Source: a virus
Virus record (IMG/VR): IMGVR_UViG_3300042894_005670
Strand: one strand, 5' to 3'
DNA length: 64,000 nucleotides
Shown here: positions 1 through 64,000 of the stretch, one piece after another
Layout: every line of letters starts with the position of its first letter
Position numbering within the stretch: the stretch's first letter is position 1
Translations under genes and position numbers: made by a program
Notes under the pieces: generated by a model
Databases searched by the model: none
What the model was told of the DNA's origin: nothing
What the model saw: the letters and a program-made list of their open reading frames with translations, nothing else

Positions 1-252
1 AACTTGACCCATATAGGGTTCATTAGCTGCTTCATAGTAAATATTTGTTGCCAAACATTTAATTTGATCGGTGCTAAACTGTTTTACAACAGGTGTATGC
101 TTAACTACTTCAGTTACTTCTTTGATGGTTTCAACGACTGATTCTACAGAATTATCGACTACTACCATATTAATTTTCGGTTGATACATATGAAGCGCAA
201 TCGCTAGCGGTATCAATAAGGAAATTAGTCTTATATTGCTTAATACAAGCAT
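1..252 (-). CDS. Cell-wall hydrolase (SleB/Hydrolase_2 family), 5' part; runs off the window start
   Basis: Not in ORF track. Manual translation from ATG at 252 gives MLVLSNIRLISLLIPLAIAL...QIKCLATNIYYEAANEPYMGQV: hydrophobic N-terminus plus the C-LA-NIY-EA-E--GQ SleB motif; AAAGGAG upstream. Confidence 0.8.
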   Translation of the reverse strand, partial: MLVLSNIRLISLLIPLAIALHMYQPKINMVVVDNSVESVVETIKEVTEVVKHTPVVKQFSTDQIKCLATNIYYEAANEPYMGQV

Positions 253-313
253 TTATATACTCCTTTCTTATTAAACCTAGAAATCTAGGATTAATCTGTA
301 AATCAAGATTGGA

Positions 314-2710
314 TTAAAATATCCAACACTCGCAATTACAAATTGTAACATCATCAATAGCTTCCGTTGGTGTAAAGCTTGATGATGGGGAACTAACTAA
401 CGGCTGTGGAACCGTAAAGATACTCTCCAAGTTTGGTAACACACCTGCAACTTGTGGATAGCCTCCACGTTGTGGCGAAGGTGGATCTTGTACGACTAAA
501 TCGACAGGATCACTGAGGTTACGGCCTGGGTTATCGATGTTAAGGTTGGTGACTGCGGCACCTACGGTTTGAAGTCCTCCTGTTTGGTTGTTAATTGGGT
601 CTCCAACTTGGGTCATCGTGGGTCTAAGCACAGGTGCTATGCCACTTGGCGGTAATACACCATTAACATATATTTGTGGTGGTTGAGCTGCATTATATCC
701 ACTACCAATATTTGTAATGGCTATGCTTGTTATAGCACCATTAGTGACAATTGCAGTTGCACTAGCTGTTGGAGTAACTAGGCTATCACTAACATCATTA
801 TCAAGCACACCACCTATTAACGCTACTCGATTTGCATTACGAGCTTCACGTAATAATCCTACTATACTTTGTCCTGTTAAATTATCTGTATCAGCAATTG
901 CTTCTATTGATCTTGCAATTTCTTTATATTCTGTTTCCACTGCCCATGTTTCTAATCGACGTATAAAGTCATATATGTCAGTGCGATTACTATCTTCACT
1001 GACTAACGTAGGAACTGTTATAGCAAATACTATGGCACGTTGTTCTATCGTTAATTGTGAACCTAGCTGATTCCACCAAAAATTTAATTGAGCAGCAACG
1101 GCTGCATTAGCTGCTACAATAGAAGCAATCTCTGCATTAGCAGCATTAATATAACCTTGTAAAACACTGTTGTCAAGATACCCAGGATCGCTTGGTGTTA
1201 ACTGTGTCCAATTCCACATATTTAAATAAGCAGTCGCTAAGGTAGGTGTGGCTAATTGATTTATTAAGTTTACTATATTACCATAAATTGCGTTATAATA
1301 GTCACCACTCATTGCACCAATAAAATCAACCATACAATAAGTATTACTATTACCACTACCTAATGCAACTAATGCTAACGCTTGATTAGCTGCATCCCTT
1401 GACCCAGGCACCCCCTCATCATTATTAATCAATGGCAAATCCTTATTAGTTACTTCTAATTGAGTAACAACTTGTGCAAATTTTTGAAAGGGCATTTGCC
1501 TAATTTTTTTAATTTGTTGCATCGAATAACTAAAAGCAGCAGCAGGTATAGCAATGTCTAAGGGTAAAGAATTACCTAAGTATTCACCATAGTTTGGTAT
1601 GCGATTATTAACACCACCATTAACATATATAAAATCATAAATTTTTACTGATATAGTATCAATACTATAACGTGGCACAGTAATAGTATCATATGAGTTA
1701 GGAAACATTTTCTTTATATTAATTAAATCAGCTAATGTTTCTAAATTTACTGTTTGACAATTGGTAATAGTTTTGATTTCGTCTAAATCTACACCTTTAA
1801 TTAATAATAAAGCATCATATATTTTTTTACGTTGTTGATCAGTAGCAGGTGTTTTACTAATTAAAATACTATTAAGTTCATCTGTTGTTAAACCTTGTGC
1901 TAACAGTGCTAGTTTTAATGAATCAGTTAATGCATTTGCTGCTTGTAGTTGCAATAAAAACTTATCTGTCTGTCCAAAAAACTCAATATCAGCTAAATTA
2001 ATTGTATTACCTAAAGCAATTAAGTCATTACCAAAATACTTAAATGCCAAACTTAAACCTGAAATATCAGCAGTGGTCAAATCATTCATGTTACTATAAG
2101 CATTATCTAAAAACCCTTTAGTGTTTTTAAAACTTGCAATAATTTGATTTGTCTGATCACGCCAATTTTTATACTGACCAATACTTCTTATTAATCTTAA
2201 ATAATGATTGCCACTTGATAAGTTCCAAAATTCATAATAAGCTTGTCTAGCGAATAATGCTATAAAACCTTGACTAAAATAAGAATCACCACTACTTGTA
2301 TTACGCTGTGCAGTATTATATACAGTATCTGTCCATCCTGTAATATATGACCATGTTGGTTCGGCTGAGTAGTTGCCTGGGTAGCCTAGGGGTGGGTAAG
2401 GATCACTTGCCCCCGCATAAGTTTGTTGAAAAGTAGTTGGTCTACTATTACCTAATGCAGCACATACACCACTACCTATGGCAATGGCATTACGATAGGT
2501 TGCATTGTTTGCTAAACTATAAATCAATGGTAATGCACGTGTTAAATTATATAACACAGTATTAGTAGTGACAGATCCCGCAGTATAGGTGGATGGTGTC
2601 CATGTACCTTGGTATGCTTGTGCTGTGGGATTAATACGAAAACCTTCACTTCGCATCAATCCACTCAAAGCATTTAGTTGTAGCGGAGTAAATTTACCTG
2701 ATAAACTCAT
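314..2710 (-). CDS. Large hypothetical protein, probably virion/baseplate-associated
   Basis: 798-aa ORF coupled downstream of the PAAR gene; A/T/N/S-rich; C-terminal CNCEC. Confidence 0.5.
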   Translation of the reverse strand: MSLSGKFTPLQLNALSGLMRSEGFRINPTAQAYQGTWTPSTYTAGSVTTNTVLYNLTRALPLIYSLANNATYRNAIAIGSGVCAALGNSRPTTFQQTYAGASDPYPPLGYPGNYSAEPTWSYITGWTDTVYNTAQRNTSSGDSYFSQGFIALFARQAYYEFWNLSSGNHYLRLIRSIGQYKNWRDQTNQIIASFKNTKGFLDNAYSNMNDLTTADISGLSLAFKYFGNDLIALGNTINLADIEFFGQTDKFLLQLQAANALTDSLKLALLAQGLTTDELNSILISKTPATDQQRKKIYDALLLIKGVDLDEIKTITNCQTVNLETLADLINIKKMFPNSYDTITVPRYSIDTISVKIYDFIYVNGGVNNRIPNYGEYLGNSLPLDIAIPAAAFSYSMQQIKKIRQMPFQKFAQVVTQLEVTNKDLPLINNDEGVPGSRDAANQALALVALGSGNSNTYCMVDFIGAMSGDYYNAIYGNIVNLINQLATPTLATAYLNMWNWTQLTPSDPGYLDNSVLQGYINAANAEIASIVAANAAVAAQLNFWWNQLGSQLTIEQRAIVFAITVPTLVSEDSNRTDIYDFIRRLETWAVETEYKEIARSIEAIADTDNLTGQSIVGLLREARNANRVALIGGVLDNDVSDSLVTPTASATAIVTNGAITSIAITNIGSGYNAAQPPQIYVNGVLPPSGIAPVLRPTMTQVGDPINNQTGGLQTVGAAVTNLNIDNPGRNLSDPVDLVVQDPPSPQRGGYPQVAGVLPNLESIFTVPQPLVSSPSSSFTPTEAIDDVTICNCECWIF

Positions 2711-2976
2711 GGGACAAATACATTATCGCTACCTTGCACTATGCTATGACCACAACTGTTACCACTACCTACTTTAAGTACAGGTGACCCTTCACAAATT
2801 ACAGTGGGCGAAGCAGAAGTAGTGACTGCATTAATATGCTTACCTTTCCTTTTGTGTGGCGTAATTGAACTTACGTGTAATCCAACAGGTTTACCATTAC
2901 AGTAAACATTGGAAGCACCACGTATAATTGCACCACCTTCTTGATTGGTATCACCTTTTCTGCTTAAACTTGGCAT
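2707..2976 (-). CDS. PAAR-type spike tip protein
   Basis: 89 aa with RKGD, NVYCNGKPV, H..H, CGH and GSDNVFV pattern of PAAR/gp5.4 proteins. Confidence 0.85.
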   Translation of the reverse strand: MPSLSRKGDTNQEGGAIIRGASNVYCNGKPVGLHVSSITPHKRKGKHINAVTTSASPTVICEGSPVLKVGSGNSCGHSIVQGSDNVFVP

Positions 2977-2981
2977 CGATA

Positions 2982-3287
2982 CTATCCTAAAATAACTTTT
3001 CTCTGTGTTGGGGTAGCAATACCTGTTGTTGCTTCGATATATTTTACCCTAATATTTTCATCTGTAACACCATAAATTGCTACATTATCTATATTTATGA
3101 CTAAATTTTTGTCATGATCTGCGGTGAATAAGCTTGGCACAAGACCCATGCCTTGGGGTCCTGGGGCTACGCTTACAGGTTGTGTCACACTAACACGATC
3201 AACCCCAACTTCTACAACCTTAGCAACTAACTCCTCACCACTATTCATTTTAAAACTATATACTTCATTAATTTCTATGTATTTCAC
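2982..3287 (-). CDS. Conserved phage protein, possibly Sm-like fold
   Basis: KMNSGEELVAKV start and YIEATTGI end are typical of small T4-like phage Sm-like proteins. Confidence 0.5.
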   Translation of the reverse strand: MKYIEINEVYSFKMNSGEELVAKVVEVGVDRVSVTQPVSVAPGPQGMGLVPSLFTADHDKNLVINIDNVAIYGVTDENIRVKYIEATTGIATPTQRKVILG

Positions 3288-3505
3288 GTTAACCTCTTTT
3301 TAAGATCATCATATCCACCAACATATTCCTCATCAATAAAAATCTGAGGAACAGTACGAGCATTAGGTACTACTTCTAATAACTCCTCTTTTGTATAACC
3401 ATCACCTATTTTTCTTTCTTCAAACTCAATGCCATGTTGCTTTAATAGTTGTTTTGCCTGATCACAAAATGTACAATGATATTTGCTCCATATAATAGCT
3501 TTCAT
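3284..3505 (-). CDS. Glutaredoxin
   Basis: CTFC active site, TVPQIF and GGYDDL motifs; follows nrdB. Confidence 0.95.
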   Translation of the reverse strand: MKAIIWSKYHCTFCDQAKQLLKQHGIEFEERKIGDGYTKEELLEVVPNARTVPQIFIDEEYVGGYDDLKKRLT

Positions 3506-3531
3506 TTTTTATCCTTTATTGGTATATAGTA

Positions 3532-4638
3532 TTAAAGTTGTGGTAGTAATTCTTTTTCTACCGTATCACTCATTACCCCAATAACATAGCTTGTACTTTC
3601 AGTTTCCTGTAGCGCAGCTTGCTTTTTATTCACGTTCAAATGTTTATTGAACCATGGAATGGGATTACTCTTAGGATGAGTACCACTATACTTTAATCCA
3701 ATATCACGTAGTTTAAGATATGCAGTGTAATCTACAAAATCTTTTAGAATTTCTGCATTCAAACCAATGACAGGACCTTTCTTGAACAAATAGTCTGCCC
3801 ATAGTTTTTCTTCACGTATAACATCTTCATACAAAGTGTATACTTCTTGTTCACACTCAATTTTGGCTTGTGCAAAACGTGGATCGTCTTTAACTACCTG
3901 ATTTATAATCCATGCTGTCCACTCAGTATGCAGTAATTCATCTTGTAAAATTAAACTAATAATGTTGCCATTACCAATAAAGATTTTATTTTCTACCATA
4001 GCTAAGCTTGTAGCAAAAGACACCATAAAACGAAATGCTTCTAAAGCATAACTTGCATTAAGTGCTAACCAAATTGCTTTGATATGCGTTGATTCAAGGA
4101 AAGGAATATAAGGAGGCTCAGAAGTTTCTTTCAAACAATTTAGTTTATGTAACTCATCATAATATTTACCTACACTAGATGCCATATCAATGATTTCTTG
4201 TGTATCATGGATTGTATTGAATACTTCTTTTGGCACACCGTAAATGTTACGTATAATATGACTATAACTTTTACTATGAATGTTGGTTTCAAAGAATGAC
4301 CAATTGTTTACTAATGCTTCTAGTTCAGGCAAACTTACTACAGGCGTAAACACTTGTGATGGTGCACGACCTTGTATACTATCTAACGCAGTTTGTCGTA
4401 ACAAATTACTAGTAAAGATATGCTTGATAGCCTCACTTGCATCTTTCATATCCATCTTATCTTTGGTTAGTGTTACTTCTTCAGGTACCCAAAAGAATCC
4501 ACGTGCAGTTTCTTCGAATTTTGCAATTCTTGGATACTTGACTTCTTCAAAACGTTGAACGGTAATTTCGCCATCCAAAAACATTTTTCTACTTAAATAA
4601 TCAGTTTTTTTTGTTAAATCATATTGTTGTTTGCTCAT
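3532..4638 (-). CDS. nrdB: Ribonucleotide reductase class Ia beta subunit
   Basis: FFWVPEEV, ETNIHSKSY, EAFRF and DELLH diiron motifs, C-terminal QETE..SY; start taken at MSKQQY. Confidence 0.95.
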   Translation of the reverse strand: MSKQQYDLTKKTDYLSRKMFLDGEITVQRFEEVKYPRIAKFEETARGFFWVPEEVTLTKDKMDMKDASEAIKHIFTSNLLRQTALDSIQGRAPSQVFTPVVSLPELEALVNNWSFFETNIHSKSYSHIIRNIYGVPKEVFNTIHDTQEIIDMASSVGKYYDELHKLNCLKETSEPPYIPFLESTHIKAIWLALNASYALEAFRFMVSFATSLAMVENKIFIGNGNIISLILQDELLHTEWTAWIINQVVKDDPRFAQAKIECEQEVYTLYEDVIREEKLWADYLFKKGPVIGLNAEILKDFVDYTAYLKLRDIGLKYSGTHPKSNPIPWFNKHLNVNKKQAALQETESTSYVIGVMSDTVEKELLPQL

Positions 4639-5294
4639 TTTTCTACCCATTGTTTAATTCTATTATGTACACCACTTGCTAAAACAATTTTACATATGTG
4701 TTCTAATCGCTCAATATGCTCAAATGCTCTCCAAGGTGTACTATCTACTGCGACTACTCCATGTCCTTTTATACCTACAATATCATACTTAATAAAACCA
4801 CGTTCGTCTAATCCTAGTGCCGCATGACAAGCATCGCCTAGCTCTTTACTAATTGGTGGAACATCACCAACATTAGGCGCAACTTTAGTATAACGACTTA
4901 ACTCAGGAAAATCTTTGACTAAATTTTGTAAAGAAATACCTGCATGCATAGCTGCAATAGTATAGGTAGGATGCACATGAACTACTACACGAATATCATC
5001 AAGGTGTTGCCCTAGTTCTTTTTGCAACCCAAAATGTAATGGTAACTCACCACTTGGTTGTAGGTTACCACTTATATCATCTTGCTCTATGATTTCATGA
5101 TGATAGTCATTTTGTGTTTTTACAATACGAATTTTTTTGAACATATCATATTGCATTTTTTGTTTACGTACACCGCTAGGTGTAATATAAAAATGATTAC
5201 GGTCATGGTATCTGATGCTTATATTACCATCTCTACTTGTAATCCAATTTCTATGATATGCTTCAACTAAAATATCACAACAAGTTTCCAACAT
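4635..5294 (-). CDS. Class II aldolase/adducin-family protein
   Basis: DGNIS, ITPSG, PSGELPLH, VVHVHP and GHGVV zinc-binding motifs. Confidence 0.9.
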   Translation of the reverse strand: MLETCCDILVEAYHRNWITSRDGNISIRYHDRNHFYITPSGVRKQKMQYDMFKKIRIVKTQNDYHHEIIEQDDISGNLQPSGELPLHFGLQKELGQHLDDIRVVVHVHPTYTIAAMHAGISLQNLVKDFPELSRYTKVAPNVGDVPPISKELGDACHAALGLDERGFIKYDIVGIKGHGVVAVDSTPWRAFEHIERLEHICKIVLASGVHNRIKQWVEK

Positions 5295-7618
5295 TATAAC
5301 TTACACCCTTCACAATCTTCCTCAGCAAATTCTTCCTCAATAGGTGGCATAAATGTTATAATGTTATCATCTTTCAACGCAGCTTTTGCGCCCATCTTAT
5401 TGATAAGTGAATAATAATATGTTTTCAATCCCCAATGTACACCAAGCATTAAATTTTTCGCAACGACTGTAGCAGGTACTTTACCCCCACTATAATGTGC
5501 AGGATTGTAAAAGGTATTTGTACTGATACTTTGATCGACATATGCAGCAAGAACAGCAGCAGTTTTTAGATAATCTACGCAATCAGTTTGTTCCCACATA
5601 AGTTGATAACGACTTTTTAATCTACGATATTCAGGAACAACTTGTACAAATGACCCCGCTTTACTTTCTTTTACACTGATTAACTCCATAGGCATCTCAA
5701 TACCATTTGTGCTGTTAAGAACTACACTGCTGCTTTCTACAGGAGCAATTGCCATCAATGTAGCGTTGCGTATGCCATGTTTTTTGATCTTGGCACGAAG
5801 TGGCTCCCAATCAATTGATGGTGTAAAATCGGTCAATTCATTTACACCTTGTGCTCGACGCTCCCAAGGAAATACGCCACGACCATAATAAGTATATTGA
5901 CTGCGAGCGCATGCACCACGTTCTTGTGCTAATTCAACACTCATTTCAGTTAAGTAAAATGCTTGATGTTCCATCCAGCGTTTTACTTCAGCAAGTGCTT
6001 CAGATGTACCATAACGATAATTTCTCCTAGCATGCCAATATGCAAGATTAGTGATACCCACACCAAGTGGTTCAAAATCATCATTGGCTAGTTTACTTTG
6101 TATACTAAGAAAGTCTTGGTAACCAAGTAAATTACTTAAGCTACGTACTAGTACACGACATGCTTTACGCATTTCTTGTGGTGTTCTAAATGACCCCCAA
6201 TTAATACTACCTAATGTACATAATGCGATTCTTCCATTAGCATCTTCAATTCTTTGGAATGGGCGAGTTGGTAATAATATTTCTTGGCAAAGATTACTTT
6301 GGTATATAGGATCTGTTTTAGTATCAAATGATGACTGTGCAATAACGTTATCAATATTTACAAGGTATATTCGCCCTGTATCAGTACGTTCTTTTAAAAT
6401 ACCATTTTTAAATATTTCATCCGCTGATAATACTTTTTTCTTTTTAGTTTTATCATGTTCATACTTGACATACAACTTTTCAAATTCTTCAGTATTACGA
6501 TAAAACGCTTGGTACAAATCAGGTACTTCATGTGGATCAAATAAGGTAATGTTTCCACCTTCACGATATCTGCGCCAAAAGAATTTACTTACCACAACGC
6601 TATAGTCCATTTGACGAACACGTGTTTCTTCCGTACCTTGGTTATTTTTTAGTACAATAAAATCTTCAAATTGTGCATGCCAAATAGGTAATGTAACGGT
6701 ACAACTTGCGTTACGAATACCACCTTGACTACAACTACGTAAATCACTAAACCATTTTTTAAGAAATGGTACTAACCCTGTGTGTTTAATTTCCCCATTG
6801 CGAATAGGTGCACCCAATGGACGAATTCTACCGATTTCTAATCCAATACCTGCACGTTTACTCGCATATTTTGCCATCATTTCTCCTGCAGCGAATATGC
6901 TATCAAGGGTATCATCACTACTGATAAGAACGCAAGAACTGAACTGTTTAGTAGTAGTGCCAAGCCCAGCAAGCACAGGGGTGGCAAGAGTGAAATGACC
7001 ATCTGAAGCGCACTCATAATAATCCTTGACATATTTTAATCTTGTTTCTTTTGGTTCATTGTGGAAAGCTGTAGCTGCCGCAATAGCATATCTTATTTGT
7101 GGAGTTTCATATAATGTATTGGTGGCACGATTTTGTACCAAATATTTTTCGCAAAGTTGTTCAATTGCGCTGTAGGTATATTTTTGATCTTTATCATGAT
7201 CGATAAACAATTCAATAGTATCCCATTCTTGCTCAGTATACCAACTAAGTAAATCCGCCGTATACATACCTAATTCTACATTACGTTTGACAATATCATA
7301 TAAACGATCAGGCTCATACTTGCCATAAACTTCTTTACGTAGCATTGAAACACGTTGGCGACCTGCTACGTATTGGTAATTGACATTATTAATTTCAGGA
7401 TTTTCTGATTCATCAATTAAATCAACCATAGCTTTTAGTAGTAATCCATCAATTGTTTTGGTGGACATACCATCTGTGAATTGTATTTGTGCCCTGATTT
7501 CTATCATACTTGGGCTAACATTATCTATACCCCTACATCCATTTTGTACTTGACGCTGAATTTTGGAAATATCTAGAGGAACACGAGACCCATCTCGCTT
7601 TATAACGTTGATTGTCAT
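5294..7618 (-). CDS. nrdA: Ribonucleotide reductase class Ia alpha subunit
   Basis: N-terminal ATP cone (VIKRDG), FSSCVL, QSNLCQEI, C-terminal CEGCKL. Confidence 0.97.
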   Translation of the reverse strand: MTINVIKRDGSRVPLDISKIQRQVQNGCRGIDNVSPSMIEIRAQIQFTDGMSTKTIDGLLLKAMVDLIDESENPEINNVNYQYVAGRQRVSMLRKEVYGKYEPDRLYDIVKRNVELGMYTADLLSWYTEQEWDTIELFIDHDKDQKYTYSAIEQLCEKYLVQNRATNTLYETPQIRYAIAAATAFHNEPKETRLKYVKDYYECASDGHFTLATPVLAGLGTTTKQFSSCVLISSDDTLDSIFAAGEMMAKYASKRAGIGLEIGRIRPLGAPIRNGEIKHTGLVPFLKKWFSDLRSCSQGGIRNASCTVTLPIWHAQFEDFIVLKNNQGTEETRVRQMDYSVVVSKFFWRRYREGGNITLFDPHEVPDLYQAFYRNTEEFEKLYVKYEHDKTKKKKVLSADEIFKNGILKERTDTGRIYLVNIDNVIAQSSFDTKTDPIYQSNLCQEILLPTRPFQRIEDANGRIALCTLGSINWGSFRTPQEMRKACRVLVRSLSNLLGYQDFLSIQSKLANDDFEPLGVGITNLAYWHARRNYRYGTSEALAEVKRWMEHQAFYLTEMSVELAQERGACARSQYTYYGRGVFPWERRAQGVNELTDFTPSIDWEPLRAKIKKHGIRNATLMAIAPVESSSVVLNSTNGIEMPMELISVKESKAGSFVQVVPEYRRLKSRYQLMWEQTDCVDYLKTAAVLAAYVDQSISTNTFYNPAHYSGGKVPATVVAKNLMLGVHWGLKTYYYSLINKMGAKAALKDDNIITFMPPIEEEFAEEDCEGCKL

Positions 7619-7629
7619 TTTTTAATACC

Positions 7630-8067
7630 TTATGTAATTTTGTGTTTTATGAGTTCTAAATCGAAAGTTTTCTTGACCGTAAAGTCGGCAGATTTGATAT
7701 TTAGAACCATGTTAGGCCAATAATTAAGTACATATTTTGCACCGTCAACTAAGACTAAAGGACAGTCTTCGCCTTGGTTATCAGTAGCCATAACAAGTTT
7801 ATTATTTTTAATTCCACACATTTCCACAGTATATAAAATACCTAGTGCACGTGTCAATAAACAATATGTATTTTCAGATAATAAAGTCCATGGATCAGGC
7901 CAATTGTACATATCCGTAGGATGTAAATGTCTGCTAACTAGTGGAGCATATTGCCACCATCTATCTATGTTTAAGCATTGTTCAATTAATAGTAGACTTT
8001 TGGCTTCAACCCGTAGCTGTTTCCAAGATCTTAATCGTTGTTCATACGAACATTGAAAAATATTCAT
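7630..8067 (-). CDS. Hypothetical phage protein
   Basis: 145-aa ORF in operon; WPDPW motif. Confidence 0.6.
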   Translation of the reverse strand: MNIFQCSYEQRLRSWKQLRVEAKSLLLIEQCLNIDRWWQYAPLVSRHLHPTDMYNWPDPWTLLSENTYCLLTRALGILYTVEMCGIKNNKLVMATDNQGEDCPLVLVDGAKYVLNYWPNMVLNIKSADFTVKKTFDLELIKHKIT

Positions 8068-8070
8068 GTA

Positions 8071-10830
8071 TTATGAGGTTGTTTGTCTTTTACCAATAAC
8101 GAAAAATGTGCTTGCTGCAGTACTAAACACGTTGAATGTATATACATCATATCCATTTGCAACAGGCGTAGGAGCACCTGATACCCAAGAAATGTTTGCG
8201 TTGGAACCATCAATTTGAATAACATTTGCTACAGAAATTGCAGTATTTGGGTTTTTAACGACTGCACTTAATTCCATGGTAGTACCTATTGGCATTACAT
8301 TAGACAAATTAGTAATATTAATTGTAAAGTTTGCGTTACCACCTGATTGAAATAGATAATTAGTTGATGATGCAGCATTGAAAATTAAAGTACCAATTGG
8401 AGCAAGTAAGAATATATTTGCATGTTCAACCGCTGAAGTTGTCACCGTACGATCAAATATACCAAAATCTGATGACAAATTAGGACTAGTAATATTGCCA
8501 ATATTCGCATAATTAGCAGAAATCACATTAGCTGATATGTTTGATACATTAGATAAATTGTTTACCGTTAATGTACCACCAATAGCTAAGTTAGTTAATG
8601 TACCTACGCTTGTAATATTGGGTTGGGCATTGCTATTTGCGCTTAAGGTTGCAGTGAGGAAACTGCCTACAGTTAAATTACTGCTAATTAAACCATTACC
8701 TGTGCTTAAAAAACTACCGTTACTATAAAAGCTAGTTGTACCTGTGTTACCAACAACTAAATTACTTAACTGTCCAATAGCAGTAACATTAGGTTGATTA
8801 GCAGTAATTAATTGACCACTTAAACCATTACTAGCTATAACGACATTAGCAGTTAAATTAGCACCAATATTAGCGTTAGTGTTTACCGTAAGTGATACTA
8901 AGTTACCAATGCTTGTAATATTTGGTTGTGATGCAGTGACTAAAGGTCCAACAATAGCGTTAGCATTAACTACATTAGAAAATACGTTTGTTGCATTTAC
9001 TGTATTGTTTACAGTTAAATCTACATTAGTGGCTATACCTAAATTACCAACTTGTAAAACATTGGCTGTACCACCTACACTAAAAAATATTGTACCATTT
9101 ATTGCAGGAATGCTTATATTGCTATTGCCATTTGCATAAAGACCAACAATGTTAGGTGCACTGAGATTACCTGAAAAGTTACCTGTACCTGCTACGTTAA
9201 CACCTGTGCCTGTAATATTAGCAACCGTATTACCTGCTGATATAAAAGCAATATTACTATTTGATGTTAATTGTATCCTGCTATTACCATTACTTAAATT
9301 ACCAATAAAATTAGCTGCCGTAATGTTTTGTGTAACAGTAACAGAATTTGCTATAGCTGTTGTTGCAGTAAATCCATCTGATGAAATGACTATAATGTCA
9401 GGTTGACCATTACTAGTAAACGTTATTGTAGAATTAGGTTGAATAACAATATTGCTATTACCATTAACCACACTAGAAGTATTAAAATTACCTGATATAG
9501 TATGTGCAACAATGTTTCCACTAAAGTTTGCATTGACACCATTTAAATTACCACCAATTGTCAAATTGGCAGCAATATTAGCTGTATTTGAAGTTATAGT
9601 ATCATTAGTAATTGTGGTAAGATTAGCATTTCCTGCAGTAATACGAGTAACAGTGACGTTACCATTTGATATAGCAACGTTGCCAAATGTTACATTGCCA
9701 TTGGCAGTTAACGCACCACTTAGAGATAAACTATTGCCACTTACGTTACCATTGACCGATAAATTTGCATTACTAATAGCTAAATCATTTGCGTTAGCAG
9801 TAAGTACAGCATCACCCAAAAATATAGATGAGTTACTTAAATAAATGTCTTTCCAACGATTAGTATTATTACCTAAATTATAGGTAACATTGGCGTTAGG
9901 GATTAAGTTTGATACGACATTCGTTACAGCAATTGTATTAACAGTAGTACTATTGGCTATGGTTAAATTACTAGCAGTAACATTTCTTGTGGCAACAACA
10001 TTACCTTCACTGATAAACACATTAACAGTAGCGTTTCCAACATTAGCGTTTGAGCTAAAATTAGCATTTGCTGCTGATACAAAACCTTGTGCAGTAAGAT
10101 TTCCTGTTAGGGCAATGCCTGTTGAATTTGCCCATACATTATAATTTCCTACGATTAAATTACCCGCTGTATTTGATCCTGAACCATCATTGACTTCAAG
10201 TGTTGTAGCTGCACGTAATACTAGATTAGCTACAATAGTATTAGATACAATGTTTGCGTTGACATTAGCTTGATCTACGGTAATTCTTGTGGCAAATATT
10301 TGCCCGTTGGATATATTGGCATTACCTGAAAAGTAAGCATTTGTAATATTTGCATTACCCATAGTTGCGGTATCAGTAACGCTTAAATTAGATGTAACAG
10401 TGCTTCCTGTCACAACTAATGCTGAATTTGAACTATAAAAATTTAAATTTGCGCTAGCATTTAAGGCACCTGCATTATTATATTGTATTTGATTTGTTGA
10501 GCCTGCTACTGTGCCTGCTACTGCGTTAGGTACAGCACTCCATGTTAATACACCGTTACCATTGGTTTGCAAAAAGTAACCATTATTACCCCCACCAAGT
10601 GAAAAGTTTGCCACATTGGATATGGTAACATTGCCACTTAAATCAATAGGGCTATATTTTGTAAGAATTTCTGTATTATTTGGATCAGGATCGCCTACAC
10701 GATTTGCGTCATTGCCAATAAATAGTCTGCGTTCATCGTCTGCCCAACCAAATTCGCCTGGGCTAAGTTGAGGTAAATCAGAGACATTACCCGTTCTTAC
10801 CTGTATTTTGCTTATTTGAATGATTGCCAT
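8071..10830 (-). CDS. Tail-fibre/adhesin-like virion protein with Mtd-N-like N-terminal domain
   Basis: N-terminus IQISKIQVRTG..LPQLSPGEFGWA.D.RRLFIGN; about 800 aa N/T/S/G/V/I-rich with QPNITSxG and NGNSNI repeats. Confidence 0.75.
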   Translation of the reverse strand: MAIIQISKIQVRTGNVSDLPQLSPGEFGWADDERRLFIGNDANRVGDPDPNNTEILTKYSPIDLSGNVTISNVANFSLGGGNNGYFLQTNGNGVLTWSAVPNAVAGTVAGSTNQIQYNNAGALNASANLNFYSSNSALVVTGSTVTSNLSVTDTATMGNANITNAYFSGNANISNGQIFATRITVDQANVNANIVSNTIVANLVLRAATTLEVNDGSGSNTAGNLIVGNYNVWANSTGIALTGNLTAQGFVSAANANFSSNANVGNATVNVFISEGNVVATRNVTASNLTIANSTTVNTIAVTNVVSNLIPNANVTYNLGNNTNRWKDIYLSNSSIFLGDAVLTANANDLAISNANLSVNGNVSGNSLSLSGALTANGNVTFGNVAISNGNVTVTRITAGNANLTTITNDTITSNTANIAANLTIGGNLNGVNANFSGNIVAHTISGNFNTSSVVNGNSNIVIQPNSTITFTSNGQPDIIVISSDGFTATTAIANSVTVTQNITAANFIGNLSNGNSRIQLTSNSNIAFISAGNTVANITGTGVNVAGTGNFSGNLSAPNIVGLYANGNSNISIPAINGTIFFSVGGTANVLQVGNLGIATNVDLTVNNTVNATNVFSNVVNANAIVGPLVTASQPNITSIGNLVSLTVNTNANIGANLTANVVIASNGLSGQLITANQPNVTAIGQLSNLVVGNTGTTSFYSNGSFLSTGNGLISSNLTVGSFLTATLSANSNAQPNITSVGTLTNLAIGGTLTVNNLSNVSNISANVISANYANIGNITSPNLSSDFGIFDRTVTTSAVEHANIFLLAPIGTLIFNAASSTNYLFQSGGNANFTINITNLSNVMPIGTTMELSAVVKNPNTAISVANVIQIDGSNANISWVSGAPTPVANGYDVYTFNVFSTAASTFFVIGKRQTTS

Positions 10831-10862
10831 AGTATATCTTTTATAGTGATATACTTATTTAT

Positions 10863-11573
10863 TCAAATTATCTGTCTTGCTTGTACTAATGAAAAGTATT
10901 GTTCTAAACGATCCCACATTAAACGATTAAATCGCTTCCACTCATCACCCTCTAAAATAAATTCTTGGTAAATTGGTAGAACTGTTTTTTCAGGTTTCAC
11001 ACACATCATAATAACACCTTGTTTAATATCAGTGCCATGTACTTCATTATGTGCATTAGCATAAAACACTAGCTGTAGGAAATAACCATCAATCCATTCA
11101 CGTTTTTTAGGTTTATTCGATTGCTTAAAGTCAATAATACTAGGAATATTTTTATGTACACCAATACAGTCTGTGGTTCCTGCATATAATTCAGGATAAT
11201 AAAGTGGTACTTCTACACCCCAAAATTCTTGACAATTTTTTAAACCTTTTTGGATAACTTCATCAGCCATATGCCAACTATCATGGTGCATAAAATTAGT
11301 TGACTTAGATGGTTGCACACCATCTTTTATGTATCGCTCCAAATACGTGTGCATTTTTGTACCACGATTTGCTGCTTCCGTAGAAATTTGATTTGCTTTG
11401 GCTTCACCAACACGTTTTTTCCACTCAAATAAAGCCTTTTTTTCTTCTTCAGGTTTAGTAGCGTCTAATATGGTTGTAACCGATGGAAGTTTGCCATTTG
11501 GCGTTTCATAGTGACGCTTACCTGATACGTTTACACGGTTAATTGTAGTATATTTAAATTTTGGATTGTACAT
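10863..11573 (-). CDS. PD-(D/E)XK exonuclease (T4-like phage exonuclease)
   Basis: LPSVTTIL, RGTKMH, AGTTDC, IIDFKQS and YFLQL motifs. Confidence 0.85.
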   Translation of the reverse strand: MYNPKFKYTTINRVNVSGKRHYETPNGKLPSVTTILDATKPEEEKKALFEWKKRVGEAKANQISTEAANRGTKMHTYLERYIKDGVQPSKSTNFMHHDSWHMADEVIQKGLKNCQEFWGVEVPLYYPELYAGTTDCIGVHKNIPSIIDFKQSNKPKKREWIDGYFLQLVFYANAHNEVHGTDIKQGVIMMCVKPEKTVLPIYQEFILEGDEWKRFNRLMWDRLEQYFSLVQARQII

Positions 11574-11625
11574 TTGTGATACATTTTATAGTAGTTTACA
11601 ACTATTAGCAAATATTTTGGATAAA

Positions 11626-11946
11626 TTAAACTGAAAAACTTTCACCGCAACCGCAGCGACTTTTCTCTATTGGATTGATAAACTCAAATCCTTCGTTTAA
11701 TCCTTTTTTCTGATAGTCAACTTGTAAATCATTTAGGTATACATGGTGTTCAGGTTTTGTATAAACATGTATACCATAAGATTCATGTACAGTTAATCCT
11801 ACTTGAATATTATCAACATATTCTAGTGTATAGGCTAAACCACTGCAGCCTGTGGTTTTAACACCTATTTGTATGCCAATACCACGTCCACGATTGGCTA
11901 ATAATGTTTTTATTTTATTTGCTGCTACTTCTGTTAACGTTATCAT
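11626..11946 (-). CDS. iscA: Fe-S cluster assembly A-type carrier
   Basis: GVKTTGCSGLAY and CGCGESF motifs. Confidence 0.95.
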   Translation of the reverse strand: MITLTEVAANKIKTLLANRGRGIGIQIGVKTTGCSGLAYTLEYVDNIQVGLTVHESYGIHVYTKPEHHVYLNDLQVDYQKKGLNEGFEFINPIEKSRCGCGESFSV

Positions 11947-11948
11947 TC

Positions 11949-12296
11949 TTACATTGATTTTGTTGCTTGAATAGCTTTATCCTTGACAATTTTTGCGCTA
12001 TCGTCCGTAGGGCTTGTTTTATCACTGCTATCAGTACCTTTAAAAGTAACTCCTTTATCAAAATCCGAAATAATATTTTTAATAGGATCATCTTGGATAA
12101 TATCGTAAAGGTCATCTTTACTTAAAGTTATACCATCTTTTTTTAAAATGTTTAATACAGAATCTACTGTATACGGCTTTTTAGCACCACTATCTTCATA
12201 ACGTGCACGTAGTTGGCTTAACAAAGATGTTATTTCCACCCTTAGTGGATCATCATCTTTGTTAATATCTTCTACAAAAAACTCTCTAAATCGCAC
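11949..12296 (-). CDS. Hypothetical protein, putative head-associated
   Basis: N-terminus MRFREFFVE resembles the T4 capsid-targeting sequence. Confidence 0.5.
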   Translation of the reverse strand: MRFREFFVEDINKDDDPLRVEITSLLSQLRARYEDSGAKKPYTVDSVLNILKKDGITLSKDDLYDIIQDDPIKNIISDFDKGVTFKGTDSSDKTSPTDDSAKIVKDKAIQATKSM

Positions 12297-12298
12297 GA

Positions 12299-13006
12299 TT
12301 AACGCAACTCTCTACCTGCTGCGCCAATTTCTTCTTCGCCTTCATCAGGCTCGGGTAATTCAGGCATAGCTTCAGCGTCTGCACCTAACTCTGCGGCAGG
12401 TGCTGCCATATCAGGTTGGTCACTTACAGGAGCTACTGCACCACCTGCATCAAATCCTGCGGATGCTGCACGACCTAATAATACGTCTTGTGCACCTACA
12501 ATTGATGCTTTAGCTTGTGCTATGGCATCTTGTAATTGTGATAAGGCATCACTTGCACTTTGACTAAATTGATCTGCACCTTGTGCGCTTTGCTCAGTTT
12601 GGCGCATTTGTTCTTCAATAGCAGCTAGATCTTTGACACGCATGTCACTAACACGCTCAACCATTTTTTGCAATTCTTGAATCATGTTTTCTGCTGCCAT
12701 AACATTTGCTGCTGATGTAACAGTTTCATCTTCGACAACAATAGTTGGACGTACATTTAAATCAGTAAAATGATTAGAAAGCATCTGCTCCATCATTAAT
12801 AATTTCAAATATGAATTATTTTTATGACTTTCATGGATTTTACTTGTGGTACGTGCATCTTTTAATAATGTACGCACTTTATCAAGCATACTTTTTGTTG
12901 TACGGAAATCTAGCTTATTCAAATCATAGTTTAAACCATAGTGCTCTTTTAAAGCACGACTTGCAATTTTACTAGCTTTACTTTCGTTTAGTTCTGTTAA
13001 TCTCAT
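12299..13006 (-). CDS. Hypothetical protein, possibly prohead core/scaffold-like
   Basis: Start MRLTELNE after AAGGA; helical and acidic with A/E/P-rich tail. Confidence 0.5.
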   Translation of the reverse strand: MRLTELNESKASKIASRALKEHYGLNYDLNKLDFRTTKSMLDKVRTLLKDARTTSKIHESHKNNSYLKLLMMEQMLSNHFTDLNVRPTIVVEDETVTSAANVMAAENMIQELQKMVERVSDMRVKDLAAIEEQMRQTEQSAQGADQFSQSASDALSQLQDAIAQAKASIVGAQDVLLGRAASAGFDAGGAVAPVSDQPDMAAPAAELGADAEAMPELPEPDEGEEEIGAAGRELR

Positions 13007-13457
13007 TTTCAAATCCTTTTTGTTGACATAGTTTAGCAACTTTAATGTATTTATCCAATTCATTATTAAAAGTTAATTGCTTATGAGTAATCATTTGAAC
13101 TTTTGCTGTTTGAATTAGATATTGTTCAATAGTTCCTTTTTTACTAAGTTTTTCATGAACTTTCTTTTCAAAATCAAGACCACAAAGTAAATTATCAATT
13201 TCATGTAGCTTAGTTGCCTCATGCATCATGAACTTATTGTCTAATATAGCCCATGCTATAGCATGTTTTAGTTTAAAAAATTGAAATTCACGTTCATCAC
13301 CACGTCTTAAGACGTTAATATAGTTATTTTTCTTAAAAATAAAATATTGGTTATACAATACATAGCCATCATTTGTATCTACTATAATTCGTTTAAGTAT
13401 TTTTGGTAATACAACTTCAGCAATTTCTTGCAATTTATCATAGGGTATTTTTCTCAT
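12978..13457 (-). CDS. Hypothetical protein
   Basis: 159-aa ORF tiling the operon. Confidence 0.6.
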   Translation of the reverse strand: MRKIPYDKLQEIAEVVLPKILKRIIVDTNDGYVLYNQYFIFKKNNYINVLRRGDEREFQFFKLKHAIAWAILDNKFMMHEATKLHEIDNLLCGLDFEKKVHEKLSKKGTIEQYLIQTAKVQMITHKQLTFNNELDKYIKVAKLCQQKGFENEINRTKRK

Positions 13458-13881
13458 CGATTACTTCAAAATGAATATTTTTAAAATCATTATTAATATT
13501 TAACAAACCTGATAATCCATTCCACTCTTCTAAACCAATAATCATGGGCACATGATCGCAATCTTCATATAACCCACCAAGTTCATCCTCACCAAGTTGG
13601 AAAACACTATGCTGTTGTACTACAAAAGTAAATGACCACATAGGTATAAAATCTTTTGATTTGTATTTTTTACCAAAGGGCTGAGATAACCTTTGGCTAT
13701 CTTTAATAGGCATACTAATGTCTTCAGGTTGTGCTCTTATACCAATACATTGTAAAATTGTTTCGTAATTTGATTGCTGACTACCTTTAAAGTCATCGTC
13801 ATCTTTACGATCTAATTTATTTCGTCTAAAATTTACATCTGTTTTAGTTATGTCGTATAATGTTGTACAGCGTATCTTCAT
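13438..13881 (-). CDS. Hypothetical protein
   Basis: Start at MKIRCTTL, downstream of the terminator and a TAAATA box. Confidence 0.6.
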   Translation of the reverse strand: MKIRCTTLYDITKTDVNFRRNKLDRKDDDDFKGSQQSNYETILQCIGIRAQPEDISMPIKDSQRLSQPFGKKYKSKDFIPMWSFTFVVQQHSVFQLGEDELGGLYEDCDHVPMIIGLEEWNGLSGLLNINNDFKNIHFEVIDEKNTL

Positions 13882-13900
13882 GACTTTATTTAACGACAAT

Positions 13901-13927
13901 AAAAAAGCCCCGAAAAAATCGGGGCTT
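13901..13927 (-). terminator. Rho-independent terminator
   Basis: AAGCCCCGA/TCGGGGCTT stem followed by a T-tract on the minus strand. Confidence 0.85.
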
Positions 13928-13957
13928 AGTGTGCACAATATATTATATTGTTATATA

Positions 13958-14356
13958 TTACGCAAATGTTGCGCCTGTTGCTACAGAAATATTTGCTGTG
14001 AATGAACTATTTGCTGCTTGAATGCCATTTGTGATAGCTGTATCAAGTGTAGATGTTGTCCATGCACCAACAGGATACACAGCGATTGCTAATGTATCAT
14101 CAGTTGCGTTGTTGTACTGATATAAATGAATGGTAGCTAATTGCTCAATTGACTGAAATACTGCTGTTGCATAATCAGCAATTTGTGAACCATTACCTGT
14201 TACTGTAAACATCTGTAAATCAGGACCTTGTGGTTGTACTGCTACACCACTTGTCATTGCATTGATGTTACCACTATTTGTGTATGCGTTACCTGTACCT
14301 TGATCGTATACGGCTACGGGTTGAAAATCACCATTAACTCTTGTAAAACCTGCCAT
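13958..14356 (-). CDS. Small putative structural protein (possible head decoration)
   Basis: A/T/G/S-rich 132 aa; own ATAAATA box, strong AAGGAG and own terminator. Confidence 0.5.
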   Translation of the reverse strand: MAGFTRVNGDFQPVAVYDQGTGNAYTNSGNINAMTSGVAVQPQGPDLQMFTVTGNGSQIADYATAVFQSIEQLATIHLYQYNNATDDTLAIAVYPVGAWTTSTLDTAITNGIQAANSSFTANISVATGATFA

Positions 14357-14441
14357 TTTTTTTCTCCTTAATGTTTTGAACCAAAGGTTCTAATTTTATT
14401 TATCTTATTTGTAAAAAAATAGCTTGTTACCTAAAAACTAC

Positions 14442-15404
14442 CTACTTTTTGGCTTGTGCTTGAAAATTAGCAACACTTGAACGTATATCTTTTACTATTT
14501 CATTATAATCACTTGGATATTTACGTTTCATATAAGTTAAAACGTTTAACATTAGGTTGTTTAACTCATCTGCATTATAATAGTTGCTATTCATGGCACT
14601 GACAACACGATCTAAATGAGTTGATCCTACTGAACTTTGCCCTACACCACTTGAAATACTACCTCTTGATCTACCCATGGCTTTCTGTTTATAGATATAA
14701 TCAAGTAATTTTGCAGCATTTTTATACGCCATGTCACTTTTACCACTTGCAAATTCTTGATCTATTGTGGTAGCTATTTGTTTTAATTCAGGAACCTCAT
14801 TTAAATTAAATTGTATAACTTGATCAATGTAGTTAGTGAAGGAGCCTGGGTCAACGACAGTTTGTTCATATAAAGCTGATTCTAATAAGGTATACAAATC
14901 ATCAAATCTACTTTCTGTCATACCTTGTGCTTGTCTTTTACGAATAATATCAGCAGTTGATGAGGTGTAGTTGCCTTGGGGAGGGCGACCTGGGCGCATG
15001 CTAGCTTGTGCTGCCTGTGCTGCTGCTTTACGTCGATCAGCGTAGCCTGGTAGCTCGGTTGGTGCAGCCTGTAGGTTTGGTGTAGGTAACTGTGTACCTG
15101 TGGGAACTGTTCTTTGTTGTACCGTTGTTTGCTGTGCTTGGCGTTGTTGTACTTTTGGCGTTGGCTGAACAGCAGGTTGTGATGCAGGTTGTGATGATGG
15201 TTCATCTTGTTTTTGTGCTGTCATATAATTTGGATCAGCTTGACGAACTTTAGCTGCCCATGCAGGATAACCTTTTAGTGCAGCACTAATCTTAGACTGT
15301 ATAACTTTTGCATCTAACTGCGAGGTTTTTGGATCTCGATACGCCATTTGCTGACGTATCGGATTAAAAATAGCTTCTAATCCATCTTCAATCAGTTTAC
15401 TCAT
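14442..15404 (-). CDS. Hypothetical protein with Q/P/A-rich linker
   Basis: 320-aa ORF. Confidence 0.6.
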   Translation of the reverse strand: MSKLIEDGLEAIFNPIRQQMAYRDPKTSQLDAKVIQSKISAALKGYPAWAAKVRQADPNYMTAQKQDEPSSQPASQPAVQPTPKVQQRQAQQTTVQQRTVPTGTQLPTPNLQAAPTELPGYADRRKAAAQAAQASMRPGRPPQGNYTSSTADIIRKRQAQGMTESRFDDLYTLLESALYEQTVVDPGSFTNYIDQVIQFNLNEVPELKQIATTIDQEFASGKSDMAYKNAAKLLDYIYKQKAMGRSRGSISSGVGQSSVGSTHLDRVVSAMNSNYYNADELNNLMLNVLTYMKRKYPSDYNEIVKDIRSSVANFQAQAKK

Positions 15405-15645
15405 CAGCAGAATTCTTTCTAAAACTTTTTGAGAATTTTTCGCTATCTCTACTTTTTATAGCAACTAACAGCTTTCGTTCTAAAACTTCAGCCTGTTCAG
15501 GCGTAAAATTACGCTGTATAACCTCTAAAAGGTGTATAGCACTTGTTATAATACTATTGGCACGACTTTCGATTATATACTTAGTATCACGATTTTTTGC
15601 CAATGATTCTAATTCTTCTAATAGGCTACGAGTCTTTTTTTCCAT
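15397..15645 (-). CDS. Conserved hypothetical phage protein
   Basis: 82 aa, KTRSLLEEL start; ATAAATA box upstream. Confidence 0.65.
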   Translation of the reverse strand: MEKKTRSLLEELESLAKNRDTKYIIESRANSIITSAIHLLEVIQRNFTPEQAEVLERKLLVAIKSRDSEKFSKSFRKNSADE

Positions 15646-15678
15646 GATATAGTATTTATCAGAATTATGACAGTTGTA

Positions 15679-17076
15679 TTAACTTCCTTTCTTAAACTGT
15701 GCTAACATTTGTTTTACTTTATTACTTTGAACATCAGCTACTACTTTACTTTCTTCAGGTTCTTCTTCTACTCGATTAATAACCTGACTATTAGTTTTAA
15801 TCTTACTTAGTATTGATGATCCTGTATGTACTTCATGTGTGGTTCCATCCTCGCCATCATCAAAGATTTTCAACGTTTCTTTATTAAATGACAAATCAAT
15901 CTTAGTACCTACTCCTGAACTACTACGAGTTTTCATCAATTGTAATTGATATTTTCCTTTCTCACGCATGTTTCTACTAGTAAAAATACCAAAGACATTG
16001 TCAGCAGTGTTAATTTTACTAATTCCACCACTGATATGACTATGATCAAATTCACTTTCTTCTACCGCACTACGATTTAATTGTGAAGCAGTTACAAATA
16101 ATGCATTTAACTCTTTTGCTAAATTACGTAATTCTTCACTAACGTATTTGTCTTTGACAAATAAATCACTTGGGCTTACTTTAGCAGATACAGGCATCAT
16201 AAGATCTAGGTAGTCAACACAAATAAAGTCTAGTTTAGTGTCAGTTTGAACTTGTAATTCTTTACAATAAGCTCGCAAATCATTGACGGTGCTTTGGGCT
16301 GGCATGTATTTGACACGTAATTGCCCTGCTTTCTTTTGAATCATTTTTACTTTTAATTCAACATCATCAATTTGTTTCCATACATCATTAGTAGGAATGT
16401 CAGTCATCATACCATCCATCCGCCAAGAACATAGTTCTTCACTTAGTTCTAAGGTTACATACACACCATTTAATCCCATAGCAGACCATGTTACTGCTAA
16501 ATTTTGCATGAATAATGACTTACCTGATCCACTACCACCCAAAAACAGTTGTAATTCACCACGATTAAACCCACCATATAATTTACGATCAAGAACAGGC
16601 CATCCTGTGGTTACTTGCCCATTTTTTGCCTTAATAGCCATCAATCTGCCACGTGGGTCATCATAATAATCAATGCCCATATCTTTTGTTAAGCTAATCT
16701 GTACCGCATCTTTAACAAGTTTTTCAACAGGATCATAGTTTCCTTTTTCAAGTAATTCTGCACTTTTTAAAATAGCACGTTCTAATTCTTGTTTACGTGT
16801 AAATTTTTCAAATTCATCTAAAAACCATTCTATATCATGATCACGCAAATCATGTATTTTATCTAATTCGATATTTGTAGTTACACGAATTGTTTCCGCA
16901 TCAGGTATACCATTGTACTTTTGTGAATACTCTTGTAAAAATTTTACAGCAGGACGCAACCTTTTAGTAAAATTGTCAGCGTTTAAAATGTTCTGAACAC
17001 GTGTGAATAAATGATGTTCAGTTAACATCATATTTAAAAACAATGTTTGTACTTCGTCGGTATACTCTATTTTCAC
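15679..17076 (-). CDS. Replicative DNA helicase (DnaB/T4 gp41-like)
   Basis: GGSGSGKS Walker A, TLELSE, VDYLDL, TASQLNR and MKTR motifs. Confidence 0.93.
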   Translation of the reverse strand: MKIEYTDEVQTLFLNMMLTEHHLFTRVQNILNADNFTKRLRPAVKFLQEYSQKYNGIPDAETIRVTTNIELDKIHDLRDHDIEWFLDEFEKFTRKQELERAILKSAELLEKGNYDPVEKLVKDAVQISLTKDMGIDYYDDPRGRLMAIKAKNGQVTTGWPVLDRKLYGGFNRGELQLFLGGSGSGKSLFMQNLAVTWSAMGLNGVYVTLELSEELCSWRMDGMMTDIPTNDVWKQIDDVELKVKMIQKKAGQLRVKYMPAQSTVNDLRAYCKELQVQTDTKLDFICVDYLDLMMPVSAKVSPSDLFVKDKYVSEELRNLAKELNALFVTASQLNRSAVEESEFDHSHISGGISKINTADNVFGIFTSRNMREKGKYQLQLMKTRSSSGVGTKIDLSFNKETLKIFDDGEDGTTHEVHTGSSILSKIKTNSQVINRVEEEPEESKVVADVQSNKVKQMLAQFKKGS

Positions 17077-18056
17077 AATACTTTATCTTTATAAATTTTA
17101 ATCTTTGCTTTACTGATTGTTGCGTGTTGAATAATACTTAGTAATGTAGCTAATTTACCATACTTTAAAACCGCATCATTAACATCCTTAATTGTACTAT
17201 CCCATGTTGGAGGTATGCTTACACTATACCCATAGTCTAATGCTCGCTCAATACCTTTAAATCCCGCAAGATCACGATCAGGTACGTAAATAATTCTACG
17301 CTTTAACTTAGATATTAACCAAGATTGTTTTTCACTGACTTCATTGGACATGATAGCACAACCACCAATAGCCAATGCGTCAAACTGTCCTTCAACCAAT
17401 ATACAAATTTCCCAACTTGGATCCTGCCTATCTAAATTAAAAACATAACCTGATTGTTGCTCGGATATGTACTTAGGTTTTATATCATCGTAATATCTAC
17501 TTGTATATCCCACAGTCCTACCATTTAAAAAATATGGGATAATTATACGATGGGCATCACGACCTTCACCCTTAGGTGTCACCATGAACTGATAATCATC
17601 ATACATAAACCCACGTGCAGCTAAAATATTAACAAATCGTATGTGCTGTGGATTATTTGGGTTTATAATTTCAGCATCTTTTGGCAATGCTATATCTTTA
17701 AAAATTAACTCATGCTGTACTTTAGTTTTGACTAACAATGACGTATCACGCAATCGCAATGCTTCCATTGATAATGCTGCTACCTCATCATCAGACATTC
17801 CCATCCATGATAATAATTTTCTAAAGTGGTCACTTAATAATTTTCCCGTTGAATAACCACATTTGAAATTACAATTGAAACAGGAATAATTGATTTTATC
17901 ATCACCTGTTACTATTAGTCCACCACGCATACGAGTATCTACACGATGCCCACGATGATGACAACATACAGCATTGGCAGATATCCATCCACCACCCGTA
18001 CGTTTATGCTTGCGGTTACACCAAAAATGTAGTGTTTTATCAATAATAGTATTCAT
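17073..18056 (-). CDS. DNA primase (T4 gp61-like, TOPRIM)
   Basis: N-terminal Zn-binding Cys/His region (CCHH..CFNC), VEGQFDA, PDRD and KDVND. Confidence 0.9.
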   Translation of the reverse strand: MNTIIDKTLHFWCNRKHKRTGGGWISANAVCCHHRGHRVDTRMRGGLIVTGDDKINYSCFNCNFKCGYSTGKLLSDHFRKLLSWMGMSDDEVAALSMEALRLRDTSLLVKTKVQHELIFKDIALPKDAEIINPNNPQHIRFVNILAARGFMYDDYQFMVTPKGEGRDAHRIIIPYFLNGRTVGYTSRYYDDIKPKYISEQQSGYVFNLDRQDPSWEICILVEGQFDALAIGGCAIMSNEVSEKQSWLISKLKRRIIYVPDRDLAGFKGIERALDYGYSVSIPPTWDSTIKDVNDAVLKYGKLATLLSIIQHATISKAKIKIYKDKVL

Positions 18057-18108
18057 GTGCCACCATAGTATAGCACAACGATTGCATCTTCATCAAATAT
18101 TAGATAAT

Positions 18109-18990
18109 TTATCTAGCGTATATAGCAACAACATCACCTTTTAAGTACTGTTGATTTGTTTCAGGAGGACCACTACCATAATTCTGTATAGCTAAACGTA
18201 CATAAGGATGATAGCCTGTTATGGTAGTGCCCACGGTCAATGTTTCGCCTGTAGGGTATGGTAAAGCATTTGCGTTACCATAAACAACCACATTACCAAT
18301 ATTGTAAGCACGACTAAAATCAGCGATGTTGCTACCTTCAATAGTTATATTACCACAAAATTCTTCTATTCTATATTGAATAGTCAAATATTGTGCATCT
18401 TCATTTTTAATTTCACTGCTGTAGTACATCTTGGGTTGAGGTTGGGTACTATTACCACCTTGCATAGCATTGCCTTGTGTAGGTCTTGGATGTGTTGGTA
18501 TGGTTACATCAAGTGCAGGAATTACCCTAGGGAAAATACTATCAACAACAATTAAGTTACCTCTAGCTGATCCGCTTGCATTGACAAAAACAGCCATACC
18601 TGCAGTTTGAGGATTTACTTCAGGTACATCACTTATTTCAACGGAATAGTAACAATATTGAGGTTGAATTAAATCTACTTCAGAGGCAGTTAATTCTAAA
18701 TTAAAAATCCCTGTAATAGGTAAGTTAGCAGTTAATGCTTTAGTAAGAATTAGTTCAGTGCCGTTATTATTGATAACACGGAAATATAAATATTTTCCAA
18801 CTAAATTTACAGGTTTTTGATCTTGATTAATAAACGCAAATTCTAGTAAATTATCAACACCACGATTTAACATTAAGTCTTTAGCGTACACGATACTATA
18901 TCTCCTTGTAGCAATATTTCCTGCGGCACTTAATAAAACCACATATTGTCTTTGATTATATAAATACATTTGCGTTTGGTATGCAGCCAC
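18109..18990 (-). CDS. Hypothetical protein, probably structural
   Basis: 293 aa from GTG; RGVDN..F.FINQDQKPV motif; ATAAATA box upstream. Confidence 0.55.
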   Translation of the reverse strand: MAAYQTQMYLYNQRQYVVLLSAAGNIATRRYSIVYAKDLMLNRGVDNLLEFAFINQDQKPVNLVGKYLYFRVINNNGTELILTKALTANLPITGIFNLELTASEVDLIQPQYCYYSVEISDVPEVNPQTAGMAVFVNASGSARGNLIVVDSIFPRVIPALDVTIPTHPRPTQGNAMQGGNSTQPQPKMYYSSEIKNEDAQYLTIQYRIEEFCGNITIEGSNIADFSRAYNIGNVVVYGNANALPYPTGETLTVGTTITGYHPYVRLAIQNYGSGPPETNQQYLKGDVVAIYAR

Positions 18991-19014
18991 GTGAATATCC
19001 TTTATTTTGTATTT

Positions 19015-19389
19015 ATGTCATCAGAATTTTTAAAAAAGTTGAGTTCAAATCATCCGTTTATAACCGTATGCTCCTATGCAGGTCAAGAGTATATTGGTGT
19101 TGTGCAAAACCGTGATGATGATGTTACAACATTCTATGATTATGGTGCTATCATTGAACACGAATTAAAACAATTATTTTTAGAATTAGGTGATGTATGG
19201 TGGTGGGAAAGTAATCGTCTTATACCTATCAACATCTTTTTAAAAGATGAATGGCATGTATTTAAACAATATCTTAGAACATTTAATAATAAATCTCTAG
19301 TGATTATTCACGGACCAACCACCTCGATTAGTGAACTAAGCAAAAGACGTGTTAAGCGTAAAAGCATTACGTTGGTCAAGCGCATGTAA
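19015..19389 (+). CDS. Conserved hypothetical phage protein
   Basis: One of only three credible plus-strand genes; WWWESNRLIPINIFL; TATAAATA at 18959-18966. Confidence 0.75.
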   Translation: MSSEFLKKLSSNHPFITVCSYAGQEYIGVVQNRDDDVTTFYDYGAIIEHELKQLFLELGDVWWWESNRLIPINIFLKDEWHVFKQYLRTFNNKSLVIIHGPTTSISELSKRRVKRKSITLVKRM

Positions 19390-19962
19390 TCCTAATTCTT
19401 CAATCAAGTTCATATGTACAACCACCAAGTGTGCATAACTTATTGAATGACTTTTCTTAAACGAATACCCATCATGATCAGTTTTGTCCCATACAGTTTG
19501 ATTAACTTCACTCCATGTCTTACCAATCAAATGCCTTTTAGCAGGACGAATTACAGCTAAAAACATTGCCATACGTGGTATGGTATTGATAGGTTCAGGC
19601 ATTTTTCTCATCGTATCATAATGTTCACCAATATGAATCAATGACTGAAAGAATTCTTTATCATATAATTTTGACCAATTAGGCTCGGCCATTAATTTGA
19701 TAAGATGATTTTCGTCCCGAACATGCTTGTATACCCAAACATTTAAAAAATCTAGCTTGATATAGTTTCTATCTTCGGCTTGTTTATATTCAAGTGCCGC
19801 CCAATCATGTATAGGGTCATAAGGAATGTTAGTCACGTATACGCCTGTAGGATGTTTTTTTACGCCATCCGTAGTTTTCATGTGAGCAGCAACGTATTTG
19901 ATATGCTGTAAAATATCATTGCGGTCAGCAAAGTCAATATCAATGTCACTATTGAAAGTCAT
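19336..19962 (-). CDS. Minimal DNA polymerase III alpha (DnaE/family C)-like protein
   Basis: SDIDIDF, KHPTGVY, IKLDFL, AVIRPA and YSFKKSHSISY match DnaE motifs PDIDxDF, HAAGVV, KFDFL, ALYRPG and YGFNKSHAxxY. Confidence 0.85.
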   Translation of the reverse strand: MTFNSDIDIDFADRNDILQHIKYVAAHMKTTDGVKKHPTGVYVTNIPYDPIHDWAALEYKQAEDRNYIKLDFLNVWVYKHVRDENHLIKLMAEPNWSKLYDKEFFQSLIHIGEHYDTMRKMPEPINTIPRMAMFLAVIRPAKRHLIGKTWSEVNQTVWDKTDHDGYSFKKSHSISYAHLVVVHMNLIEELGLHALDQRNAFTLNTSFA

Positions 19963-20678
19963 AAATCCATTTGCTCAATAATTCGCTTAATTGATTCGAC
20001 TGTATCTTTTTCACGATACAATTTTATACCCCATACGTCAGGATTAATATAATCAAAAATTAATTTGATTTGATCTTGGTTAAGATTTTCAATAAATGCT
20101 CTACCATGTGTAGAGTTGTACAAAAACCATGGACTAATTTGCCCATTAATTACTGAATAACATAGTTTATTATGATTTAAAAATTTAAAGGCATCACGTA
20201 CTTGTATATTTTGTTCATGACATAATATTTTTAACGATTCAATACTACGTTTAACAGCATCATACGCATCTTCTAATTTTAAATAGTCGATAAGAAACTT
20301 GGTATAGTATACATCACTATTCCAACTATCAATGATAACCTTGTGTGATACAAGATAATCAATGTAACGAGCAATGTTAATAACTTTATTAGCTAGGCAG
20401 TAACTAGCAAACTTAATAAATGCGCTATAAAATGGACTATAGATAAAATCTATGTACTCAAGTTTTGATTTAGTAGGATGATTTTTTTGGTGATACATTT
20501 TAAAAGCACCGTGTGCAAAACGATTGACTTGGTTATCACGTTCATTCCATCGACGTTTTGATTCACACAAATGTGTTAATAATGTACTCTCACGTATAAA
20601 TGATCGTTTACAAAACTCACATTGATTAGTAATTTCCGTTTTCTTTTTCGTAGTCATTAATATCTTGTTCATTGACAA
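19959..20678 (-). CDS. Zinc-finger-containing hypothetical protein
   Basis: CEFC-x12-HLC C2H2-like finger at the N-terminus. Confidence 0.6.
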   Translation of the reverse strand: MSMNKILMTTKKKTEITNQCEFCKRSFIRESTLLTHLCESKRRWNERDNQVNRFAHGAFKMYHQKNHPTKSKLEYIDFIYSPFYSAFIKFASYCLANKVINIARYIDYLVSHKVIIDSWNSDVYYTKFLIDYLKLEDAYDAVKRSIESLKILCHEQNIQVRDAFKFLNHNKLCYSVINGQISPWFLYNSTHGRAFIENLNQDQIKLIFDYINPDVWGIKLYREKDTVESIKRIIEQMDL

Positions 20679-21201
20679 TTGTACTCAAATATTCTATATC
20701 ACAAAGTTTCATACTAGGAAATAATTTAGCTAAACGATACCTTAGGTTTTGTAATTGCACAAACTCTACGCTAGTTTCATTAATAACTTTATCGTTAGCA
20801 TTGCTAATTTTCTTAAAATACTCTGCTACTTCTTTTTTTGTAGCCGCAACTTTTAACTCACCAATTTTGTGATTTAAATGTGGTATCCATTGATGAAATT
20901 GCACTCCTGAATTTGGGCTAGCTACACACAGCATATACCAAATTAATTTAGGATGACGTTGAATATATTCATTAAAGAAGTGTTTATTAACAAACTCATT
21001 AGCTGCAATGACGTAATATTTTGATAACTCACCTTGTTTTTTAATTGAACTCATCCAATGCAGCATCATAAATGGAACAAATTTCTTTTGTTGTTCTTCG
21101 GTAAGTCGATCATAATAATCATAATCCTTACGATCTAATGCTTCAAGCGCACCAAATAAATCAAAGTCAACGTTTTGTAATTTAAGATCAGATTGTTTCA
21201 T
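20626..21201 (-). CDS. Clamp-loader small subunit (T4 gp62-like)
   Basis: F.PFMM.HWMS, ANEFVN, HPKL.W and HQWIP pattern. Confidence 0.65.
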   Translation of the reverse strand: MKQSDLKLQNVDFDLFGALEALDRKDYDYYDRLTEEQQKKFVPFMMLHWMSSIKKQGELSKYYVIAANEFVNKHFFNEYIQRHPKLIWYMLCVASPNSGVQFHQWIPHLNHKIGELKVAATKKEVAEYFKKISNANDKVINETSVEFVQLQNLRYRLAKLFPSMKLCDIEYLSTIVNEQDINDYEKENGNY

Positions 21202-21439
21202 TACTGTCCAATGACAATATTAGTAAACTGAGTTCTTCATCGTTACTAACTTGATAATAGTGTGTAGTTAAATAAAAATCATCTTCTAATTTGTAGACAG
21301 GGATAATTTGTTTGCCTGTTTTACTTTTATACCATTCTCTAGCATTTGGAAAAGTTAAAAATAAATTTTGATCATTGATGCAAGCTATCTCAAAATCTTT
21401 TTTAATTTGATGAAATTCATGTCTTGGTATTTCAAACAT
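21188..21439 (-). CDS. Hypothetical protein
   Basis: Start at MFEIPRH overlapping the upstream stop. Confidence 0.5.
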   Translation of the reverse strand: MFEIPRHEFHQIKKDFEIACINDQNLFLTFPNAREWYKSKTGKQIIPVYKLEDDFYLTTHYYQVSNDEELSLLILSLDSNETI

Positions 21440-21635
21440 CTTTACATAAATCTTTAAACATCTTTTTTCGACCATCAACTGTAAGTATATGATCAAATAT
21501 TTCAGTAGTACGTTGTAGCATTGCACATGCTAGCATGAGTTGATCATTATGATTCTCAGTCATAGCAAGGGCTGTATCAATAATAACCATCATATTACTC
21601 ATTTTCATTTCAGTAGGATCAATTAATTTACTCAT
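21432..21635 (-). CDS. Hypothetical protein
   Basis: 67-aa coupled ORF. Confidence 0.55.
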   Translation of the reverse strand: MSKLIDPTEMKMSNMMVIIDTALAMTENHNDQLMLACAMLQRTTEIFDHILTVDGRKKMFKDLCKDV

Positions 21636-22135
21636 TAGAACACCTGTTTATAATCTACAATTTCACAATTACGACTGATTTCTTTGACAAAATAGATACA
21701 ACGTGGTTTTTCATTGTTATCTATAGGTACACAAAGAAACTGTCCGTTTTTTAGCCTAGGGGCATACCATGTTACATCATGATATATGTCAATGATTTCA
21801 ATGTCAAGAAAAGTTGGTCTAAAACCACTTAATGGATTAAATTGAAACGCTTTAAATCCACGATCATTAATACTAGTAAGTGGCACAGTTTCTAGGTCAC
21901 CAAATTCAGGTTCGCCTATCAGTATTTGCCAATCTAGAGGCATCTTGATAATTTCATCTTGGATACGTAATACTAGCGCAGGACTGTTAAATGATTCTAA
22001 AAATATAAGTGGTATAAAAAAGTAATCAACTGCATTGGGATTACTATTATCTAATATAGCAAATCGTAAGTCATCAATTTCTTCAGGTAGATTCTCTAAA
22101 TTAAATTTTGTATCATCCAATAATAATATGTTCAT
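21635..22135 (-). CDS. Conserved hypothetical phage protein
   Basis: 166 aa coupled to UvsW; PLIFLESF motif. Confidence 0.65.
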   Translation of the reverse strand: MNILLLDDTKFNLENLPEEIDDLRFAILDNSNPNAVDYFFIPLIFLESFNSPALVLRIQDEIIKMPLDWQILIGEPEFGDLETVPLTSINDRGFKAFQFNPLSGFRPTFLDIEIIDIYHDVTWYAPRLKNGQFLCVPIDNNEKPRCIYFVKEISRNCEIVDYKQVF

Positions 22136-23589
22136 TTATAGTTCAACTTTTCCATTGTAAATGGATAATTCGCTTCTTTGTAAAATGACTTTCTCTGTGT
22201 CAAGTGACGTTTTGAAAATTTACAACTTGAAGTAATATCCCAAATTTGCACAAAGTCCTTATCCTCAGCTTTACGCAAACCACGTCCTATACTCTGTATA
22301 ACACGTACAAAACTCTTCCCAGGCTCAATAAACACCAAATTAAAAATCCTTGGTATATTAATACCCACTGCTGCTACACCATACGTTGCAATAATTATCT
22401 TTTCATCCTGTATAGCAACATCTTCATATTCTTCTTTACGCTTTTTATTACTTGTATTACCACTGACAAATACTGCGTTAGATAATCGTTTGGCTAATTC
22501 TTTTCCTGCAGTAATACGATCAACCAAGACTAGAGTATTACCACTTTCCACAATATTGTCAATAAGTTTAGCTATCATGTTTAAACGATCTTCTTGCTCT
22601 AGCAAATATTTTAATTCACTTTGGTAGGTTTTAAATTCAGCAAAATCTTGTAACTGCACGACATTGACATGACATGTTGCAAGAACGCCACGATCTTGCA
22701 AATCTGTTGCTGCTAACCTATTGATGACAGGACCGATACACGTAAACAATGCCTCTGACGCAAACTTTTCTTTTGGTATCGTACCTGTTAAACCCCATCG
22801 TATACATATTTTTGATAACGACCCACTTAACATTGCCTTTAAAATATCTGCTTTAGCCATGTGGCATTCATCAATCACTAACGCCACAACATCTTGTATG
22901 AACTCTTCTATGGTGATATCACCAACACCATCTTGAGTGTTTTTAATAATATTGTTCAAGCTTTGCCATGTAACAATAGTATGTTTATGTCCAAGCTCTT
23001 TTCTATCACCAAAGTATACACCAACATCTAAACTTAAATTTTTATAATCGTCTTCTGTTTGTGTAACTAATGATTTATTAGGAACGATAACAATGGTTCT
23101 ACCATATGGTTCGCAACGATTACTCAATGTTGCTGTGATAAGTGTTTTACCTGCGCCTGTAGCAACTTCCTGTACACATTGTGGATTGGATAAAAACTGA
23201 TTGGTAATGTCAATTTGATAATCACGTAAAATAACAGGCTCACCTGCCTTAGGATGACCTGTAGGCCATGTTGCACTTGAAAAAGTATGCTCATCAACCT
23301 TTTCAAAAGTAAACGATTGCCCATAATCACGTATATCGTCTAATTCAATGTCATAACCATTTTGCTCAAGATAGGGAACAATTTGATCTAATAAATTGAT
23401 GTAAGTAGCACCACCCAAAGTAAAGTATGATGTTTTACCATTCCATCGACCAAGCTTAACCATAGGCATAAACCTAGCCCCAGGTATCTCATACTCAAAT
23501 TGTTTCACTAGGTATTTTCGGTCATCAAGATGAAGTCCTTCTATTTTTGCATTGACTTCATCTTTTACAATAATTTTTGCAGTAGGCAT
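22132..23589 (-). CDS. uvsW: SF2 DNA helicase (UvsW-like)
   Basis: LRDYQ, ATGAGKT, DECH, GLTGT and QSIGRGLR. Confidence 0.9.
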   Translation of the reverse strand: MPTAKIIVKDEVNAKIEGLHLDDRKYLVKQFEYEIPGARFMPMVKLGRWNGKTSYFTLGGATYINLLDQIVPYLEQNGYDIELDDIRDYGQSFTFEKVDEHTFSSATWPTGHPKAGEPVILRDYQIDITNQFLSNPQCVQEVATGAGKTLITATLSNRCEPYGRTIVIVPNKSLVTQTEDDYKNLSLDVGVYFGDRKELGHKHTIVTWQSLNNIIKNTQDGVGDITIEEFIQDVVALVIDECHMAKADILKAMLSGSLSKICIRWGLTGTIPKEKFASEALFTCIGPVINRLAATDLQDRGVLATCHVNVVQLQDFAEFKTYQSELKYLLEQEDRLNMIAKLIDNIVESGNTLVLVDRITAGKELAKRLSNAVFVSGNTSNKKRKEEYEDVAIQDEKIIIATYGVAAVGINIPRIFNLVFIEPGKSFVRVIQSIGRGLRKAEDKDFVQIWDITSSCKFSKRHLTQRKSFYKEANYPFTMEKLNYK

Positions 23590-23598
23590 GGGTCTATA

Positions 23599-23637
23599 TA
23601 TTTATAAGTAGTATACCAATATTTTAAATACTGTCAA
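23599..23637 (-). promoter_or_regulatory. Tandem sigma70-type and T4-late-type promoters for uvsW
   Basis: TTGACA-N16-TATACT followed by TATAAATA on the minus strand. Confidence 0.75.
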
Positions 23638-23638
23638 T

Positions 23639-23670
23639 AAAAAAGGAGTAATTGGTTACCCAATTACCCC
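23639..23670 (-). terminator. Rho-independent terminator
   Basis: GGGGTAATTGG-GTAA-CCAATTACTCC-TTTTTT. Confidence 0.85.
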
Positions 23671-23690
23671 AAGTTACTACAGGAGATAAC

Positions 23691-24764
23691 TTAACGATCC
23701 TTGTACATTAGTGTACGTTCAACAACTTGCTTCCAACGATCACCCTTACGTACCATATAATCAGCTACATATACAAAGGTACGTAAACTAAAACTTTTAA
23801 ATCTAGTAGCATTAGTTTCAACATAGTCAAACAATTGATTAACTTGTTCAGTGGTTAAGTCAAAGTTAGCAAAGAACCCACCATCATCTTGCAAATCTTC
23901 ATGCAACTGCTTTGCACGTAGCACAATGTGTCTAGCTGAGGAACACTGTACTTCAATGGATTTCCAACGTGTTTCCATAGCTTGTAAGTGGTTCTTTAAA
24001 TTTGAGTCACGCATCTTATTTAAATCAAGGTTAGTGATAAAAATTAAACTACCCTTGAACACAAAACTCTCAGGAATATCTTCCCTACGTAATTGAGCAC
24101 TGTTTGAACGAATGTTAATTCGACGTTCACCCGTAGTGGCTAGTGCTGCTTTCAACAAGTTTAGCATCTCAGGGTTAAAAAAGATTGCATCACAGTCATC
24201 AAACACCGTGATATAATTTGCATCACTACCTTCGTACAAGATTTTATACAAATGCACAGGTGAATCACCTAATGAACCACGTATGATTTGAAACTTATCA
24301 CGTGAACCACCGACATTAGTAAATGTTGCGTAACGGTCAAGCACTGATTCTACGATATATGTTTTACCGCTACCACCTCCACCACAAATAAACAATCCAC
24401 CTTTTTCCTCACCACGTAGCATATCTTCAATATGCTCCTCAAGGTTTTCAAAATCTTCTCTAAACCACTGCTTGATTTGTTCATCAGTAGGTTCAGGCTT
24501 AGTTACAACAGGTTCGTCTGCTGTAAATTTTACAGGTGCTTTTTTAGGCACTGTAACAGTATTATTATCAGTTATTTCACAATTAGTTACCACAATAGTA
24601 GGTTTCTCCGAAATTTTTCCGCTTGGTTTCACCAACAAGCGATCTTTGTTTAGTACAACATATTCGTTAGGACGGGTACCTGGTTGGTGAATTTGAAACT
24701 TAGTACCGCTAGGAATAGGCTTATCAAAATACTGACCTTCAAACACAGTAATAAACTTGGGCAT
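23691..24764 (-). CDS. P-loop (AAA-like) ATPase
   Basis: GGGGSGKT, VFDDCD, NLLKAAL and IFITN motifs. Confidence 0.85.
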   Translation of the reverse strand: MPKFITVFEGQYFDKPIPSGTKFQIHQPGTRPNEYVVLNKDRLLVKPSGKISEKPTIVVTNCEITDNNTVTVPKKAPVKFTADEPVVTKPEPTDEQIKQWFREDFENLEEHIEDMLRGEEKGGLFICGGGGSGKTYIVESVLDRYATFTNVGGSRDKFQIIRGSLGDSPVHLYKILYEGSDANYITVFDDCDAIFFNPEMLNLLKAALATTGERRINIRSNSAQLRREDIPESFVFKGSLIFITNLDLNKMRDSNLKNHLQAMETRWKSIEVQCSSARHIVLRAKQLHEDLQDDGGFFANFDLTTEQVNQLFDYVETNATRFKSFSLRTFVYVADYMVRKGDRWKQVVERTLMYKDR

Positions 24765-24797
24765 CTTTAGCTCCGTTGTTTGTCAATCGATTTGAGT

Positions 24798-24826
24798 AGT
24801 ATAGCAGGGTGTTGAAACTTTGTCAA
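24798..24826 (-). promoter_or_regulatory. Sigma70-type early promoter
   Basis: TTGACA-N17-TATACT with near-extended -10. Confidence 0.85.
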
Positions 24827-25159
24827 CTAACGAATACTGTAAGGGTCAAGAAACACTCGTCCATCGTTAGTAACATACAAATACTCTACATTAGGAACAT
24901 TACCTATAGGGCGATAATAAGCGATTTCACCATCATGTCCATCTTCATCATAAAGTACATCGTAGCAATCAACTTGCTTAAAACGTACTTCTTTACCTGT
25001 ATGATGACTAGTTACAAAAAACTGTTGCGGGAATCTACCACCAAAATACGTATTAGATAAACTTAAAACTTTATTTGTTTTATCAAAGTCACAATATTGA
25101 AGGGGTATACGTTGAAGTTCCATACTTGCGTCCTTTGTTAAGATATAAGTATGATACAT
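24827..25159 (-). CDS. Hypothetical protein
   Basis: ORF track; start uncertain. Confidence 0.55.
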   Translation of the reverse strand: MYHTYILTKDASMELQRIPLQYCDFDKTNKVLSLSNTYFGGRFPQQFFVTSHHTGKEVRFKQVDCYDVLYDEDGHDGEIAYYRPIGNVPNVEYLYVTNDGRVFLDPYSIR

Positions 25160-25441
25160 CTAAATAAACACTTTTGTCAATACTTTCTTTTTCTGTGGTT
25201 TTAATGATACACTAAAATGTGTTGCTTGTTCTTTAGTCACAACTTTTTCGGCAAGATACTGATATTTTACTTTAACTTCAGCTTCTTTAAAAATCTGTCG
25301 CACCGTGTCTAATTTATCCACTGACACACGATAAAAACCATGTTGTAATAGATAATCAGCTAATTCTTTATCACCTGACAAACCAACTGCTTGCCATAAC
25401 GTAAAATTGTTTTTAATAGTTGATGCCTCAATATGTGCCAT
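25160..25441 (-). CDS. Hypothetical protein
   Basis: 93 aa with AGGAG upstream. Confidence 0.6.
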   Translation of the reverse strand: MAHIEASTIKNNFTLWQAVGLSGDKELADYLLQHGFYRVSVDKLDTVRQIFKEAEVKVKYQYLAEKVVTKEQATHFSVSLKPQKKKVLTKVFI

Positions 25442-25442
25442 T

Positions 25443-26099
25443 TTATGCTCCTGCCTTAGGTTTTAATAGTGAAAGTTCTTGATCCATGCTACGGTTGTGC
25501 TCGTTGCGTGGTCCTGTCCACACATTAGTCTTAGCTTCACCTGTTACACGATTAGCCCATAGTTCACAAAATGCGCTATGTGGGCTAGTATCGTACGTTT
25601 TACCGTTTTCATGACAGGTAAAAGTTCCATCTGCATTGACAGTAAAACTTACCCTAATAGGATTACAATTAGTATCATTTTTAGATTGGCTAAAGGTTTG
25701 TCCTGCTAATTCTGCCACACGATCACGTGATTTATTACTAGCAATAAATTTTACAGCAGCAGGTTCAAGCTCAGTTTGGTTAACATTTTGTTCACTTGCT
25801 CCGTATACTTCCATAAATTTTGATACACGCTCAACTAACATACCATCAGTATCTTCAAACCATTCACCTTGCATTCGTTCAGGCAATATAGCATGTAACA
25901 TTTTTTCAACTCTGCTCATACTATCCACTTGCCAATACTTAATCATGGTATAACCAATGGTAAACTTAGTACTGTTTAGTGCATTTTCTCTGCTTGGTAC
26001 GTTAATACTTTTGCCAACTTTTTTTTCAGTAAGTGAACTGATATCCTTACCGCTATAGTGATAATAGCCACCAACGTAAATATAACCTGAATCAGTCAT
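25443..26099 (-). CDS. GIY-YIG-like (T5orf172/MUG113) domain protein
   Basis: GYIYV, KVGKS, RE..LN, EKMLH and GEWF; start at MTDSG after GGAG. Confidence 0.75.
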   Translation of the reverse strand: MTDSGYIYVGGYYHYSGKDISSLTEKKVGKSINVPSRENALNSTKFTIGYTMIKYWQVDSMSRVEKMLHAILPERMQGEWFEDTDGMLVERVSKFMEVYGASEQNVNQTELEPAAVKFIASNKSRDRVAELAGQTFSQSKNDTNCNPIRVSFTVNADGTFTCHENGKTYDTSPHSAFCELWANRVTGEAKTNVWTGPRNEHNRSMDQELSLLKPKAGA

Positions 26100-26146
26100 A
26101 TGGGTAATCTCCATGTAAATTTTCGCTATTGTAGCAAAAAGATAAT

Positions 26147-26172
26147 AAAAAAGCACAGACTAGCTGTGCTTT
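26147..26172 (-). terminator. Rho-independent terminator
   Basis: AAAGCACAG-CTAGT-CTGTGCTTTTTT. Confidence 0.8.
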
Positions 26173-26194
26173 AATAGATTGAAATTATCCTAAA

Positions 26195-26473
26195 TTACTT
26201 TGTTTTGGTCATGCTTTGTGAAGCGTGGTTTACAAAGTTGTACATGGTTTCTGCAGTTTTAAGAACTTGCTCGATACCTGGAAACTGTGGCATACCAAGG
26301 GTTGTTGTAACAACACCTTTATCATCACGTTGTACGCTCATTTCCCAACCGTGAAATTTACTATGGTATTCCTCGCTGATAAGGTCTTTAGCCATTTTGA
26401 GGATTTCTGTACGGATTTCATAACCGTTTTTGTTGAATTTAACTTCAGTTTTTGGTAAATCAAAATTTGACAT
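26195..26473 (-). CDS. Conserved small phage protein
   Basis: KNGYEIRTEILKMAKD and AETMYNFV motifs; strong SD. Confidence 0.7.
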   Translation of the reverse strand: MSNFDLPKTEVKFNKNGYEIRTEILKMAKDLISEEYHSKFHGWEMSVQRDDKGVVTTTLGMPQFPGIEQVLKTAETMYNFVNHASQSMTKTK

Positions 26474-26502
26474 AATTTTCTCCTTGTGTGTGTATGTCTA
26501 TG

Positions 26503-26793
26503 TTAGGCTTTTTGTTCTGCACGATTTTGTGCAGTCCAGGCATCCCAACCTGCCTTATACCAATCAATACTAAACGGATTCATTATTTTTTCAATTTTTG
26601 TATGTAAAAACTCTCTATTACAAGTAGTGATAATATTTGTAGTAGTTTCTAGTGCAGTATTTAAAAATTTACTTTGAGCCTCAATGTAAATTAACATATT
26701 ATTTTTGAGGTCAGTGTGCTTGACATATTTTTCAACAAATTGCTTTTTAGCATTTTGTACACTGTCAATAAAAAGTGAAGGTTGATTAATCAT
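26503..26793 (-). CDS. Phasin-like amphipathic helical protein
   Basis: FIDSVQNAKKQFVE..YIEAQSKF..A helical pattern; cluster context; family call tentative. Confidence 0.45.
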   Translation of the reverse strand: MINQPSLFIDSVQNAKKQFVEKYVKHTDLKNNMLIYIEAQSKFLNTALETTTNIITTCNREFLHTKIEKIMNPFSIDWYKAGWDAWTAQNRAEQKA

Positions 26794-26876
26794 ATTGCAT
26801 TCCTTTCTGTGTATGTGTCTAAATTGAATACACCTAATGTGTACTCATATGTATTTATACAATAAAAGTTATTGTA

Positions 26877-27005
26877 TTACAATTTTTTAGGATGATGTGG
26901 GGTTAAGAAATCCCATTCTTCGCCAAGTACATATTGATGATTTAACTTTTCATCAATATAAGCAACAAGTGCTAACGAACCAAGTATAAAATAAGCTAAC
27001 ATCAT
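26877..27005 (-). CDS. Small membrane peptide (42 aa)
   Basis: Not in track: MMLAYFILGSLALVAYIDEKLNHQYVLGEEWDFLTPHHPKKL. Confidence 0.5.
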   Translation of the reverse strand: MMLAYFILGSLALVAYIDEKLNHQYVLGEEWDFLTPHHPKKL

Positions 27006-27006
27006 A

Positions 27007-27114
27007 TTACTTACCCATTAATTTTACTGCACTTTGCCATTTACCCCTACGTGTTAAATGACTAGCCAATAACCCTTCACACCAAACTTGGTACATTATT
27101 CTTAAAAAAGTCAT
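27007..27114 (-). CDS. Small basic amphipathic peptide (35 aa)
   Basis: Not in track: MTFLRIMYQVWCEGLLASHLTRRGKWQSAVKLMGK; ATGA coupling with GGAG. Confidence 0.55.
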   Translation of the reverse strand: MTFLRIMYQVWCEGLLASHLTRRGKWQSAVKLMGK

Positions 27115-27221
27115 TGCCATTCTCCACGATGTAAATGAAAGTATCTGCGAGCACGTGCTTTTCCACTTGCTTCTAACGCTTTAAATATTTTATAACCTAT
27201 ACTTGTTAAAAAACTAAACAT
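27111..27221 (-). CDS. Small basic amphipathic peptide (36 aa)
   Basis: Not in track: MFSFLTSIGYKIFKALEASGKARARRYFHLHRGEWQ; AAGGA SD. Confidence 0.55.
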   Translation of the reverse strand: MFSFLTSIGYKIFKALEASGKARARRYFHLHRGEWQ

Positions 27222-27225
27222 TTTG

Positions 27226-27396
27226 TTATTCCTTATGAGAACTATATTCAAACTCTTTGATGTAATTGTCAAGAGTAGCAGCATCTGTAATGCTTTTTGT
27301 GCTTAGGTAACGCTCCAAACGAGTTTGGTAACCATCTTTTGGAAACATTTCTGCTAAACGCTCAAGGATATTGAGCATAAACTGTGTAATAAACAT
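27226..27396 (-). CDS. DUF3563-like small protein (56 aa)
   Basis: Not in track: ...YQTRLERYLSTKSITDAATLDNYIKEFEY resembles the E.YL.S.D..DLE pattern; GGAG SD. Confidence 0.55.
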   Translation of the reverse strand: MFITQFMLNILERLAEMFPKDGYQTRLERYLSTKSITDAATLDNYIKEFEYSSHKE

Positions 27397-27427
27397 TTTC
27401 AATCTCCATGTGTATGTGTATCTATTT

Positions 27428-27452
27428 TATTTATATGCTGCAGTGCGTCAAA
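27428..27452 (-). promoter_or_regulatory. Late-type promoter TATAAATA adjacent to a PhaR-like TGC box
   Basis: Plus strand TATTTATA-TGCTGCAGTGCGTCAA. Confidence 0.45.
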
Positions 27453-27462
27453 GACTTGGGAT

Positions 27463-27485
27463 AAAAAAGGCACCGAAGTGCCTTT
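27463..27485 (-). terminator. Rho-independent terminator with cUUCGg loop
   Basis: AAAGGCAC-TTCG-GTGCCTTTTTT. Confidence 0.9.
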
Positions 27486-27702
27486 ATACTGTTTGATATA
27501 CTTCATCAAACTTATTCAACGCTAACTGTCTAGCTAACCATAACCTAAATTTAATTCTTGGTGATAATTCATTATTTTCTGTAACTATTTTAATTCTAGT
27601 AAGATTACGTCCTACACTATCATCAAATACAAAAATTTCATAATCTTCATCAAAGTCACTTTTAGGCGTAAGCGGTACGTCTTTTCGACGTGCTAGAATT
27701 AT
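27484..27702 (-). CDS. Start-less 72-codon frame; putative -1 frameshift extension of the upstream peptide
   Basis: IILARRKDVPLTPK...LSPRIKFRLWLARQLALNKFDEVYQTV; no ATG/GTG, only a TTG near its end; begins at A_AAA_AAA and ends at the terminator. Confidence 0.55.
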   Translation of the reverse strand: MILARRKDVPLTPKSDFDEDYEIFVFDDSVGRNLTRIKIVTENNELSPRIKFRLWLARQLALNKFDEVYQTV

Positions 27703-27836
27703 TTTTTTGCGTCTTTTTTATCGTCTTTCTTAGCTTCTGCTTTAGGAGCGTCTTTCTTTTCTTCTTTCTTTGCATCTGCTGCAAATGCGCTTACTGCAAA
27801 AAGTGCAGCAAATAAGGTTGCGAATAATTGTTTCAT
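27699..27836 (-). CDS. Secreted K/D/E/A-rich peptide (45 aa) with Sec signal
   Basis: Not in track: MKQLFATLFAALFAVSAFA|ADAKKEEKKDAPKAEAKKDDKKDAKK. Confidence 0.75.
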   Translation of the reverse strand: MKQLFATLFAALFAVSAFAADAKKEEKKDAPKAEAKKDDKKDAKK

Positions 27837-27849
27837 GATATTTCTTTAT

Positions 27850-27913
27850 AAAAAAATGCTCTCTAATCCTTACGGACTAAGTTAATATTTCGCAGAGCAA
27901 CTTAATATTAACT
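27850..27913 (-). ncRNA. Candidate structured leader RNA (pseudoknot plus U-tract)
   Basis: 10-bp P1, 6-bp pseudoknot P2 and GUAA-capped P3, followed by U7. Confidence 0.5.
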
Positions 27914-27927
27914 ATACTATTACTATT

Positions 27928-27954
27928 AACGCATGAGTAAACAAAAGGTTTACA
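27928..27954 (-). promoter_or_regulatory. ECF-sigma-type promoter
   Basis: TGTAAAC-N16-CGTT. Confidence 0.5.
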
Positions 27955-27970
27955 CAATAATTATTTATTT

Positions 27971-28135
27971 TTATCCACCACGACCACTTCTACGTACTAC
28001 AGTGGCATTACCAAATCCTTTACTTGGTTTGGTTGATGGTGGTTTAAACCCACCTTTTTGTGGAAATGGTTGTTTAGCCTTAGCTTCGTTAGCCATATTA
28101 ATAAATGGGTTTTTTGATTTTTTAGTCTCAGTCAT
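27971..28135 (-). CDS. Small basic K/G/P-rich protein (54 aa)
   Basis: Not in track: MTETKKSKNPFINMANEAKAK...GFGNATVVRRSGRGG; AAGGAG SD. Confidence 0.7.
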   Translation of the reverse strand: MTETKKSKNPFINMANEAKAKQPFPQKGGFKPPSTKPSKGFGNATVVRRSGRGG

Positions 28136-28547
28136 TGTTCTCTCCTTTAACAGATTTTAAGTATTCAGCAACACTACCATATAATAACATCATCGTACCA
28201 ATACGCTCATCATAAAATTTCACTTGAATATGGAATCTTTTAAGTAAAGTACCACTTAAAAATTCTATATAATATGGGCTTAAAATATACTTGTCTAAGT
28301 CAAGTAATGTTTTAGCATCTACCGCAGTGCGATAAGTTTTTATTCTATTATCTAAGTCCCACATTTTCACTGTAGTGCTGCTTATGTTAGCTTCGTTAAA
28401 GCACTTTTCACCATAATCAGACAGTCGCCACCCACCTTGAATACGTTGATCCATATACAATTTAATTGGGTGATATTGTTTTAAATTCGTGTCAATTAAT
28501 TGCAGAATTTTTTCTGCTACAGCTTCTCTATCAGTAGCTAGTGTCAT
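28128..28547 (-). CDS. Conserved hypothetical protein
   Basis: GWRLSDYG and LDLDK...PYY motifs. Confidence 0.65.
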   Translation of the reverse strand: MTLATDREAVAEKILQLIDTNLKQYHPIKLYMDQRIQGGWRLSDYGEKCFNEANISSTTVKMWDLDNRIKTYRTAVDAKTLLDLDKYILSPYYIEFLSGTLLKRFHIQVKFYDERIGTMMLLYGSVAEYLKSVKGENND

Positions 28548-28837
28548 TCGTCAGGATAAACTTTAGTTCCCTGATTCATAAACACCACTGAAAATTTAGT
28601 AGTCATAAATTGTTTATTTAATTTTCTGCAAAGATTTCTTGCATGGCCTGGGTTACTAAAGCTTGTTTTTTTGTATTTTGGCACAGCATTACTATCGTAA
28701 TGGTGGCTATTTTTTAAATTGATTGGTTGACCATCAAAGAAAATTGCCCAAATACCTGCTGCTTCTAATACTTGGTCAACTTTGTATGTTTTTTTGTCAA
28801 CCATTTCAACAAGAACTTTTGGTTGAGATCTAGACAT
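28544..28837 (-). CDS. Conserved hypothetical phage protein
   Basis: KYKKTSFSNPGHA.NL.RKLN motif. Confidence 0.7.
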   Translation of the reverse strand: MSRSQPKVLVEMVDKKTYKVDQVLEAAGIWAIFFDGQPINLKNSHHYDSNAVPKYKKTSFSNPGHARNLCRKLNKQFMTTKFSVVFMNQGTKVYPDE

Positions 28838-29028
28838 TAAAATTTACCCCCTGAAACTTGAACTTCAATAATTTCAAGACTATTATTTTTTTGTTCAAGT
28901 TTGTCTACAAGGAGTTTTGCTATTTCATCACGCAACAATTTTGCTTCACTTACAGGCATGATAAAATCACGTTTGCTAGTTGAATCAATAGAACTTACCT
29001 TGTCAATAAATCTTTTTATATTAACCAT
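28837..29028 (-). CDS. Hypothetical protein
   Basis: 63 aa, C-terminal GGKF; ATAAATA box upstream. Confidence 0.6.
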   Translation of the reverse strand: MVNIKRFIDKVSSIDSTSKRDFIMPVSEAKLLRDEIAKLLVDKLEQKNNSLEIIEVQVSGGKF

Positions 29029-29036
29029 ACTAGTAT

Positions 29037-29483
29037 TTATGCCTTTTTTGCCTCATCTTCAGTTAAAAAAGGTCCACTATACTCGTAGCGTTGTATAAAA
29101 ATATACTTTGGACAAAAAACTGTTTGCCAAACATCGTTCATTTTAATTTTAAAATATCCCGCAGCATGGTAACATTTACTCTTTTTTGATGTTGTATAAA
29201 CGTGTAACTTTCGTTTAACATCATACATATCATTGTATGTTTTTCCCTCAGTAGGCCATTTCGCAAAAGAAATATTATTATGGTGTTGTTTACGCTGTGG
29301 ACGTTCAAACTCAATTAATTTTGTTTTTTCAATAGATTTAAAATCATCAAAATGTGTGATTGAACCATCAATTTTTCTGAAATCAAAACCTGTACCACTT
29401 GCTTCTACATTACCGATTTTAGTAGTACCGTCTGTAACAACCCAAAACTGATTTTTAATAATTGGTTTAGCTTTTAGTATCAT
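29037..29483 (-). CDS. Conserved hypothetical phage protein
   Basis: SKCYHAAGY, FCPK and GPF motifs. Confidence 0.65.
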   Translation of the reverse strand: MILKAKPIIKNQFWVVTDGTTKIGNVEASGTGFDFRKIDGSITHFDDFKSIEKTKLIEFERPQRKQHHNNISFAKWPTEGKTYNDMYDVKRKLHVYTTSKKSKCYHAAGYFKIKMNDVWQTVFCPKYIFIQRYEYSGPFLTEDEAKKA

Positions 29484-29546
29484 GAGTAGAATGTACCTTA
29501 ACCTATATATTTGGTCAAGTTATTTAGATAAAGTATAAATTATTCG

Positions 29547-29741
29547 TTAATTTTGTTCTAGATATTTACGTGCTTCTGCACTGATCTGTATCTTAACTGC
29601 AGGTTCAACAATAGGAACATGTACAGGATTATTAACATCTCGGTAGCTTTTATTGAAACGAACTGCACCAATACTGTTAACCATAATATCTTGACTAATT
29701 GAATAATAAGGGTTGATTGATGTAATTGGATGTATTTTCAT
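29547..29741 (-). CDS. Hypothetical protein
   Basis: 64-aa ORF with TATAAATA just upstream. Confidence 0.45.
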   Translation of the reverse strand: MKIHPITSINPYYSISQDIMVNSIGAVRFNKSYRDVNNPVHVPIVEPAVKIQISAEARKYLEQN

Positions 29742-29749
29742 CCATCTAT

Positions 29750-30346
29750 TTATAACACTTTTATATTCAACTCATATAAACCAAAACCTATTTTGCCCTC
29801 TACAAAAGAATTAAATGATAAACTAATTCGTTGCTTATCACCGTTTACAGGATCTACCCCATGCACAGTGCTTGATGGAAAAATATATAATGTCCCATTT
29901 TTTGCAGGTACAGGTGTAGCTAGCGAATTATGTACATCATTGGTCTTTGAAGGTAAATTTAATGTTCTATAAGTTGAATCATAAAAAACAATTTTATCAT
30001 CTTCATTGGTATCAAAATAAAATACTGCACTTAGATAGGAATTAGGATGAGCATGAACATGATGTGATTGCCCACGTTCAGTAAGATTCAACCACGATTG
30101 AGTAATTTTACATTTTAAATCGTTATATGGTCTGATAACATTGTTAACATATTCATCTAAAGAATTCTGACAAAAACTTTTAATTCGTGATAAAGGTTTT
30201 TCAGATAATATATAAGTATTTTCTGATTGTAAATTAGCTATATTTGGTAAGAATTTGCACTTTTTAATATATGCAATTTCTTTAGTCAATGATTCTGTAT
30301 ATTCAAAATGACCTACTACAACGGGAAATAAATGTAGTACATTCAT
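29750..30346 (-). CDS. Putative 2OG-Fe(II) oxygenase
   Basis: SWLN, HHVHAHPNS.LSAVFY, IFPS..HGV and RISLSFN. Confidence 0.85.
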   Translation of the reverse strand: MNVLHLFPVVVGHFEYTESLTKEIAYIKKCKFLPNIANLQSENTYILSEKPLSRIKSFCQNSLDEYVNNVIRPYNDLKCKITQSWLNLTERGQSHHVHAHPNSYLSAVFYFDTNEDDKIVFYDSTYRTLNLPSKTNDVHNSLATPVPAKNGTLYIFPSSTVHGVDPVNGDKQRISLSFNSFVEGKIGFGLYELNIKVL

Positions 30347-30585
30347 GCTAATTCACCAAAATTAGTTATATAGCGTTGTCGTAATTCATCAGTTACATTA
30401 GTACAATTTGTTTCTATTAACTTAAGAAAAACATCATTAATTGGCATACCTATAAAGTTTTTGTTAGCAATAACAGGTAAAATCTCATTATTTTCAAGTT
30501 TCATGTGTCCTATAACATAGGCTACACCATAACAATCATCTACATCATATTTAACAAAATCACCAAGTTTAAACATTTTCTTCAT
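30343..30585 (-). CDS. Hypothetical protein
   Basis: 80-aa coupled ORF. Confidence 0.5.
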   Translation of the reverse strand: MKKMFKLGDFVKYDVDDCYGVAYVIGHMKLENNEILPVIANKNFIGMPINDVFLKLIETNCTNVTDELRQRYITNFGELA

Positions 30586-31018
30586 CCTTTGCTATACGTG
30601 CGTTTTTTAAATCAAACCAAGCTAATACTTCTTTTGATTCTAAATCTCTAACTAAATTTATAATATGTAAGGTTAATTTATGTTTTTGATAGTCATAAGC
30701 AGGTTGGTTGTTTATTGCTTCATCCCAATCACGTGTATTAAATGCACCACAATAGTAAAGTTTTTCAAACATTTGCTGTAAACATGTTTTCATTTGTGGA
30801 GTGCAATATACACCTGATGATATTTCCATAGCTAAACACAAAGCTTGTGCATGTGTCATCACTAAACCATTCCAATAAACAATATACTCATCATATTTTG
30901 GAAGATATACTAAAACAGGTTTAGCATCAAGTATACTCCAACTATGTTCAGGTCTATTCATATTCTTCCATTGAAGTAAATTTCCAAGCACTGATATCAT
31001 TCTGTACAATATTTTCAA
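30569..31018 (-). CDS. Hypothetical protein
   Basis: ORF track; true start probably at MNRPEH. Confidence 0.5.
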   Translation of the reverse strand: MKILYRMISVLGNLLQWKNMNRPEHSWSILDAKPVLVYLPKYDEYIVYWNGLVMTHAQALCLAMEISSGVYCTPQMKTCLQQMFEKLYYCGAFNTRDWDEAINNQPAYDYQKHKLTLHIINLVRDLESKEVLAWFDLKNARIAKDEENV

Positions 31019-31577
31019 TCAACCCATCAACAGGGCGATACCCATAGGTACAATATTTTACTAAACGTTTTGCAGCTTGTGGTTGTAGCGGATAATTCAT
31101 ACGTAAAACTTTATTACGAATATCGCTTGCTGTATGTTCACCGATAACCCAATTTGTGCCATCTGTGCCTATTTGACACACACTAATATCAAAACTATTA
31201 ACTACATCCTGTAAACTATCATAAAAACGTTTAGTGATAATTTGTACAGTCCAATACCGTCTAATCTTTGATTTGGAAACATAAGCGTAAGTTAAAGCAT
31301 TTTCTGTATGATATTTTTCTTGTACAGTAGCCTGAGCATGTAATCTTTGTTTTAACTCTTTTACTTGATTACTATCAACACAAAAAATATCAATATCAGC
31401 TTGATCTATGGGTTTATGTTGATACCATTGTAAACATGACCCACCCGCAATAAAAGGACCTTGTGGTGTGGGACATATTACCCTAACAGGTTCTTGATCA
31501 TCTGCATGAACTAAAGGATAATCCTTCTTAGGTTCTTCAGGTTTACCAAATAAATCATCAAAAGAAAAGCGACTCAT
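30954..31577 (-). CDS. Nucleotidyltransferase-fold protein (CCA/poly(A) polymerase head-like)
   Basis: FIAGG..DIDIF, VQII, FDISVC and RLVKY..YGY. Confidence 0.75.
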   Translation of the reverse strand: MSRFSFDDLFGKPEEPKKDYPLVHADDQEPVRVICPTPQGPFIAGGSCLQWYQHKPIDQADIDIFCVDSNQVKELKQRLHAQATVQEKYHTENALTYAYVSKSKIRRYWTVQIITKRFYDSLQDVVNSFDISVCQIGTDGTNWVIGEHTASDIRNKVLRMNYPLQPQAAKRLVKYCTYGYRPVDGLIENIVQNDISAWKFTSMEEYE

Positions 31578-31792
31578 ACAATTTTTTTATCTTGGAGCAA
31601 AGTTTCAAAAGTGCCAAACAATTGTTCAAATTTTACAGCATAAATTGTTTCCAACCCTAGCAAATAGTTTGAAATTTGATCTTTAGTAAAGTTATCATTT
31701 TCAAGAACTTGCTCGTTTAACAATTTAATTTCATCAGTAATACCCCAACAACCTAAAATTTGTTGCTCTAAGTCAAAACGATCTGCCATCAT
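31574..31792 (-). CDS. Hypothetical protein
   Basis: DRFDLEQQIL.CW motif. Confidence 0.6.
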   Translation of the reverse strand: MMADRFDLEQQILGCWGITDEIKLLNEQVLENDNFTKDQISNYLLGLETIYAVKFEQLFGTFETLLQDKKIV

Positions 31793-32063
31793 ATTCTCCT
31801 ATACCAAAACGTTGTTGTATAACTTGTTTTACTGCAATAAGTGCTGCGTTCCAACTTGGTGTATCGTAGGGGTCACCATCAGTGCCAACTCCACTATAAC
31901 CACGCAAATCATCGCATACATTGAAACATTCTGCAAGCACTAATTCAGTTAAATTCATTAAATCTGCTAATGCAGGTTCACTATGTACACCATATTTTGG
32001 GCTAGCATATTCTGTACGCAAAACGTTAGCCTGTCTAGCAATTTCAATAATTTTACTGTTCAT
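31773..32063 (-). CDS. MNERIKELA-family small protein, copy 5 (diverged)
   Basis: MNSKIIEIARQA..LTELVLAEC..IQQRFGIGE. Confidence 0.7.
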   Translation of the reverse strand: MNSKIIEIARQANVLRTEYASPKYGVHSEPALADLMNLTELVLAECFNVCDDLRGYSGVGTDGDPYDTPSWNAALIAVKQVIQQRFGIGEYDGRSF

Positions 32064-32305
32064 TAATTTACGCTCATGTTCCTACTACAATTTTTACCAC
32101 AATTTTCTGTCCAATTAGTTGATCCTTGGCAATTAGTAAAATAACGATAATTTCCACCATCAACAAATCTATATACAGTGCATCCATCATGAGTAAACAA
32201 TTTGTCCACTTTAAAGTCTACACCTGCTGCAGTAGTTGACTCAGGTTGTTTTGCACTACAAGAAATTAAAGTAAGCATTGCCAAAAATATAAGAAGGTAC
32301 CTCAT
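32063..32305 (-). CDS. Small lipoprotein
   Basis: Lipobox LISC; VDKLFTHDGCTVYRF.D. Confidence 0.7.
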   Translation of the reverse strand: MRYLLIFLAMLTLISCSAKQPESTTAAGVDFKVDKLFTHDGCTVYRFVDGGNYRYFTNCQGSTNWTENCGKNCSRNMSVN

Positions 32306-32541
32306 TTTTCAATCCCAAAGTGTTTTAATATAATACGTTCACATCTTTTATATAATGCTTGATCCACTTTATATTCAATATCGCTTTCATAAAGGTTGGG
32401 TTCTAATGATAGTAAGCATTCTTGTATAATGAGATCAGCAAACTTTTCTATAGCCTTGTGATCATAGTCATCCATACTATCCCAACAACCTTGTGCTGTC
32501 AGTCCTGCACGATACATTAGATCCTCAAGGCGACTATTCAT
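32302..32541 (-). CDS. MNERIKELA-family small protein, copy 4
   Basis: EKFADLIIQEC..ILKHFGIEK. Confidence 0.7.
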   Translation of the reverse strand: MNSRLEDLMYRAGLTAQGCWDSMDDYDHKAIEKFADLIIQECLLSLEPNLYESDIEYKVDQALYKRCERIILKHFGIEK

Positions 32542-32762
32542 TCTTCAACTCCGAAATGTTCTCTAATTTCTTCGTAAATATCTAATGCCTCGTGATCGGC
32601 TGCAACATTGGCACATTCCTTCACAATCAACTCGGCGAACTTTTCTGTCCATTCATGAAGGAAAGTAAAATCTACCTCTCCACCATCATCAACAAAACTA
32701 CCAAATTTTTCTTTGGTGTCATCCCAAGCCTGTTCAGCAAGTTCTTTAATTCGTTCGTTCAT
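32538..32762 (-). CDS. MNERIKELA-family small protein, copy 3
   Basis: MNERIKELAEQA..EKFAELIVKEC..IREHFGVEE. Confidence 0.75.
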   Translation of the reverse strand: MNERIKELAEQAWDDTKEKFGSFVDDGGEVDFTFLHEWTEKFAELIVKECANVAADHEALDIYEEIREHFGVEE

Positions 32763-32772
32763 TCTTCTAATC

Positions 32773-32856
32773 CTAATTCTTTTGCCAGCCCCAAACAAAA
32801 CCAGTGACAAAACCTATCACATAACAGGCCAGCAATGCCAAACCAATCTCGTTCAT
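32773..32856 (-). CDS. Small membrane peptide (27 aa)
   Basis: Not in track: MNEIGLALLACYVIGFVTGFVWGWQKN. Confidence 0.5.
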   Translation of the reverse strand: MNEIGLALLACYVIGFVTGFVWGWQKN

Positions 32857-33017
32857 TCTTTAACTCCTTGAACCATTTCATCCAATTCTTTTGCCAAGTC
32901 ATTCATACGATAGCGACCTTCTATCTTGGAACCGATGTAGCGATTATCATAGTAATCACCGTTTTGGCGTTCACGCTCGTCTAAATACTCTTCTAACACT
33001 TCAGTAAACTTTCTCAT
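32853..33017 (-). CDS. Small hypothetical protein (54 aa)
   Basis: Not in track: MRKFTEVLEEYLDERERQ...LDEMVQGVKE; ATGA-coupled on both sides. Confidence 0.6.
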   Translation of the reverse strand: MRKFTEVLEEYLDERERQNGDYYDNRYIGSKIEGRYRMNDLAKELDEMVQGVKE

Positions 33018-33262
33018 TCTTCAACTCCGAAATGTTCTTTTAGACCTTGAATATTATCATAACACTTTTCAGCACAAATTTCAAAATTTGATTGAAAAAC
33101 AGGATCTTCTTCTGATTCAGAAAGACCAAACAATCTTTCTGCTTCATTGTCGAGATATTGGCAACATTCTCTGACAATCAACTCGGCGAACTTTTCCGGG
33201 ATAATAAACCCATGCTCTGGATCATAACATTGTTCAGCAAGTTCTTTAATTCTCTTGTTCAT
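33014..33262 (-). CDS. MNERIKELA-family small protein, copy 2
   Basis: MNKRIKELAEQC..EKFAELIVREC..LKEHFGVEE. Confidence 0.75.
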   Translation of the reverse strand: MNKRIKELAEQCYDPEHGFIIPEKFAELIVRECCQYLDNEAERLFGLSESEEDPVFQSNFEICAEKCYDNIQGLKEHFGVEE

Positions 33263-33357
33263 TATACTTTCCTATTAAGGACAAACCCTTTAAAGTAGAT
33301 AAAAAAAGCTTTAGCTACATGCTTCATTTGACGTAAATAATATTGACGGTATGACAT
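33262..33357 (-). CDS. Small peptide (31 aa)
   Basis: Not in track: MSYRQYYLRQMKHVAKAFFIYFKGFVLNRKV; TAATG coupling at both ends. Confidence 0.5.
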   Translation of the reverse strand: MSYRQYYLRQMKHVAKAFFIYFKGFVLNRKV

Positions 33358-33551
33358 TATTCCATTCCAAAATGTTCTTTAATGGCTCGTGCAGTGGCAC
33401 TATCACCATTAAACACTGCAAGTTTAATACATTCAAAAAGAATTAAATTAGCAAATTGCTCTAGATCGGGTTGTGCAAATGGAATCTCAAAGCCTAACCT
33501 GTCATACTTTCTTGTCGCCTGTTCAGCTAATAACTTAATTTGTTCATTCAT
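33357..33551 (-). CDS. MNERIKELA-family small protein, copy 1
   Basis: MNEQIKLLAEQA..EQFANLILFEC..IKEHFGME. Confidence 0.75.
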   Translation of the reverse strand: MNEQIKLLAEQATRKYDRLGFEIPFAQPDLEQFANLILFECIKLAVFNGDSATARAIKEHFGME

Positions 33552-33631
33552 TGAATTATTCCTGTCAAGAACATAATTACAGTAGCAACAAAAATTAAGA
33601 TCATACCAATACCAACTATAACATCAGGCAT
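33548..33631 (-). CDS. Small membrane peptide (27 aa)
   Basis: Not in track: MPDVIVGIGMILIFVATVIMFLTGIIQ. Confidence 0.45.
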   Translation of the reverse strand: MPDVIVGIGMILIFVATVIMFLTGIIQ

Positions 33632-33653
33632 AAGCGATTCATTCTTAAGAATA

Positions 33654-33860
33654 TTACTTAACATCTTTCGCAATTTGGGCAAGTTGTTTTAAATCATCAT
33701 ATGTAGTTTGACAATCATACAAAAACCACAGGATATCTGTCAACGGTTTTTTTTGATCAATCATATCCTGTAGCATATCTACTGTTCGTACATGCTGTCC
33801 AAACATTGTTCCACCTGAGTACATTTTACATGCTCCAATAAAGTTCACTTGAAGGATCAC
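33654..33860 (-). CDS. Hypothetical protein
   Basis: ORF track; true start probably downstream. Confidence 0.45.
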   Translation of the reverse strand: MILQVNFIGACKMYSGGTMFGQHVRTVDMLQDMIDQKKPLTDILWFLYDCQTTYDDLKQLAQIAKDVK

Positions 33861-34152
33861 AACAACGTGGCGTATCTGCAGGAATCACAACTTTTTCACC
33901 TGTCATGTAGTTTTTAACAGTCTTCATTTCTTCAGTGGGTATTTCAACTTTTTCTACCTTCATCATCTTAAGGTAAGAATCGGAAGCACACATCATAATA
34001 GTGTTGGACTTCCCCATAATTTCAATAATTATCCAAGGGGTCATTGCACCATCACCTGCAGGGGCAAGGAAGATTTTTTTGATAGTACCGAGAAGGTTAC
34101 CTGCTGCAGAAACCCAAGTAATTGTGTCAGCTACGTTCAAGTTCATTTCCAT
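33826..34152 (-). CDS. Hypothetical early protein
   Basis: Start after AAGGAG and promoter; C-terminal VKNYMTG..TPRCCDPSSELYWSM. Confidence 0.65.
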   Translation of the reverse strand: MEMNLNVADTITWVSAAGNLLGTIKKIFLAPAGDGAMTPWIIIEIMGKSNTIMMCASDSYLKMMKVEKVEIPTEEMKTVKNYMTGEKVVIPADTPRCCDPSSELYWSM

Positions 34153-34176
34153 CTCCTTGTTAATCACCATACATGT

Positions 34177-34205
34177 AGTATATGAAAAAACAGAATTAGT
34201 GTCAA
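34177..34205 (-). promoter_or_regulatory. Sigma70-type early promoter for the microgene array
   Basis: TTGACA-N17-TATACT. Confidence 0.85.
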
Positions 34206-34405
34206 GCGTTTTTTGTACTGTTGGTTTTTTGCGAATTCTCAAAGCATGGAACACAGTATGCTCCATAGGCAGGACCACGATTTGCGCTTACTGCTGTCTT
34301 ACATACACTACACATGATAAAAGCGTGTGTAACAATTTGTCCTTTTTCAGCGGGGTAAATAGGACTACCATCACTGTAATATCCTAATGGCTTTTTATTA
34401 TTCAT
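34202..34405 (-). CDS. Small Cys-rich (zinc-ribbon-like) protein
   Basis: MNNKKP start; CSVC and CVPC. Confidence 0.5.
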   Translation of the reverse strand: MNNKKPLGYYSDGSPIYPAEKGQIVTHAFIMCSVCKTAVSANRGPAYGAYCVPCFENSQKTNSTKNA

Positions 34406-35445
34406 GCTGCTTCCGTAACAAGTTTTAAATTTCCAACATATGCCCCACGCAACCATTCAACATAAAAATTAGCTGATTCAGAAATTTTAATTAACTGATA
34501 CTTACCACAAAATCTCATAAACTCAGTGCCAACTTGTCCAACAGGTTGCTTATTTACAGCAGTTTTTATCACATTATCTAACTCATTAATAATTTCTTGT
34601 GGTTGCATCGTTAAATCGATAAGCACACGGTTACGCTCATAATCATCTTTTACTTTATGTTCAACGCCGTTATGATCAACCCAACGTTGTTGCATGACAT
34701 TGTTCCAATTAAATCCTTTTTTATCTCTATCAGCATATGCTTCAATTAAACCAATGGTTTTTTTAGTAGATTTTTTACGTACACCTGGGTATGCGCTAAA
34801 GATGTTATCAGTACTATCACCACGCATACATTTTTCAAACAATATAAATTGTGGGTCACCAACTTGCTTATGTTCTTTAGTTTTATTATCTACAACGGGT
34901 TTACCATGTTCATCATAATAGCCTTTTATAGTGATTAATTGATTAGCAATGCTATTATAACGTTGTACATTATGTGCTAATAGTTGATCAAAATCGGTGT
35001 CACTGCTGATTATGATATGTTCATTATTTGGATGTAATTGAATAAAACGTGCAATTACATCATCAGCTTCTGCTACATCACATCTAATAACAGATACATT
35101 AGTTTTTTCTCGTAAGTACTTTATAAAATCGTTATAAGTTTGATTAAACAATTCATCAAGTTGTACTTCGCTAGTAGTTTTAGCAGCATCTTTGACTAAA
35201 CGATTACGCTTGTATGGTTCATAAAATTGTTTACGCCAACTACGACCTTCAAGGGCAAAGATAACATGCACAGGTATATTAGCACCAAACTTGCGAACCA
35301 TAGTGTTAGCACTTTGTAATGTAAGATGTAATGCCATACCAATACGTTCATCATCACTGTCACTACGACTAGCTATATATTTAGATTTGAAAAATAGATT
35401 AGCGGTATCAATAATGATGTACTTAACTGACTTCAGATCTTCCAT
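34402..35445 (-). CDS. rnh: 5'-3' exonuclease / T4 RNase H-like
   Basis: IIDTAN, SWRK..Y.YK.NR, EADDVI, SSDTDF.QL and GDSTDNI. Confidence 0.92.
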   Translation of the reverse strand: MEDLKSVKYIIIDTANLFFKSKYIASRSDSDDERIGMALHLTLQSANTMVRKFGANIPVHVIFALEGRSWRKQFYEPYKRNRLVKDAAKTTSEVQLDELFNQTYNDFIKYLREKTNVSVIRCDVAEADDVIARFIQLHPNNEHIIISSDTDFDQLLAHNVQRYNSIANQLITIKGYYDEHGKPVVDNKTKEHKQVGDPQFILFEKCMRGDSTDNIFSAYPGVRKKSTKKTIGLIEAYADRDKKGFNWNNVMQQRWVDHNGVEHKVKDDYERNRVLIDLTMQPQEIINELDNVIKTAVNKQPVGQVGTEFMRFCGKYQLIKISESANFYVEWLRGAYVGNLKLVTEAA

Positions 35446-35848
35446 TTCCTATGTCCTTAGATTTAACGATACGTAAATCGTTTTCACGGTTGTAGGGATC
35501 AGCATTTTGTTGTTCATAAACTTCTAGTGCAATATTACGACAAACTGTTTGAAACCAACGATCTACAATATCTGCTTCAGAATCATCAGGTTTAATTTTA
35601 TAACCTGCTTTGATTAAGTTTATCACAAATTTATCATTAAAGTCAAGCTCAAAACTACCTGCATTAATATTGCTAGGATCAAGGTCTACTCTTACAATAG
35701 CTACATAGGGTTCATTATTTTTGTTGGCTAACTCCTTAGGTGTTAGTTCAGGTTTTTTTGGTTCTTTAGCAACCTTTTTTGGAATCTCAGGTGGATCAGG
35801 TGGTAGTGGAATTGGTTTATTCCACAATGCTTTTATTTTATCAAACAT
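35423..35848 (-). CDS. Conserved hypothetical phage protein
   Basis: EPYV, GSFELDFN and IVDRWF motifs. Confidence 0.65.
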   Translation of the reverse strand: MFDKIKALWNKPIPLPPDPPEIPKKVAKEPKKPELTPKELANKNNEPYVAIVRVDLDPSNINAGSFELDFNDKFVINLIKAGYKIKPDDSEADIVDRWFQTVCRNIALEVYEQQNADPYNRENDLRIVKSKDIGNGRSEVS

Positions 35849-36887
35849 AACTATCCTCAACAATCAATGTATTACTTTTGTTGTATGCTTCAAATAAACG
35901 CATACTAGCAAGATTTTTTGCTTTACTTTCGCACATAATATCACCCCATACCCAATGTGACATTGCCCATTGGTTTACTGCATTATTCCAAAAGAAGTCA
36001 CTATGTGCTCGTAATTCTTGTTTCTTATGACCACTTTCATTGAGCATAGTATAGTTAGGTAAGGTGTTTGCATCGTGTTTTACAAGTACATCCTCACGAC
36101 TGACAGAATAATGGATGACAGGGCGCACACCCCTCCAACTATGAATAACCCTATCGATGCGTTCATCATCCAAGGCGATATACTCTCCTGTTTTACACCA
36201 ATGGTGATGAATGTCGAGCACAATAGGAACAACATCACTAAGTTGAAGGCAATCATCGAGTCCATAAGTTATTTCTTCATTTTCAATGGTAATACAATTT
36301 CTTGCTTCTGTAGAGAGTCTTGCAAGTGCATGGCGAAAACCTGCGGCACCTTGTTTACCCGCAAGGTGGATGTTGATTTTAAAGTCTTGGAAGTGTTTGC
36401 CATACCCCATGTAACGTGCCATATCTGCATGATACTCAAACTCCTTTATTGAATTCTCAACAATGTTCTCGTTATCACTAGCAAGAACACAAAACTGACC
36501 AGGATGAAAAGACAAACGTACACCGTTTTCTCTAGCACTATCACCAATAGTTGCAAAATGCCTCTCAAGATATCGAACAACATCAGGTTGTTGATAAAAG
36601 TAGCTCCATGATGATTCTGTATATACAGGCAAGATATCACTACTAAGGCGAACCATCCTAAGTTCTTCACGTAACCCTCCAACACGTTTGACTAATAATC
36701 GTGTTGCTTCAAGATTACCTTTCATTAAATCCCAAAGTTTATCTTCGGCAACACTGCGTACTTGTTTATTTAACCAAGTTCGTGTGGTAGTACCTGTATT
36801 GTATTTCTTGCAATCGTCGGTGGGTTTAATACCATTAACCTGATCAGCATTGTCAATCCATTTACAGGCAAATCCTAGTTTACGCAT
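35841..36887 (-). CDS. uvsE: UV-damage endonuclease
   Basis: GFAC, RLSSD, RLSFHPGQF, IENEE, LDIHHH and AHSD. Confidence 0.93.
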   Translation of the reverse strand: MRKLGFACKWIDNADQVNGIKPTDDCKKYNTGTTTRTWLNKQVRSVAEDKLWDLMKGNLEATRLLVKRVGGLREELRMVRLSSDILPVYTESSWSYFYQQPDVVRYLERHFATIGDSARENGVRLSFHPGQFCVLASDNENIVENSIKEFEYHADMARYMGYGKHFQDFKINIHLAGKQGAAGFRHALARLSTEARNCITIENEEITYGLDDCLQLSDVVPIVLDIHHHWCKTGEYIALDDERIDRVIHSWRGVRPVIHYSVSREDVLVKHDANTLPNYTMLNESGHKKQELRAHSDFFWNNAVNQWAMSHWVWGDIMCESKAKNLASMRLFEAYNKSNTLIVEDSYV

Positions 36888-36889
36888 GA

Positions 36890-37102
36890 TTAAGCACTTT
36901 CAATAAGTTGTGCGGCAAGTTCATTAAGTTGTTTACTTGGTATAAACAGTTCAAAAGTACTAGTCATTATACACACTTTTTTCTCTACATCATACATTTC
37001 ACGGGTAAAAGTTACTGCTCGCATATCATACGGTGATGTACAAGGTTCAACTTTCATATACAATTTAAAATCAGGGCGGTCAACAAGATATTTCATCATC
37101 AT
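36890..37102 (-). CDS. Hypothetical protein
   Basis: 70-aa ORF with GGAG. Confidence 0.5.
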   Translation of the reverse strand: MMMKYLVDRPDFKLYMKVEPCTSPYDMRAVTFTREMYDVEKKVCIMTSTFELFIPSKQLNELAAQLIESA

Positions 37103-37158
37103 TCTCCAAAGAATTTAGATTATAACAAACAACTAAATTGAATACAAGTGTGGTAAAA

Positions 37159-37638
37159 TTACCACTTCTCACTTTTATTAACACGTTGCATTTCAGCTTC
37201 CATCACCCGCTTGCGTAATGAACTTGAACTAAAACTGTGATCACGACCATTGTATATTAGTTCAATACCACGATCAACGCATATTTGTTTACCTGTAAAA
37301 TCTTTATCTTTGTACTCTATACCAAGAATACGCATATCAATAGGTAAGACAAGAAACAAATCTTCTAAATCTTTTTCAGTATTATAAATTACAATTTCAT
37401 CAACAAAACGGGTTGCGCTTAATTGTATTTGGCGTTCTACAATACTTTGAACAGGTTGGTTTTTAGTTGGTCTATCTAAACTTGCATCATTTTGTAATGC
37501 CGCTATTAAATAATCACAATGTTGTTTGGCTTCGCTTAACATTGCAATATGCCCTGCGTGTAGTAAATCAAATTGACTACAAGTGATTCCTATTTTTAAA
37601 TCACTATTTTTTAATTCTTTAATACGATTGAATATCAT
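37159..37638 (-). CDS. Cytidylyltransferase (TagD-like)
   Basis: FDLLHAGH (HxGH) and RDHSFSSSSLR. Confidence 0.9.
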   Translation of the reverse strand: MIFNRIKELKNSDLKIGITCSQFDLLHAGHIAMLSEAKQHCDYLIAALQNDASLDRPTKNQPVQSIVERQIQLSATRFVDEIVIYNTEKDLEDLFLVLPIDMRILGIEYKDKDFTGKQICVDRGIELIYNGRDHSFSSSSLRKRVMEAEMQRVNKSEKW

Positions 37639-37674
37639 AAAAAACCCCTATCTGTTATTTAGATAGGGGTTTTT
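37639..37674. terminator. Bidirectional-type terminator hairpin
   Basis: AAAAACCCCTATCT-GTTATTT-AGATAGGGGTTTTT perfect inverted repeat. Confidence 0.8.
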
Positions 37675-37680
37675 GTGAAT

Positions 37681-37908
37681 TTAAAAATCTGACTCCATTT
37701 TTTTCAAATCTTCTTCCCACATGTTTTTGCAATTTTTGCCTTTTAAAAACTTTTGGTATTGTTGAAATGCATAACTACGCATATTAGTAAGGTCACGCTC
37801 GTCATAACGATACCCATAATCTTTACAAAATTCTAAATAATTCTCAAGTTGTTCAAAAATTGGTTCGTTAGTACCAAATACGCTACGACTTTTACTTACT
37901 TTACTCAT
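37681..37908 (-). CDS. Hypothetical protein
   Basis: IFEQLE.Y..FC..YGY.YDE.DL motif. Confidence 0.6.
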   Translation of the reverse strand: MSKVSKSRSVFGTNEPIFEQLENYLEFCKDYGYRYDERDLTNMRSYAFQQYQKFLKGKNCKNMWEEDLKKMESDF

Positions 37909-37921
37909 GCTTATAATTTCC

Positions 37922-38299
37922 TTAAATTTTAACTACTAAGTTAGGTTTATGATTACGATAATGTGTGGTTATTGCTGAACCACTGCTTTCTGTTGTAGTA
38001 ATTTTAATATCACTGTCAACAAAATAGGTTGCTAATCTGAGGAAAAGTTCATCTGAAATTTTTTGACAATACTCCAAATCATAATCAGATTTAGGTTTTC
38101 CTATGTCAGCTTCATCAACATCATTAATTATTTTATTAATGAAGTCAATATTAAAACTATTATCTTTAACTTCTACGACAATGTTTGTTCTAAAAAAGTT
38201 TTTAATTCTAGACTTTTTTCTAATGTATATCAAACGTTCCGACATAACACGTTCGTTACGTTCTTTTAAAGCAAAATTACGTTGTGCGGTATAATCCAT
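37922..38299 (-). CDS. Hypothetical protein, possibly degenerate T-fold/QueD-like
   Basis: C-terminal C..ISDEL...L..Y....I.I..E pattern; no His cluster. Confidence 0.35.
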   Translation of the reverse strand: MDYTAQRNFALKERNERVMSERLIYIRKKSRIKNFFRTNIVVEVKDNSFNIDFINKIINDVDEADIGKPKSDYDLEYCQKISDELFLRLATYFVDSDIKITTTESSGSAITTHYRNHKPNLVVKI

Positions 38300-38517
38300 T
38301 ATCTATCATCGCCCCATAGTTCAGTTTCACGTCCACTAGTAGCTTCAAATTGAAGTTTGTTAAATCTTGCAATTTCATCTTTAATTTGTAGCTTGCGCTT
38401 TTTTAAGTTTGTTACTTGCTCAGGAATATAATGCTTTTGTTTTTCAATGTCAAGTATTTGATTATCTAAAGCTCGGTGCATTTCTTCTAAATGTTTGATA
38501 CGCTCACGATATGGCAT
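38299..38517 (-). CDS. DUF465/YdcH-like coiled-coil protein
   Basis: H..LD.QI and LKKRKLQIKDEI. Confidence 0.75.
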   Translation of the reverse strand: MPYRERIKHLEEMHRALDNQILDIEKQKHYIPEQVTNLKKRKLQIKDEIARFNKLQFEATSGRETELWGDDR

Positions 38518-38519
38518 GA

Positions 38520-38861
38520 TTACCCTCCTTTATGATCCTTTACTAAGGTTAATATTAGTTCCATTTTTTCTTTAATTTCAGCAACAGCAGGATATTCTTG
38601 AGCTAATTTGTCAAGTTCATTTTCTTTTTTCATTTTTTCTATTGCCCAATTTAACACTGTTTGTGTTTGATTGTCAAATTCTATAGTTGGATTTTGCCAA
38701 TTTAGTTGTCTCCAAGTCATACCATCATTTATTTCTAAACAATTCATGTTTGGGTTCCAACGAACATGCCCTGCTCCTGACGCTCCAGGACTTATATACG
38801 GATCAGCATAATAGGTTTGGTTAATAGTTAAACCTTTTCCTACGTTAATATTTTTAATCAT
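38520..38861 (-). CDS. Hypothetical protein
   Basis: 113-aa coupled ORF. Confidence 0.6.
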   Translation of the reverse strand: MIKNINVGKGLTINQTYYADPYISPGASGAGHVRWNPNMNCLEINDGMTWRQLNWQNPTIEFDNQTQTVLNWAIEKMKKENELDKLAQEYPAVAEIKEKMELILTLVKDHKGG

Positions 38862-39577
38862 GATGTTTGTGCAGGTAACATATATTCATAATCTGCTAAA
38901 CCACTATCCACCGTGATTTTCATAGCAGGGGAATCACTTATGTGTATGACTTTGTCGCCTGGGAGGTCCATGATGCTAATAAACTGCTTGACAGGCCATG
39001 CCCATGATTTAGTAATCTTACCGCTAACCATTGGCTCAAATACAAAATTTCCACTATGGGTGGTTACATTGCCCATGTATACTTTTAAATCTTTACCATC
39101 TTGTTTTAATATAAAAGTTGATTCATCATTGTTAGCTTGTAACTGTTTTTTAAGACGTTGTATACTAGTTACTTTAGGTTCGAATTGTATGTTCCATGTA
39201 GCACCTGCAAATTTGACAGGTTTAATTTTTTCTTCAACTAATACCTTTGACATTAAACGATAATCATTGACAAAATCGCCACTTGATGTTTCAAAGTGTA
39301 TTGTAGTAGGTAAATCATTTGTTTTAACCATATTAATTGAAGATGTTTCATCATATTCTTCAAACCTTAGAATGGTTCTTAACTTCATTAAGTTGGGCAT
39401 ACCAAATATACCCTCAAAATCAGGATGTGGTGTTTTAAACACACCCTTTAGTATGACAGTACGATCTTCTGCAATAGCATTGATCACTGTTTCATCATCC
39501 GTACCTGATACCTTGATAAGATCAATAAAACCAAGTGCACAGGTATGTTGAATTAAATCTAATAAGTTGTCACGCAT
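38858..39577 (-). CDS. Sliding clamp (T4 gp45-like)
   Basis: 239 aa immediately downstream of PolB; clamp-like size and C-terminal YEYMLPA. Confidence 0.7.
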   Translation of the reverse strand: MRDNLLDLIQHTCALGFIDLIKVSGTDDETVINAIAEDRTVILKGVFKTPHPDFEGIFGMPNLMKLRTILRFEEYDETSSINMVKTNDLPTTIHFETSSGDFVNDYRLMSKVLVEEKIKPVKFAGATWNIQFEPKVTSIQRLKKQLQANNDESTFILKQDGKDLKVYMGNVTTHSGNFVFEPMVSGKITKSWAWPVKQFISIMDLPGDKVIHISDSPAMKITVDSGLADYEYMLPAQTS

Positions 39578-39640
39578 TTAAAATCCTTTAAGTTTTGTAA
39601 TTATAATCATTCACTTTTATTAATCAATAATTTTAGACAA

Positions 39641-42361
39641 CTATTCAAAAGTAAATAGTGAGTCAAATTTATTGTTTATGTTTGTATTTTTTTCTAAATC
39701 CCATCCTAATACACCAAGTAGATTGTCAATCTTTTTATCTACTAATGTATATTCCATTTCACGATCATCAAATGGTAATTCAACAAACCATTGTGGTAAT
39801 CGTAACTCATCAGTAGGGTACGCAATACTTGTAAAATTTAACGGGTTGTTTTTTAACTTACAAACAATAATTTTAGAACCATTGGTAATCTTTGTACTGT
39901 AATTATCATGGTTTAGTTGTCGAAGAAAATTCCAATTAAGCGAGGCACGAACGTGGCCTGGCATGTTGACTTTACCATCTTTACTACGGTTTAATTTTTC
40001 TTCATACAACGCTAACTTATTAACTGCTTTAGGACTACCTTTATTCCAACTTGGCATTTCACGTAGTTTATGTTTGAAAGTTATAATCTTTTTAATAATG
40101 TCATCACGTGAAGATCCTCCTAGAACATCTTCTAGTATACTGAATAAAAACTCTTGTACAAATTTTGGTGTGTCAGCACGTTTTAGATCAAGACCCATTG
40201 CCTTAATCTTACCTAACTTACCATCATTGTCTAAACGTTTACCTTCTTTGTCATAAATGTTAACTGCATATCTTTTCTTAGTAATAAACAATCCACGATC
40301 AGCAACTAATTCACGTCCTGCTTTAATAATAGAACCACTTGATTTAGGACAATGAAAGGTATCATACATAAATTGTGGAAAACTTTGATTGACTGTATTG
40401 CCTAACTCATCATATATAGCAATTGCATTTTCTTTAGTCCACGTCTTTTTTAGTTCAGCATCTTGTGACCATATAGGCCATCCACTGAAATAACATGAGT
40501 CAGTGTCACCATAAACAATAGCATCACCTGTATGATCATATTCGCCTGTAATTAATTCATTTAAATACGCACTCATATGTTTTACAATTTGTCTACCTGT
40601 TAATGTAGTACTTTGTCCAATACGTTTATCGTAAAATCGACAATGTTGATTCAATAGCGCACCATAGGCAGAGTTAAGTAAAATCTTACGTACAAGTTGT
40701 CGTTTATCATAAAACTCAGCTTCTTCGGGGGTTTTTGCTTCTTTAAGTTGTTTTTGAATTTGTTTACGTTCGTTATACCACCTCGTCAACAACCCAGGTA
40801 TCACCCCCTCTACTTCATTAGTAAAAATAGTACCATTGGCACTAAGTATCCATGGTTTACCACTGTTAAAAATTAGTTCGTGTATTTCCGCAGCACTTGC
40901 TACATCACTGCCACCACTTTCCCAATCAATAGTAATCATAGTATGACGTTCTTTATTCATCACCGCCGTATATTCTAAACTACCAAACAATCCTTCCCAT
41001 AGGATAGGACCATCCTCGCCTTCTACCTCAGTATCTTCAGATGCATTGCGATTTTTTTTCTTTTCTCGTGCTAGTTTTTGGCTTTTATCATATAAGTATT
41101 GATCAGTTAAAGTTTGTTTTAGTTGTCCAACTATTGTTTCAGGTGCCATGTTTAGTGCACGAATCGTCGATGGATATAGCGAGTTTAAATCAACTGCTGC
41201 TATCCATTCATGTATACCTTTTTTAGGATAAGCAACATATGCACCCGCAGCTTTACTTTCATCATCAGTATCACGTGTAGGTTTGTCAGGTATGATTAAC
41301 CCACGTGAATGTGCTTCGTTAATCACAGCTTGTTCAATCATAGCTACACTGCCCATCACGGTAGGTAATAATACGGTATTTTGATGTGCAATGCTATTGG
41401 CTAAGTCTAAAAATTTTAGTTTGTTATGAATCTTAAAAAGAAGCATCGTATCTTGACGGTTATACTCTAAGAATGTTTTCCAATCATTATTGTATAGTTG
41501 ATCAAGTGTACCTTCGTAAGGTGTTTTCTTTTCACCTACTTCCATTTCACCAATATAATCAAGTTTATAACTATGACGTTGTTCGTAATTATATTTTTTA
41601 TATAACTCAAGGTAATCCATGTGTATACGACCAACTAAATCATAAGTAACTTGTTTTTGATCAAATTGAACAAACTCACGTTGTTTTGGTGGTTGGTTGA
41701 GTAAACAAAAACGGTAAGTATCTTCTTTCGATAATACTCTTGTTACACGATTAACCATATATGGTATATCATAGCCACCACTATTCCATCCTGTTAACAC
41801 ATCAGCATCTTCAATCAGTGTAAAAAATGTATCAAACATTTCTGCTTCATCTGCAAAAACAAAGGTATTTTCAAATGATGATGTAATTTCTATTATTTCA
41901 TCTTGTGATAATCCTTTTGGTGGCACACATAGTGTAATCAGTGTATTGCACCAATCAAGATACATTGAAATAGAATTGACTGCATTAAACGGATCACTTG
42001 GTGGTGCGAATCCATATTCAGGGTCAAAGTTTACCTCAATGTCAAAAAAACATGTATGTAATTTTGGTGGTGGAGCATCTAAATAATTATCTGCCAAACA
42101 TCGAAAGACAGGATTGATATCACTTTCATAAGTTTTTTTCTTAGATAATACACGCAATTCTTTTTGAAATTCAGAGCGTTTTGATGTGACGAATTTAGTA
42201 AGTGATTCACCATCTACACCACGATATTTTCCTTTTGGGTCAGGATAATAAAAAATATATTTGGCTTTGTATTCTTGGTAAACACGCTTACCTTTATCAT
42301 CACGTTCTACAATGTAAATGATATCTTTGTCACGATCTAACAACGCATCAACATAACTCAT
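39641..42361 (-). CDS. Family B DNA polymerase (T4 gp43-like)
   Basis: Exo FFDIE and GWNS..YD; polymerase DLNSLYPS, KILLNSAYG, YGDTDS and KKRY; C-terminal SLFTF clamp-binding tail. Confidence 0.97.
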   Translation of the reverse strand: MSYVDALLDRDKDIIYIVERDDKGKRVYQEYKAKYIFYYPDPKGKYRGVDGESLTKFVTSKRSEFQKELRVLSKKKTYESDINPVFRCLADNYLDAPPPKLHTCFFDIEVNFDPEYGFAPPSDPFNAVNSISMYLDWCNTLITLCVPPKGLSQDEIIEITSSFENTFVFADEAEMFDTFFTLIEDADVLTGWNSGGYDIPYMVNRVTRVLSKEDTYRFCLLNQPPKQREFVQFDQKQVTYDLVGRIHMDYLELYKKYNYEQRHSYKLDYIGEMEVGEKKTPYEGTLDQLYNNDWKTFLEYNRQDTMLLFKIHNKLKFLDLANSIAHQNTVLLPTVMGSVAMIEQAVINEAHSRGLIIPDKPTRDTDDESKAAGAYVAYPKKGIHEWIAAVDLNSLYPSTIRALNMAPETIVGQLKQTLTDQYLYDKSQKLAREKKKNRNASEDTEVEGEDGPILWEGLFGSLEYTAVMNKERHTMITIDWESGGSDVASAAEIHELIFNSGKPWILSANGTIFTNEVEGVIPGLLTRWYNERKQIQKQLKEAKTPEEAEFYDKRQLVRKILLNSAYGALLNQHCRFYDKRIGQSTTLTGRQIVKHMSAYLNELITGEYDHTGDAIVYGDTDSCYFSGWPIWSQDAELKKTWTKENAIAIYDELGNTVNQSFPQFMYDTFHCPKSSGSIIKAGRELVADRGLFITKKRYAVNIYDKEGKRLDNDGKLGKIKAMGLDLKRADTPKFVQEFLFSILEDVLGGSSRDDIIKKIITFKHKLREMPSWNKGSPKAVNKLALYEEKLNRSKDGKVNMPGHVRASLNWNFLRQLNHDNYSTKITNGSKIIVCKLKNNPLNFTSIAYPTDELRLPQWFVELPFDDREMEYTLVDKKIDNLLGVLGWDLEKNTNINNKFDSLFTFE

Positions 42362-42364
42362 AAA

Positions 42365-42997
42365 TTACGTATTATAAAAGAAATTGCCTGATATACTAAT
42401 TCTTGATCCATTTGAGCTATAAAATGGATGGACCGAGTGCCCTAGCACAGAGGGAAAGATTAAACATTTATATATCATAGTTTTGTCAATTTTAATAAAA
42501 TAAGATCCTATACCGCCTATTGGGTCAGGATAAATGAAAGAAAAAGTGCCACCCAAATTATATCTAGAATCTTTGCCTGGGTTTAATTGCTGTTCTTTTT
42601 CATAATCATACGGTATTTCCAAGTATAAAACAAATGATACTAATCCTGAATGATTGTGAGGAGGATTTACTTCATATTTTTTTTGAAAATTAACCCAAGC
42701 ATTATTTAAAGTTAAAGTATGATTATGCATGTTAACTGTATAATAATCATAAAGGTTAATATGTTCAATATAGCTTATTACGTATGGAGTTAACAATTGC
42801 TCCAAATATTTTAAGCTATTTTTGATTCTTAATTCAGATTTAATTTGTCCAATTAAAATACTATTTGCTTCTTGATATCGATTTGGATTTTTTTTCATGT
42901 CATTTACTTCTGCAATAATGGGAAGTAAATCATCTTTAGAAAATTCTACCTCATAAAAACCAAATGAATACAATGGTTGAAATTTGGTTGGGTTCAT
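42365..42997 (-). CDS. Putative 2OG-Fe(II) oxygenase
   Basis: WVNFQ, NPPHNHSG.VSFV.Y, IFPS.L.HSV.P and RISISGN. Confidence 0.85.
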   Translation of the reverse strand: MNPTKFQPLYSFGFYEVEFSKDDLLPIIAEVNDMKKNPNRYQEANSILIGQIKSELRIKNSLKYLEQLLTPYVISYIEHINLYDYYTVNMHNHTLTLNNAWVNFQKKYEVNPPHNHSGLVSFVLYLEIPYDYEKEQQLNPGKDSRYNLGGTFSFIYPDPIGGIGSYFIKIDKTMIYKCLIFPSVLGHSVHPFYSSNGSRISISGNFFYNT

Positions 42998-43255
42998 TTA
43001 CATTGTTTTTCCAACAGTTATTAAAATGTTTTCAAGTAACTCATGATCTTGACGTGCTTTACCCAACTCTGCTTTATGGGCAATACGAATTGCTTTTTTT
43101 AACACTGCTGCTTTAATATTCATTTCCTCAGCAATTGCTTTAACAGTATCATTTAATCCACTTTGTAAGGTATCAACCTCATGTAATACTTGACAACCCT
43201 CCGTAATTAAATGCGTTAGTTTTGCTTTTTGCTCGGAAGAAAAGGTAACACTCAT
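42998..43255 (-). CDS. dsDNA-binding protein (T4 DsbA-like)
   Basis: 85-aa helical protein; DTVKAIAEE..I...L.KAI pattern. Confidence 0.5.
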   Translation of the reverse strand: MSVTFSSEQKAKLTHLITEGCQVLHEVDTLQSGLNDTVKAIAEEMNIKAAVLKKAIRIAHKAELGKARQDHELLENILITVGKTM

Positions 43256-43327
43256 ATCAAACTCCTATAAGAAAGTACTTAGTGTACACCTTACATGCAA
43301 TAAAACAATGTTTTTTGGATAATGGGG

Positions 43328-43852
43328 TTAGAGGAAAATCTGTTTAAGTTTTGGCATGACTGAATTTAAATCAGTGTACAATAATCCTATGCCACCTGCT
43401 TGATTAAATGCATCAATTTTTTTAGGAGTATCGTCGATTAATATGGCAGGTTGGTGTCCATAATTAGCCCACTTCCATTTGTTAGGTTCAAATATAGCTT
43501 TTTGAGCAACTTCCCACCCTAAATTAGTGGCTAACCAATCTTTTTTACCAACTTCACTTGCTTTACGACTATCTTTGGGATCGACCCCACTACTACGTAA
43601 TGGTGCACTAAGGATACGCCAATCAATATTGTGATCATCTAACCACTTAATTAATTGCATTCCATCAGCTAATGGTGGCATGTTAGCGAAAAAATCTTTT
43701 ACCCCACGTGGTCCTAACCTACGCAGACTATCTACCCTACTTTCTTTGTCAGTACCATCATATTTAAGGATAGCTTGGTCAAAATCAGCTAGGACACCAT
43801 CCATATCAACAAAGACAAAAGGTTTTGGTTTACTTACTTCGAAGATTTTCAT
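43328..43852 (-). CDS. HAD-family 5'(3')-deoxyribonucleotidase-like protein
   Basis: VDMDGVLADF, ILSAP and ILIDD; start MKIFE. Confidence 0.85.
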   Translation of the reverse strand: MKIFEVSKPKPFVFVDMDGVLADFDQAILKYDGTDKESRVDSLRRLGPRGVKDFFANMPPLADGMQLIKWLDDHNIDWRILSAPLRSSGVDPKDSRKASEVGKKDWLATNLGWEVAQKAIFEPNKWKWANYGHQPAILIDDTPKKIDAFNQAGGIGLLYTDLNSVMPKLKQIFL

Positions 43853-44277
43853 ACTCTGCAATTTCCTATAACTTTTGTTATTGTTGTAAATTCACGTGCT
43901 ACACGATCATAAAACAATTCAGGAGGTCTTTCACTGTAAGTACGATAACCTAAAGCAAGTTGCCCCATGTCAACATAATAGGATAAACTAGGCCAACGTT
44001 TTCTGTTGAGCTTTAATCCATCAATAAGTATACATTCTTCTGCCAATCTTGTCAAATTAGTTTTTTTGGTTTCACCATCAGTGTTCATGGCTTCCATTAA
44101 TTTTATGGCAATAGGTTCGTTATTAATATTTGGGTTTTCCATATGTCTTGCAAACATATGTACGGTAAACGCCTCTATATCAGGATCAAGATTAACACAT
44201 GCAGCAGCTTCGGCGGCAAGAATTACCTCGTAGCTATGCTTGACATAGGTCATCCAATGTTGCATATTAATGTTCAA
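43849..44277 (-). CDS. Hypothetical protein
   Basis: 142-aa ORF; YYVDMGQ.A motif. Confidence 0.6.
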   Translation of the reverse strand: MNINMQHWMTYVKHSYEVILAAEAAACVNLDPDIEAFTVHMFARHMENPNINNEPIAIKLMEAMNTDGETKKTNLTRLAEECILIDGLKLNRKRWPSLSYYVDMGQLALGYRTYSERPPELFYDRVAREFTTITKVIGNCRV

Positions 44278-45511
44278 GCAATAAGGTTATAATAACGTCA
44301 TTACGGTTAGCACTATCGTCCCCATCCCCAGGCGCCACCACCACATTCCAATATGGCTCACCATTAGACTTTGTACCATCCTTAAATCCCATCATTTGAT
44401 CATAAGTAATAATCGTTTGTGGTTTTATACCATATTTTTGTGCTGCACGTTGTTTGAATGTTTCCCAAGCCTCTGCATTTTTCCAACGTAATTTATTATT
44501 TGCATCACGCCCCATTAAATCAGTAAACAATGCACGATCAACAATTTCACTACGCTTTACTTCTTGACCTGTCTGTTTTTTAAATAATTCTACTTTTTTG
44601 AATTCTCCTGATTTTGCTCCCATAGAAAAATTAATTCTAAAATTCTTTGGACGTTCGCTTGTTGCAACATCGCCTATTTTTGTATAGGCATAAAATTGCA
44701 CGTCAGGAAACTTTCTTGCAACATCATAGGCTAAGTTAAGATATTCAGGGCTAAAGAAATCACCCGCATCGTGCCAACGAATGATGACTTGTGTACCCTG
44801 TTTTTGAAACTTATTTCTTGCAGATTCAATCTCATTTTCTAGCATAGCTTTCCATCCATCGGGATCATTAAGTAAAAAATTTAATGATCTTGATCCTGCT
44901 TCAGATGGTGGAGCATATTGTACATAACCACCTTTCATTGCATAACATACTTGTACGCATTTTCCTGCCCCAGGGCAAGTATTTACAACCACAAATTTCA
45001 TCTTTTCTTCATCTACTGCTAAACCAACTAAAGCAGGTAAACCAATATTAAAAAATATACTGCTACTTCCATCACTATGCTGCATTTTTTCGTTTTGTTT
45101 TAACAGCTTCTTAGGACGTTGCATCACTGATGCCATCAATTTTGGCAAATCATACAATTGATTACTAGGATCTACAATAGGCACTGTGCCACTGTGAATA
45201 TATGGACGTATTAGTTTATCTTGCTTAAATCGTTTGTAAACTTCGTATTCTTCACCTGACATTTTACCAAGTTGTTTTTTACTTGGTCTACGATATTTTT
45301 TCTGTAATTCAGGGCTAAGTTTTCTACGTAAATAGTCAGTTAATTCGTCTTCAGGATAATCTCGACGTGGTGCCCCTAAGAATTTTTCAGCTTCATCTAA
45401 TTCTTCTTGATCTTGTACAAATTGTTGTAGTGACATCACCTCAACTCCCTGAGCGGCGCCTGGAAAATCGGACTTTAATGTATCTTCAAGTAATAATTCA
45501 TTAATTTTCAT
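44267..45511 (-). CDS. Gp88-like protein (Cys-cluster, radical-SAM-like)
   Basis: TCPGAGKCVQVCYA, RWHDAGDF and YAYTK. Confidence 0.75.
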   Translation of the reverse strand: MKINELLLEDTLKSDFPGAAQGVEVMSLQQFVQDQEELDEAEKFLGAPRRDYPEDELTDYLRRKLSPELQKKYRRPSKKQLGKMSGEEYEVYKRFKQDKLIRPYIHSGTVPIVDPSNQLYDLPKLMASVMQRPKKLLKQNEKMQHSDGSSSIFFNIGLPALVGLAVDEEKMKFVVVNTCPGAGKCVQVCYAMKGGYVQYAPPSEAGSRSLNFLLNDPDGWKAMLENEIESARNKFQKQGTQVIIRWHDAGDFFSPEYLNLAYDVARKFPDVQFYAYTKIGDVATSERPKNFRINFSMGAKSGEFKKVELFKKQTGQEVKRSEIVDRALFTDLMGRDANNKLRWKNAEAWETFKQRAAQKYGIKPQTIITYDQMMGFKDGTKSNGEPYWNVVVAPGDGDDSANRNDVIITLLLEH

Positions 45512-45543
45512 AGTAACAATACCTTTATAGTATTTATTTCATT

Positions 45544-46245
45544 TTATCCAAAACCAAACGTGCCATAGTGTTTAGAACGTGCATAGGCAGCTATTAAAAC
45601 TTTACCGCCAATCTTACGCCATTCATTACAAAAATGATAATCTTCAGATAGTAAATTATAATCAATACTTGTTTGAAAAAATCCGTATGTTAATCGACCT
45701 GTATATTCACCCCAATTACCTATATAAGTTGGAGTATGCGGTTTTAACTTTTCAAACACATTACGTTTGATAAGCATATATCCCGTACCTGCATGAATAG
45801 CTTCTTTCAAACGATCAGGTTCATTGTCTAATTGGGGATCCTCGCCAGGGGCTGCATTAAATATATACCAAGTACTATAAAATGGTAATTTTTCAGGTGG
45901 CTCCCCGTTTCGTACAGCATGATGTACCCATTCCCAATTAATAATTTTTGATGGATAACATCCACAAATCAAATCTACATCCTCATTAATCATACGAATT
46001 ACATCAGGTGGATTGATGATTACGTCAGCGTCTAAAAATAATAAATGAGTACAATCACTTAATAAAAAATCTGATACTAAATTATCTCTAGCACGTGTGA
46101 TTAACGATTGATCATACGTAAAATGATATTCTAATTTCCACTTTTTCTTTCTAAATTCTTCAATTAATTTAATTAATGCATCAGCAAATAACCCATGACA
46201 TTGTCCACCATACATGGGTGTTGCAAGAAAAACTTTTGGCTTCAT
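45544..46245 (-). CDS. Glycosyltransferase-like (GT-A) protein
   Basis: ATPMYGG, SLITRARD, FLDAD, GTGYMLI and LSEDYHFC. Confidence 0.8.
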   Translation of the reverse strand: MKPKVFLATPMYGGQCHGLFADALIKLIEEFRKKKWKLEYHFTYDQSLITRARDNLVSDFLLSDCTHLLFLDADVIINPPDVIRMINEDVDLICGCYPSKIINWEWVHHAVRNGEPPEKLPFYSTWYIFNAAPGEDPQLDNEPDRLKEAIHAGTGYMLIKRNVFEKLKPHTPTYIGNWGEYTGRLTYGFFQTSIDYNLLSEDYHFCNEWRKIGGKVLIAAYARSKHYGTFGFG

Positions 46246-46289
46246 CTTTACCTCATTAAAAGTAAAGATATTTAATGTGGTATTGCTGT

Positions 46290-46496
46290 TTAATTATTTT
46301 TAATTAAATCATCCAAATATGCTCTTGCCGCACGATAATGTTCAACTTCAAAATTAAATGTTTTCCATTCGCCACTAGCACATTGTGCAGTAAATGAATA
46401 ACTTCTTAATGGTTGTGCCATAGGTGGTGGTGCCATAGGTGCTTCGTTTGATCCTCCAACTAAACTCATGTTATTATTCTCCTTATGATGAGCCAA
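46290..46496 (-). CDS. Hypothetical protein
   Basis: ORF track; likely start MSLVGG after AAGGAG. Confidence 0.45.
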   Translation of the reverse strand: MAHHKENNNMSLVGGSNEAPMAPPPMAQPLRSYSFTAQCASGEWKTFNFEVEHYRAARAYLDDLIKNN

Positions 46497-48672
46497 AAAA
46501 CTTATTCATCAAAGCTTTTTGTTTTTTAGGTTTTGCCCCAAGTACAGGACTAATATTAGCCACCTTATCAGTGCCACTTAAGTATTTTGGGTTACGCTTG
46601 TCCTCTTTAGTATAACGTGGGTCTTTAGGGTCATACTCAGTACCAAATGCACTCTTAACTTGTGACGAATTGAATATGATATAAGACATATCTATATAGT
46701 CAGCTTGTTTTTGCAAATACTGATGCGCTTCTTGTTCAGCTTCTTCAGGTGTATCGCCTTCACCAATAGGTAAAGTAGGCATAACATTATCAGGTAAATA
46801 TGCTACGTATTTTGATCCTTCTTTTTTAATCGTAAAATTAATGCGCTCATCAGGTCGCAATGTTCGCTTACCTTCATTAGTATTACGATATTGTATACCA
46901 TCATATCCCGCATCAAACAATGAACGTGCTAATTCAGCATAGATTGTTGCTTTACAGTCATCCCAATCCATATCACGATCCCTACGAATTGCTTCAAGTT
47001 CGTTATATTCTTTTTGGTTAATAATCTTTTTCTTAAATAAAAAATTCATAACTTGACGTAAATGCTCTTCATCAGGACCAAATATGTCAGGCATAGTAAA
47101 AGGGTTTGTAATCTTTAAAAATACAGGAATTACACGTGCTCCACTATATTTGGCAAACTCATTAGCTGCTTCACGATTGCCAAAATGTATACCAAAATCA
47201 CGATATAAATTTTTAAACGTTGAAAAATCATTAGATGTACCATGATAAACAATCATAGGAGCACCATTACTATCAACTACTTTACTATTGCCAAACCATG
47301 CTCTTAAATTTTCCTCACGACCTTCTACTAATTCTTTTAAAAAACTCATGGACTCTTTGTTGATATTAGGATTAGTTGGGTCAAATGTACCATCATTGTA
47401 AACGGATTTGATTTGCTCAGGGCGTAATGCTATGTACCACGTTTTGGTTCTGCCTTTTATAACGAAGCCATCATTACCGTTTTCTGTAGCCTTTTTAAGA
47501 AGATTACGCACTTGGACGTATCCCTTACTAGAATTAGACATTGACACCCATTTGTCCACGGATATAGAAAGCGGATTTTTAATAGATAAGAAAACGGGGA
47601 TGATGTTGGCACCTTCTTGTTGAGCATACCCGCCAGCATCCGAGGCTGACGTTGAGAAAAAGATGCCTAGATAATCAGTTGCATTTGGCACACTGCTGCC
47701 TTTTGGCGCAGACTTGTCAAACGCTGCAAAGTTTCTGAGCGTACCGTGATACACCACTAACGGATCGCCTCTTTCATCAACCACCTTACTATTACCAAAC
47801 CACTTATTAAAATTATTTTTTCTATCATTACTATCTTCTTTAGTAATGTCAGGTTCATATTTACCAAATGTACCTACATTATATATAGACTTGATTTGAT
47901 ACTGTTCAAATGGACGATAAGTTAAAATAATCGGTGTGCCCTCAGCACCAAGTTCTAACTCTTTTCCATCACGTGGTTCATATTTTTGGGAACCTGCTTC
48001 AAAAACATCTTTTAAAATGACACCATCATATCCCATACCTTGTAGGTAACTTACAATATCTTCACTATCTGCAATAGTATATGTATCTATAACCGTATTG
48101 TCTAGTGCATCCTCAATAGAACTAATATCGTCTGCTTCACCCCATGTGTCAATTTGATCTGAAAGGTCACGAAATCCTTTTATTCTAAAACCATCATCGT
48201 CATAAGCATTGATTGAAAATCTTGCGCCTGTTTTGTATATAATTTCATCTAAATCATATATCATATAGGACACATCTCTCCAACCTAATTTTTTACGTCC
48301 ACCATCAGGTACATTTAGATCACTAGGCACCGTATTAATAAAATCTATTAATGATATTGTTTCGTTATAACGGGTAAGATCTAATGGTTTAACAATTCGT
48401 AAATACGCTGCGATTACAGTAGAACCACTACCATATTGTCTTGTGTCTAAATGTCTAGAGTATACACTAGCTGCTGCAGGGTCATTAGTAAAAGATGGTA
48501 CTGCACGACCTTGAGTTAATTTAAATTCTGTGGCAGCAGGTCGCTTACGTGTACCACGATATACAACAAGTGGGTTGCCATTACTATCAACCACTTTACT
48601 ATTACCAAACCAACTACGAAATGCTTTTGTCTCTCTAGCTTTTTGGTATTCTAATAATTGTCCAATTTTCAT
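46483..48672 (-). CDS. Protein with three tandem ADP-ribosyltransferase-like (ART-PolyVal-type) domains
   Basis: Three WFGNSKVVD..G.P..VY[RH]GT starts, each with [YF]L.I..P, G.DG and Q[IV]KS. Confidence 0.75.
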   Translation of the reverse strand: MKIGQLLEYQKARETKAFRSWFGNSKVVDSNGNPLVVYRGTRKRPAATEFKLTQGRAVPSFTNDPAAASVYSRHLDTRQYGSGSTVIAAYLRIVKPLDLTRYNETISLIDFINTVPSDLNVPDGGRKKLGWRDVSYMIYDLDEIIYKTGARFSINAYDDDGFRIKGFRDLSDQIDTWGEADDISSIEDALDNTVIDTYTIADSEDIVSYLQGMGYDGVILKDVFEAGSQKYEPRDGKELELGAEGTPIILTYRPFEQYQIKSIYNVGTFGKYEPDITKEDSNDRKNNFNKWFGNSKVVDERGDPLVVYHGTLRNFAAFDKSAPKGSSVPNATDYLGIFFSTSASDAGGYAQQEGANIIPVFLSIKNPLSISVDKWVSMSNSSKGYVQVRNLLKKATENGNDGFVIKGRTKTWYIALRPEQIKSVYNDGTFDPTNPNINKESMSFLKELVEGREENLRAWFGNSKVVDSNGAPMIVYHGTSNDFSTFKNLYRDFGIHFGNREAANEFAKYSGARVIPVFLKITNPFTMPDIFGPDEEHLRQVMNFLFKKKIINQKEYNELEAIRRDRDMDWDDCKATIYAELARSLFDAGYDGIQYRNTNEGKRTLRPDERINFTIKKEGSKYVAYLPDNVMPTLPIGEGDTPEEAEQEAHQYLQKQADYIDMSYIIFNSSQVKSAFGTEYDPKDPRYTKEDKRNPKYLSGTDKVANISPVLGAKPKKQKALMNKFFGSS

Positions 48673-49109
48673 CCACGGTCTTTTTTCAATATGCTACGAA
48701 GCATCCATGAATGTTTTGCGTGACTATCAATACGTCCTGCTATAAAATCAGCAATACCTTGCTCATCTTCTGCTTCACATTGATGGAATGTTTCTTTTAA
48801 TAATACAATAATCTTTTGATTATCTTCGTACAATTCTGCCATCATTAACTCAGCACGTGGTATTTGTTGTTGCTCATCAATAATACTTAACTCTTGATAC
48901 CTCGTCATGGATCCTGGTGCATATGAGTCTAACTGTCGAATTATTTCAGCTAGTTGATCAATACTGCCATATACTTCATTATACAAATCACCTAAAAATG
49001 CATGATATTGTGGAAAGTTTGGGCCTTCAATGTTCCAATGAAACCCTGCTGCCTTTATATAAAAAGCAAATGATGTTCCTAACACTTGCTTTAACTTATC
49101 TTTTAACAT
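48669..49109 (-). CDS. dps: Dps/ferritin-like DNA protection protein
   Basis: HWNIEG.NF.QYH, DQLAE and H.K..WML. Confidence 0.93.
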   Translation of the reverse strand: MLKDKLKQVLGTSFAFYIKAAGFHWNIEGPNFPQYHAFLGDLYNEVYGSIDQLAEIIRQLDSYAPGSMTRYQELSIIDEQQQIPRAELMMAELYEDNQKIIVLLKETFHQCEAEDEQGIADFIAGRIDSHAKHSWMLRSILKKDRG

Positions 49110-51555
49110 TCTTTTTACCTTCTAGCATATTCTTTTGTGCTTCGTGACCTTCCATATACTCTGCTACATCTTTTATTAGTTCATCAGCACGTGTAATGTG
49201 GTCGGAGACCCATCCTGGCAAGCCTTGTCCTTCACTTCTACCTTTAATTATCTTAGCAAGTGACATTGAACTTTTTACGGTAGATAATAAACTGTTTACT
49301 GCCATTGATACTTCATGGTCAGGTTCCATATGCTTAGCTTTAACTACATCACCACGCATACGCATTTTACCAGGCATCACTATGAGGTCTTGTTCACTTA
49401 AATCAGCTTCCTTCAATGTGTTAGGTATAGCACCCGTATTGTTTAAGAAAAACTGATCTGTTACACCTGCTTTAATTTTTAAATCTCGCACTTGCTCTCT
49501 ATACTCGTTAATTTCTTCCGCAATAGCACGACCTAATATTTGACCAATTTGTTCAGGTGTTGCAGGTACATCAGGTCCTGTACCACCAAATTTTGTATTT
49601 ACTAACCTAGGGAAGTAATTTCTAACAACACTAGCTAAACGATTAACTGTTTCACTCGTTAAAGCTTTGTATTGTTGTATATAATTATCATATGAAATAT
49701 TGTTAGCTAATGCTTTACCACCTGCGGCTATCGCTGCACCTGCCGCTGCAGCTTTACCTAAACTTCCTAAAAATCCTCTACGTGCAGGATCAGCTTCATT
49801 GATACTTTCTTCATCAGAAAATTTTGCATCACGTAATGCATCTTCAAAAATTTCATCTAATCCATAAATTGCACTTTCTAATTCATGCTTGGCTTCATAA
49901 ACACGGCTATTATGATAATTAAAATCATCCATGTCTAATGCATAAGCTTTTACTAAATTTTCAATTTCTACCATAATTTCATTTACGGTATTATCGTATG
50001 AAATTCCTTTAGTAATTTTTCTAGCTTGCATTAAGGCACGTTCCAAATCATCTGCACGACCTTCGTTAATGCTTTCGTTCTTAGATTTATTACCCCAATT
50101 CTTTGCACCTGCTTTACGACATTTAACTAATGCACCACTAGCATATGCACTAGGCCAAATTTTGTAACGACTTTTTACCTTATGGTAGCATGCATCTTTT
50201 TTACCTTCAGTAAATAATGCTTCACTGACCATTTCACCATTACATTGTGGGCAAATACCCTCTTTGACATAATACTCAAGACTTTCATTCTTAGTCTTGT
50301 TGCTTACCATATCAGCCGCACCTTGACGTTGTGGGTTTGGATCTTCACGGCGTTTTTTACGTACTGCTGCTGCAATAGCTTTTTTACCACCACTAGCACG
50401 TAATGATGCTGCTTTTTCTTTACTTAGGCATTTTGGTTTACCTTCACCTGCTTTACGTTCTCCACACTTACCAATACGCTCACCTTTAGTATTGTAGCGA
50501 TCCCATCCACCGCCACCTGCACCACCTTCACCGCCTTTACCAAACCATGCACGTAAATCTTCGCTTAATTGTTCAGCAATTTCACTTTCACTGAATTCTT
50601 TGCCAACTAGTTTATCACCTGTAACACCTTGAATTAGTGCCCATGCACGTTGAAATTCTTTTTCTTTAATTAATTGATTTAGGATTTGTTTTTGACGTGG
50701 ATCTGCCATTTTAAAGAATTTAACCATTTCCATTGCACCGATATTACCTTCATAACCTAGTTCCATCAATGCTTCTTCATTAGTATGAGATTGGTATTCA
50801 TCATAATCCATATACATATCGGTATCACGATCATAATACTTACCTTCTTTAGGATCGTAATAAACAATCTTACCTGATTTTAAACGAAATGGTCCTTCTA
50901 ACCCTTGGTCTGACATATCTGTATAACGTTCTTTATCAATTGGAGTTGATATTTTCCAACCTTCCGCCACACCTTGCGTCTCTGGACCATCCATCCAACT
51001 CTGCGTTAGTTTAATCATATCTAACGGAATGCGTTTTTTATCGTGAATTTCCATTGCCTTCAATCTTGCGGATTCTTGTGATGGGAACGGAATGGCATCA
51101 AACTTCTTATCTCTAAGAACTTTACCTTTAACTCTTACATACCAGTTTTCAGAGCCTTCCGCCACACCTTCTTTCCTAATACCAAGTGTACTCGCAGGAT
51201 TACCTCCACCAAACATACTAGCAAATGCATCACTTGCTTGTTGTTTAGTATCTGCTTTTTGTTGTTTTTTTACTGATTTTTTACTCGTAACCTTTTTAAG
51301 CATTGTTTTAAACTTATCACCATCCGTTGTTGGATTAGTAGCTTCTGCCACCGTCTTTTTCTTTTTGCTACCTGCCCAATTACCCCACTCTGAAGCACTG
51401 CGCTCTACACTATTCATGTATTTTTTACCACTATCTGCAGTCTCATCCGTTTTTTCACGTTTTACTGTTTCTTTGAATAATGGTGTGGCAACAGTAGCAA
51501 CTGAACCTGCTGTCATTTCATTAATTTTATCTAAGGTTTTACGAATATCTGACAT
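49096..51555 (-). CDS. Modular 819-aa protein; putative processed internal-head polyprotein
   Basis: About 10 unrelated short modules separated by VAE/INE/LSE/LKE-type linkers; ATAAATA box upstream. Confidence 0.6.
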   Translation of the reverse strand: MSDIRKTLDKINEMTAGSVATVATPLFKETVKREKTDETADSGKKYMNSVERSASEWGNWAGSKKKKTVAEATNPTTDGDKFKTMLKKVTSKKSVKKQQKADTKQQASDAFASMFGGGNPASTLGIRKEGVAEGSENWYVRVKGKVLRDKKFDAIPFPSQESARLKAMEIHDKKRIPLDMIKLTQSWMDGPETQGVAEGWKISTPIDKERYTDMSDQGLEGPFRLKSGKIVYYDPKEGKYYDRDTDMYMDYDEYQSHTNEEALMELGYEGNIGAMEMVKFFKMADPRQKQILNQLIKEKEFQRAWALIQGVTGDKLVGKEFSESEIAEQLSEDLRAWFGKGGEGGAGGGGWDRYNTKGERIGKCGERKAGEGKPKCLSKEKAASLRASGGKKAIAAAVRKKRREDPNPQRQGAADMVSNKTKNESLEYYVKEGICPQCNGEMVSEALFTEGKKDACYHKVKSRYKIWPSAYASGALVKCRKAGAKNWGNKSKNESINEGRADDLERALMQARKITKGISYDNTVNEIMVEIENLVKAYALDMDDFNYHNSRVYEAKHELESAIYGLDEIFEDALRDAKFSDEESINEADPARRGFLGSLGKAAAAGAAIAAGGKALANNISYDNYIQQYKALTSETVNRLASVVRNYFPRLVNTKFGGTGPDVPATPEQIGQILGRAIAEEINEYREQVRDLKIKAGVTDQFFLNNTGAIPNTLKEADLSEQDLIVMPGKMRMRGDVVKAKHMEPDHEVSMAVNSLLSTVKSSMSLAKIIKGRSEGQGLPGWVSDHITRADELIKDVAEYMEGHEAQKNMLEGKKNVKR
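50960..51170. repeat. 16-bp direct repeat CCTTCCGCCACACCTT (50960-50975 and 51155-51170) bounding a 65-codon module
   Basis: Exact repeat; both copies encode GVAEG. Confidence 0.9.
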
Positions 51556-51599
51556 GATGGAATTCCATAATATCTAGTATTTATTCGCTATGAATTAAT

Positions 51600-53009
51600 T
51601 TAGAACTTACCTGATGGCTTTGCTATGGGTGGTATACCACTACGTTTAATCTTACCTAAACCTAATTTTATAGCATTTTGTCTAATACTATCAGGTTTAA
51701 TATCAACCGTTAATGCTGTTTTAAATCTTGGATCGTTTTTTTCTGCTTCACTAGGGATATATCCTGAAGCCTCATTAACATTAAATGTAGGATCAACTTT
51801 CTGACGTTTCATTCCTTTGGGTTGGTTAGGGTCAAGAGGATCAATATCCGTAGTAGATAAACCTGTTGCTTCTAAATCATCAATATATTTGTGTTCAGTA
51901 TCTTCATCACCAAATGTTAATATGGTGCTAGGTGGTCCTTTACCAAAATCATGCTTACCTAAACCCTTAAGATTACTAATATGTTGTCCTAACTTATACC
52001 AATCATACACATCACTTACATCTACTCTAACCGTACCTTTTGGCATAGTGGGTTTAAACTCAGGACCAGGTGGGTTTCCGTTAGGGTCATAATCATCACG
52101 TAATTTACTATAATGTTTTCTATTTTTAGCCAAGTTTTTGTATGCCATTTCAGTAGCTAAACTACGCACACTAGTATTTGCCATTTCAAACTTTATACCA
52201 CGCTTTAATTCACTTATGATATCATTTCTACTACAACCATGCATCTTTGCTAATTCACTAATAGTATATACAGGTTGTTCAACATTTTTACCAACCTTTT
52301 GCTCCATACTCATCTTTTCACTATGTATTTCATTATAAGTATCACGCAGACGATGCAATAAACCACTAGTACGGAACGCTTTAAATGCTATATTTTCAGG
52401 AGAAAATTCACCTTGTGCATCTAAACCTGCTTTTCGATATTTTCTAATTGTATCTAGTAAGTCTTCAATCTTGTCTATATCTCTAGCTTGTAGTGCTAAT
52501 TCAGCTACTTGTGCTAATTTTTCAAACTTTAATTGACTTGCTGGTTCGTTGATATCAGCAACACGTTTGGTAGGAAATTTTATCCAACGATCTTTTAGTA
52601 CACTGTACTCACCACGACTAACAACAGGATCAGCCGTATCTTGTACGTATAATTCTACTTCATAACCGCCTATAGTAATATCATGTTGCAAATTCCATAT
52701 GATTTTTTTACTATGAAATAACTCACTATAAATTTCATCATTTTTTAATTTCTTAATATCAACTAAAATATGTAAGTCAATATCACTATGTGGCGTATAG
52801 GTATATGAAGCATTGCTACCACTTAGTGTAATATCTTTAACATCTATATTACTTACACCAAGATGCTCCATAAAATCATCTGCAATTTCTAATAACCGAT
52901 CACGCACAGCAGGAATCATGTGTTCATCCCTAAAAATAGCAGGGTTTAACTGATCATGAAACTGTATAGCGTTTGATAATTTAAATTGTTCTAATTCTTT
53001 TAAATTCAT
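51600..53009 (-). CDS. Pol-beta-superfamily nucleotidyltransferase with appended C-terminal modules
   Basis: LSGSNA...SDIDLH and VELYVQD; start MNLKELE. Confidence 0.75.
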   Translation of the reverse strand: MNLKELEQFKLSNAIQFHDQLNPAIFRDEHMIPAVRDRLLEIADDFMEHLGVSNIDVKDITLSGSNASYTYTPHSDIDLHILVDIKKLKNDEIYSELFHSKKIIWNLQHDITIGGYEVELYVQDTADPVVSRGEYSVLKDRWIKFPTKRVADINEPASQLKFEKLAQVAELALQARDIDKIEDLLDTIRKYRKAGLDAQGEFSPENIAFKAFRTSGLLHRLRDTYNEIHSEKMSMEQKVGKNVEQPVYTISELAKMHGCSRNDIISELKRGIKFEMANTSVRSLATEMAYKNLAKNRKHYSKLRDDYDPNGNPPGPEFKPTMPKGTVRVDVSDVYDWYKLGQHISNLKGLGKHDFGKGPPSTILTFGDEDTEHKYIDDLEATGLSTTDIDPLDPNQPKGMKRQKVDPTFNVNEASGYIPSEAEKNDPRFKTALTVDIKPDSIRQNAIKLGLGKIKRSGIPPIAKPSGKF

Positions 53010-53022
53010 AGTTGTATTTAGC

Positions 53023-53056
53023 AAAAAAACCGTGATAGAATTTCTCCTATCACGGT
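53023..53056 (-). terminator. Rho-independent terminator
   Basis: ACCGTGATAG/CTATCACGGT stem followed by T7. Confidence 0.85.
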
Positions 53057-53077
53057 AAGAAGCACAACAAACTAAAT

Positions 53078-54067
53078 TTACTTCTTCTCAGAAGTTTCTT
53101 CGGGTTTTTCTAACGCTGCGTGTGTATCTAAAGCAGGGTTAACCGTAGTGGGTTTATAAGGAACAGTTTTAACTGTATCATCTATTACGGTAAGCTTACC
53201 ATTTTGTTCCATGACATTGACAAAGGCAGGTCCGATATTATTGTACAAGTACTCTTGATTTTCCATACAGAATACATAACTTCCACTGTGACGTAATAAT
53301 ACACGTTTATCAACCCAAATACGTCCACCTAAGTCACGCCAATTTTCACACATTGTCCAATCTTCACTATAGTAACGATTTTGACGCACTGCTGTATCAA
53401 AAAATGTCGCCAAGTGTTGATCATAAATTGGGTCTAAACCAATGTCATTCTTATAAGGTTTAACGGCAGGATGTGATTTCATTTTTTCAAATACATGACG
53501 TTTTGTTAGTAAGAAACCTGTACCTGCTTTTGATACTTCTTGTAGTCCATCAGGACCTTCTTCCGCACCTTCAAATCCATTGACAACCCATTTGATAGGC
53601 ATTGTTTTCATTGGGTACAACCCACCAATAACGTCTTTATCACGATTAAGTAATACCAACAAATGCCATGGTTCCCAACCAATATCAGCATCTACAAAGA
53701 ATAAATGTGTTGAATCTTTTTGATGAAGAAATTTTGCAGTTAATGTATTACGTGCACGACTAATCAATGATTCATTAACCATGGTTTCTAATGTCCAATC
53801 AATCCCTAACTGACGTGCAGTGTTAGCGAATTTGATAAAAGACATAAATGTTGATTCAGTTAACATGCCACCATAACATGGCATTGCAATATGTGCTTTT
53901 GTTGTTCTTAAATAATCAACATTTACTTGTACTTGCCCTTGTTGCGGGGCGGCAGCTTTTTTTGCTTCTTCTTCGGAAACAGTACCCCCAATGCTTGCTG
54001 ATTGGCTTGCTTTATCAGCTAATTCTTGGACTGCATCTACGGGAATTTTGGCTTGTTCTGTTGTCAT
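53078..54067 (-). CDS. Glycosyltransferase-like (GT-A) protein, paralog of 45544-46245
   Basis: MPCYGG, SLISRARN, FVDAD, GTGFLL and YSEDW.MC. Confidence 0.8.
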   Translation of the reverse strand: MTTEQAKIPVDAVQELADKASQSASIGGTVSEEEAKKAAAPQQGQVQVNVDYLRTTKAHIAMPCYGGMLTESTFMSFIKFANTARQLGIDWTLETMVNESLISRARNTLTAKFLHQKDSTHLFFVDADIGWEPWHLLVLLNRDKDVIGGLYPMKTMPIKWVVNGFEGAEEGPDGLQEVSKAGTGFLLTKRHVFEKMKSHPAVKPYKNDIGLDPIYDQHLATFFDTAVRQNRYYSEDWTMCENWRDLGGRIWVDKRVLLRHSGSYVFCMENQEYLYNNIGPAFVNVMEQNGKLTVIDDTVKTVPYKPTTVNPALDTHAALEKPEETSEKK

Positions 54068-54119
54068 ACGTATCCTCTAAAATAGATAACGATATTTACA
54101 CAAAACAACAACGATGAAA

Positions 54120-54299
54120 TTATTTTTCTTCTAGATAGTCTGCGTTAATGTTTTTGACTGATTCAACTATTTTTTCTTTTTTGTATTGAATCAAACCTTC
54201 ACGTACTAAACGCAAAAAACGTACTTTCTGCTCAGGTGTGGCAGTTTTTAAGTAAGGTTTTGTCTCAGCGATTAGTCTAAATAAAGCTTCTTTTTTCAT
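54120..54299 (-). CDS. Small hypothetical protein (59 aa)
   Basis: Not in track: MKKEALFRLIAETKPYL...NADYLEEK. Confidence 0.55.
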   Translation of the reverse strand: MKKEALFRLIAETKPYLKTATPEQKVRFLRLVREGLIQYKKEKIVESVKNINADYLEEK

Positions 54300-54300
54300 A

Positions 54301-54639
54301 TTAGTAAGTAATAGAAATATTTATGATTCCACTTGTAAAACTAGTTGCTTTACCACGCATCCATATCCAATTACCTGTAATACTTTGTGGGGCAACATTT
54401 GAAAAATCAATAGTCAATAAATCTACCCAATCTTTTTCTGCGCTTGGAGCAGGTACTAGTGAGCCTTGAATATTAACGTTTCCCGTAACCGCCCCTGTAT
54501 TACTATAGTTTACTGTGGTAACATGTGTAGGACGTATTAAATACGAAACACCTTGTACTTTATTGCCTGTCCAAGTTCCTGCAATATTAGCACCATTTAC
54601 TGCATTGGCTAAAACTTCTGTAGTAGAAACCAATGCCAT
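54301..54639 (-). CDS. Small beta-rich putative structural protein
   Basis: IQGSL...P...DW and GNWIWMR motifs. Confidence 0.6.
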   Translation of the reverse strand: MALVSTTEVLANAVNGANIAGTWTGNKVQGVSYLIRPTHVTTVNYSNTGAVTGNVNIQGSLVPAPSAEKDWVDLLTIDFSNVAPQSITGNWIWMRGKATSFTSGIINISITY

Positions 54640-54806
54640 TATGCACGTTCCACTTCGACAATAACAGCATCGCCAACTAGTTCTTGAACTACTTGCTCTA
54701 AAGTTTGTTCAATTTCTACGTTAGCAATGCTAGGATGATCTGATTCAGAATCTTTAGTTAACTTACTTAACTTTATAACAATGACTTCTTCGTAAACTTT
54801 TGCCAT
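54639..54806 (-). CDS. Small conserved protein (55 aa)
   Basis: Not in track: MAKVYEEVIVIKLSKLTKD...LEQVVQELVGDAVIVEVERA; AGGAGG SD and ATAAATA box. Confidence 0.7.
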   Translation of the reverse strand: MAKVYEEVIVIKLSKLTKDSESDHPSIANVEIEQTLEQVVQELVGDAVIVEVERA

Positions 54807-54826
54807 AAAAGCCTCCTGTTATATAT

Positions 54827-55510
54827 TTATGCTACTTCAGGAGGTTTTTGTATTGAGTATTCCTTTTTAATACATTCATGAAAAGTCATATAAAACAATG
54901 ATTGCATATGCTCATCGTCATAATCAAAAAATAAATCTCCACCAATCCATCGACCATTTTTATTATTTGCATCCCAATGCATATAAAAATTAAAATTAGG
55001 AGATGGGAAAAAATGTTTTTTATACTTTGTAAAAAAATCACGTAATTCAATTAATTCGGTATGAGAATACACCCTTGACTTTAAATAGATACGAAAATTA
55101 TGCTTTGGGTTTTTATGATATATAATTTCTTTAGGTCTTGAAAAATTTACAAGTACTTCTTCAACAGTGTTAGGTTGACCTAAAATTTTAGCTAAATCTT
55201 CTATAATATCATAGCGTGTTGAATATACAGTAATACTATTAACATGTTTTAATGTTTTAATATAATCATCATTTGCTGATTTCCATATAAGAAATTTCTT
55301 AATTTCAATTAAGTTTTTAACATAAGCTTCACGAAGATTAGAACGAAGTAATTCGCTTTGTATTATTTCTAAATCATAATTTCTATGGATACCAATTTGC
55401 TTAAGGTCAAAACAAACTTTATATTTGTACTTGTCATACCATAACCAATGTTGATTTACATTAGGTTGCAGTGTTGTATAGCTAAATCCTGATAATACCA
55501 TCTGTTCCAA
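54827..55510 (-). CDS. Hypothetical protein
   Basis: 227-aa ORF. Confidence 0.55.
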   Translation of the reverse strand: MEQMVLSGFSYTTLQPNVNQHWLWYDKYKYKVCFDLKQIGIHRNYDLEIIQSELLRSNLREAYVKNLIEIKKFLIWKSANDDYIKTLKHVNSITVYSTRYDIIEDLAKILGQPNTVEEVLVNFSRPKEIIYHKNPKHNFRIYLKSRVYSHTELIELRDFFTKYKKHFFPSPNFNFYMHWDANNKNGRWIGGDLFFDYDDEHMQSLFYMTFHECIKKEYSIQKPPEVA

Positions 55511-57758
55511 TTACCTCATCCTTATCAATTGTTTTTTCTGCTGTAAAATTAATTTCATCTCCGTTTAGTATAACGTGAACATTAGAATCTTTTAATTTTT
55601 CAAATAAAATCTTTTTACTTAACGGTACTCTGATAAGTTCATCAATCTTACGAGCAAGTGGACGTGCACCCATTTTATCGTCATAACCAACTTTAGCTAA
55701 GTGCTCAACTGCTTGCTCACTAATCGTTAAATTAATCTTGTGCTGTTTAAGTAATTGTGCTTTTAACTCATTAACAAATTTAATAACAATTTTCTTAATG
55801 GCTAACATGTCTAACTTACTAAACTTACATACTAAATCAATACGATTACGCAGTTCAGGTTTGAAAAACTCTTTAAATGCTCGGTCATCTTCACCTACTT
55901 TTTGTGTTGACCCAAAACCAATGTTTGATTTTTCACTATCTCTAGCACCTAAATTACTAGTCATAATAATGATTGTGTTTTTAGCATCTACCGTTTTACC
56001 ATTAGTGCTAGATATTCTACCCTCATCCAATAATTGTAAGAATAAGTTATACACATCAGGGTGTGCTTTTTCAACCTCATCAAACAATAATATAGCGTAT
56101 GGGTTTTTACTTAGATCATTGATAATTTTTCCACCACCAAGATTACCTTCACCATAGCCGACATAGCCTGGGGGCGCACCAATCAAAGCAGCTACGCTAT
56201 GTTTTTCTTGATATTCACTCATATCATAACGTAGCAATGGCATGCTTAAATGTTCGCTTAATAATCGAGCAGTTTCAGTCTTACCGCTGCCTGTTGGTCC
56301 TAAGAATAAGAAACTTGCCATAGGTTTCTTTTCATTAGAAATACCCGCAAAGCTAACATATATTCTATCTAAAATTTTCTCTAATGTAGCATCTTGCCCA
56401 TAGAGTTTTTGTTTAATATTTTGATCTAAGTTAGTCATTTTTTCTGATGAATCATTAGTAAGTTTGTCCGCAGAAACGTTACACATTCTAGTGACTTGTT
56501 CTTTAATACTATTTTCATCAATAATTGCACCAACATTGTTTGCAGCACGTTGTTTAGCACATGCTGCATCGAGTAAATCAATGGACTTATCAGGATTTTT
56601 TCTATCATGAATATATCTTGCGCTCATAGTGACTGCCTCAGTAATAGCATTAGGCATAATTTTTACACCATGAAATGACTCAAGACGTTCACTTAATCCT
56701 GTCAAAATGTCAATAGTAGTTGCATTTGTTGGCTCATCAATAGAAACACGGTAAAATCGACGCATTAAAGCACGATCTTTTTCAAATGATTCGTAGTATT
56801 CTTCCCACGTGGTACTAGCAATTACCTTCAAGTTACCTTTTGTAATTGCAGGTTTAATCATATTGGCAAAGTCTACACTGCCACCACTACCATTTCCACT
56901 ACCACGCATAGTGTGTGCTTCATCTATGAATAAGATAGCTTTAGGTTTGGTTGCTAATGCTTCTAAAACGTGTTTAACTTTTTCCTCAAAATCACCACGA
57001 TACTTACTACCTGCAAGTAGTGATCCAATTTCTAATGAATATACTTCATGGTCAAACAAAAATGGTGGTACATTTTTGTCAAGAATTTTTTGTGCTAAAC
57101 CTTCAGCAAGGACGGTTTTTCCAACGCCTGGGTCGCCAACAAGTAATACATTAGATTTGAAACGTTTAGCTAATACATTGACAATATCATTAACTTCACT
57201 TTCACGCCCAATCAATGGCTCAATTTTATTACGTTTGGCTAACTCAGTTAAACTAATCGTAAACTCATCTAATACTTCATTAGCTTGTTGCTCAGTCATT
57301 TTTCCACTCTTACTACTTTTGTGTGCTTTATTCCAATAAGCAATAAATTCATTCCGTGTTACGCCCCATTTCAATAAGAAATAATGTGCATGGCTGTTAG
57401 TTTCCTGTAAAATTGAAATATATATGTCTATTAGTTCAATTTGTCTGCGTCCTGTGAATAATACTTGTGTTACTGCACGATTAAAAACACGCTCAAGTGA
57501 ATGAGTTTTCTTTGGTGCTACAGGAGTACCATCTTCATTTGGAGACACTTTTAAATTATTGACTGAATCTAAATATTCATCAACTTCTTGAATAAGTTGT
57601 ACTGTATCGACACCAAATTCATCTAGATGTTCCCTAAATGATTCAAAGGTAATCAAACTTAACAAAGCATGTTCTAATGTTACATAACCATGATATCTGC
57701 TTTTTGCAATCTCAATGGCATGCTCAATTAATTTTTCAATTTCAGGGTTGTTTATCAT
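55482..57758 (-). CDS. clpA: Clp/Hsp100 ATPase (ClpA-like)
   Basis: Clp-N domain, two Walker A motifs (GDPGVGKT, GPTGSGKT), KYRGDFE, GAPPGYVG and IGF loop. Confidence 0.92.
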   Translation of the reverse strand: MINNPEIEKLIEHAIEIAKSRYHGYVTLEHALLSLITFESFREHLDEFGVDTVQLIQEVDEYLDSVNNLKVSPNEDGTPVAPKKTHSLERVFNRAVTQVLFTGRRQIELIDIYISILQETNSHAHYFLLKWGVTRNEFIAYWNKAHKSSKSGKMTEQQANEVLDEFTISLTELAKRNKIEPLIGRESEVNDIVNVLAKRFKSNVLLVGDPGVGKTVLAEGLAQKILDKNVPPFLFDHEVYSLEIGSLLAGSKYRGDFEEKVKHVLEALATKPKAILFIDEAHTMRGSGNGSGGSVDFANMIKPAITKGNLKVIASTTWEEYYESFEKDRALMRRFYRVSIDEPTNATTIDILTGLSERLESFHGVKIMPNAITEAVTMSARYIHDRKNPDKSIDLLDAACAKQRAANNVGAIIDENSIKEQVTRMCNVSADKLTNDSSEKMTNLDQNIKQKLYGQDATLEKILDRIYVSFAGISNEKKPMASFLFLGPTGSGKTETARLLSEHLSMPLLRYDMSEYQEKHSVAALIGAPPGYVGYGEGNLGGGKIINDLSKNPYAILLFDEVEKAHPDVYNLFLQLLDEGRISSTNGKTVDAKNTIIIMTSNLGARDSEKSNIGFGSTQKVGEDDRAFKEFFKPELRNRIDLVCKFSKLDMLAIKKIVIKFVNELKAQLLKQHKINLTISEQAVEHLAKVGYDDKMGARPLARKIDELIRVPLSKKILFEKLKDSNVHVILNGDEINFTAEKTIDKDEVIGTDGIIRI

Positions 57759-58188
57759 ATTGTTTTTCCAATTTTCTATCCATCATAGTAATACCATCTA
57801 AATGATCCACTTCATGTTGTATAACACGTGCTTCTAACCCACTAAATGTTTCAACAAACATGTTACCATTTGCGTCATTGTAAGATAGCACAATAGTTTC
57901 AGGTCTGTCAAGTTCCACTGATTCATTAGGATAGCTTAAACATCCTTCAAGATAAGGTGTACTACCTTGTGCATCTTGAATCATAGGATTAAAAAAAGCT
58001 TTTTCATTATTATCTACTGCCATAACAAAAACCCTACTGCGTAATCCAACTTGATTAGCAGCAAGTCCAATACCACCACTTTCATGCATAAATTTTAACA
58101 ACTGCTTAGCTAATAATTCGTTTTGTATGGGGTATTTGAAATCAACAGGTTTAGTTTTTTGATATAATGTTCTTTTAGTTAGCTTCAT
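57742..58188 (-). CDS. def: Peptide deformylase
   Basis: [15 protein letters not shown] and QHEVDHLDG. Confidence 0.95.
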
Positions 58189-58979
58189 TTCGTATTTAAT
58201 ACACGTTCTTGCTCTAAAACTCTGATTAAATTGTCACTTATTTCTTCAGGCATAATGGGTCTAAGTATAACATACTGATCACCCAATCCAAAATTATTGG
58301 ATAAACCATGACCACCTAACCTTAATGTTGCATTAGGTTTAGCTCTTGGTTGTATGCTGATTTCTAGTTCTTTACCATATATCGTTGGTACGATAATTAA
58401 CGAACCTATGACTAAGTCAAAAATACTTATATCATAATTAAAATATAAATCTAACCCACGCCTTTCAAACAAAGGATGCCTATGTTGTCTATAAGTAACT
58501 TGAAGTGGTCCATCAGGCATTAACCCTTCATACTTAACAACACCACCATCGTCAATACCTTTTGGTATTTTCACTTCAAATAATTTCATACCTTGTGGTG
58601 TATTAATTTGCAAATTATGTTTATCACCTGTGGCTATTTGTTCTAAAGTGACAAATACTGTAGCGGTATATACTCGCTGCTGCGGTGGTGCATGTGGATG
58701 CCTAAAGAATTGCCCAAAAATATCATGGATATTTTGTCCGAAATGAAACTCAAAACCACCTTGTTGTGGATTAAACCCATTAAATTGTGGTTGAGGATTG
58801 TCATAAACAGCACGTTTTTGTGGGTCACTTAACGTGTCGTATGCTGCTTGTATAGTTTGAAAACGTGCAGTATCACCACCTCTGTCAGGATGGTGTTGAC
58901 TTGCTAACTTACGATATGCTTTTTTAATTTCATCAGGAGTAGCATTTTTTGCTACTCCTAACGTCTGATAATGATTCAT
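58185..58979 (-). CDS. DnaJ-class co-chaperone (CbpA-like, no Zn finger)
   Basis: J domain with HPD, G/F linker and DnaJ C-terminal domain. Confidence 0.92.
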
Positions 58980-58993
58980 CAGATTATTTAATT

Positions 58994-59494
58994 CTATGCT
59001 TTTCCTGCAATTTTTTCTTGGCTACGTCCATATGCAGTTAAACCTAATACAGCACCCATAGCAATATGGTATAAACCTGCACCTTGTAAGGTAATTGGCA
59101 TCCATTGACTATTAACTTGTCCATGGCTTAATGCTTGTAATACACTCCATAACACAGGAAATGCTACAAAATCAGCAAAACATGTGAGCATGTAAATAAC
59201 ACTCATCATGGGTCGCCAACGTTTATTAATCCAATCACCAAACTTATCATCGGTTTTGATCAATACGTCAGCAGGTCCGCTTTGCATTGCGCCGCCTGGG
59301 TTTTTAAGGATTTCTGCTTGATTTGCCTGTGGTGGTGCGCCCCATTGCATTGCTGCTTTTAAATCATGTGGATCATGCCATCCATCTGTCTTTATTTTAG
59401 GATCTTTAACTAAACGTTCATGTGCTTCATCATTCAGTGCAAAACCTCGCTCATCATCTGATCGCTGTGCTAATGTTATTGTTGTTATAGCCAT
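58994..59494 (-). CDS. Putative holin (3TM/GTA-type)
   Basis: WRP motif, hydrophobic helices and [11 protein letters not shown]. Confidence 0.7.
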
Positions 59495-59503
59495 AAGCTT
59501 TCC

Positions 59504-60046
59504 TTAAATTATACCTGCTTGACGTTGCATTTGTACAATATCAGCATCTTGTGTTTTATTTGTATTAGTTTCTAATCCTGCAATTGATCGCCACTCATTT
59601 AATTCATCTTGATGCTCTTGTTTATATTCATTTGGTTTTAGTGCTAAATTATTTTCTAAAAATTCTTTTGATGCATCACCTGATTCGCCATTTAGCTTAA
59701 TTGTCCACTGATCTAAAGTTAAACCTGTTAAAGTTTGTAAATCACTTAACAATTCTATAATATGTTTTGGTGCAAGTTTATTTCGCTCTAATTCAACAAA
59801 AACAATGTACTTACCTTGAGATACTTCACTTGGGCTACGATCAGCATCTAAAACCCAATTGTATCCACGTTCAAACCATTCAACCAAATCATCTCCTGCA
59901 TACTCATCTTTTACCGTAAAGTTTAAAGTAATAACATCACTATCTTCGCCTACAGTGGACTTGTATTGATCCACCCCTAACAATGGCAACATTAAATGTT
60001 CCATATCAAGATAACTCAAACTTTCATTGATTTTTTCTTTTGTCAT
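59504..60046 (-). CDS. Conserved hypothetical phage protein
   Basis: D.YKS..G.D, ERGY.WVLDAD and VFVELER. Confidence 0.65.
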   Translation of the reverse strand: MTKEKINESLSYLDMEHLMLPLLGVDQYKSTVGEDSDVITLNFTVKDEYAGDDLVEWFERGYNWVLDADRSPSEVSQGKYIVFVELERNKLAPKHIIELLSDLQTLTGLTLDQWTIKLNGESGDASKEFLENNLALKPNEYKQEHQDELNEWRSIAGLETNTNKTQDADIVQMQRQAGII

Positions 60047-60663
60047 AGTGCAGGTTGTCCACTAGGTGGAGGTGGAGGCGGTGGTGGGGCTAAGCCACCG
60101 CCCCCAAATGGTGTAGGTTCTGCCATAGCATTATCACCATTGGTTTTTAATTCTTTTTTATCATAATCTTTTTGATATGCATCTTCTAAATCTTCAAGGT
60201 CAATAGCTTGTTCAGCGATATCTACACTACCTTCACGTATATCATTCATTAATGATTTTGGTATAGTAATATTCACTAACCATACTGATTTTTTAGTTTT
60301 CTTAGGGTAATGAGTGCCTGGTTTGTAGTCCATAGGCTCTTTAATTTCAACAGGTACTTCAACAGTTGTTTTTTTAAATTTAACCTTACATCCTAGGGTA
60401 ATCAAACGTTTGCCACCACGTGGATCAGGCATTAACGAGTTAGGCCACATGAAGGTGCATGAAACAAGATATTTGCTTATAACAGGACCATCAACCAATT
60501 CACCCATTTTCCAATTCTTGTATGCATACACATCTGCTTCATCTACTACACGTTCAAAATCTAAAAGTGTAGCCATAGTACCATCACTTGTCATGATACC
60601 TTTTACGTTATTTACAATGTCAACCCACTCTAGTGAATCTAAGAATGTATCTTTCTTAGGCAT
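60043..60663 (-). CDS. Conserved hypothetical phage protein with Pro-rich tail
   Basis: DFERVVDE, NW..GELV.GP and MPDPRGG; start MPKKD. Confidence 0.65.
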   Translation of the reverse strand: MPKKDTFLDSLEWVDIVNNVKGIMTSDGTMATLLDFERVVDEADVYAYKNWKMGELVDGPVISKYLVSCTFMWPNSLMPDPRGGKRLITLGCKVKFKKTTVEVPVEIKEPMDYKPGTHYPKKTKKSVWLVNITIPKSLMNDIREGSVDIAEQAIDLEDLEDAYQKDYDKKELKTNGDNAMAEPTPFGGGGLAPPPPPPPPSGQPAL

Positions 60664-60840
60664 AATCCTCTTCCATGTAATTATATTTATCTTTAATATC
60701 GTTAAGTGAGTTAAACAAAATTTACAACACAGTTTATTATTTATATTATTCATGTGCAAAAAACACACCTAGTAATATAAATTATAATCTATTTAAATAC
60801 AGTTGAGCGCAATGCTCGATACACATAAGGAGTGATAACT

Positions 60841-61617
60841 TTGAGTCGTAGAAAAAACTCGGCAATCCGAAAAGAGCAAGAAAAATATACTAAACAAATG
60901 ACTAAAAACGATACACAGACACACTACAGAAAACATGAAAATACGATAGAATTTAATCCACAACGACAAAGACGTGCAATAAATCTCATACCAAAGAGCA
61001 TTAATCAAGAAAATTATATACTAGCACTTTGTGATGATAGTATCAACGTTGTAGTTGGTGCAGGTCCTGCAGGTACAGGAAAAACTTATCTTGCCACACT
61101 TGCTGCTATACAAGCATTACGCAGTAAACAATGTGAACGAATAATTTTAACACGCCCTGCGATTACAGTGGATGATGAAAAACACGGGTTTTTACCTGGC
61201 GATCTTAACCAAAAAATGGAACCTTGGACAAGACCATTGCTAGATGTGTTTCGTGAATTCTATCATGTTAAAGAAATTGAACACATGTTAGCTGAACAAA
61301 TCATAGAAATATCACCCTTAGCATTTATGCGTGGTAGAACATTTAAAAATGCGTACGTGATATTAGATGAAGCACAAAATGCCACACCAAGTCAATTTAA
61401 AATGTTGTTAACACGTATTGGTGATAATAGCAAAATAGTTTTGGTTGGGGATACTGATCAAGCAGATAGAAAACGTTCAGATAATGGGTTATTGGATTTA
61501 CAACATAGATTAAGTATGTATCCAATTCCAAGCTTAATTGTATGTAAGTTTGACGAACGTGATATTCAAAGACACAGTATTATTGAACATGTATTGTTGG
61601 CATACAAGACATTATAA
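60841..61617 (+). CDS. phoH: PhoH-family ATPase
   Basis: GPAGTGKT, GFLPG, RGRTF, DEAQN and GD..Q; TTG start after AAGGAG. Confidence 0.95.
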   Translation: MSRRKNSAIRKEQEKYTKQMTKNDTQTHYRKHENTIEFNPQRQRRAINLIPKSINQENYILALCDDSINVVVGAGPAGTGKTYLATLAAIQALRSKQCERIILTRPAITVDDEKHGFLPGDLNQKMEPWTRPLLDVFREFYHVKEIEHMLAEQIIEISPLAFMRGRTFKNAYVILDEAQNATPSQFKMLLTRIGDNSKIVLVGDTDQADRKRSDNGLLDLQHRLSMYPIPSLIVCKFDERDIQRHSIIEHVLLAYKTL

Positions 61618-61647
61618 CTTAAAACCCGCTTAGTCGGGTTTTAAGTT
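61616..61647 (+). terminator. Terminator hairpin after phoH
   Basis: AACTTAAAACCCG-CTTAGT-CGGGTTTTAAGTT. Confidence 0.75.
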
Positions 61648-61731
61648 TGTACTTACTTAGTGATAAATAAAGATGTGGTTCACGAGCCTCGGAAACTCCA
61701 ACCACTCTAACGCTATTAAGGAGCAATCAGC

Positions 61732-62361
61732 ATGGGTATTTATACCATATACAGAGCACGAAATACAGTGACTAATTTATCCTATATAGGATTCACTTCT
61801 AATTCACTAAAACGTCGAAAAATAACTCATAAACACAAAGCATTAATAAAACAACAAAAATCTAAATTTTATAATGCTATTCGTGAATACGGATGGGATT
61901 CATTTGAATGGATTGAATTATATCAAGCTAAAGAAGATTGTCTCCCAAATAACTCACATACCTTATCCGTAATGGAAAATTATTTCATACAAGAACACGA
62001 TTCAATTAATAATGGTTACAACTCAGTAAATGGAGGAGGTTTATATCCAATTTTGATTGGTGGTCAAAATCCAATGTTTGGAAAAAAGCACAACGAACAA
62101 TCAAAAAAATTAATGAAAGAAAATCGTAAAAAAACTTTTGGAAAAAATCATCACATGTATGTAGTAAAACGAACAGAAGAATGGTTAAATAAAAACGCAA
62201 GGGGTAAAAATCACCCAATGTTTGGGAAACATCATACGAAAGAATCAATACTTGCTATAAAATCAGCAGTTACAAAATGTGAATATTGTGGTATAGAAAC
62301 AATTAATGGGAATTACAAACGTTGGCATGGTAATAATTGTAAGTTTAAACCCCAACAATGA
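61732..62361 (+). mobile_element. Free-standing GIY-YIG homing endonuclease with NUMOD3-type repeats
   Basis: TIY..YIG, R...H, YG, E..FI and GYN; repeated G..NPMFGK.H; own ATAAATA box. Confidence 0.88.
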
Positions 62362-62935
62362 TCTCATAAATTTCTTTCCAATTCTTAACACGTGGCACAA
62401 GTGGGTTATCATATCCCATATTGTGTCCGTGTTCCATAAGAAGTGGTTTTAAACCAACCTTTAATCCTGCTTGGCAGTTGGCATACTTATCTTCTATCCA
62501 AAAATATCCACTGTCTTTATATTTGACAAGTTCATCATCTTTATCTGCTCCTGTATCAAGGCAGATAATTTCCTCAAATACAGTGTTACCAAATAGCTTT
62601 TCAAGGTTCATTTTACGCAATTTTTGTGCGTTTTTATCTAAACTTAACGATGTGATAGCATGAAAAACAAATCCATGCTCCTCATGTAACTTTTTAACAT
62701 AATGTATAGCATCACGTAGCGGAGGTAAAAAACCAATGGCTGCTGATTCATTAAAAATCTTAATTAATCGTTTTCCATCTTCTTTGTCAATACCGTAACG
62801 CTTACCAATGTTATATTCAAATTGAGAACCCTCTAGTTTCTTATGTCCGTGTTCTTGCATCCAACAATCGAAAGCATATTCCCAATTACACAATACACCA
62901 TCAACATCAACCAAGATCAAATTATTATCTGTCAA
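62345..62935 (-). CDS. HAD-superfamily phosphatase/nucleotidase (T4 30.2-like)
   Basis: VDVDGVL, AITS and WIEDK. Confidence 0.85.
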   Translation of the reverse strand: MTDNNLILVDVDGVLCNWEYAFDCWMQEHGHKKLEGSQFEYNIGKRYGIDKEDGKRLIKIFNESAAIGFLPPLRDAIHYVKKLHEEHGFVFHAITSLSLDKNAQKLRKMNLEKLFGNTVFEEIICLDTGADKDDELVKYKDSGYFWIEDKYANCQAGLKVGLKPLLMEHGHNMGYDNPLVPRVKNWKEIYEIIVGV

Positions 62936-62983
62936 GATTATTCCCTCACTAAAAACTTATTATACCACAAGTTAATCAGTTTG

Positions 62984-63238
62984 TCAATTCTTTACTGCTG
63001 CTGCCGATAACTGTGTGATAAGTTCAGGGTATATTTTTTTGTAGTAATCATTTAGTAAATCAAAAGTAGTTTCAACCCTTTTACCTTCAATAATACACTT
63101 TACCACTTTTTGGTCTTTATAATCAACGATAACATTACAAGTTTCAAGGTCTTTATCACGTACCTTTTTAGAAAACCCAACTTGTTCGTCAATTTGACCA
63201 CCTGATTTACGCATATAGGTAATCAATAGGTATCTCAT
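62984..63238 (-). CDS. Conserved hypothetical protein
   Basis: MRYLLITY..K..GQIDE. Confidence 0.6.
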   Translation of the reverse strand: MRYLLITYMRKSGGQIDEQVGFSKKVRDKDLETCNVIVDYKDQKVVKCIIEGKRVETTFDLLNDYYKKIYPELITQLSAAAVKN

Positions 63239-63507
63239 ACTTTTTTCTTCTTTGTAGCTTTAGCTTTTTTAGTTGGTGCTTCAACCACAGCACCCTCGTA
63301 CCCAGGATGATACGGAGCTTCTTCAACAAGTTTGGTTCTATGGTGTTCAGCCATAGCATCATTTATGTGCGTACGTAATTGTTCCCAATCAATAATAAAA
63401 TCTACACGACCATCACCATGTATAGTACGGGTAGAATAATGCCCTACAGTAATACTTTCTAGGTCTTTTTGTGGTTCAGTTTTTTTAGTTTTAGCTTTAG
63501 TTGCCAT
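63235..63507 (-). CDS. Hypothetical protein with K-rich termini
   Basis: 90 aa; GGAG SD. Confidence 0.55.
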   Translation of the reverse strand: MATKAKTKKTEPQKDLESITVGHYSTRTIHGDGRVDFIIDWEQLRTHINDAMAEHHRTKLVEEAPYHPGYEGAVVEAPTKKAKATKKKKV

Positions 63508-63520
63508 ATTAGTTCTCCAA

Positions 63521-64000
63521 TTATGATGCTGTTAGTTCAATGAGTGTGGCTGATAAATTAATTTCAGGTATACCAACAAGCGATAGATTTGCTAAACCAT
63601 TTCTAATAATAATGATTGCGGTATCTTTTTGACTTTGTGTTTTACCCCATAAATCAAGATGGTCATATAACCATTTGTAAATCGATTCAATCCTTGATGG
63701 GTTAAAGCTTAAGAATTGTAATAATAGTTTTCTACCTTCAAGTATATTACCACTCTTAAATGCTTGTGCTACTTCTAATAAAGCAGCGTCTTGATCACTT
63801 TCATCAAGTGTTGATTTTTGTAATTCACCACTTGTGCTATTGGTTTGTAACTGATTTAAGCATTTACGTAAATCAGGATATGTTTGGTGAACATAATGTT
63901 CAAGAACATCAATAGAAAACTGTATATTTTCAGCCATTAATACAGTAGCAGCACGTGCAGTAAACTCAGTATAATCAGGTTTTGATATGTGCATTTTTAC
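63521..64000 (-). CDS. Clamp-loader large subunit (T4 gp44/RFC-like), C-terminal part; extends beyond the window
   Basis: YPDLRKCLNQLQ sensor motif and EINLSATLIEL; frame open to the window end. Confidence 0.85.
   Translation of the reverse strand, partial: VKMHISKPDYTEFTARAATVLMAENIQFSIDVLEHYVHQTYPDLRKCLNQLQTNSTSGELQKSTLDESDQDAALLEVAQAFKSGNILEGRKLLLQFLSFNPSRIESIYKWLYDHLDLWGKTQSQKDTAIIIIRNGLANLSLVGIPEINLSATLIELTAS

Follow-up and report, generated by a model that had tools for sequence, protein, structure and literature searches.

The gene P0001, on the minus strand at positions 49096–51555 of the window (a 64,000-nt stretch of IMG/VR virus record IMGVR_UViG_3300042894_005670), encodes a modular polyprotein and is evolving as an in-frame cassette array whose units are exchanged exactly at short linkers. 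An 819-residue open reading frame had been reported at this place in the original prediction, and it is present there, with its strand now corrected to minus. The protein consists of a 13-residue leader followed by about ten mutually unrelated modules of 58–129 residues each. On balance, and with modest confidence, comparative evidence leads us to regard P0001 as a probable late-expressed capsid cargo polyprotein that would be cut by the head protease and its pieces injected, the source being, as part of the same reading, a giant marine phage of about 350 kb from the far-T4, Rak2/Atu_ph07-like group.

The unrelatedness of the modules held up on comparison, as the best inter-module BLAST match had an E-value of 0.001, which is attributed to Lys-rich composition. 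No Pfam family was over threshold in P0001, searched whole and module by module, and searches of Pfam, PHROGs, NCBIfam, PDB sequences and the ESM Atlas assigned none of the modules a function. Basic modules, with pI values of 9.1–10.1, make up six of the ten. An AlphaFold2 model of the whole protein from a 12-sequence alignment had a mean pLDDT of 38 and a pTM of 0.22, with pLDDT above 50 only in islands within modules 3, 4 and 9, and is too poor to judge a continuous fold against independent domains. Two other candidate features were rejected: an internal Shine-Dalgarno or internal start at the GVAEG joint, as no start codon follows the joint, and a 2A-like skipping signal, whose motif is absent.

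The cassette behavior of the gene is seen most directly in its relatives. Single modules of P0001 recur, in differing orders, in about 4,900 metagenomic proteins. In close relatives that are >85% identical elsewhere, modules have been gained, lost or replaced exactly at linkers; between close homologs, the two GVAE sites (QGVAE/G) are the precise points of cassette swaps and insertions, and the deletion of residues 588–721 lies exactly between ..INE and ..LSE. One relative encodes single modules as small individual genes that each carry a leader of their own. The module gain, loss and reordering originally predicted are thus directly shown by homolog comparison.

The individual modules, all on the minus strand, differ in how widely and in what position they recur. 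Module 1 (residues 14–71; 51343–51516), which ends TVAE, is the conserved first module of the gene family and was N-terminal in all 21 family members at the loci examined as well as in close relatives; phmmer with residues 1–71 against 1.8 billion proteins gave eight matches, five with the module at 1–71, the others being giant repetitive proteins. Module 2 (residues 72–133; 51157–51342) ends GVAE and recurs in the homologs P0103, P0111 and P0118 with a GVAE at either end. Module 3 (residues 134–198; 50962–51156) is a variable cassette slot between two 16-nt repeats and is replaced, duplicated or absent in close homologs. Module 4 (residues 199–265; 50761–50961; phrog_13298) is acidic and beta-rich, with pLDDT of 55–72, and modules 5–6 (residues 266–427; 50275–50760; phrog_727) include a basic Cys-containing module common to T4-like cyanophage late-cluster proteins. 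Module 7 (residues 428–498; 50062–50274) joins a CxxC mini-module to a widespread WPSAYASG module, ends ESINE, has a weak profile match to DUF5872, and in a relative forms a separate gene of 66 aa that has a leader of its own. Module 8 (residues 499–587; 49795–50061) is acidic and helical and also ends ESINE. Module 9 (residues 588–716; 49408–49794) is present or absent among close relatives and is flanked by near-identical 12-nt repeats encoding x-E-A-D (repeat D10), while in many other members of the family the helical module 10 (residues 717–819; 49099–49407) has a place close to the N-terminus.

All eleven joints named in the original prediction were found in P0001: KINE at residues 10–13, TVAE at 68–71, GVAE at 130–133 and 195–198, ALME at 262–265, QLSE at 329–332, ESLE at 424–427, LFTE at 447–450, SINE at 495–498 and 584–587, and TLKE at 713–716. 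The raw number of [ILV]xE motifs in P0001 (21, against 11.5 expected from composition) proves little since it is only about twice chance, and the joints were taken as real because they coincide with independently defined homology boundaries. HSP ends with distant homologs cluster at about residues 134, 197, 255, 328, 421–445, 491–505, 581–590 and 706–715, and in an all-against-all comparison 201 HSP ends fell exactly on the Glu of [ILVM]xE, compared to 69 expected. TVAE aligns with GVAE in homologs that have GVAE on both sides of module 2, and ALME and QLSE are the joints with the least precise support. The most context-diverse 5-mer of the polyprotein family is GVAEG, which 120 homologs together contain 72 times, in 65 contexts; no published description of a GVAEG linker system was found in the literature. 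Another linker, SSILE/G, is internal in some family members and forms the first residues of others. The linkers ESINE, SSILE and SVDE vary at silent sites, and each of them closes with [ILV]-x-E followed by a small residue; that linker classes without codon-locking keep [ILV]-x-E points to constraint at the protein level. Position P3 of the main linker is Val, whereas the T4 sites on record in the cited literature have Ile or Leu.

The commonest linker, QGVAE/G, is also a codon-locked DNA repeat of 16–18 nt. Two exact direct copies of the 16-nt junction (repeat D3) lie in P0001, at 51155–51170, encoding EGVAEG, and at 50960–50975, encoding QGVAEG, both on the minus strand. At the GVAEG linker, GTG is used in 73% of cases against a baseline of 19% and GCG in 77% against 7%, and one 12-mer is common to 59 of 94 distinct-context linkers. 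The locked 16-mer is present in IMG/VR in at least 175 copies on at least 120 contigs; among the matches listed, 48 of 51 spacings between copies are in frame, and multi-copy loci number 35 for the locked 16-mer versus 1 for a synonymous 16-mer. Its conservation at silent sites makes it certain that the main linker has a function at the DNA level. This conserved linker DNA, which the original prediction missed, adds a putative recombination role to the joint.

The leader (residues 1–13; 51517–51555, minus strand) ends in I-N-E and is a putative capsid-targeting propeptide. In alignments it corresponds to the M-K-I-x-x-I-I-x-E leaders of homologous genes, with KINE matching the leader end in 18 of them. 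Its length and ending lie within the pattern of about 6–13 residues closed by hydrophobic-x-Glu, and the pattern resembles the T4 IPIII CTS (CTS string: PMC8442874; CTS biology: PMC9026906); in T4 Alt, a 6-residue propeptide is removed at I-T-E (PMC5694885). In related contigs, 251 ORFs in 150 sequence clusters start with M-[RK]-x-x-[EDQ]-hydrophobic-hydrophobic-x-E, a pattern found at 5.6% of N-terminal Met compared to 0.044% of internal Met (a 126-fold enrichment), and these ORF-based statistics, like those for the promoter box below, rest on related, non-independent loci. The leader-bearing ORFs, from about 150 unrelated families, end their leaders by the same [ILV]-x-E rule as the linkers. 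Separate peaks of [ILV]xE at N-terminal positions 5, 19–20 and 44 were discarded, having come from redundant DNA-polymerase loci.

The start of module 9, directly after SINE (49702–49794, minus strand), resembles a Tat signal, with R-R-G-F-L-G, a Gly/Ala-rich core and A-L-A, and its R-R-x-F-L motif is conserved. The region matched the TIGR02811 Tat model with an E-value of 6e-5 and 23 bits against a cut-off of 48, and the Pfam Tat model gave no match to module 9. The segment directly follows [IVL]-[DN]-E in all 15 homologs. It begins at residue 588 and is internal rather than N-terminal in 15 of 15 homologs; only cleavage at the linker just before it would place the putative signal at an N-terminus. 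When short stand-alone copies of module 9 were sought with a word-indexed search, only one 279-aa recombinant fragment came up.

Upstream of P0001, the late-promoter-like ATAAATA box that had been predicted is real (51578–51584, minus strand, 29 nt from the ATG), and (T)GATAAATAC stands at the same distance upstream of homologous polyprotein genes in 18 other contigs. There are 19 copies of the 7-mer ATAAATA on the coding strand compared with 4 on the opposite one, a strand bias shown by this 7-mer only, and the box precedes 21% of leader-bearing ORFs versus 6.7% of other ORFs; the exact T4 octamer TATAAATA was not enriched in the window, with 8 found against 13.6 expected. Downstream, with overlapping gene ends in the same apparent operon (46483–49109, minus strand), lie a Dps/ferritin-like gene and then a gene whose 729-aa product contains ART-PolyVal in three copies and starts with a CTS-like leader of 8 residues.

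The DNA polymerase is 46–50% identical to those of the jumbo phages Phosso and Atu_ph07, and megablast with the 12 kb around P0001 gave no cultured-phage match. Replication and metabolic genes surround P0001, with no head cluster. No head genes were found in the window's own contig, nor a head region in the 137-kb contig of its nearest relative, which is rated 39% complete. All six large related contigs have a gene for Peptidase_S77 (gp21) next to one for a gp23-type MCP, and the N-termini of the MCP and scaffold in related contigs carry conserved L-L-E, I-L-E and L-x-E sites. Proteases of the gp21 family cut after Glu in an [ILV]-x-E context and are active in the prohead (PMC9026906, PMC5694885). 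Homologous modules occur in the late structural cluster of cyanophage P-SSM2, between gp15 and gp16, and in another cyanophage beside virion and terminase genes.

Taken together, the leader, linkers, promoter box and gp21-type protease, and further the stand-alone module genes with leaders and the Tat-like signal right after a linker, favor the originally proposed capsid-loaded, protease-cut precursor, and we infer from these sequence comparisons that the pieces of P0001 are probably packaged, cleaved and injected. The name "effector", also given to the modules in that proposal, is a guess because no module has a known function. Points against the precursor reading are the Val at P3 of the main linker, the T4 octamer without enrichment, and the position of P0001 among replication and metabolic genes. 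In the favored scheme, a T4-late-type promoter would drive P0001, and the leader ending in [ILV]-x-E, analogous to the T4 CTS, would bring the whole chain into the assembling prohead. The leader and every [ILV]-x-E linker would then be cut behind the Glu by a gp21-family prohead protease, yielding about ten small proteins of 58–129 aa, similar in size to T4 internal proteins, which would remain with the DNA and be delivered with it into the host. In one of them a Tat-type export signal would be exposed only by the cut, and the codon-locked QGVAE/G repeat may serve as the recombination joint. A bolder extension, which we put forward only tentatively and think rather unlikely, is an integron-like in-frame cassette system of these giant aquatic phages in which one translated 18-nt joint would be both the recombination site for inserting, removing or reordering small cargo genes and the head-protease cut site that later frees each cargo. 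With one leader ahead of exchangeable cassettes, ever-changing small proteins would be loaded into the capsid, and at least one virion-delivered cargo, its Tat signal activated by cleavage, would reach the periplasm of the newly infected cell.

The silent-site conservation of the main linker, which gives a DNA-level role possible without cleavage, and the non-structural genes around P0001 would also suit an uncleaved, unpackaged beads-on-a-string protein acting intact in the infected cell, its linkers being flexible spacers and recombination joints. We consider this unlikely, but it is the alternative that deserves the most weight. It is opposed by the linkers that vary at silent sites and still keep [ILV]-x-E plus a small residue, by the use of the same motif to end N-terminal leaders, by the existence of modules as separate genes in relatives, and by a Tat-type signal that would be useless 590 residues inside a protein unless it were cut. 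Cleavage, in turn, need not take place in the head. The linkers may be cut in the cytoplasm by another Glu-specific phage or host protease, the modules acting in the same infection rather than being injected; a Tat-like module could be exported equally well from the producing cell, and a ClpB-like AAA+ protein and a J-domain protein are among the neighbors of P0001. This seems very improbable, however, given that [ILV]-x-E cutting is a hallmark of gp21-family proteases, which are active in the prohead, that the leader resembles a capsid targeting sequence, and that no other protease candidate was seen within the window.

Packaged and cut pieces could also have no role in the next host, serving as structural head-core or DNA-packing filler like the T4 gp22, gp67 and gp68 fragments or bulk internal proteins. 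The predominance of basic modules, as in T4 internal proteins, and the cyanophage homologs in a structural cluster are consistent with filler. Across thousands of proteins, however, the modules move independently and are conserved, some of them with patterned Cys residues; one carries a Tat-like export signal, and cassette turnover between near-identical phages fits an arms race better than structure, making filler improbable.

If the injected-cargo reading is true, T4-type capsid targeting would go beyond one tag for one protein and act as a modular delivery platform in a group of uncultured giant phages that is both very large and widespread. Injected cargo would then be the explanation for thousands of small dark-matter proteins in aquatic viromes, and cargo of this kind could be found from the linker by a simple sequence rule. 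The codon-locked joint would belong to the rare short sequences selected for both DNA exchange and protein cutting, and the arrangement suggests a natural design for bringing several proteins into phage heads from one gene.

The closest known system is the set of T4 internal proteins IPI, IPII, IPIII and Alt (PMC9026906, PMC5694885), which like P0001 have a short leader ending in hydrophobic-x-Glu, a gp21-family protease in the clade, small and often basic mature products (predicted here) and a cargo set that varies between related phages; packaged Alt is paralleled by the leader-bearing ADP-ribosyltransferase neighbor. In T4, however, one leader loads one protein, whereas in P0001, known on its side of this comparison from sequence, one leader would load about ten modules, with putative internal cut sites and a main joint that is also a fixed DNA repeat for exchange. 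Polyvalent proteins (Iyer et al. 2017, PMC5512222), for which delivery with the DNA and processing into units have been proposed, share the many unrelated domains per polypeptide (2 to 15, compared to about ten in P0001), and an ART-PolyVal protein is the next-but-one gene. None of their hallmark domains (such as Zincin-like MPTase, ART-PolyVal, ParB-like and LPD) was found in P0001, with ART-PolyVal in the neighbor only; P0001 also differs in having no in-cis metallopeptidase and much smaller modules, and it would be processed at a recurring linker by the head protease.

The phiKZ-like giants SPN3US and 201phi2-1, in which the prohead protease cuts inner-body and ejection proteins at S/A/G-x-E (PMC5694885, PMC9026906), share many packaged proteins, cutting after Glu and several sites per precursor. 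They belong to another lineage with another P3 preference, and their precursors discard propeptides and keep one mature part, with no cassette arrays or conserved linker DNA described. Short DNA motifs flank swapped units in the PeSL cassettes and gp38 glycine-rich motifs of T4-type phages (PMC2839356, PMC4122927, PMC3157838), as the 16-nt repeat flanks the variable slot here, but PeSLs are intergenic promoter-terminator units, whereas the P0001 motif lies in frame within a gene, where it is translated and forms a putative protease site.

The ORF predicted at 49096-51555 exists, with its strand corrected to minus, and its product, the 819-aa polyprotein P0001, is covered by no Pfam family in a Pfam search. 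Approximately 4,900 proteins share parts of it in a word-indexed search; among the best 120 of these, BLAST recovered single modules in varying order, including a reversal (query 492-583, 440-501 and 315-434 matching subject 26-121, 174-238 and 263-410), and the C-terminal module lies close to the N-terminus in many other proteins. The ten modules show no kinship among themselves, and HSP ends on P0001 concentrate at the joints listed by the original prediction, which bears out its chain of about ten mutually unrelated modules. In an all-against-all comparison, HSP ends fell exactly (distance 0) on the Glu of [ILVM]xE 201 times versus 69 at random positions, approximately threefold more often. 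The proposed evolution by module gain and loss also held: 12 close homologs, more than 85% identical across shared parts, differ between two GVAE sites by carrying other, doubled or additional cassettes, each again flanked by Q-G-V-x-E-G, and residues 588-721 occur in some and are missing from others, with the boundaries exactly at INE and LSE. P0103, a more distant member of 1081 aa, strings together at least 12 mini-modules with GVAE between them. Modularity and module shuffling are thus shown for this family. The predicted structure of P0001 was an uninformative model. P0123, a 279-aa metagenomic fragment, exemplifies recombination between a joint and an unrelated gene: precisely at the ESINE linker, the last two polyprotein modules run into residues 1-30 of a Maf-like protein.

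In the same 120 proteins, GVAEG occurs 72 times in 65 distinct surroundings, and no 5-mer is more context-diverse. A second linker, (E)SSILE before G, is internal in some proteins and at the extreme N-terminus of other family members, and further classes read ESINE before G or A, ESVNE before G and SVDE before A. The GVAE linker is locked at the DNA level, with one identical 12-mer in 59 of 94 distinct-context copies from viral contigs, and GTG for Val and GCG for Ala used in 73% and 77% of cases versus baselines of 19% and 7% in the same ORFs. In the window this DNA is present as two exact copies of 16 nt, 195 nt apart, and an IMG/VR scan for the linker DNA found at least 175 copies on at least 120 contigs; among the matches listed, the GVAE frame is open in 164 of 175 copies and 48 of 51 copy-to-copy spacings, mostly 141-250 nt, are divisible by three. 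At the other linker classes silent sites vary, yet [ILV]-x-E and the following small residue are kept. Constraint therefore acts at two levels: all joints obey a rule on the protein sequence, and the commonest joint, where cassettes are swapped, is in addition fixed in its DNA. Module 9 is bracketed by a near-identical 12-nt repeat (D10) encoding x-E-A-D. A literature search found no paper joining GVAEG with phage and none mentioning DUF6321.

P0001 opens with 13 residues ending in I-N-E; in 18 homologous genes on other contigs, the conserved first module is the same and comes after an M-K-I-x-x-I-I-x-E start. Several of our statistics are drawn from related loci, and in 1.56 Mb of these the start M-[RK]-x-x-[EDQ]-hydrophobic-hydrophobic-x-E was found in 251 ORFs forming 150 otherwise unrelated sequence clusters (most frequently as M-R-A-T-E-F-I-T-E), at 5.6% of N-terminal versus 0.044% of internal Met. 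This leader family resembles the ten-residue capsid targeting sequence (CTS) of T4 IPIII (string in PMC8442874). The T4 CTS alone suffices for prohead loading and is removed by the prohead protease gp21 (PMC9026906). From T4 Alt, six residues are trimmed at I-T-E and a C-terminal segment at L-T-E (PMC5694885). Two other minus-strand genes of the window encode CTS-like leaders, of 9 residues in a 414-aa GP88-family protein (PF17338; 44267-45511) and of 8 residues in a 729-aa protein (46483-48672) in which the ADP-ribosyltransferase domain ART-PolyVal occurs three times in divergent form, the third copy preceded by an apparent internal fossil leader. This 729-aa protein looks like an Alt-type packaged enzyme made by fusion of leader-bearing genes. 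In a relative, single P0001 modules are encoded individually by short genes that all have leaders of their own; in locus L089 of the relative contig G005 (locus positions 1474-2074 and 2746-3173), a run of such stand-alone genes starts with near-identical 9-residue leaders ending in [ILV]-N-E, and two of the genes correspond to single modules of the window's polyprotein.

The predicted ATAAATA box was confirmed 29 nt before the P0001 ATG, and (T)GATAAATAC stands at the equivalent position in polyprotein genes homologous to it. The window contains 19 coding-strand versus 4 other-strand occurrences of ATAAATA, mostly 12-47 nt ahead of ORF starts, including one at 45531-45537, 26 nt upstream of the GP88-family gene, and others ahead of two small ORFs (13958-14356, 15397-15645) and of a 919-aa ORF without a family match (8071-10830). 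The box accompanies 21% of leader-bearing ORFs versus 6.7% of others, a threefold difference among loci that are not independent. ATAAATA probably serves this phage as the core of its late promoters. Since the T4 octamer in its exact form shows no enrichment in the window, late timing of P0001 expression is no more than likely. A Dps/ferritin-like gene without a leader (48669-49109, minus; PF00210, E 4e-23) overlaps both its neighbors, the polyprotein gene at that gene's end and the ART gene at its start, and thus apparently belongs to the same late operon. A 474-aa protein (51600-53024, minus) has an N-terminal nucleotidyltransferase fold with weak MntA and NTP_transf_2 matches, followed by ~230 unassigned residues; its probable real start is the Met at residue 6, opening a short leader-like peptide.

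The window is phage DNA and encodes ribonucleotide reductase, a DnaB-type and a second helicase, nucleases and a family-B DNA polymerase, with nearly every gene, that of P0001 included, on the minus strand. Sequence identity of this polymerase is 46-50% with the enzymes of the jumbo phages Sinorhizobium Phosso and Agrobacterium Atu_ph07 and 42-43% with those of Rak2-like enterobacterial phages. A genome of ~350 kb is expected, since completeness of a 137-kb contig from a close relative is put at 39%. A two-ring ClpB/ClpA-like AAA+ protein (55482-57758, minus; phrog_4871, E 8e-235) and a neighboring J-domain protein (58185-58979, minus) form a chaperone pair that is, to our knowledge, unusual among phages. 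In all six large related contigs searched (223-352 kb, with completeness of 95-100% for four), a gene for a gp21-type Peptidase_S77 protein adjoins genes for a scaffold-like protein and a gp23-type capsid protein. The sites L-L-E, I-L-E and L-x-E are conserved in the N-termini of these capsid and scaffold proteins.

The most economical reading, which we modestly favor, extends a cargo system of the T4 style to polyproteins: a single leader would serve many modules, the head protease would make the cuts, and the released products would be sized like internal proteins; the modules measure 58-129 aa and six of ten are basic. That the joints are recombination sites and spacers only is the main rival and is improbable, if worth keeping in view. 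Bearing on it, residues 588-618 in module 9 run from R-R-G-F-L-G through a Gly/Ala-rich core to A-L-A and match the TIGR02811 Tat-target region (E 6e-5, under the model's cut-off), and in 15 homologs this segment is always internal and always immediately preceded by [IVL]-[DN]-E. A Tat signal requires a free N-terminal position, making this segment the best single argument for cut joints. Cutting outside the capsid is very unlikely, and a purely structural role for the pieces only slightly less so. In cultured phages, residues ~290-595 have counterparts in small modular proteins of T4-like cyanophages that are themselves strings of those same basic, Cys-containing modules; the gene lies in the late structural cluster of P-SSM2, flanked by gp15 and gp16, and in another cyanophage beside virion and terminase genes, with the annotation structural.

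Among known systems, polyvalent proteins are multi-domain and packaged, and an in-cis metallopeptidase processes them (PMC5512222); their hallmark domains are all absent from P0001. The PeSLs and gp38 glycine-rich motifs of T4-type phages (PMC2839356, PMC4122927, PMC3157838) are also short conserved motifs mediating shuffling, but they offer no precedent for the joint of P0001, which is translated in frame and is itself a putative protease site.

Follow-up and report, generated by a model that had tools for sequence, protein, structure and literature searches.

Bacterial Tat signals, as captured in the profiles TIGR01409 and PF10518, lie at the N-termini of the proteins that carry them. In the DNA of an uncultured marine jumbo phage, a segment with the look of such a signal lies 587 residues inside a translated protein, which raises the question of how it could serve as an export address. 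The segment is found in a 64-kb stretch of DNA with a G+C content of 34%, analysed as a whole and referred to here as the window, and belongs to the modular protein P0001 (Table 1). A sequence-only reading had proposed that the segment becomes functional only upon cleavage at the Ile-Asn-Glu before it, sending the module that follows to the host periplasm. That interpretation, taken overall, is partly supported by our analysis. We tentatively favor the view, whose chances we place somewhat short of even, that residues 588-617 hold a portable Tat-type export signal, somewhat shortened in this copy, that would be unmasked by prohead cleavage, injected, and exported. The layout is kept in many related phages, and it suggests that cutting would expose an export address on a DNA-delivered protein.

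Table 1. Features of P0001 and its cassette in the window
Feature	Residues	Position	Strand	Basis or remark
Modular protein P0001	1-819	49096..51555	-	ORF list and translation
N-terminal leader of 13 residues, ending Ile-Asn-Glu	1-13	51517..51555	-	Almost invariant across 12 relatives
Ser-Ile-Asn-Glu, putative protease site right before the signal	584-587	49795..49806	-	Translation
Tat-type signal-like segment	588-617	49705..49794	-	Translation, Tat profile matches
RRGFL core	592-596	49768..49782	-	Identical in all collected relatives
Uncharged Ala/Gly-rich h-region of 12 residues, between Lys601 and Lys614	602-613	49717..49752	-
c-region Lys-Ala-Leu-Ala, possible signal-peptidase site	614-617	49705..49716	-	Asn-Asn next
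Cargo module (99 aa), ending Leu-Lys-Glu	618-716	49408..49704	-	Predicted helical hairpin
Joint, ending Leu-Ser-Glu	717-721	49393..49407	-	Glu-Ala-Asp codons repeat those opening the cassette
C-terminal module	722-819	49099..49392	-	Widespread domain of such modular phage proteins

P0001 matches no Pfam family at E ≤ 0.01, and its PHROG matches are only to small modules of unknown function. Relatives of the protein differ by whole cassettes, each bounded by [VIL]-x-Glu, a motif that has a background of 21 sites in the 819 residues of P0001. Judged from its sequence, the N-terminal leader is a possible propeptide of the capsid-targeting type; neighboring genes and relatives also open with similar short leaders ending in hydrophobic-x-Glu. 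At the other end of the protein, the C-terminal module is matched by 585 representative proteins at E ≤ 0.001, and where the match lies in the protein varies among them. The genes around P0001 are those of replication and nucleotide metabolism, not head genes, and the adjacent gene carries an ART-PolyVal (ADP-ribosyltransferase) domain. Cyanophage homologs of other P0001 modules sit among structural genes, and some are annotated as “structural protein”. Exact boxes of the T4-type late promoter number 8 in the window, against 13.6 expected, and so show no enrichment. An AATAAATA is located about 25 nt upstream of the start codon.

Translation of the segment bears out the description given by the sequence-only reading: Ser-Ile-Asn-Glu, RRGFL, an Ala/Gly run, Lys-Ala-Leu-Ala, and Asn-Asn follow one another, with Ala-Asp-Pro-Ala directly after Glu587 and the twin arginines at positions 592 and 593. 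Compared with the twin-arginine consensus, (S/T)-R-R-x-F-L-K, the window copy has the core (R-R-G-F-L), with Ala for Ser/Thr before it and Gly for Lys after Phe-Leu; the full R-R-G-F-L-K is present in several relatives. Its resemblance to bacterial Tat signals extends from RR-x-F-L, through an h-region that is rich in Ala and Gly and weakly hydrophobic, to a c-region that contains a basic residue and ends in Ala-x-Ala. The h-region of the window copy comprises 12 uncharged Ala, Gly, and Ile residues and is at the low end in length; in most relatives it spans 16-21 residues, and in our alignment (A2) the window's is six residues shorter than in most of them. The c-regions of relatives end in Ala-Gln-Ala, Ser-Gln-Ala, Ala-Met-Ala, Ala-Leu-Gly, or Val-Phe-Gly. 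A search of the window in six frames gave this as the single case of RR-x-F-[LIVM] followed by a small/hydrophobic run, and, given the G+C content of the window, such a run of GCN and GGN codons is not expected from composition. What sets the segment apart from an ordinary Tat signal is its location: it begins at residue 588 of 819 and would lie at an N-terminus only after the putative cleavage at Glu587.

Profile searches upheld the Tat likeness in part. The best NCBIfam match of the window segment is to the Tat-signal part of TIGR02811 (E values of 4e-6 to 1e-4), followed among signal models by TIGR01409. The TIGR01409 score is below the curated cut-off (10.7 vs. 16.7 bits), however, and PF10518 (cut-off 22.7 bits) does not match the window segment. 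Homologous segments of relatives, tested as fragments, exceed the cut-off of TIGR01409 in seven of ten cases and that of PF10518 in two of ten. Three whole proteins also exceed the PF10518 cut-off: two do so internally (positions 111-130 and 490-510), and the third is the product of a stand-alone gene. AlphaFold2, run on A2, modeled the segment as a low-confidence helix (pLDDT about 40).

Among uncultured T4-related jumbo phages, modular proteins contain internal segments of the same type, for which 29 distinct upstream contexts were counted. Their placement follows a rule: of the 26 contexts that belong to modular proteins, 25 have a Glu 2-4 residues before the twin arginines and Val, Ile, or Leu two residues before that Glu. 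The residue two before Glu is Val in 17, Ile in 5, Leu in 3, and Thr in 1; Ala comes right after Glu in 22 contexts, and a Lys replaces the Glu ahead of the segment in one exceptional context. None of the residues of this rule was part of the search patterns. The expectation that such signals directly follow [ILV]-x-Glu in related phages thus holds, as does that of a conserved RRGFL, which is kept across distant relatives and before different cargos. The nucleotide sequences also bear on this point. Over 34 codons of the peptide, L004 and L017 differ by 15 synonymous changes and 1 non-synonymous change; over 28 codons, the window and L001 differ by 5 and 1, respectively. By these codon comparisons, the amino-acid sequence of the segment is under strong purifying selection. 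The 12 loci compared all encode the twin arginines of the core as CGT AGA.

In relatives, this type of signal precedes at least eight unrelated cargos. These include GH19 wall hydrolases (E values of 1.4e-16 and 4e-10) and a TonB C-terminal domain (E = 1.1e-17), both of which are domains that act in the periplasm; a lipobox-type Cys was also found. A second cargo type, beta-rich and about 80 residues long, was modeled with a pLDDT of about 70 and had no significant match in the PDB. Further, a stand-alone phage gene encodes a near-identical signal and has its own ATG, with GGAG 8 nt upstream; the signal type is therefore also used at an ordinary N-terminus. In related proteins, Sec-like Ala/Gly helices that lack twin arginines follow the same kind of site.

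The cassette in the window is flanked on both sides by a 9-base repeat, GAAGCTGAT, and in relatives without the cassette the two flanks are joined directly. The module had been put at about 100 residues, and its extent proved to be 99; the entire block of signal and cargo (nt ~1750-2140 of the gene) is absent from the L003 gene, which is 93-96% identical. In the AlphaFold2 model of A2, the cargo has helices at positions 35-65 and 80-108 of the module, with a pLDDT of about 80. The window cargo matched nothing in Pfam, NCBIfam, PHROG, the ESM Atlas, or PDB folds. A signal-like segment precedes 21 of the 22 copies of this cargo in relatives; the lineage of P0070 has the same cargo without the signal. 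No stand-alone copy of the window cargo was found, and three short matches are contig-end fragments from contigs of about 1 kb. An assembly edge is the probable cause of the odd hydrophobic start of P0124. In a collection of 50,697 records, the cassette is absent from cultured phages, in which matches are only to other modules or to the GH19 domain.

These features could be accommodated by the following sequence of events. The precursor would enter the prohead by means of its short N-terminal leader, and a prohead protease of the T4 gp21 (S77) type would cut after Ile-Asn-Glu587. Because this cut leaves a fragment starting with Ala-Asp-Pro-Ala-Arg-Arg, the signal would then be at a free N-terminus. 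When the next cell is infected, the fragment would exit the capsid together with the DNA, and the Tat machinery of the host would move the helical-hairpin cargo of about 100 residues to the periplasmic side of the inner membrane, where it may be released at Ala-Leu-Ala or kept anchored. Such export would precede the expression of any phage gene. An S77 prohead protease was found in four of five records of other cassette-carrying phages, including both relatives that are ~100% complete (genomes of 345-349 kb); the closest relative, represented by a 137-kb fragment that is only 39% complete, showed none. No phage-encoded TatA was present in the five relatives' records.

The same unmasked signal might be put to use in the producing cell, where a Glu-specific protease of phage or host would cut the precursor in the cytoplasm and Tat export would serve superinfection exclusion or timed wall hydrolysis. 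All of the evidence for an export signal counts equally for this route, which would also suit a gene located among replication-type rather than head genes, and the GH19 cargos of relatives would fit a role in lysis. We nonetheless consider it unlikely, given that the N-terminal leaders look like capsid-targeting leaders and that the relatives yielded a single Glu-specific protease, the S77 prohead protease, whose T4 counterpart works inside the prohead (PMC9026906). Use of Tat itself may also be questioned: the segment could be a membrane-active or anchoring helix, with only a convergent likeness to Tat signals, that inserts into the inner membrane as the ejected proteins leave the tail or that tethers the module inside the capsid. 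A short uncharged run (12 residues), rich in Ala and Gly like glycine-zipper helices, would be in keeping with this idea, as would the sub-threshold scores of the window copy and the Sec-like helices that follow the same kind of site in related proteins. But 12 residues between two lysines are too short to span a membrane, and a GH19 or TonB C-terminal cargo requires real translocation; further, the invariant RRGFL, the Ala-x-Ala ends, and the supra-threshold profiles in seven of ten relatives are Tat-specific features. We regard this explanation, too, as improbable.

It is also conceivable, though quite unlikely in our estimation, that stand-alone genes for Tat-signal cargos were fused in frame and that the segment is a relic of these events, serving now as a linker or as a handle for DNA recombination and exporting nothing. 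The shortened window copy, which has lost a Met that most relatives retain three residues before the twin arginines and which scores under the Tat cut-offs, would then be decaying. The near-identical signal of the stand-alone gene agrees with such an origin, and the identical Arg codons in all loci, together with the 9-base flanking repeat, fit cassette exchange. A relic would not be expected to show strong purifying selection on its amino acids amid many synonymous changes, nor a conserved Ala-Asp before the Met, nor a strict position after [VIL]-x-Glu; the failure to find a stand-alone copy of this particular cargo likewise argues against it. The ATG that many relatives have three codons before the twin arginines prompts the thought that internal translation initiation could yield a small pre-protein with an N-terminal Tat signal, no proteolysis being needed. 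For the window, this possibility, which the sequence-only reading had named as a competing explanation, was rejected, as the sequence contradicts it: CCT occupies the place of the relatives' Met, and neither the ten codons that precede the cut site nor the four from it to the twin arginines include an in-frame ATG, GTG, or TTG. At the Met position, TTA or ATA is found in other relatives, and relatives do not have a Shine-Dalgarno sequence at a workable distance, the nearest GGAG being about 14 nt away. We accord internal initiation hardly any likelihood at all.

Export of an injected, head-processed fragment, the reading that we favor, has close parallels in bacteriophage T4. There, head proteins are targeted by a leader, cut after Glu by gp21, and delivered into the cell at infection (PMC9026906; PMC5694885); the capsid targeting sequence has 10 residues and is processed through its residues 8 and 10 (PMC9026906). 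Like T4 IPI, IPII, IPIII, and Alt, P0001 has a short leader ending in hydrophobic-x-Glu and further joints of this kind, and its relatives have an S77 protease; the ADP-ribosyltransferase gene that adjoins P0001 is reminiscent of Alt. The T4 internal proteins, however, are single modules that act in the cytoplasm, whereas P0001 is a long chain of exchangeable modules, and the literature searched does not mention, for any of them, an export signal that follows a cleavage site. In the phiKZ-like giant phages (phiKZ, 201phi2-1, and SPN3US), the prohead protease cuts many head proteins, ejection proteins among them, after x-Glu; a precursor has multiple such sites, and what is released enters the cell (PMC5694885; PMC9026906). 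Their motif is Ala/Ser/Gly-x-Glu, in contrast to the Val/Ile/Leu-x-Glu found here, and signal peptides behind cleavage sites are not reported for their ejection proteins.

The polyvalent proteins of phages and conjugative elements are also multi-module proteins, thought to be co-delivered with DNA and cut into units with different cellular destinations (Iyer et al. 2017, PMC5512222). The terms “twin-arginine”, “signal peptide”, and “periplasm” are absent from the main text of that report (PMC5512222). Such proteins are cut by a Zn-metallopeptidase domain of their own; no such domain, a hallmark of the class, was found in P0001, and ART-PolyVal occurs only in the gene beside it. Among phage endolysins, the secreted and signal-anchor-release types are stand-alone proteins with a Sec-type signal at the N-terminus. 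They resemble the present case in that phage wall hydrolases reach the periplasm by a host export pathway, and relatives of P0001 place GH19 domains behind the signal. Unlike theirs, the signal in P0001 is of the Tat type, internal, and behind another module. No phage protein with an internal Tat signal is described in the literature searched.

Phage-injected proteins are known to act in the cytoplasm, and the host Tat pathway accepts finished proteins. If our favored reading is true, a pre-made protein could, through a hijacked Tat pathway, be in the periplasm only moments after a new cell is infected. The periplasm would then be a new compartment for injected effectors, with envelope remodeling, a block to TonB-dependent entry of rivals, and wall hydrolysis as possible outcomes, and the signal would serve, at the sequence level, as an independent sign that cutting does take place at the [VIL]-x-Glu joints of these modular proteins. 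A broader scheme, which we hold to be possible but doubtful, is a two-step address code of T4-related jumbo phages, in which the capsid-targeting leader would load the chain of modules into the head, the head protease would cut the chain and expose Tat-type signals (in relatives also Sec-type ones) at new N-termini, and the machinery of the new host would re-export the injected proteins to its periplasm ahead of all phage gene expression. It would afford a route to immediate takeover or exclusion at the level of the envelope.

A host assignment from a ClpB-like gene was dropped: its best matches, at 55-64% identity, are on contigs of metagenome-assembled genomes from several unrelated phyla (Bacteroidota and Proteobacteria), and because these phylum labels disagree, we take the contigs to be phage DNA that was mis-binned. 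The polymerases of Sinorhizobium phage Phosso and Agrobacterium phage Atu_ph07 are the nearest to the DNA polymerase of this phage, and those of a group of Yersinia, Erwinia, and Pectobacterium jumbo phages come next.

The modular protein P0001 contains an internal segment that the sequence-only reading had described as a buried twin-arginine (Tat) signal, and its residue-level account was reproduced on translation. Across all frames of the 64-kb window, the G+C content of which is 34%, this is the sole place where a small/hydrophobic run comes after a twin-arginine motif. Structure prediction modelled the signal part as a helix of low confidence.

Positions of the segment, its surroundings and related features
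Feature	Locus	Nucleotides	Residues	Strand	Basis
Host ORF, 819 aa	window	49096-51555		minus	translation
Signal-like segment	window	49705-49794	588-617	minus	translation
Ser-Ile-Asn-Glu	window		584-587	minus	translation
RRGFL core with twin arginines, separated from Glu587 by four residues	window		592-596	minus	translation
Lys601, then 12 uncharged Ala/Gly/Ile residues	window		602-613	minus	translation
Lys-Ala-Leu-Ala	window		614-617	minus	translation
Cargo, ending Leu-Lys-Glu	window		618-716		
Direct repeat flanking the cassette	window	49393-49407 and 49786-49797		minus	
GP88-like gene	window	44267-45511		minus	
Neighbours with leaders	window	43328-53024		minus	
ClpB-like ATPase	window	55482-57758		minus	
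GP88-family protein	L041	7712-9433		plus	
GH19 protein	L015	1945-2820		plus	
GH19 protein	L029	3372-4946		plus	
ORF with Sec-type segment	L014	6148-8853			
Family of 560-740 aa	L025	5163-7370		minus	
Family of 560-740 aa	L045	4112-5788		minus	

A HMMER search with residues 588-819 against 1.84 billion representatives mostly matched a widespread C-terminal module; three unrelated proteins among these hits have the same kind of segment ahead of other cargos. Further examples came from two DNA-pattern scans of IMG/VR, whose patterns started at Ala or Met and did not include the upstream Glu, and a cargo profile search added about 30 proteins. The segment was thus found in 29 distinct upstream contexts, 26 of them in modular proteins, and it lies 77 to 889 residues into ORFs of 290-1371 aa. 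A survey of related phages for the motif behind [VIL]-x-Glu had been proposed; a Glu stands 2-4 residues ahead of the twin arginines in 25 of the 26 modular contexts. Two residues before it stands Val (17), Ile (5), Leu (3) or Thr (1), and Ala directly follows it in 22 contexts. P0001 has 21 [VIL]-x-Glu sites among its 819 positions, so this position rule far exceeds chance.

The proposed Tat resemblance stood in part. The best NCBIfam match of the window's fragment is the signal part of the Tat-target family TIGR02811 (E 4e-6 to 1e-4), but the fragment scores 10.7 bits against the general Tat model TIGR01409 (cut-off 16.7) and does not match PF10518 of Pfam. Among ten homologous segments of relatives, seven exceed the TIGR01409 cut-off and two that of PF10518, which is also exceeded at internal positions in two whole proteins. 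In the window's lineage, moreover, six residues have been deleted from the h-region, and the Lys that follows Phe-Leu is gone. By these comparisons, the window's copy is therefore weak, whereas elsewhere the segment falls within the curated Tat definition. A stand-alone phage gene bears a near-identical signal behind its own ribosome-binding site; the signal type therefore occurs in an ordinary N-terminal setting too. Met-Asn-Arg-Arg-Gly-Phe-Leu also starts small stand-alone genes (80-210 aa) on many unrelated viral contigs (L026, L030, L031, L033, L035, L036 and L042), and these starts are putative Tat-type signals in the usual N-terminal position of phage proteins.

Segment and cargo form one discrete cassette. 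In a whole-protein alignment of 12 relatives, the differences are entire blocks bounded by [Val/Ile/Leu]-x-Glu, and the signal-bearing block is present in five and precisely missing from seven. At the DNA level, nucleotides ~1750-2140 of the gene have no counterpart in the otherwise 93-96% identical gene of a related locus, L003. A 9-base direct repeat, GAAGCTGAT (Glu-Ala-Asp), flanks the cassette, and the twin arginines are encoded by CGT AGA in all 12 loci compared. Both features point to cassette exchange by putative recombination at the joints.

The module of about 100 aa expected behind the signal was borne out by the window's cargo, which is absent as a block from relatives without the cassette. 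Structure prediction gives this cargo a helical-hairpin fold (pLDDT about 80), and comparison with families, Atlas clusters and solved folds found no match. In relatives, the signal is followed directly by modules such as a GH19 wall hydrolase, seen in two different architectures (E 1.4e-16 and 4e-10), and a TonB C-terminal domain (E 1.1e-17); in one segment a lipobox-type Cys closes the h-region. Such cargos act outside the cytoplasm, as an export signal predicts. Most remaining cargos, the window's included, have no recognisable function. A GP88-family protein of the relative L041 has its GP88 domain behind a leader and a Tat-type signal that closes with lipobox-like Val-Ala-Gly-Cys; in the window, the GP88-like gene shows the leader without such a signal. 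The GH19 proteins of L015 and L029 begin with a 9-residue leader, Met-Arg-Ala-Thr/Ser-Glu-Phe-Ile-x-Glu, which we take to be closely like T4's internal-protein targeting sequence; one of them has an ART-like N-terminal domain ahead of the buried signal.

How might a buried signal acquire a free N-terminus? An internal start codon, which would have made proteolysis unnecessary, was not seen in the window: CCT stands where relatives have ATG, and no alternative in-frame start for the segment was found, ruling out internal initiation there. In relatives, no well-placed Shine-Dalgarno sequence was found before the ATG, and as an explanation internal initiation is barely credible. Proteolysis thus remains. 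The [VIL]-x-Glu joints would suit a Glu-specific prohead protease of the T4 type. T4 has a capsid targeting sequence of 10 residues that is processed through residues 8 and 10, and proteins fused to this sequence are packaged and delivered to the cell at infection (PMC9026906); related giant-phage proteases likewise cut after x-Glu (PMC5694885). Four of five records of cassette-carrying phages, two of them complete genomes of 345-349 kb, contain an S77 protease gene; none could be shown for the window's own phage, which is known from a fragment alone. Short leaders ending in hydrophobic-x-Glu start P0001 and its neighbours, and cyanophage homologues of other modules sit among structural genes. 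The neighbours' leaders, beginning Met-Lys/Asn, occur on HAD-like, GP88-like, triple ART and nucleotidyltransferase proteins, which may form one head-targeted set.

We therefore propose, tentatively, that a protease cut would unmask a Tat-type signal on a module packaged in the phage particle, and that, after injection, the host would export this module; as a whole, this chain is plausible but not quite probable. Its export-signal part has better support than the route, and beyond the motif being conserved, positioned and selected, we infer all of it. The same signal could instead be used in the producing cell, which we consider unlikely, and a non-Tat membrane helix is no likelier. Less probable again is a fusion relic or recombination handle: the segment shows 15 synonymous changes and one non-synonymous over 34 codons between loci L004 and L017, and five and one over 28 codons between the window and L001. 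This ratio speaks against a relic and shows the peptide sequence to be under selection.

The source is an uncultured jumbo phage, whose DNA polymerase shares 46-50% identity with the enzymes of Sinorhizobium phage Phosso and Agrobacterium phage Atu_ph07; the phage's closest relative is a 137-kb record rated 39% complete. Around the ORF lie genes for Dps/ferritin-like, 729-aa ART-PolyVal, GP88-family, nucleotidyltransferase and ClpB-like ATPase proteins, with replication and nucleotide-metabolism genes farther along. Copies of the ATPase (55-64% identical) occur on contigs L056-L060, binned as Chitinophagaceae, Haliscomenobacter, Polynucleobacter and Lishizhenia; since these labels span unrelated phyla, the contigs are probably related phages mis-binned into bacterial genomes. 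The cassette is absent from all cultured phages in the collection searched. The literature searched describes no phage protein with an internal Tat signal that follows a protease site, and a term search of the polyvalent-protein paper (Iyer et al. 2017, PMC5512222) gave no such description either. Tat signals and head-cargo processing are known separately; their combination is not.

Sec-type signal-like segments also directly follow [VIL]-x-Glu, in the related proteins P0028, P0038, P0143, P0169, P0183, P0184 and P0190 and in an ORF of L014. Each has Gly-Trp-Lys-x-Lys and then an Ala/Gly/Leu stretch of 15-19 residues, without twin arginines. Buried export-type signals may thus be a general theme of these modular proteins. 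A separate family of 560-740-aa phage proteins (L025, L043, L045) contains an internal Met-Asn-Arg-Arg-Gly-Phe-Leu with a hydrophobic stretch, preceded by Lys or Gly rather than Glu, as well as Gly-rich repeats.

Follow-up and report, generated by a model that had tools for sequence, protein, structure and literature searches.

Codon-conserved GVAEG linkers bound in-frame exchangeable cassettes in a modular phage gene

Within a 64,000-nucleotide stretch of viral DNA (IMG/VR record IMGVR_UViG_3300042894_005670; hereafter, the window), a modular gene contains copies of an 18-nt linker element that mark the exact boundaries of in-frame cassette exchange, both between alleles and between unrelated phages. 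The silent codon positions of this linker are over-conserved despite the rarity of the codons. With moderate confidence, we read the linker as a dual-coded joint, i.e., a DNA crossover point for in-frame exchange and, at the same time, a peptide that is probably a site of a T4-type head protease.

The window contains two exact copies of the 16-mer CCTTCCGCCACACCTT (50960–50975 and 51155–51170) at a distance of 195 bp, or 65 codons. As described in the first-pass annotation, both are in frame; they are localized in one minus-strand open reading frame (P0001), where the coding strand reads (A)GGT GTG GCG GAA GG and encodes GVAEG at residues 130–134 and 195–199. At up to three mismatches, three matches were observed in the window against 0.20 expected, and none of 100 shuffled sequences reached three. 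The third match, at 53556 with three mismatches, encodes GAEEG in another protein and was dismissed as a chance occurrence. The complete element comprises 18 nt with the consensus CAA GGT GTG GCG GAA GGC; conservation is limited to these positions and does not extend into the flanks.

Table 1. Features of the P0001 locus in the window (a slash within a peptide marks a module boundary).
Feature	Coordinates	Strand	Description
P0001	49096..51555	-	819-aa modular protein; small modules with disordered joints
N-terminal 13 residues of P0001	51517..51555	-	End in I-N-E (L-N-E in orthologues)
Linker copy 1	51154..51171	-	GAA GGT GTG GCG GAA GGC = EGVAEG, residues 129–134; contains one 16-bp repeat
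Cassette A body	50977..51153	-	Residues 135–193 (59 residues); predicted autonomous small alpha/beta domain
Linker copy 2	50959..50976	-	CAA GGT GTG GCG GAA GGT = QGVAEG, residues 194–199; contains one 16-bp repeat
CCAGT	51142..51146	+	Inside cassette A; second avoided word
TCTGG	50981..50985	+	Inside cassette A; one of 11 non-CCWGG CCAG/CTGG sites in the window
Second present/absent module	49393..49794	-	Residues 588–721; bounded by S-I-N-E/A and D-L-S-E/Q
Ferritin-like protein	48669..49109	-	146 aa; downstream neighbour; Pfam PF00210, E = 4e-23
ART-PolyVal ADP-ribosyltransferase-domain protein	46483..48672	-	729 aa; second gene downstream, past the ferritin-like gene; Pfam PF18760, E = 1.4e-58

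P0001 has nothing above the cut-off in Pfam and matches only families of unknown function in PHROG. The AlphaFold model of the 70-residue unit containing cassette A (core pLDDT 83–92, both joints below 50) predicts an independently folding module with the joints as its flexible ends, and the same cassette was also met at different positions within other proteins. The model of the whole P0001 (mean pLDDT 38) is too poor for use beyond residues 150–180, which are among its few ordered parts. No significant match to the cassette A model was found by Foldseek against the PDB (best E = 0.56) or in a wide VIA-align search (best Z = 4.9). ESM Atlas features gave a tentative lead towards integrase Arm/AP2-like DNA-binding domains (0.91, few shared features), which the matches of the confident model did not bear out; these searches therefore neither assign nor exclude a fold.

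The P0001 gene is situated among replication and nucleotide-metabolism genes rather than head genes. The neighbouring ART-PolyVal gene is present in orthologous loci as well, and a nucleotidyltransferase/DUF5661 protein is likewise found near P0001 and in these loci. Cultured phages yielded only short matches, to a cyanophage-shared domain at residues ~449–502 of P0001, and no relative of the variable slot was found among them.

Fourteen clusters of P0001 orthologues share a backbone that is 90–98% identical at the DNA level, and the contents of the slot differ between the same two flanks: A, A-B, A-C, D, E, E-B, B, F-G, and F-H-B. About eight different contents, made from eight cassettes (A–H), thus occupy one slot. 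Alleles lacking the module of the window, as anticipated in the first-pass annotation, do exist and contain other cassettes in its place; an empty slot was not found in any of the 14 clusters, nor was a single copy of the repeat, which the same annotation proposed to look for. Close alleles could exchange cassettes through their long homologous backbones instead of through the joints.

Exchange at the joints extends to unrelated proteins. Cassette E is 90–93% identical in DNA between three P0001 orthologues (L087, L088, and L091) and an unrelated protein of 1413 residues (L092); the identity runs from the left joint to the right joint, beyond which similarity is at the random level. The 120 unique joint-bounded modules include 10 pairs with an identity of 85% or more, and in nine of these the sequence past one or both joints is unrelated, e.g., in the pair L109/L206 at 97.7% identity. 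In the window and the other loci analysed, in-frame QGVAEG joints spelled GGT GTG GCG GAA GG separate unrelated modules, with exchange at the joints. In four lake metagenomes, contig depth rises 3–6 fold at the two joints, and many contigs have only the 19–25 nt of the joint in common and differ to its left and right. Neither a contig skipping the module (a deletion joint) nor a circle was seen in these four metagenomes, the material being assembled (Logan) contigs, which are uninformative on rare forms.

The spelling of the joint is locked to a degree that amino acid conservation alone does not impose on a neighbouring peptide. Among 38 GVAE sites identified by protein sequence, glycine is encoded by GGT in 36 (background 0.55), valine by GTG in 32 (0.13), and alanine by GCG in 32 (0.05), while the following glycine is GGC in 23 of 30 (0.24). 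Overall, GTG and GCG account for 84–89% of the linker Val and Ala codons, compared with backgrounds of 13 and 5%, respectively. Part of the joint-site sample was gathered by the DNA pattern itself; this is countered by the protein-found sample and by a leave-one-out count in 64 IMG/VR open reading frames, where 39/64 other GVAE sites have the identical spelling although only 0.5% would be expected to. The same bias is seen within the single gene L092 (GTG 11/11, p = 5e-8; GCG 9/11, p = 1e-7). As the 80 metagenome loci found via the neighbouring conserved module are mostly without GVAE joints, they served as a control peptide set: in 70 diverged loci, the invariant Gly, Val, Pro, and Leu columns of that peptide use 3–6 codons each, with a top-codon share of 0.34–0.66. 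Two GVAE sites outside joints have ordinary codons. Over-conservation of silent positions, which the first-pass annotation had asked to be checked, is therefore borne out by the GTG and GCG frequencies set against a freely varying control.

These observations can be brought together as follows. In uncultured giant T4-type phages of lakes, the joint (C/G)AA GGT GTG GCG GAA GG(C/T), encoding (Q/E)GVAEG, would string autonomous modules into one long protein. Short-homology recombination between joints, either in co-infection or with fragments having a joint at each end, would insert, replace, reorder, or delete complete cassettes without disturbing the reading frame. A cassette with joints in the consensus spelling would stay mobile, and this, together with conversion during exchange, would fix the silent positions. 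The initial suggestion that the linker codons double as a recombination site thus stands insofar as the junctions of in-frame exchange coincide with the linkers and their silent sites are kept; that DNA identity drives the exchange, and by which recombination pathway, is what we infer. No recombination event was caught directly, and the excision allele implied by the suggestion was not seen.

At the protein level, the joint would act as a flexible linker, and the aliphatic-Ala-Glu/Gly sequence would probably be cut by the T4-type head protease of the phage, freeing the modules inside the capsid as separate small proteins for injection. As the 64-kb window contains no head genes, the protease had to be inferred from a relative. 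This 354-kb genome (G002), whose DNA polymerase is 59% identical and is located at a similar distance (~7–9 kb) from the joint-bearing gene, encodes both a Peptidase_S77 and a Gp23 capsid protein. In the scaffold protein of this relative, six [LIV]-A-E sites were counted where 1.45 are expected (P = 0.003); the capsid protein reads M-L-A-E/N at residue 40. Peptidase_S77 and Gp23-type capsid proteins had no match in an orthologous contig (G001) that is 39% complete. The joints read V-A-E/G, and other module boundaries read I-N-E/G, I-N-E/A, and L-S-E/Q. T4 gp21 cuts after L/I-X-E (PMC9026906). Valine at P3 falls outside the published T4 motif. In all P0001 orthologues, I/L-N-E closes the first 13 residues, and many other joint-bearing proteins have a common leader type, M-F-I-x-D-L-F-E; the N-terminus of P0001 is possibly a capsid-targeting leader with a cut site.

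An alternative is that a dedicated nuclease, recombinase, or homing-type enzyme recognizes the joint as an intragenic att-like site. The sharp limits of the element at 18 nt, a length short for homologous exchange, its persistence across phages with polymerases only 59% identical, and its presence in only one gene per genome would all fit such an enzyme. Nevertheless, we consider it unlikely. Neither in the window nor in the orthologous loci is a recombinase or homing nuclease encoded beside the P0001 gene, and a joint-specific enzyme was not found. Neither a palindrome nor an inverted repeat was found at the joints, and a stem-loop was rejected, as the joints with their flanks fold no better than shuffled sequences (z = 0.29 and -0.64). 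Moreover, the second slot of the same gene varies without the GVAEG joint: alleles without that module read G-L-N-E/Q at the corresponding position. An elaborated form of this alternative, which we likewise hold to be doubtful, is a dedicated intragenic cassette system analogous to an in-frame integron, where an enzyme acting on the 18-mer, or encapsidated mini-circles of one cassette and one joint, would move modules between the cargo polyprotein genes of different phages, and the same six residues would form the protease site at which each module is later released. If it were true, one sequence would be under selection both as DNA and as protein, for two different cuts.

Quite unlikely, in our opinion, is a constraint acting solely on the protein or its translation. 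The peptide could be kept as a protease site or linker, rare GTG and GCG codons could slow the ribosome for co-translational folding, and the junctions could simply be the domain boundaries at which chimeras function. GTG and GCG are indeed rare here, the folded domain ends in disordered joints, and selection would purge chimeras formed outside such boundaries. However, GGT and GAA are the commonest codons and yet are equally fixed, whereas other rare synonyms, GTC and GCC, are not used. A single spelling is retained in open reading frames of 37–47% GC from loci of approximately 30–50% GC, which likely belong to different hosts. Variant joints keep GGT GTG ... GAA GG even when the middle codon is changed to GAG, GTG, or GGG and the amino acid with it, so that the adjacent silent positions remain fixed. 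Finally, the DNA identity of cassettes ends inside the joint and not at varied points near the domain boundary.

A trivial explanation by a chance repeat, a tandem-duplication remnant, or chimeric assembly across a shared k-mer is highly improbable: while the joint is a repeated community word and hence a branch point in assembly graphs, chance is excluded by the shuffles, the unrelated sequences on either side of each joint rule out a duplication, assemblers usually work with a k longer than the shared word of 16–19 nt, contigs of two independent studies run across the joint-cassette-joint arrangement of the window, and the same alleles recur on several contigs.

The origin of cassette A can be assessed by an independent marker. 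CCAG/CTGG words are avoided genome-wide: both strands together have 47 where 261 are expected, and 36 of these 47 are within CCWGG. TCTGG and CCAGT each occur only twice in 64 kb (at 33216 and 50981, and at 32801 and 51142, respectively), one copy of each falling inside the 195-bp unit, which agrees with their reported near-absence elsewhere; their complements, CCAGA and ACTGG, do not occur in the 64 kb at all. The 179-bp cassette body contains two of the 11 non-CCWGG sites (Poisson P = 5e-4), marking cassette A as compositionally foreign. The first-pass annotation had seen here a cleavage site carried by the cassettes themselves. This part of it does not hold: the words reflect the general avoidance, nothing ties them to excision, and they are absent from cassettes B, D, F, G, and H and from one copy of E. 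It had also considered the module recently acquired. This is true in relative terms alone: the composition is foreign, but both words are present in the orthologous copy in L085 (94% identical) and one in L001, hence cassette A predates the split of these alleles.

If the spelling is kept for in-frame module recombination, the joint would be a clear natural case of selection for evolvability acting at silent sites and would account for the way in which large phages build up and renew their sets of small, probably injected, proteins. It would also amount to a natural rule for designing multi-module cargo proteins with interchangeable parts in T4-type phages. The contribution of the window is a clean series of alleles for a single slot on one backbone and, in the avoided words, an independent compositional sign that cassettes come from elsewhere.

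No published description of the GVAEG joint was found in the literature on GVAEG, on polyvalent proteins with linkers, or on head polyproteins. Polyvalent proteins of phages and conjugative elements, as reportedly described by Iyer, Burroughs, Aravind, and co-workers in 2017, are long and multi-modular and would be delivered together with the DNA. An ART-PolyVal domain is encoded close to P0001, two positions downstream. In contrast to these proteins, P0001 itself does not combine several recognized effector domains (e.g., ART-PolyVal, MuF, or anti-restriction) in one polypeptide, and our literature search did not find a uniform codon-locked linker in their description. Integrons likewise contain arrays of exchangeable cassettes split by a recurring junction sequence, but their cassettes are whole genes, not parts of a reading frame, and their movement depends on an integrase and structured attC sites. 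At the P0001 locus, the cassettes are in frame, and there are neither attC-type imperfect palindromes nor an adjacent tyrosine integrase.

Among T4-type phages, the internal proteins IPI–III and Alt of T4 are variable cargo with a capsid-targeting sequence, processed by gp21 after aliphatic-X-Glu, and the leader may admit diverse proteins to the capsid (PMC9026906). The T4 protease belongs to Peptidase_S77, also encoded by the relative G002. Each T4 internal protein has a separate gene and its own leader, whereas P0001 combines many modules in one chain with an internal repeated site bearing Val rather than Leu or Ile at P3; its cleavage and packaging are predicted here. In the PeSL cassettes of T4-type phages, short conserved sequences surround variable units, and recombination leads to insertions, deletions, and replacements among close relatives, possibly via mini-circles (Arbiol et al., 2010, PMC2839356; Comeau et al., 2014, PMC4122927). 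This recombination logic matches that proposed in the first-pass annotation. However, a PeSL is an intergenic early promoter plus terminator stem-loop that moves whole genes, while the joint is an 18-nt, peptide-coding element without a stem-loop, in frame within an open reading frame, and moves protein modules. Finally, glycine-rich conserved in-frame motifs are known from gp38 in the adhesin/tail-fibre genes of T-even phages (Trojet et al., 2011, PMC3157838). In gp38, a single domain has these motifs as its structural core and loops as its segments; in contrast, the joints are disordered linkers between unrelated autonomous domains, have an identical silent spelling across distant phages, and are common to unrelated genes.

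The exact 16-mer that the first-pass annotation described occurs twice, 195 bp apart, and both copies lie in frame within the gene for P0001, an 819-residue modular protein, where the coding-strand spelling (A)GGT GTG GCG GAA GG is read as GVAEG. The repeat is far beyond chance: allowing up to three mismatches, the 16-mer has 3 matches in the window where 0.20 would be expected, a number not attained in any of 100 shuffles. The coordinates of the features discussed here are collected in the table.

Positions of the repeat, the modules of P0001 and neighboring features
Feature	Window position	Strand	P0001 residues	Basis or remark
P0001 ORF	49096-51555	minus		contains both 16-mers
16-mer copies	50960-50975; 51155-51170			exact
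GVAEG copies		minus	130-134; 195-199	ORF translation
Second module	49393-49794	minus	588-721	present or absent among alleles
Direct repeat ATCAGCTTC(C/A)TT	49402; 49789			11 of 12 positions; flanks second module
Small Cys/Trp-containing domain	50050-50211		~449-502	common to hundreds of marine cyanophage proteins
ART-PolyVal protein	46483-48672			E = 1e-58
Paralogous genes	45544-46245; 53078-54067			phrog_1574; weak Anp1-like matches
Run of small ORFs (40-96 aa)	31500-33900	minus		no tRNA genes in the run
Cluster of CCAG/CTGG sites	32785-33216			4 of the 11 non-CCWGG sites

The window derives from a giant, as yet uncultured T4-type phage of fresh water, since the sequence is found in lake-water metagenomes of many studies and is related to the orthologous contig G001 (137 kb, rated 39% complete; polymerase 88% identical) and to G002 (354 kb, 98% complete; polymerase 59% identical), the latter encoding a T4-type capsid protein and a Peptidase_S77 prohead protease. 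The window has a GC content of ~35%, carries nearly all long ORFs on the minus strand, and encodes replication and nucleotide metabolism (DNA polymerase, primase, helicases, ribonucleotide reductase, exonucleases). The polymerase and the joint-bearing gene of G002 are separated by a distance similar to that in the window, roughly 7–9 kb. The ART-PolyVal gene lies two positions downstream of P0001, past a ferritin-like gene; its product is mosaic relative to G001 (residues 1–283 97% identical, residues 285–729 only 80%). The paralogous genes bracket the cluster containing the modular and ART-PolyVal genes. The small Cys/Trp-containing domain of P0001 is roughly 80% identical, at the DNA level, to Synechococcus phage S-RIM2 and is called a “structural protein” in some records.

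A search with the N-terminal backbone of P0001 alone yielded 14 orthologue clusters, whose backbones are 90–98% identical in DNA. Between the same two flanks, eight different contents assembled from eight unrelated cassettes were observed: A (the window); A-B; A-C; D; E; E-B; B; F-G and F-H-B. Each cassette itself supplies the C-terminal joint, i.e., the in-frame GVAEG element. Single-repeat alleles, proposed as a sign of excision, were not found, as the slot is filled in all 14 clusters. Quite different proteins also contain cassettes A and E, in either order and at other positions. The boundaries of the second module fall between I-N-E and A and between L-S-E and Q, where homology extends over only a few bases; alleles without it have the hybrid junction G-L-N-E before Q, which the direct repeat does not explain.

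The proposal that the linker codons are junctions of in-frame cassette exchange is borne out by where identity stops. Cassette E is 90–93% identical in DNA between P0001 orthologues and an unrelated 1413-residue protein of another phage (locus L092), with base-by-base identity running from the left joint to the right joint and flanks at random level; for cassette A in the same protein the identity is only about 70%. Identity reaches at least 85% in ten pairs among 120 unique joint-bounded modules, and nine of these pairs, including one at 97.7%, continue into unrelated sequence past one or both joints. Contig depth in four lake metagenomes is raised 3–6 fold at precisely the two joints, and many contigs have in common only the 19–25 nt joint, diverging on both sides; no assembled contig joins across the module.

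We consider it fairly probable that the joint is dual-coded, its DNA being the crossover point of exchange and its peptide a flexible, probably protease-cut linker. Short-homology recombination at the joint would then exchange cassettes in frame, and silent positions would be kept because cassettes with consensus joints stay transferable and because exchange itself converts joints. Movement of cassettes by a joint-specific enzyme is unlikely, as no neighboring gene is a candidate and the joint is unstructured.

Silent positions of the joint are indeed over-conserved in related phages, and the free synonymous variation at other linkers that would have argued against a DNA-level role was not seen. 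In the window, Val is encoded by GTG in 12.5% of cases and Ala by GCG in 7.1%. Protein similarity yielded 38 non-duplicate GVAE sites, at which the codons are GGT (36/38; background 0.55), GTG (32/38; 0.13), GCG (32/38; 0.05), and GAA (31/38; 0.84), followed by GGC for Gly in 23/30 (0.24); the two non-joint GVAE sites have ordinary codons. Within L092 alone, GTG is used at 11/11 and GCG at 9/11 sites (p about 1e-7 each). The exact 14-mer is present in at least 120 stretches of IMG/VR; among the matches listed, 85/102 fall in a frame that encodes GVAEG and stays open for 150 codons or more, and a leave-one-out count in the same ORFs gives identical spelling at 39/64 other GVAE sites, against 0.5% expected. 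A profile of 249 unique sites defines an 18-nt element, CAA GGT GTG GCG GAA GGC, with no conservation beyond it on either side. Variant joints change the amino acid of the middle codon while the surrounding letters are unchanged, and in each relative's record the joint is confined to this one kind of gene.

Constraint purely at the level of protein or translation is slightly less probable than a dedicated enzyme. It leaves unexplained why common codons are as fixed as rare ones, in ORFs of 37–47% GC on loci of about 30–50% GC, and why identity ends inside the joint. As a control, the next module, compared over 70 diverged loci, has a strongly conserved peptide whose invariant columns (Gly, Val, Pro, and Leu) use three to six codons (top-codon shares 0.34–0.66), so silent sites in these phages are not fixed by peptide conservation alone. 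That the repeat is an artefact is highly improbable, and contigs from independent studies that span joint-cassette-joint in the same arrangement as the window argue against chimeric assembly.

On the protein side, the 70-residue cassette A unit, modelled with ten homologous copies, is predicted to fold as a small alpha/beta domain in its own right, with flexible ends (core pLDDT 83–92, both joints below 50); it has no significant structural match. The joint peptide follows the pattern aliphatic-Ala-Glu then Gly. T4 gp21 cleaves after L/I-X-E and related giant-phage proteases after S/A-X-E (PMC9026906); Val at P3 of the joint is outside the published T4 motif. In the G002 scaffold protein, [LIV]-A-E occurs six times where 1.45 occurrences would be expected (P = 0.003), and the G002 capsid protein has M-L-A-E before N at residue 40. 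In all P0001 orthologues the first 13 residues end in I/L-N-E, and many other joint-bearing proteins start with a short leader of the M-F-I-x-D-L-F-E/N type, ending L-F-E, which may be a capsid-targeting leader common to them; leader-bearing proteins include P0017, P0069-P0072, P0081-P0089, P0098, and P0100. Joint pattern, leaders, and the ART-PolyVal neighbor fit a putative string of cargo modules that would be separated by cleavage in the head.

TCTGG and CCAGT, noted as nearly absent outside the module, do occur only twice each in 64 kb (their complements never), and they belong to a wider depletion of CCAG/CTGG (47 observed, 261 expected; 36 of the 47 within CCWGG). The 179-bp body of cassette A holds 2 of the 11 non-CCWGG sites (P = 5e-4). 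Across ten alleles, eight such sites fall in 3.4 kb of cassette DNA versus two in 20.8 kb of backbone; the avoided words thus identify cassette DNA as less well fitted to the constraints of this phage genome. They are unlike a cleavage device carried by the cassettes, as had been suggested, since most cassettes have none. Cassette A is foreign in composition, but its acquisition is recent only in a relative sense: its L085 copy (94% identical) has both words and L001 one, so it was present before these alleles diverged. Other depleted words are CGCG (0 observed/58 expected), CCGG (2/34), GGCC (32/88), CAGCTG (0/12), TGCGCA (0/19), GATGTC/GACATC (1/15), and GCAGGC/GCCTGC (2/18), while CCWGG is tolerated (36 sites); the depletion suggests that sites of several restriction specificities are avoided. 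The run of small ORFs probably represents a hyperplastic region of small genes acquired recently.

We found no publication describing the GVAEG joint. The nearest precedents are the PeSL cassettes of T4-type phages, intergenic promoter-terminator units with modular shuffling and mini-circles (PMC2839356), the gp38 adhesins, in which exchanges occur near conserved motifs (PMC3157838), and the T4 internal proteins with their capsid-targeting leaders (PMC9026906). What the window adds is an allele series at a single slot and an avoided-word marker of cassette DNA. From all three precedents the joint differs in being an 18-nt sequence without structure, read in frame and common to unrelated genes and distant phages.
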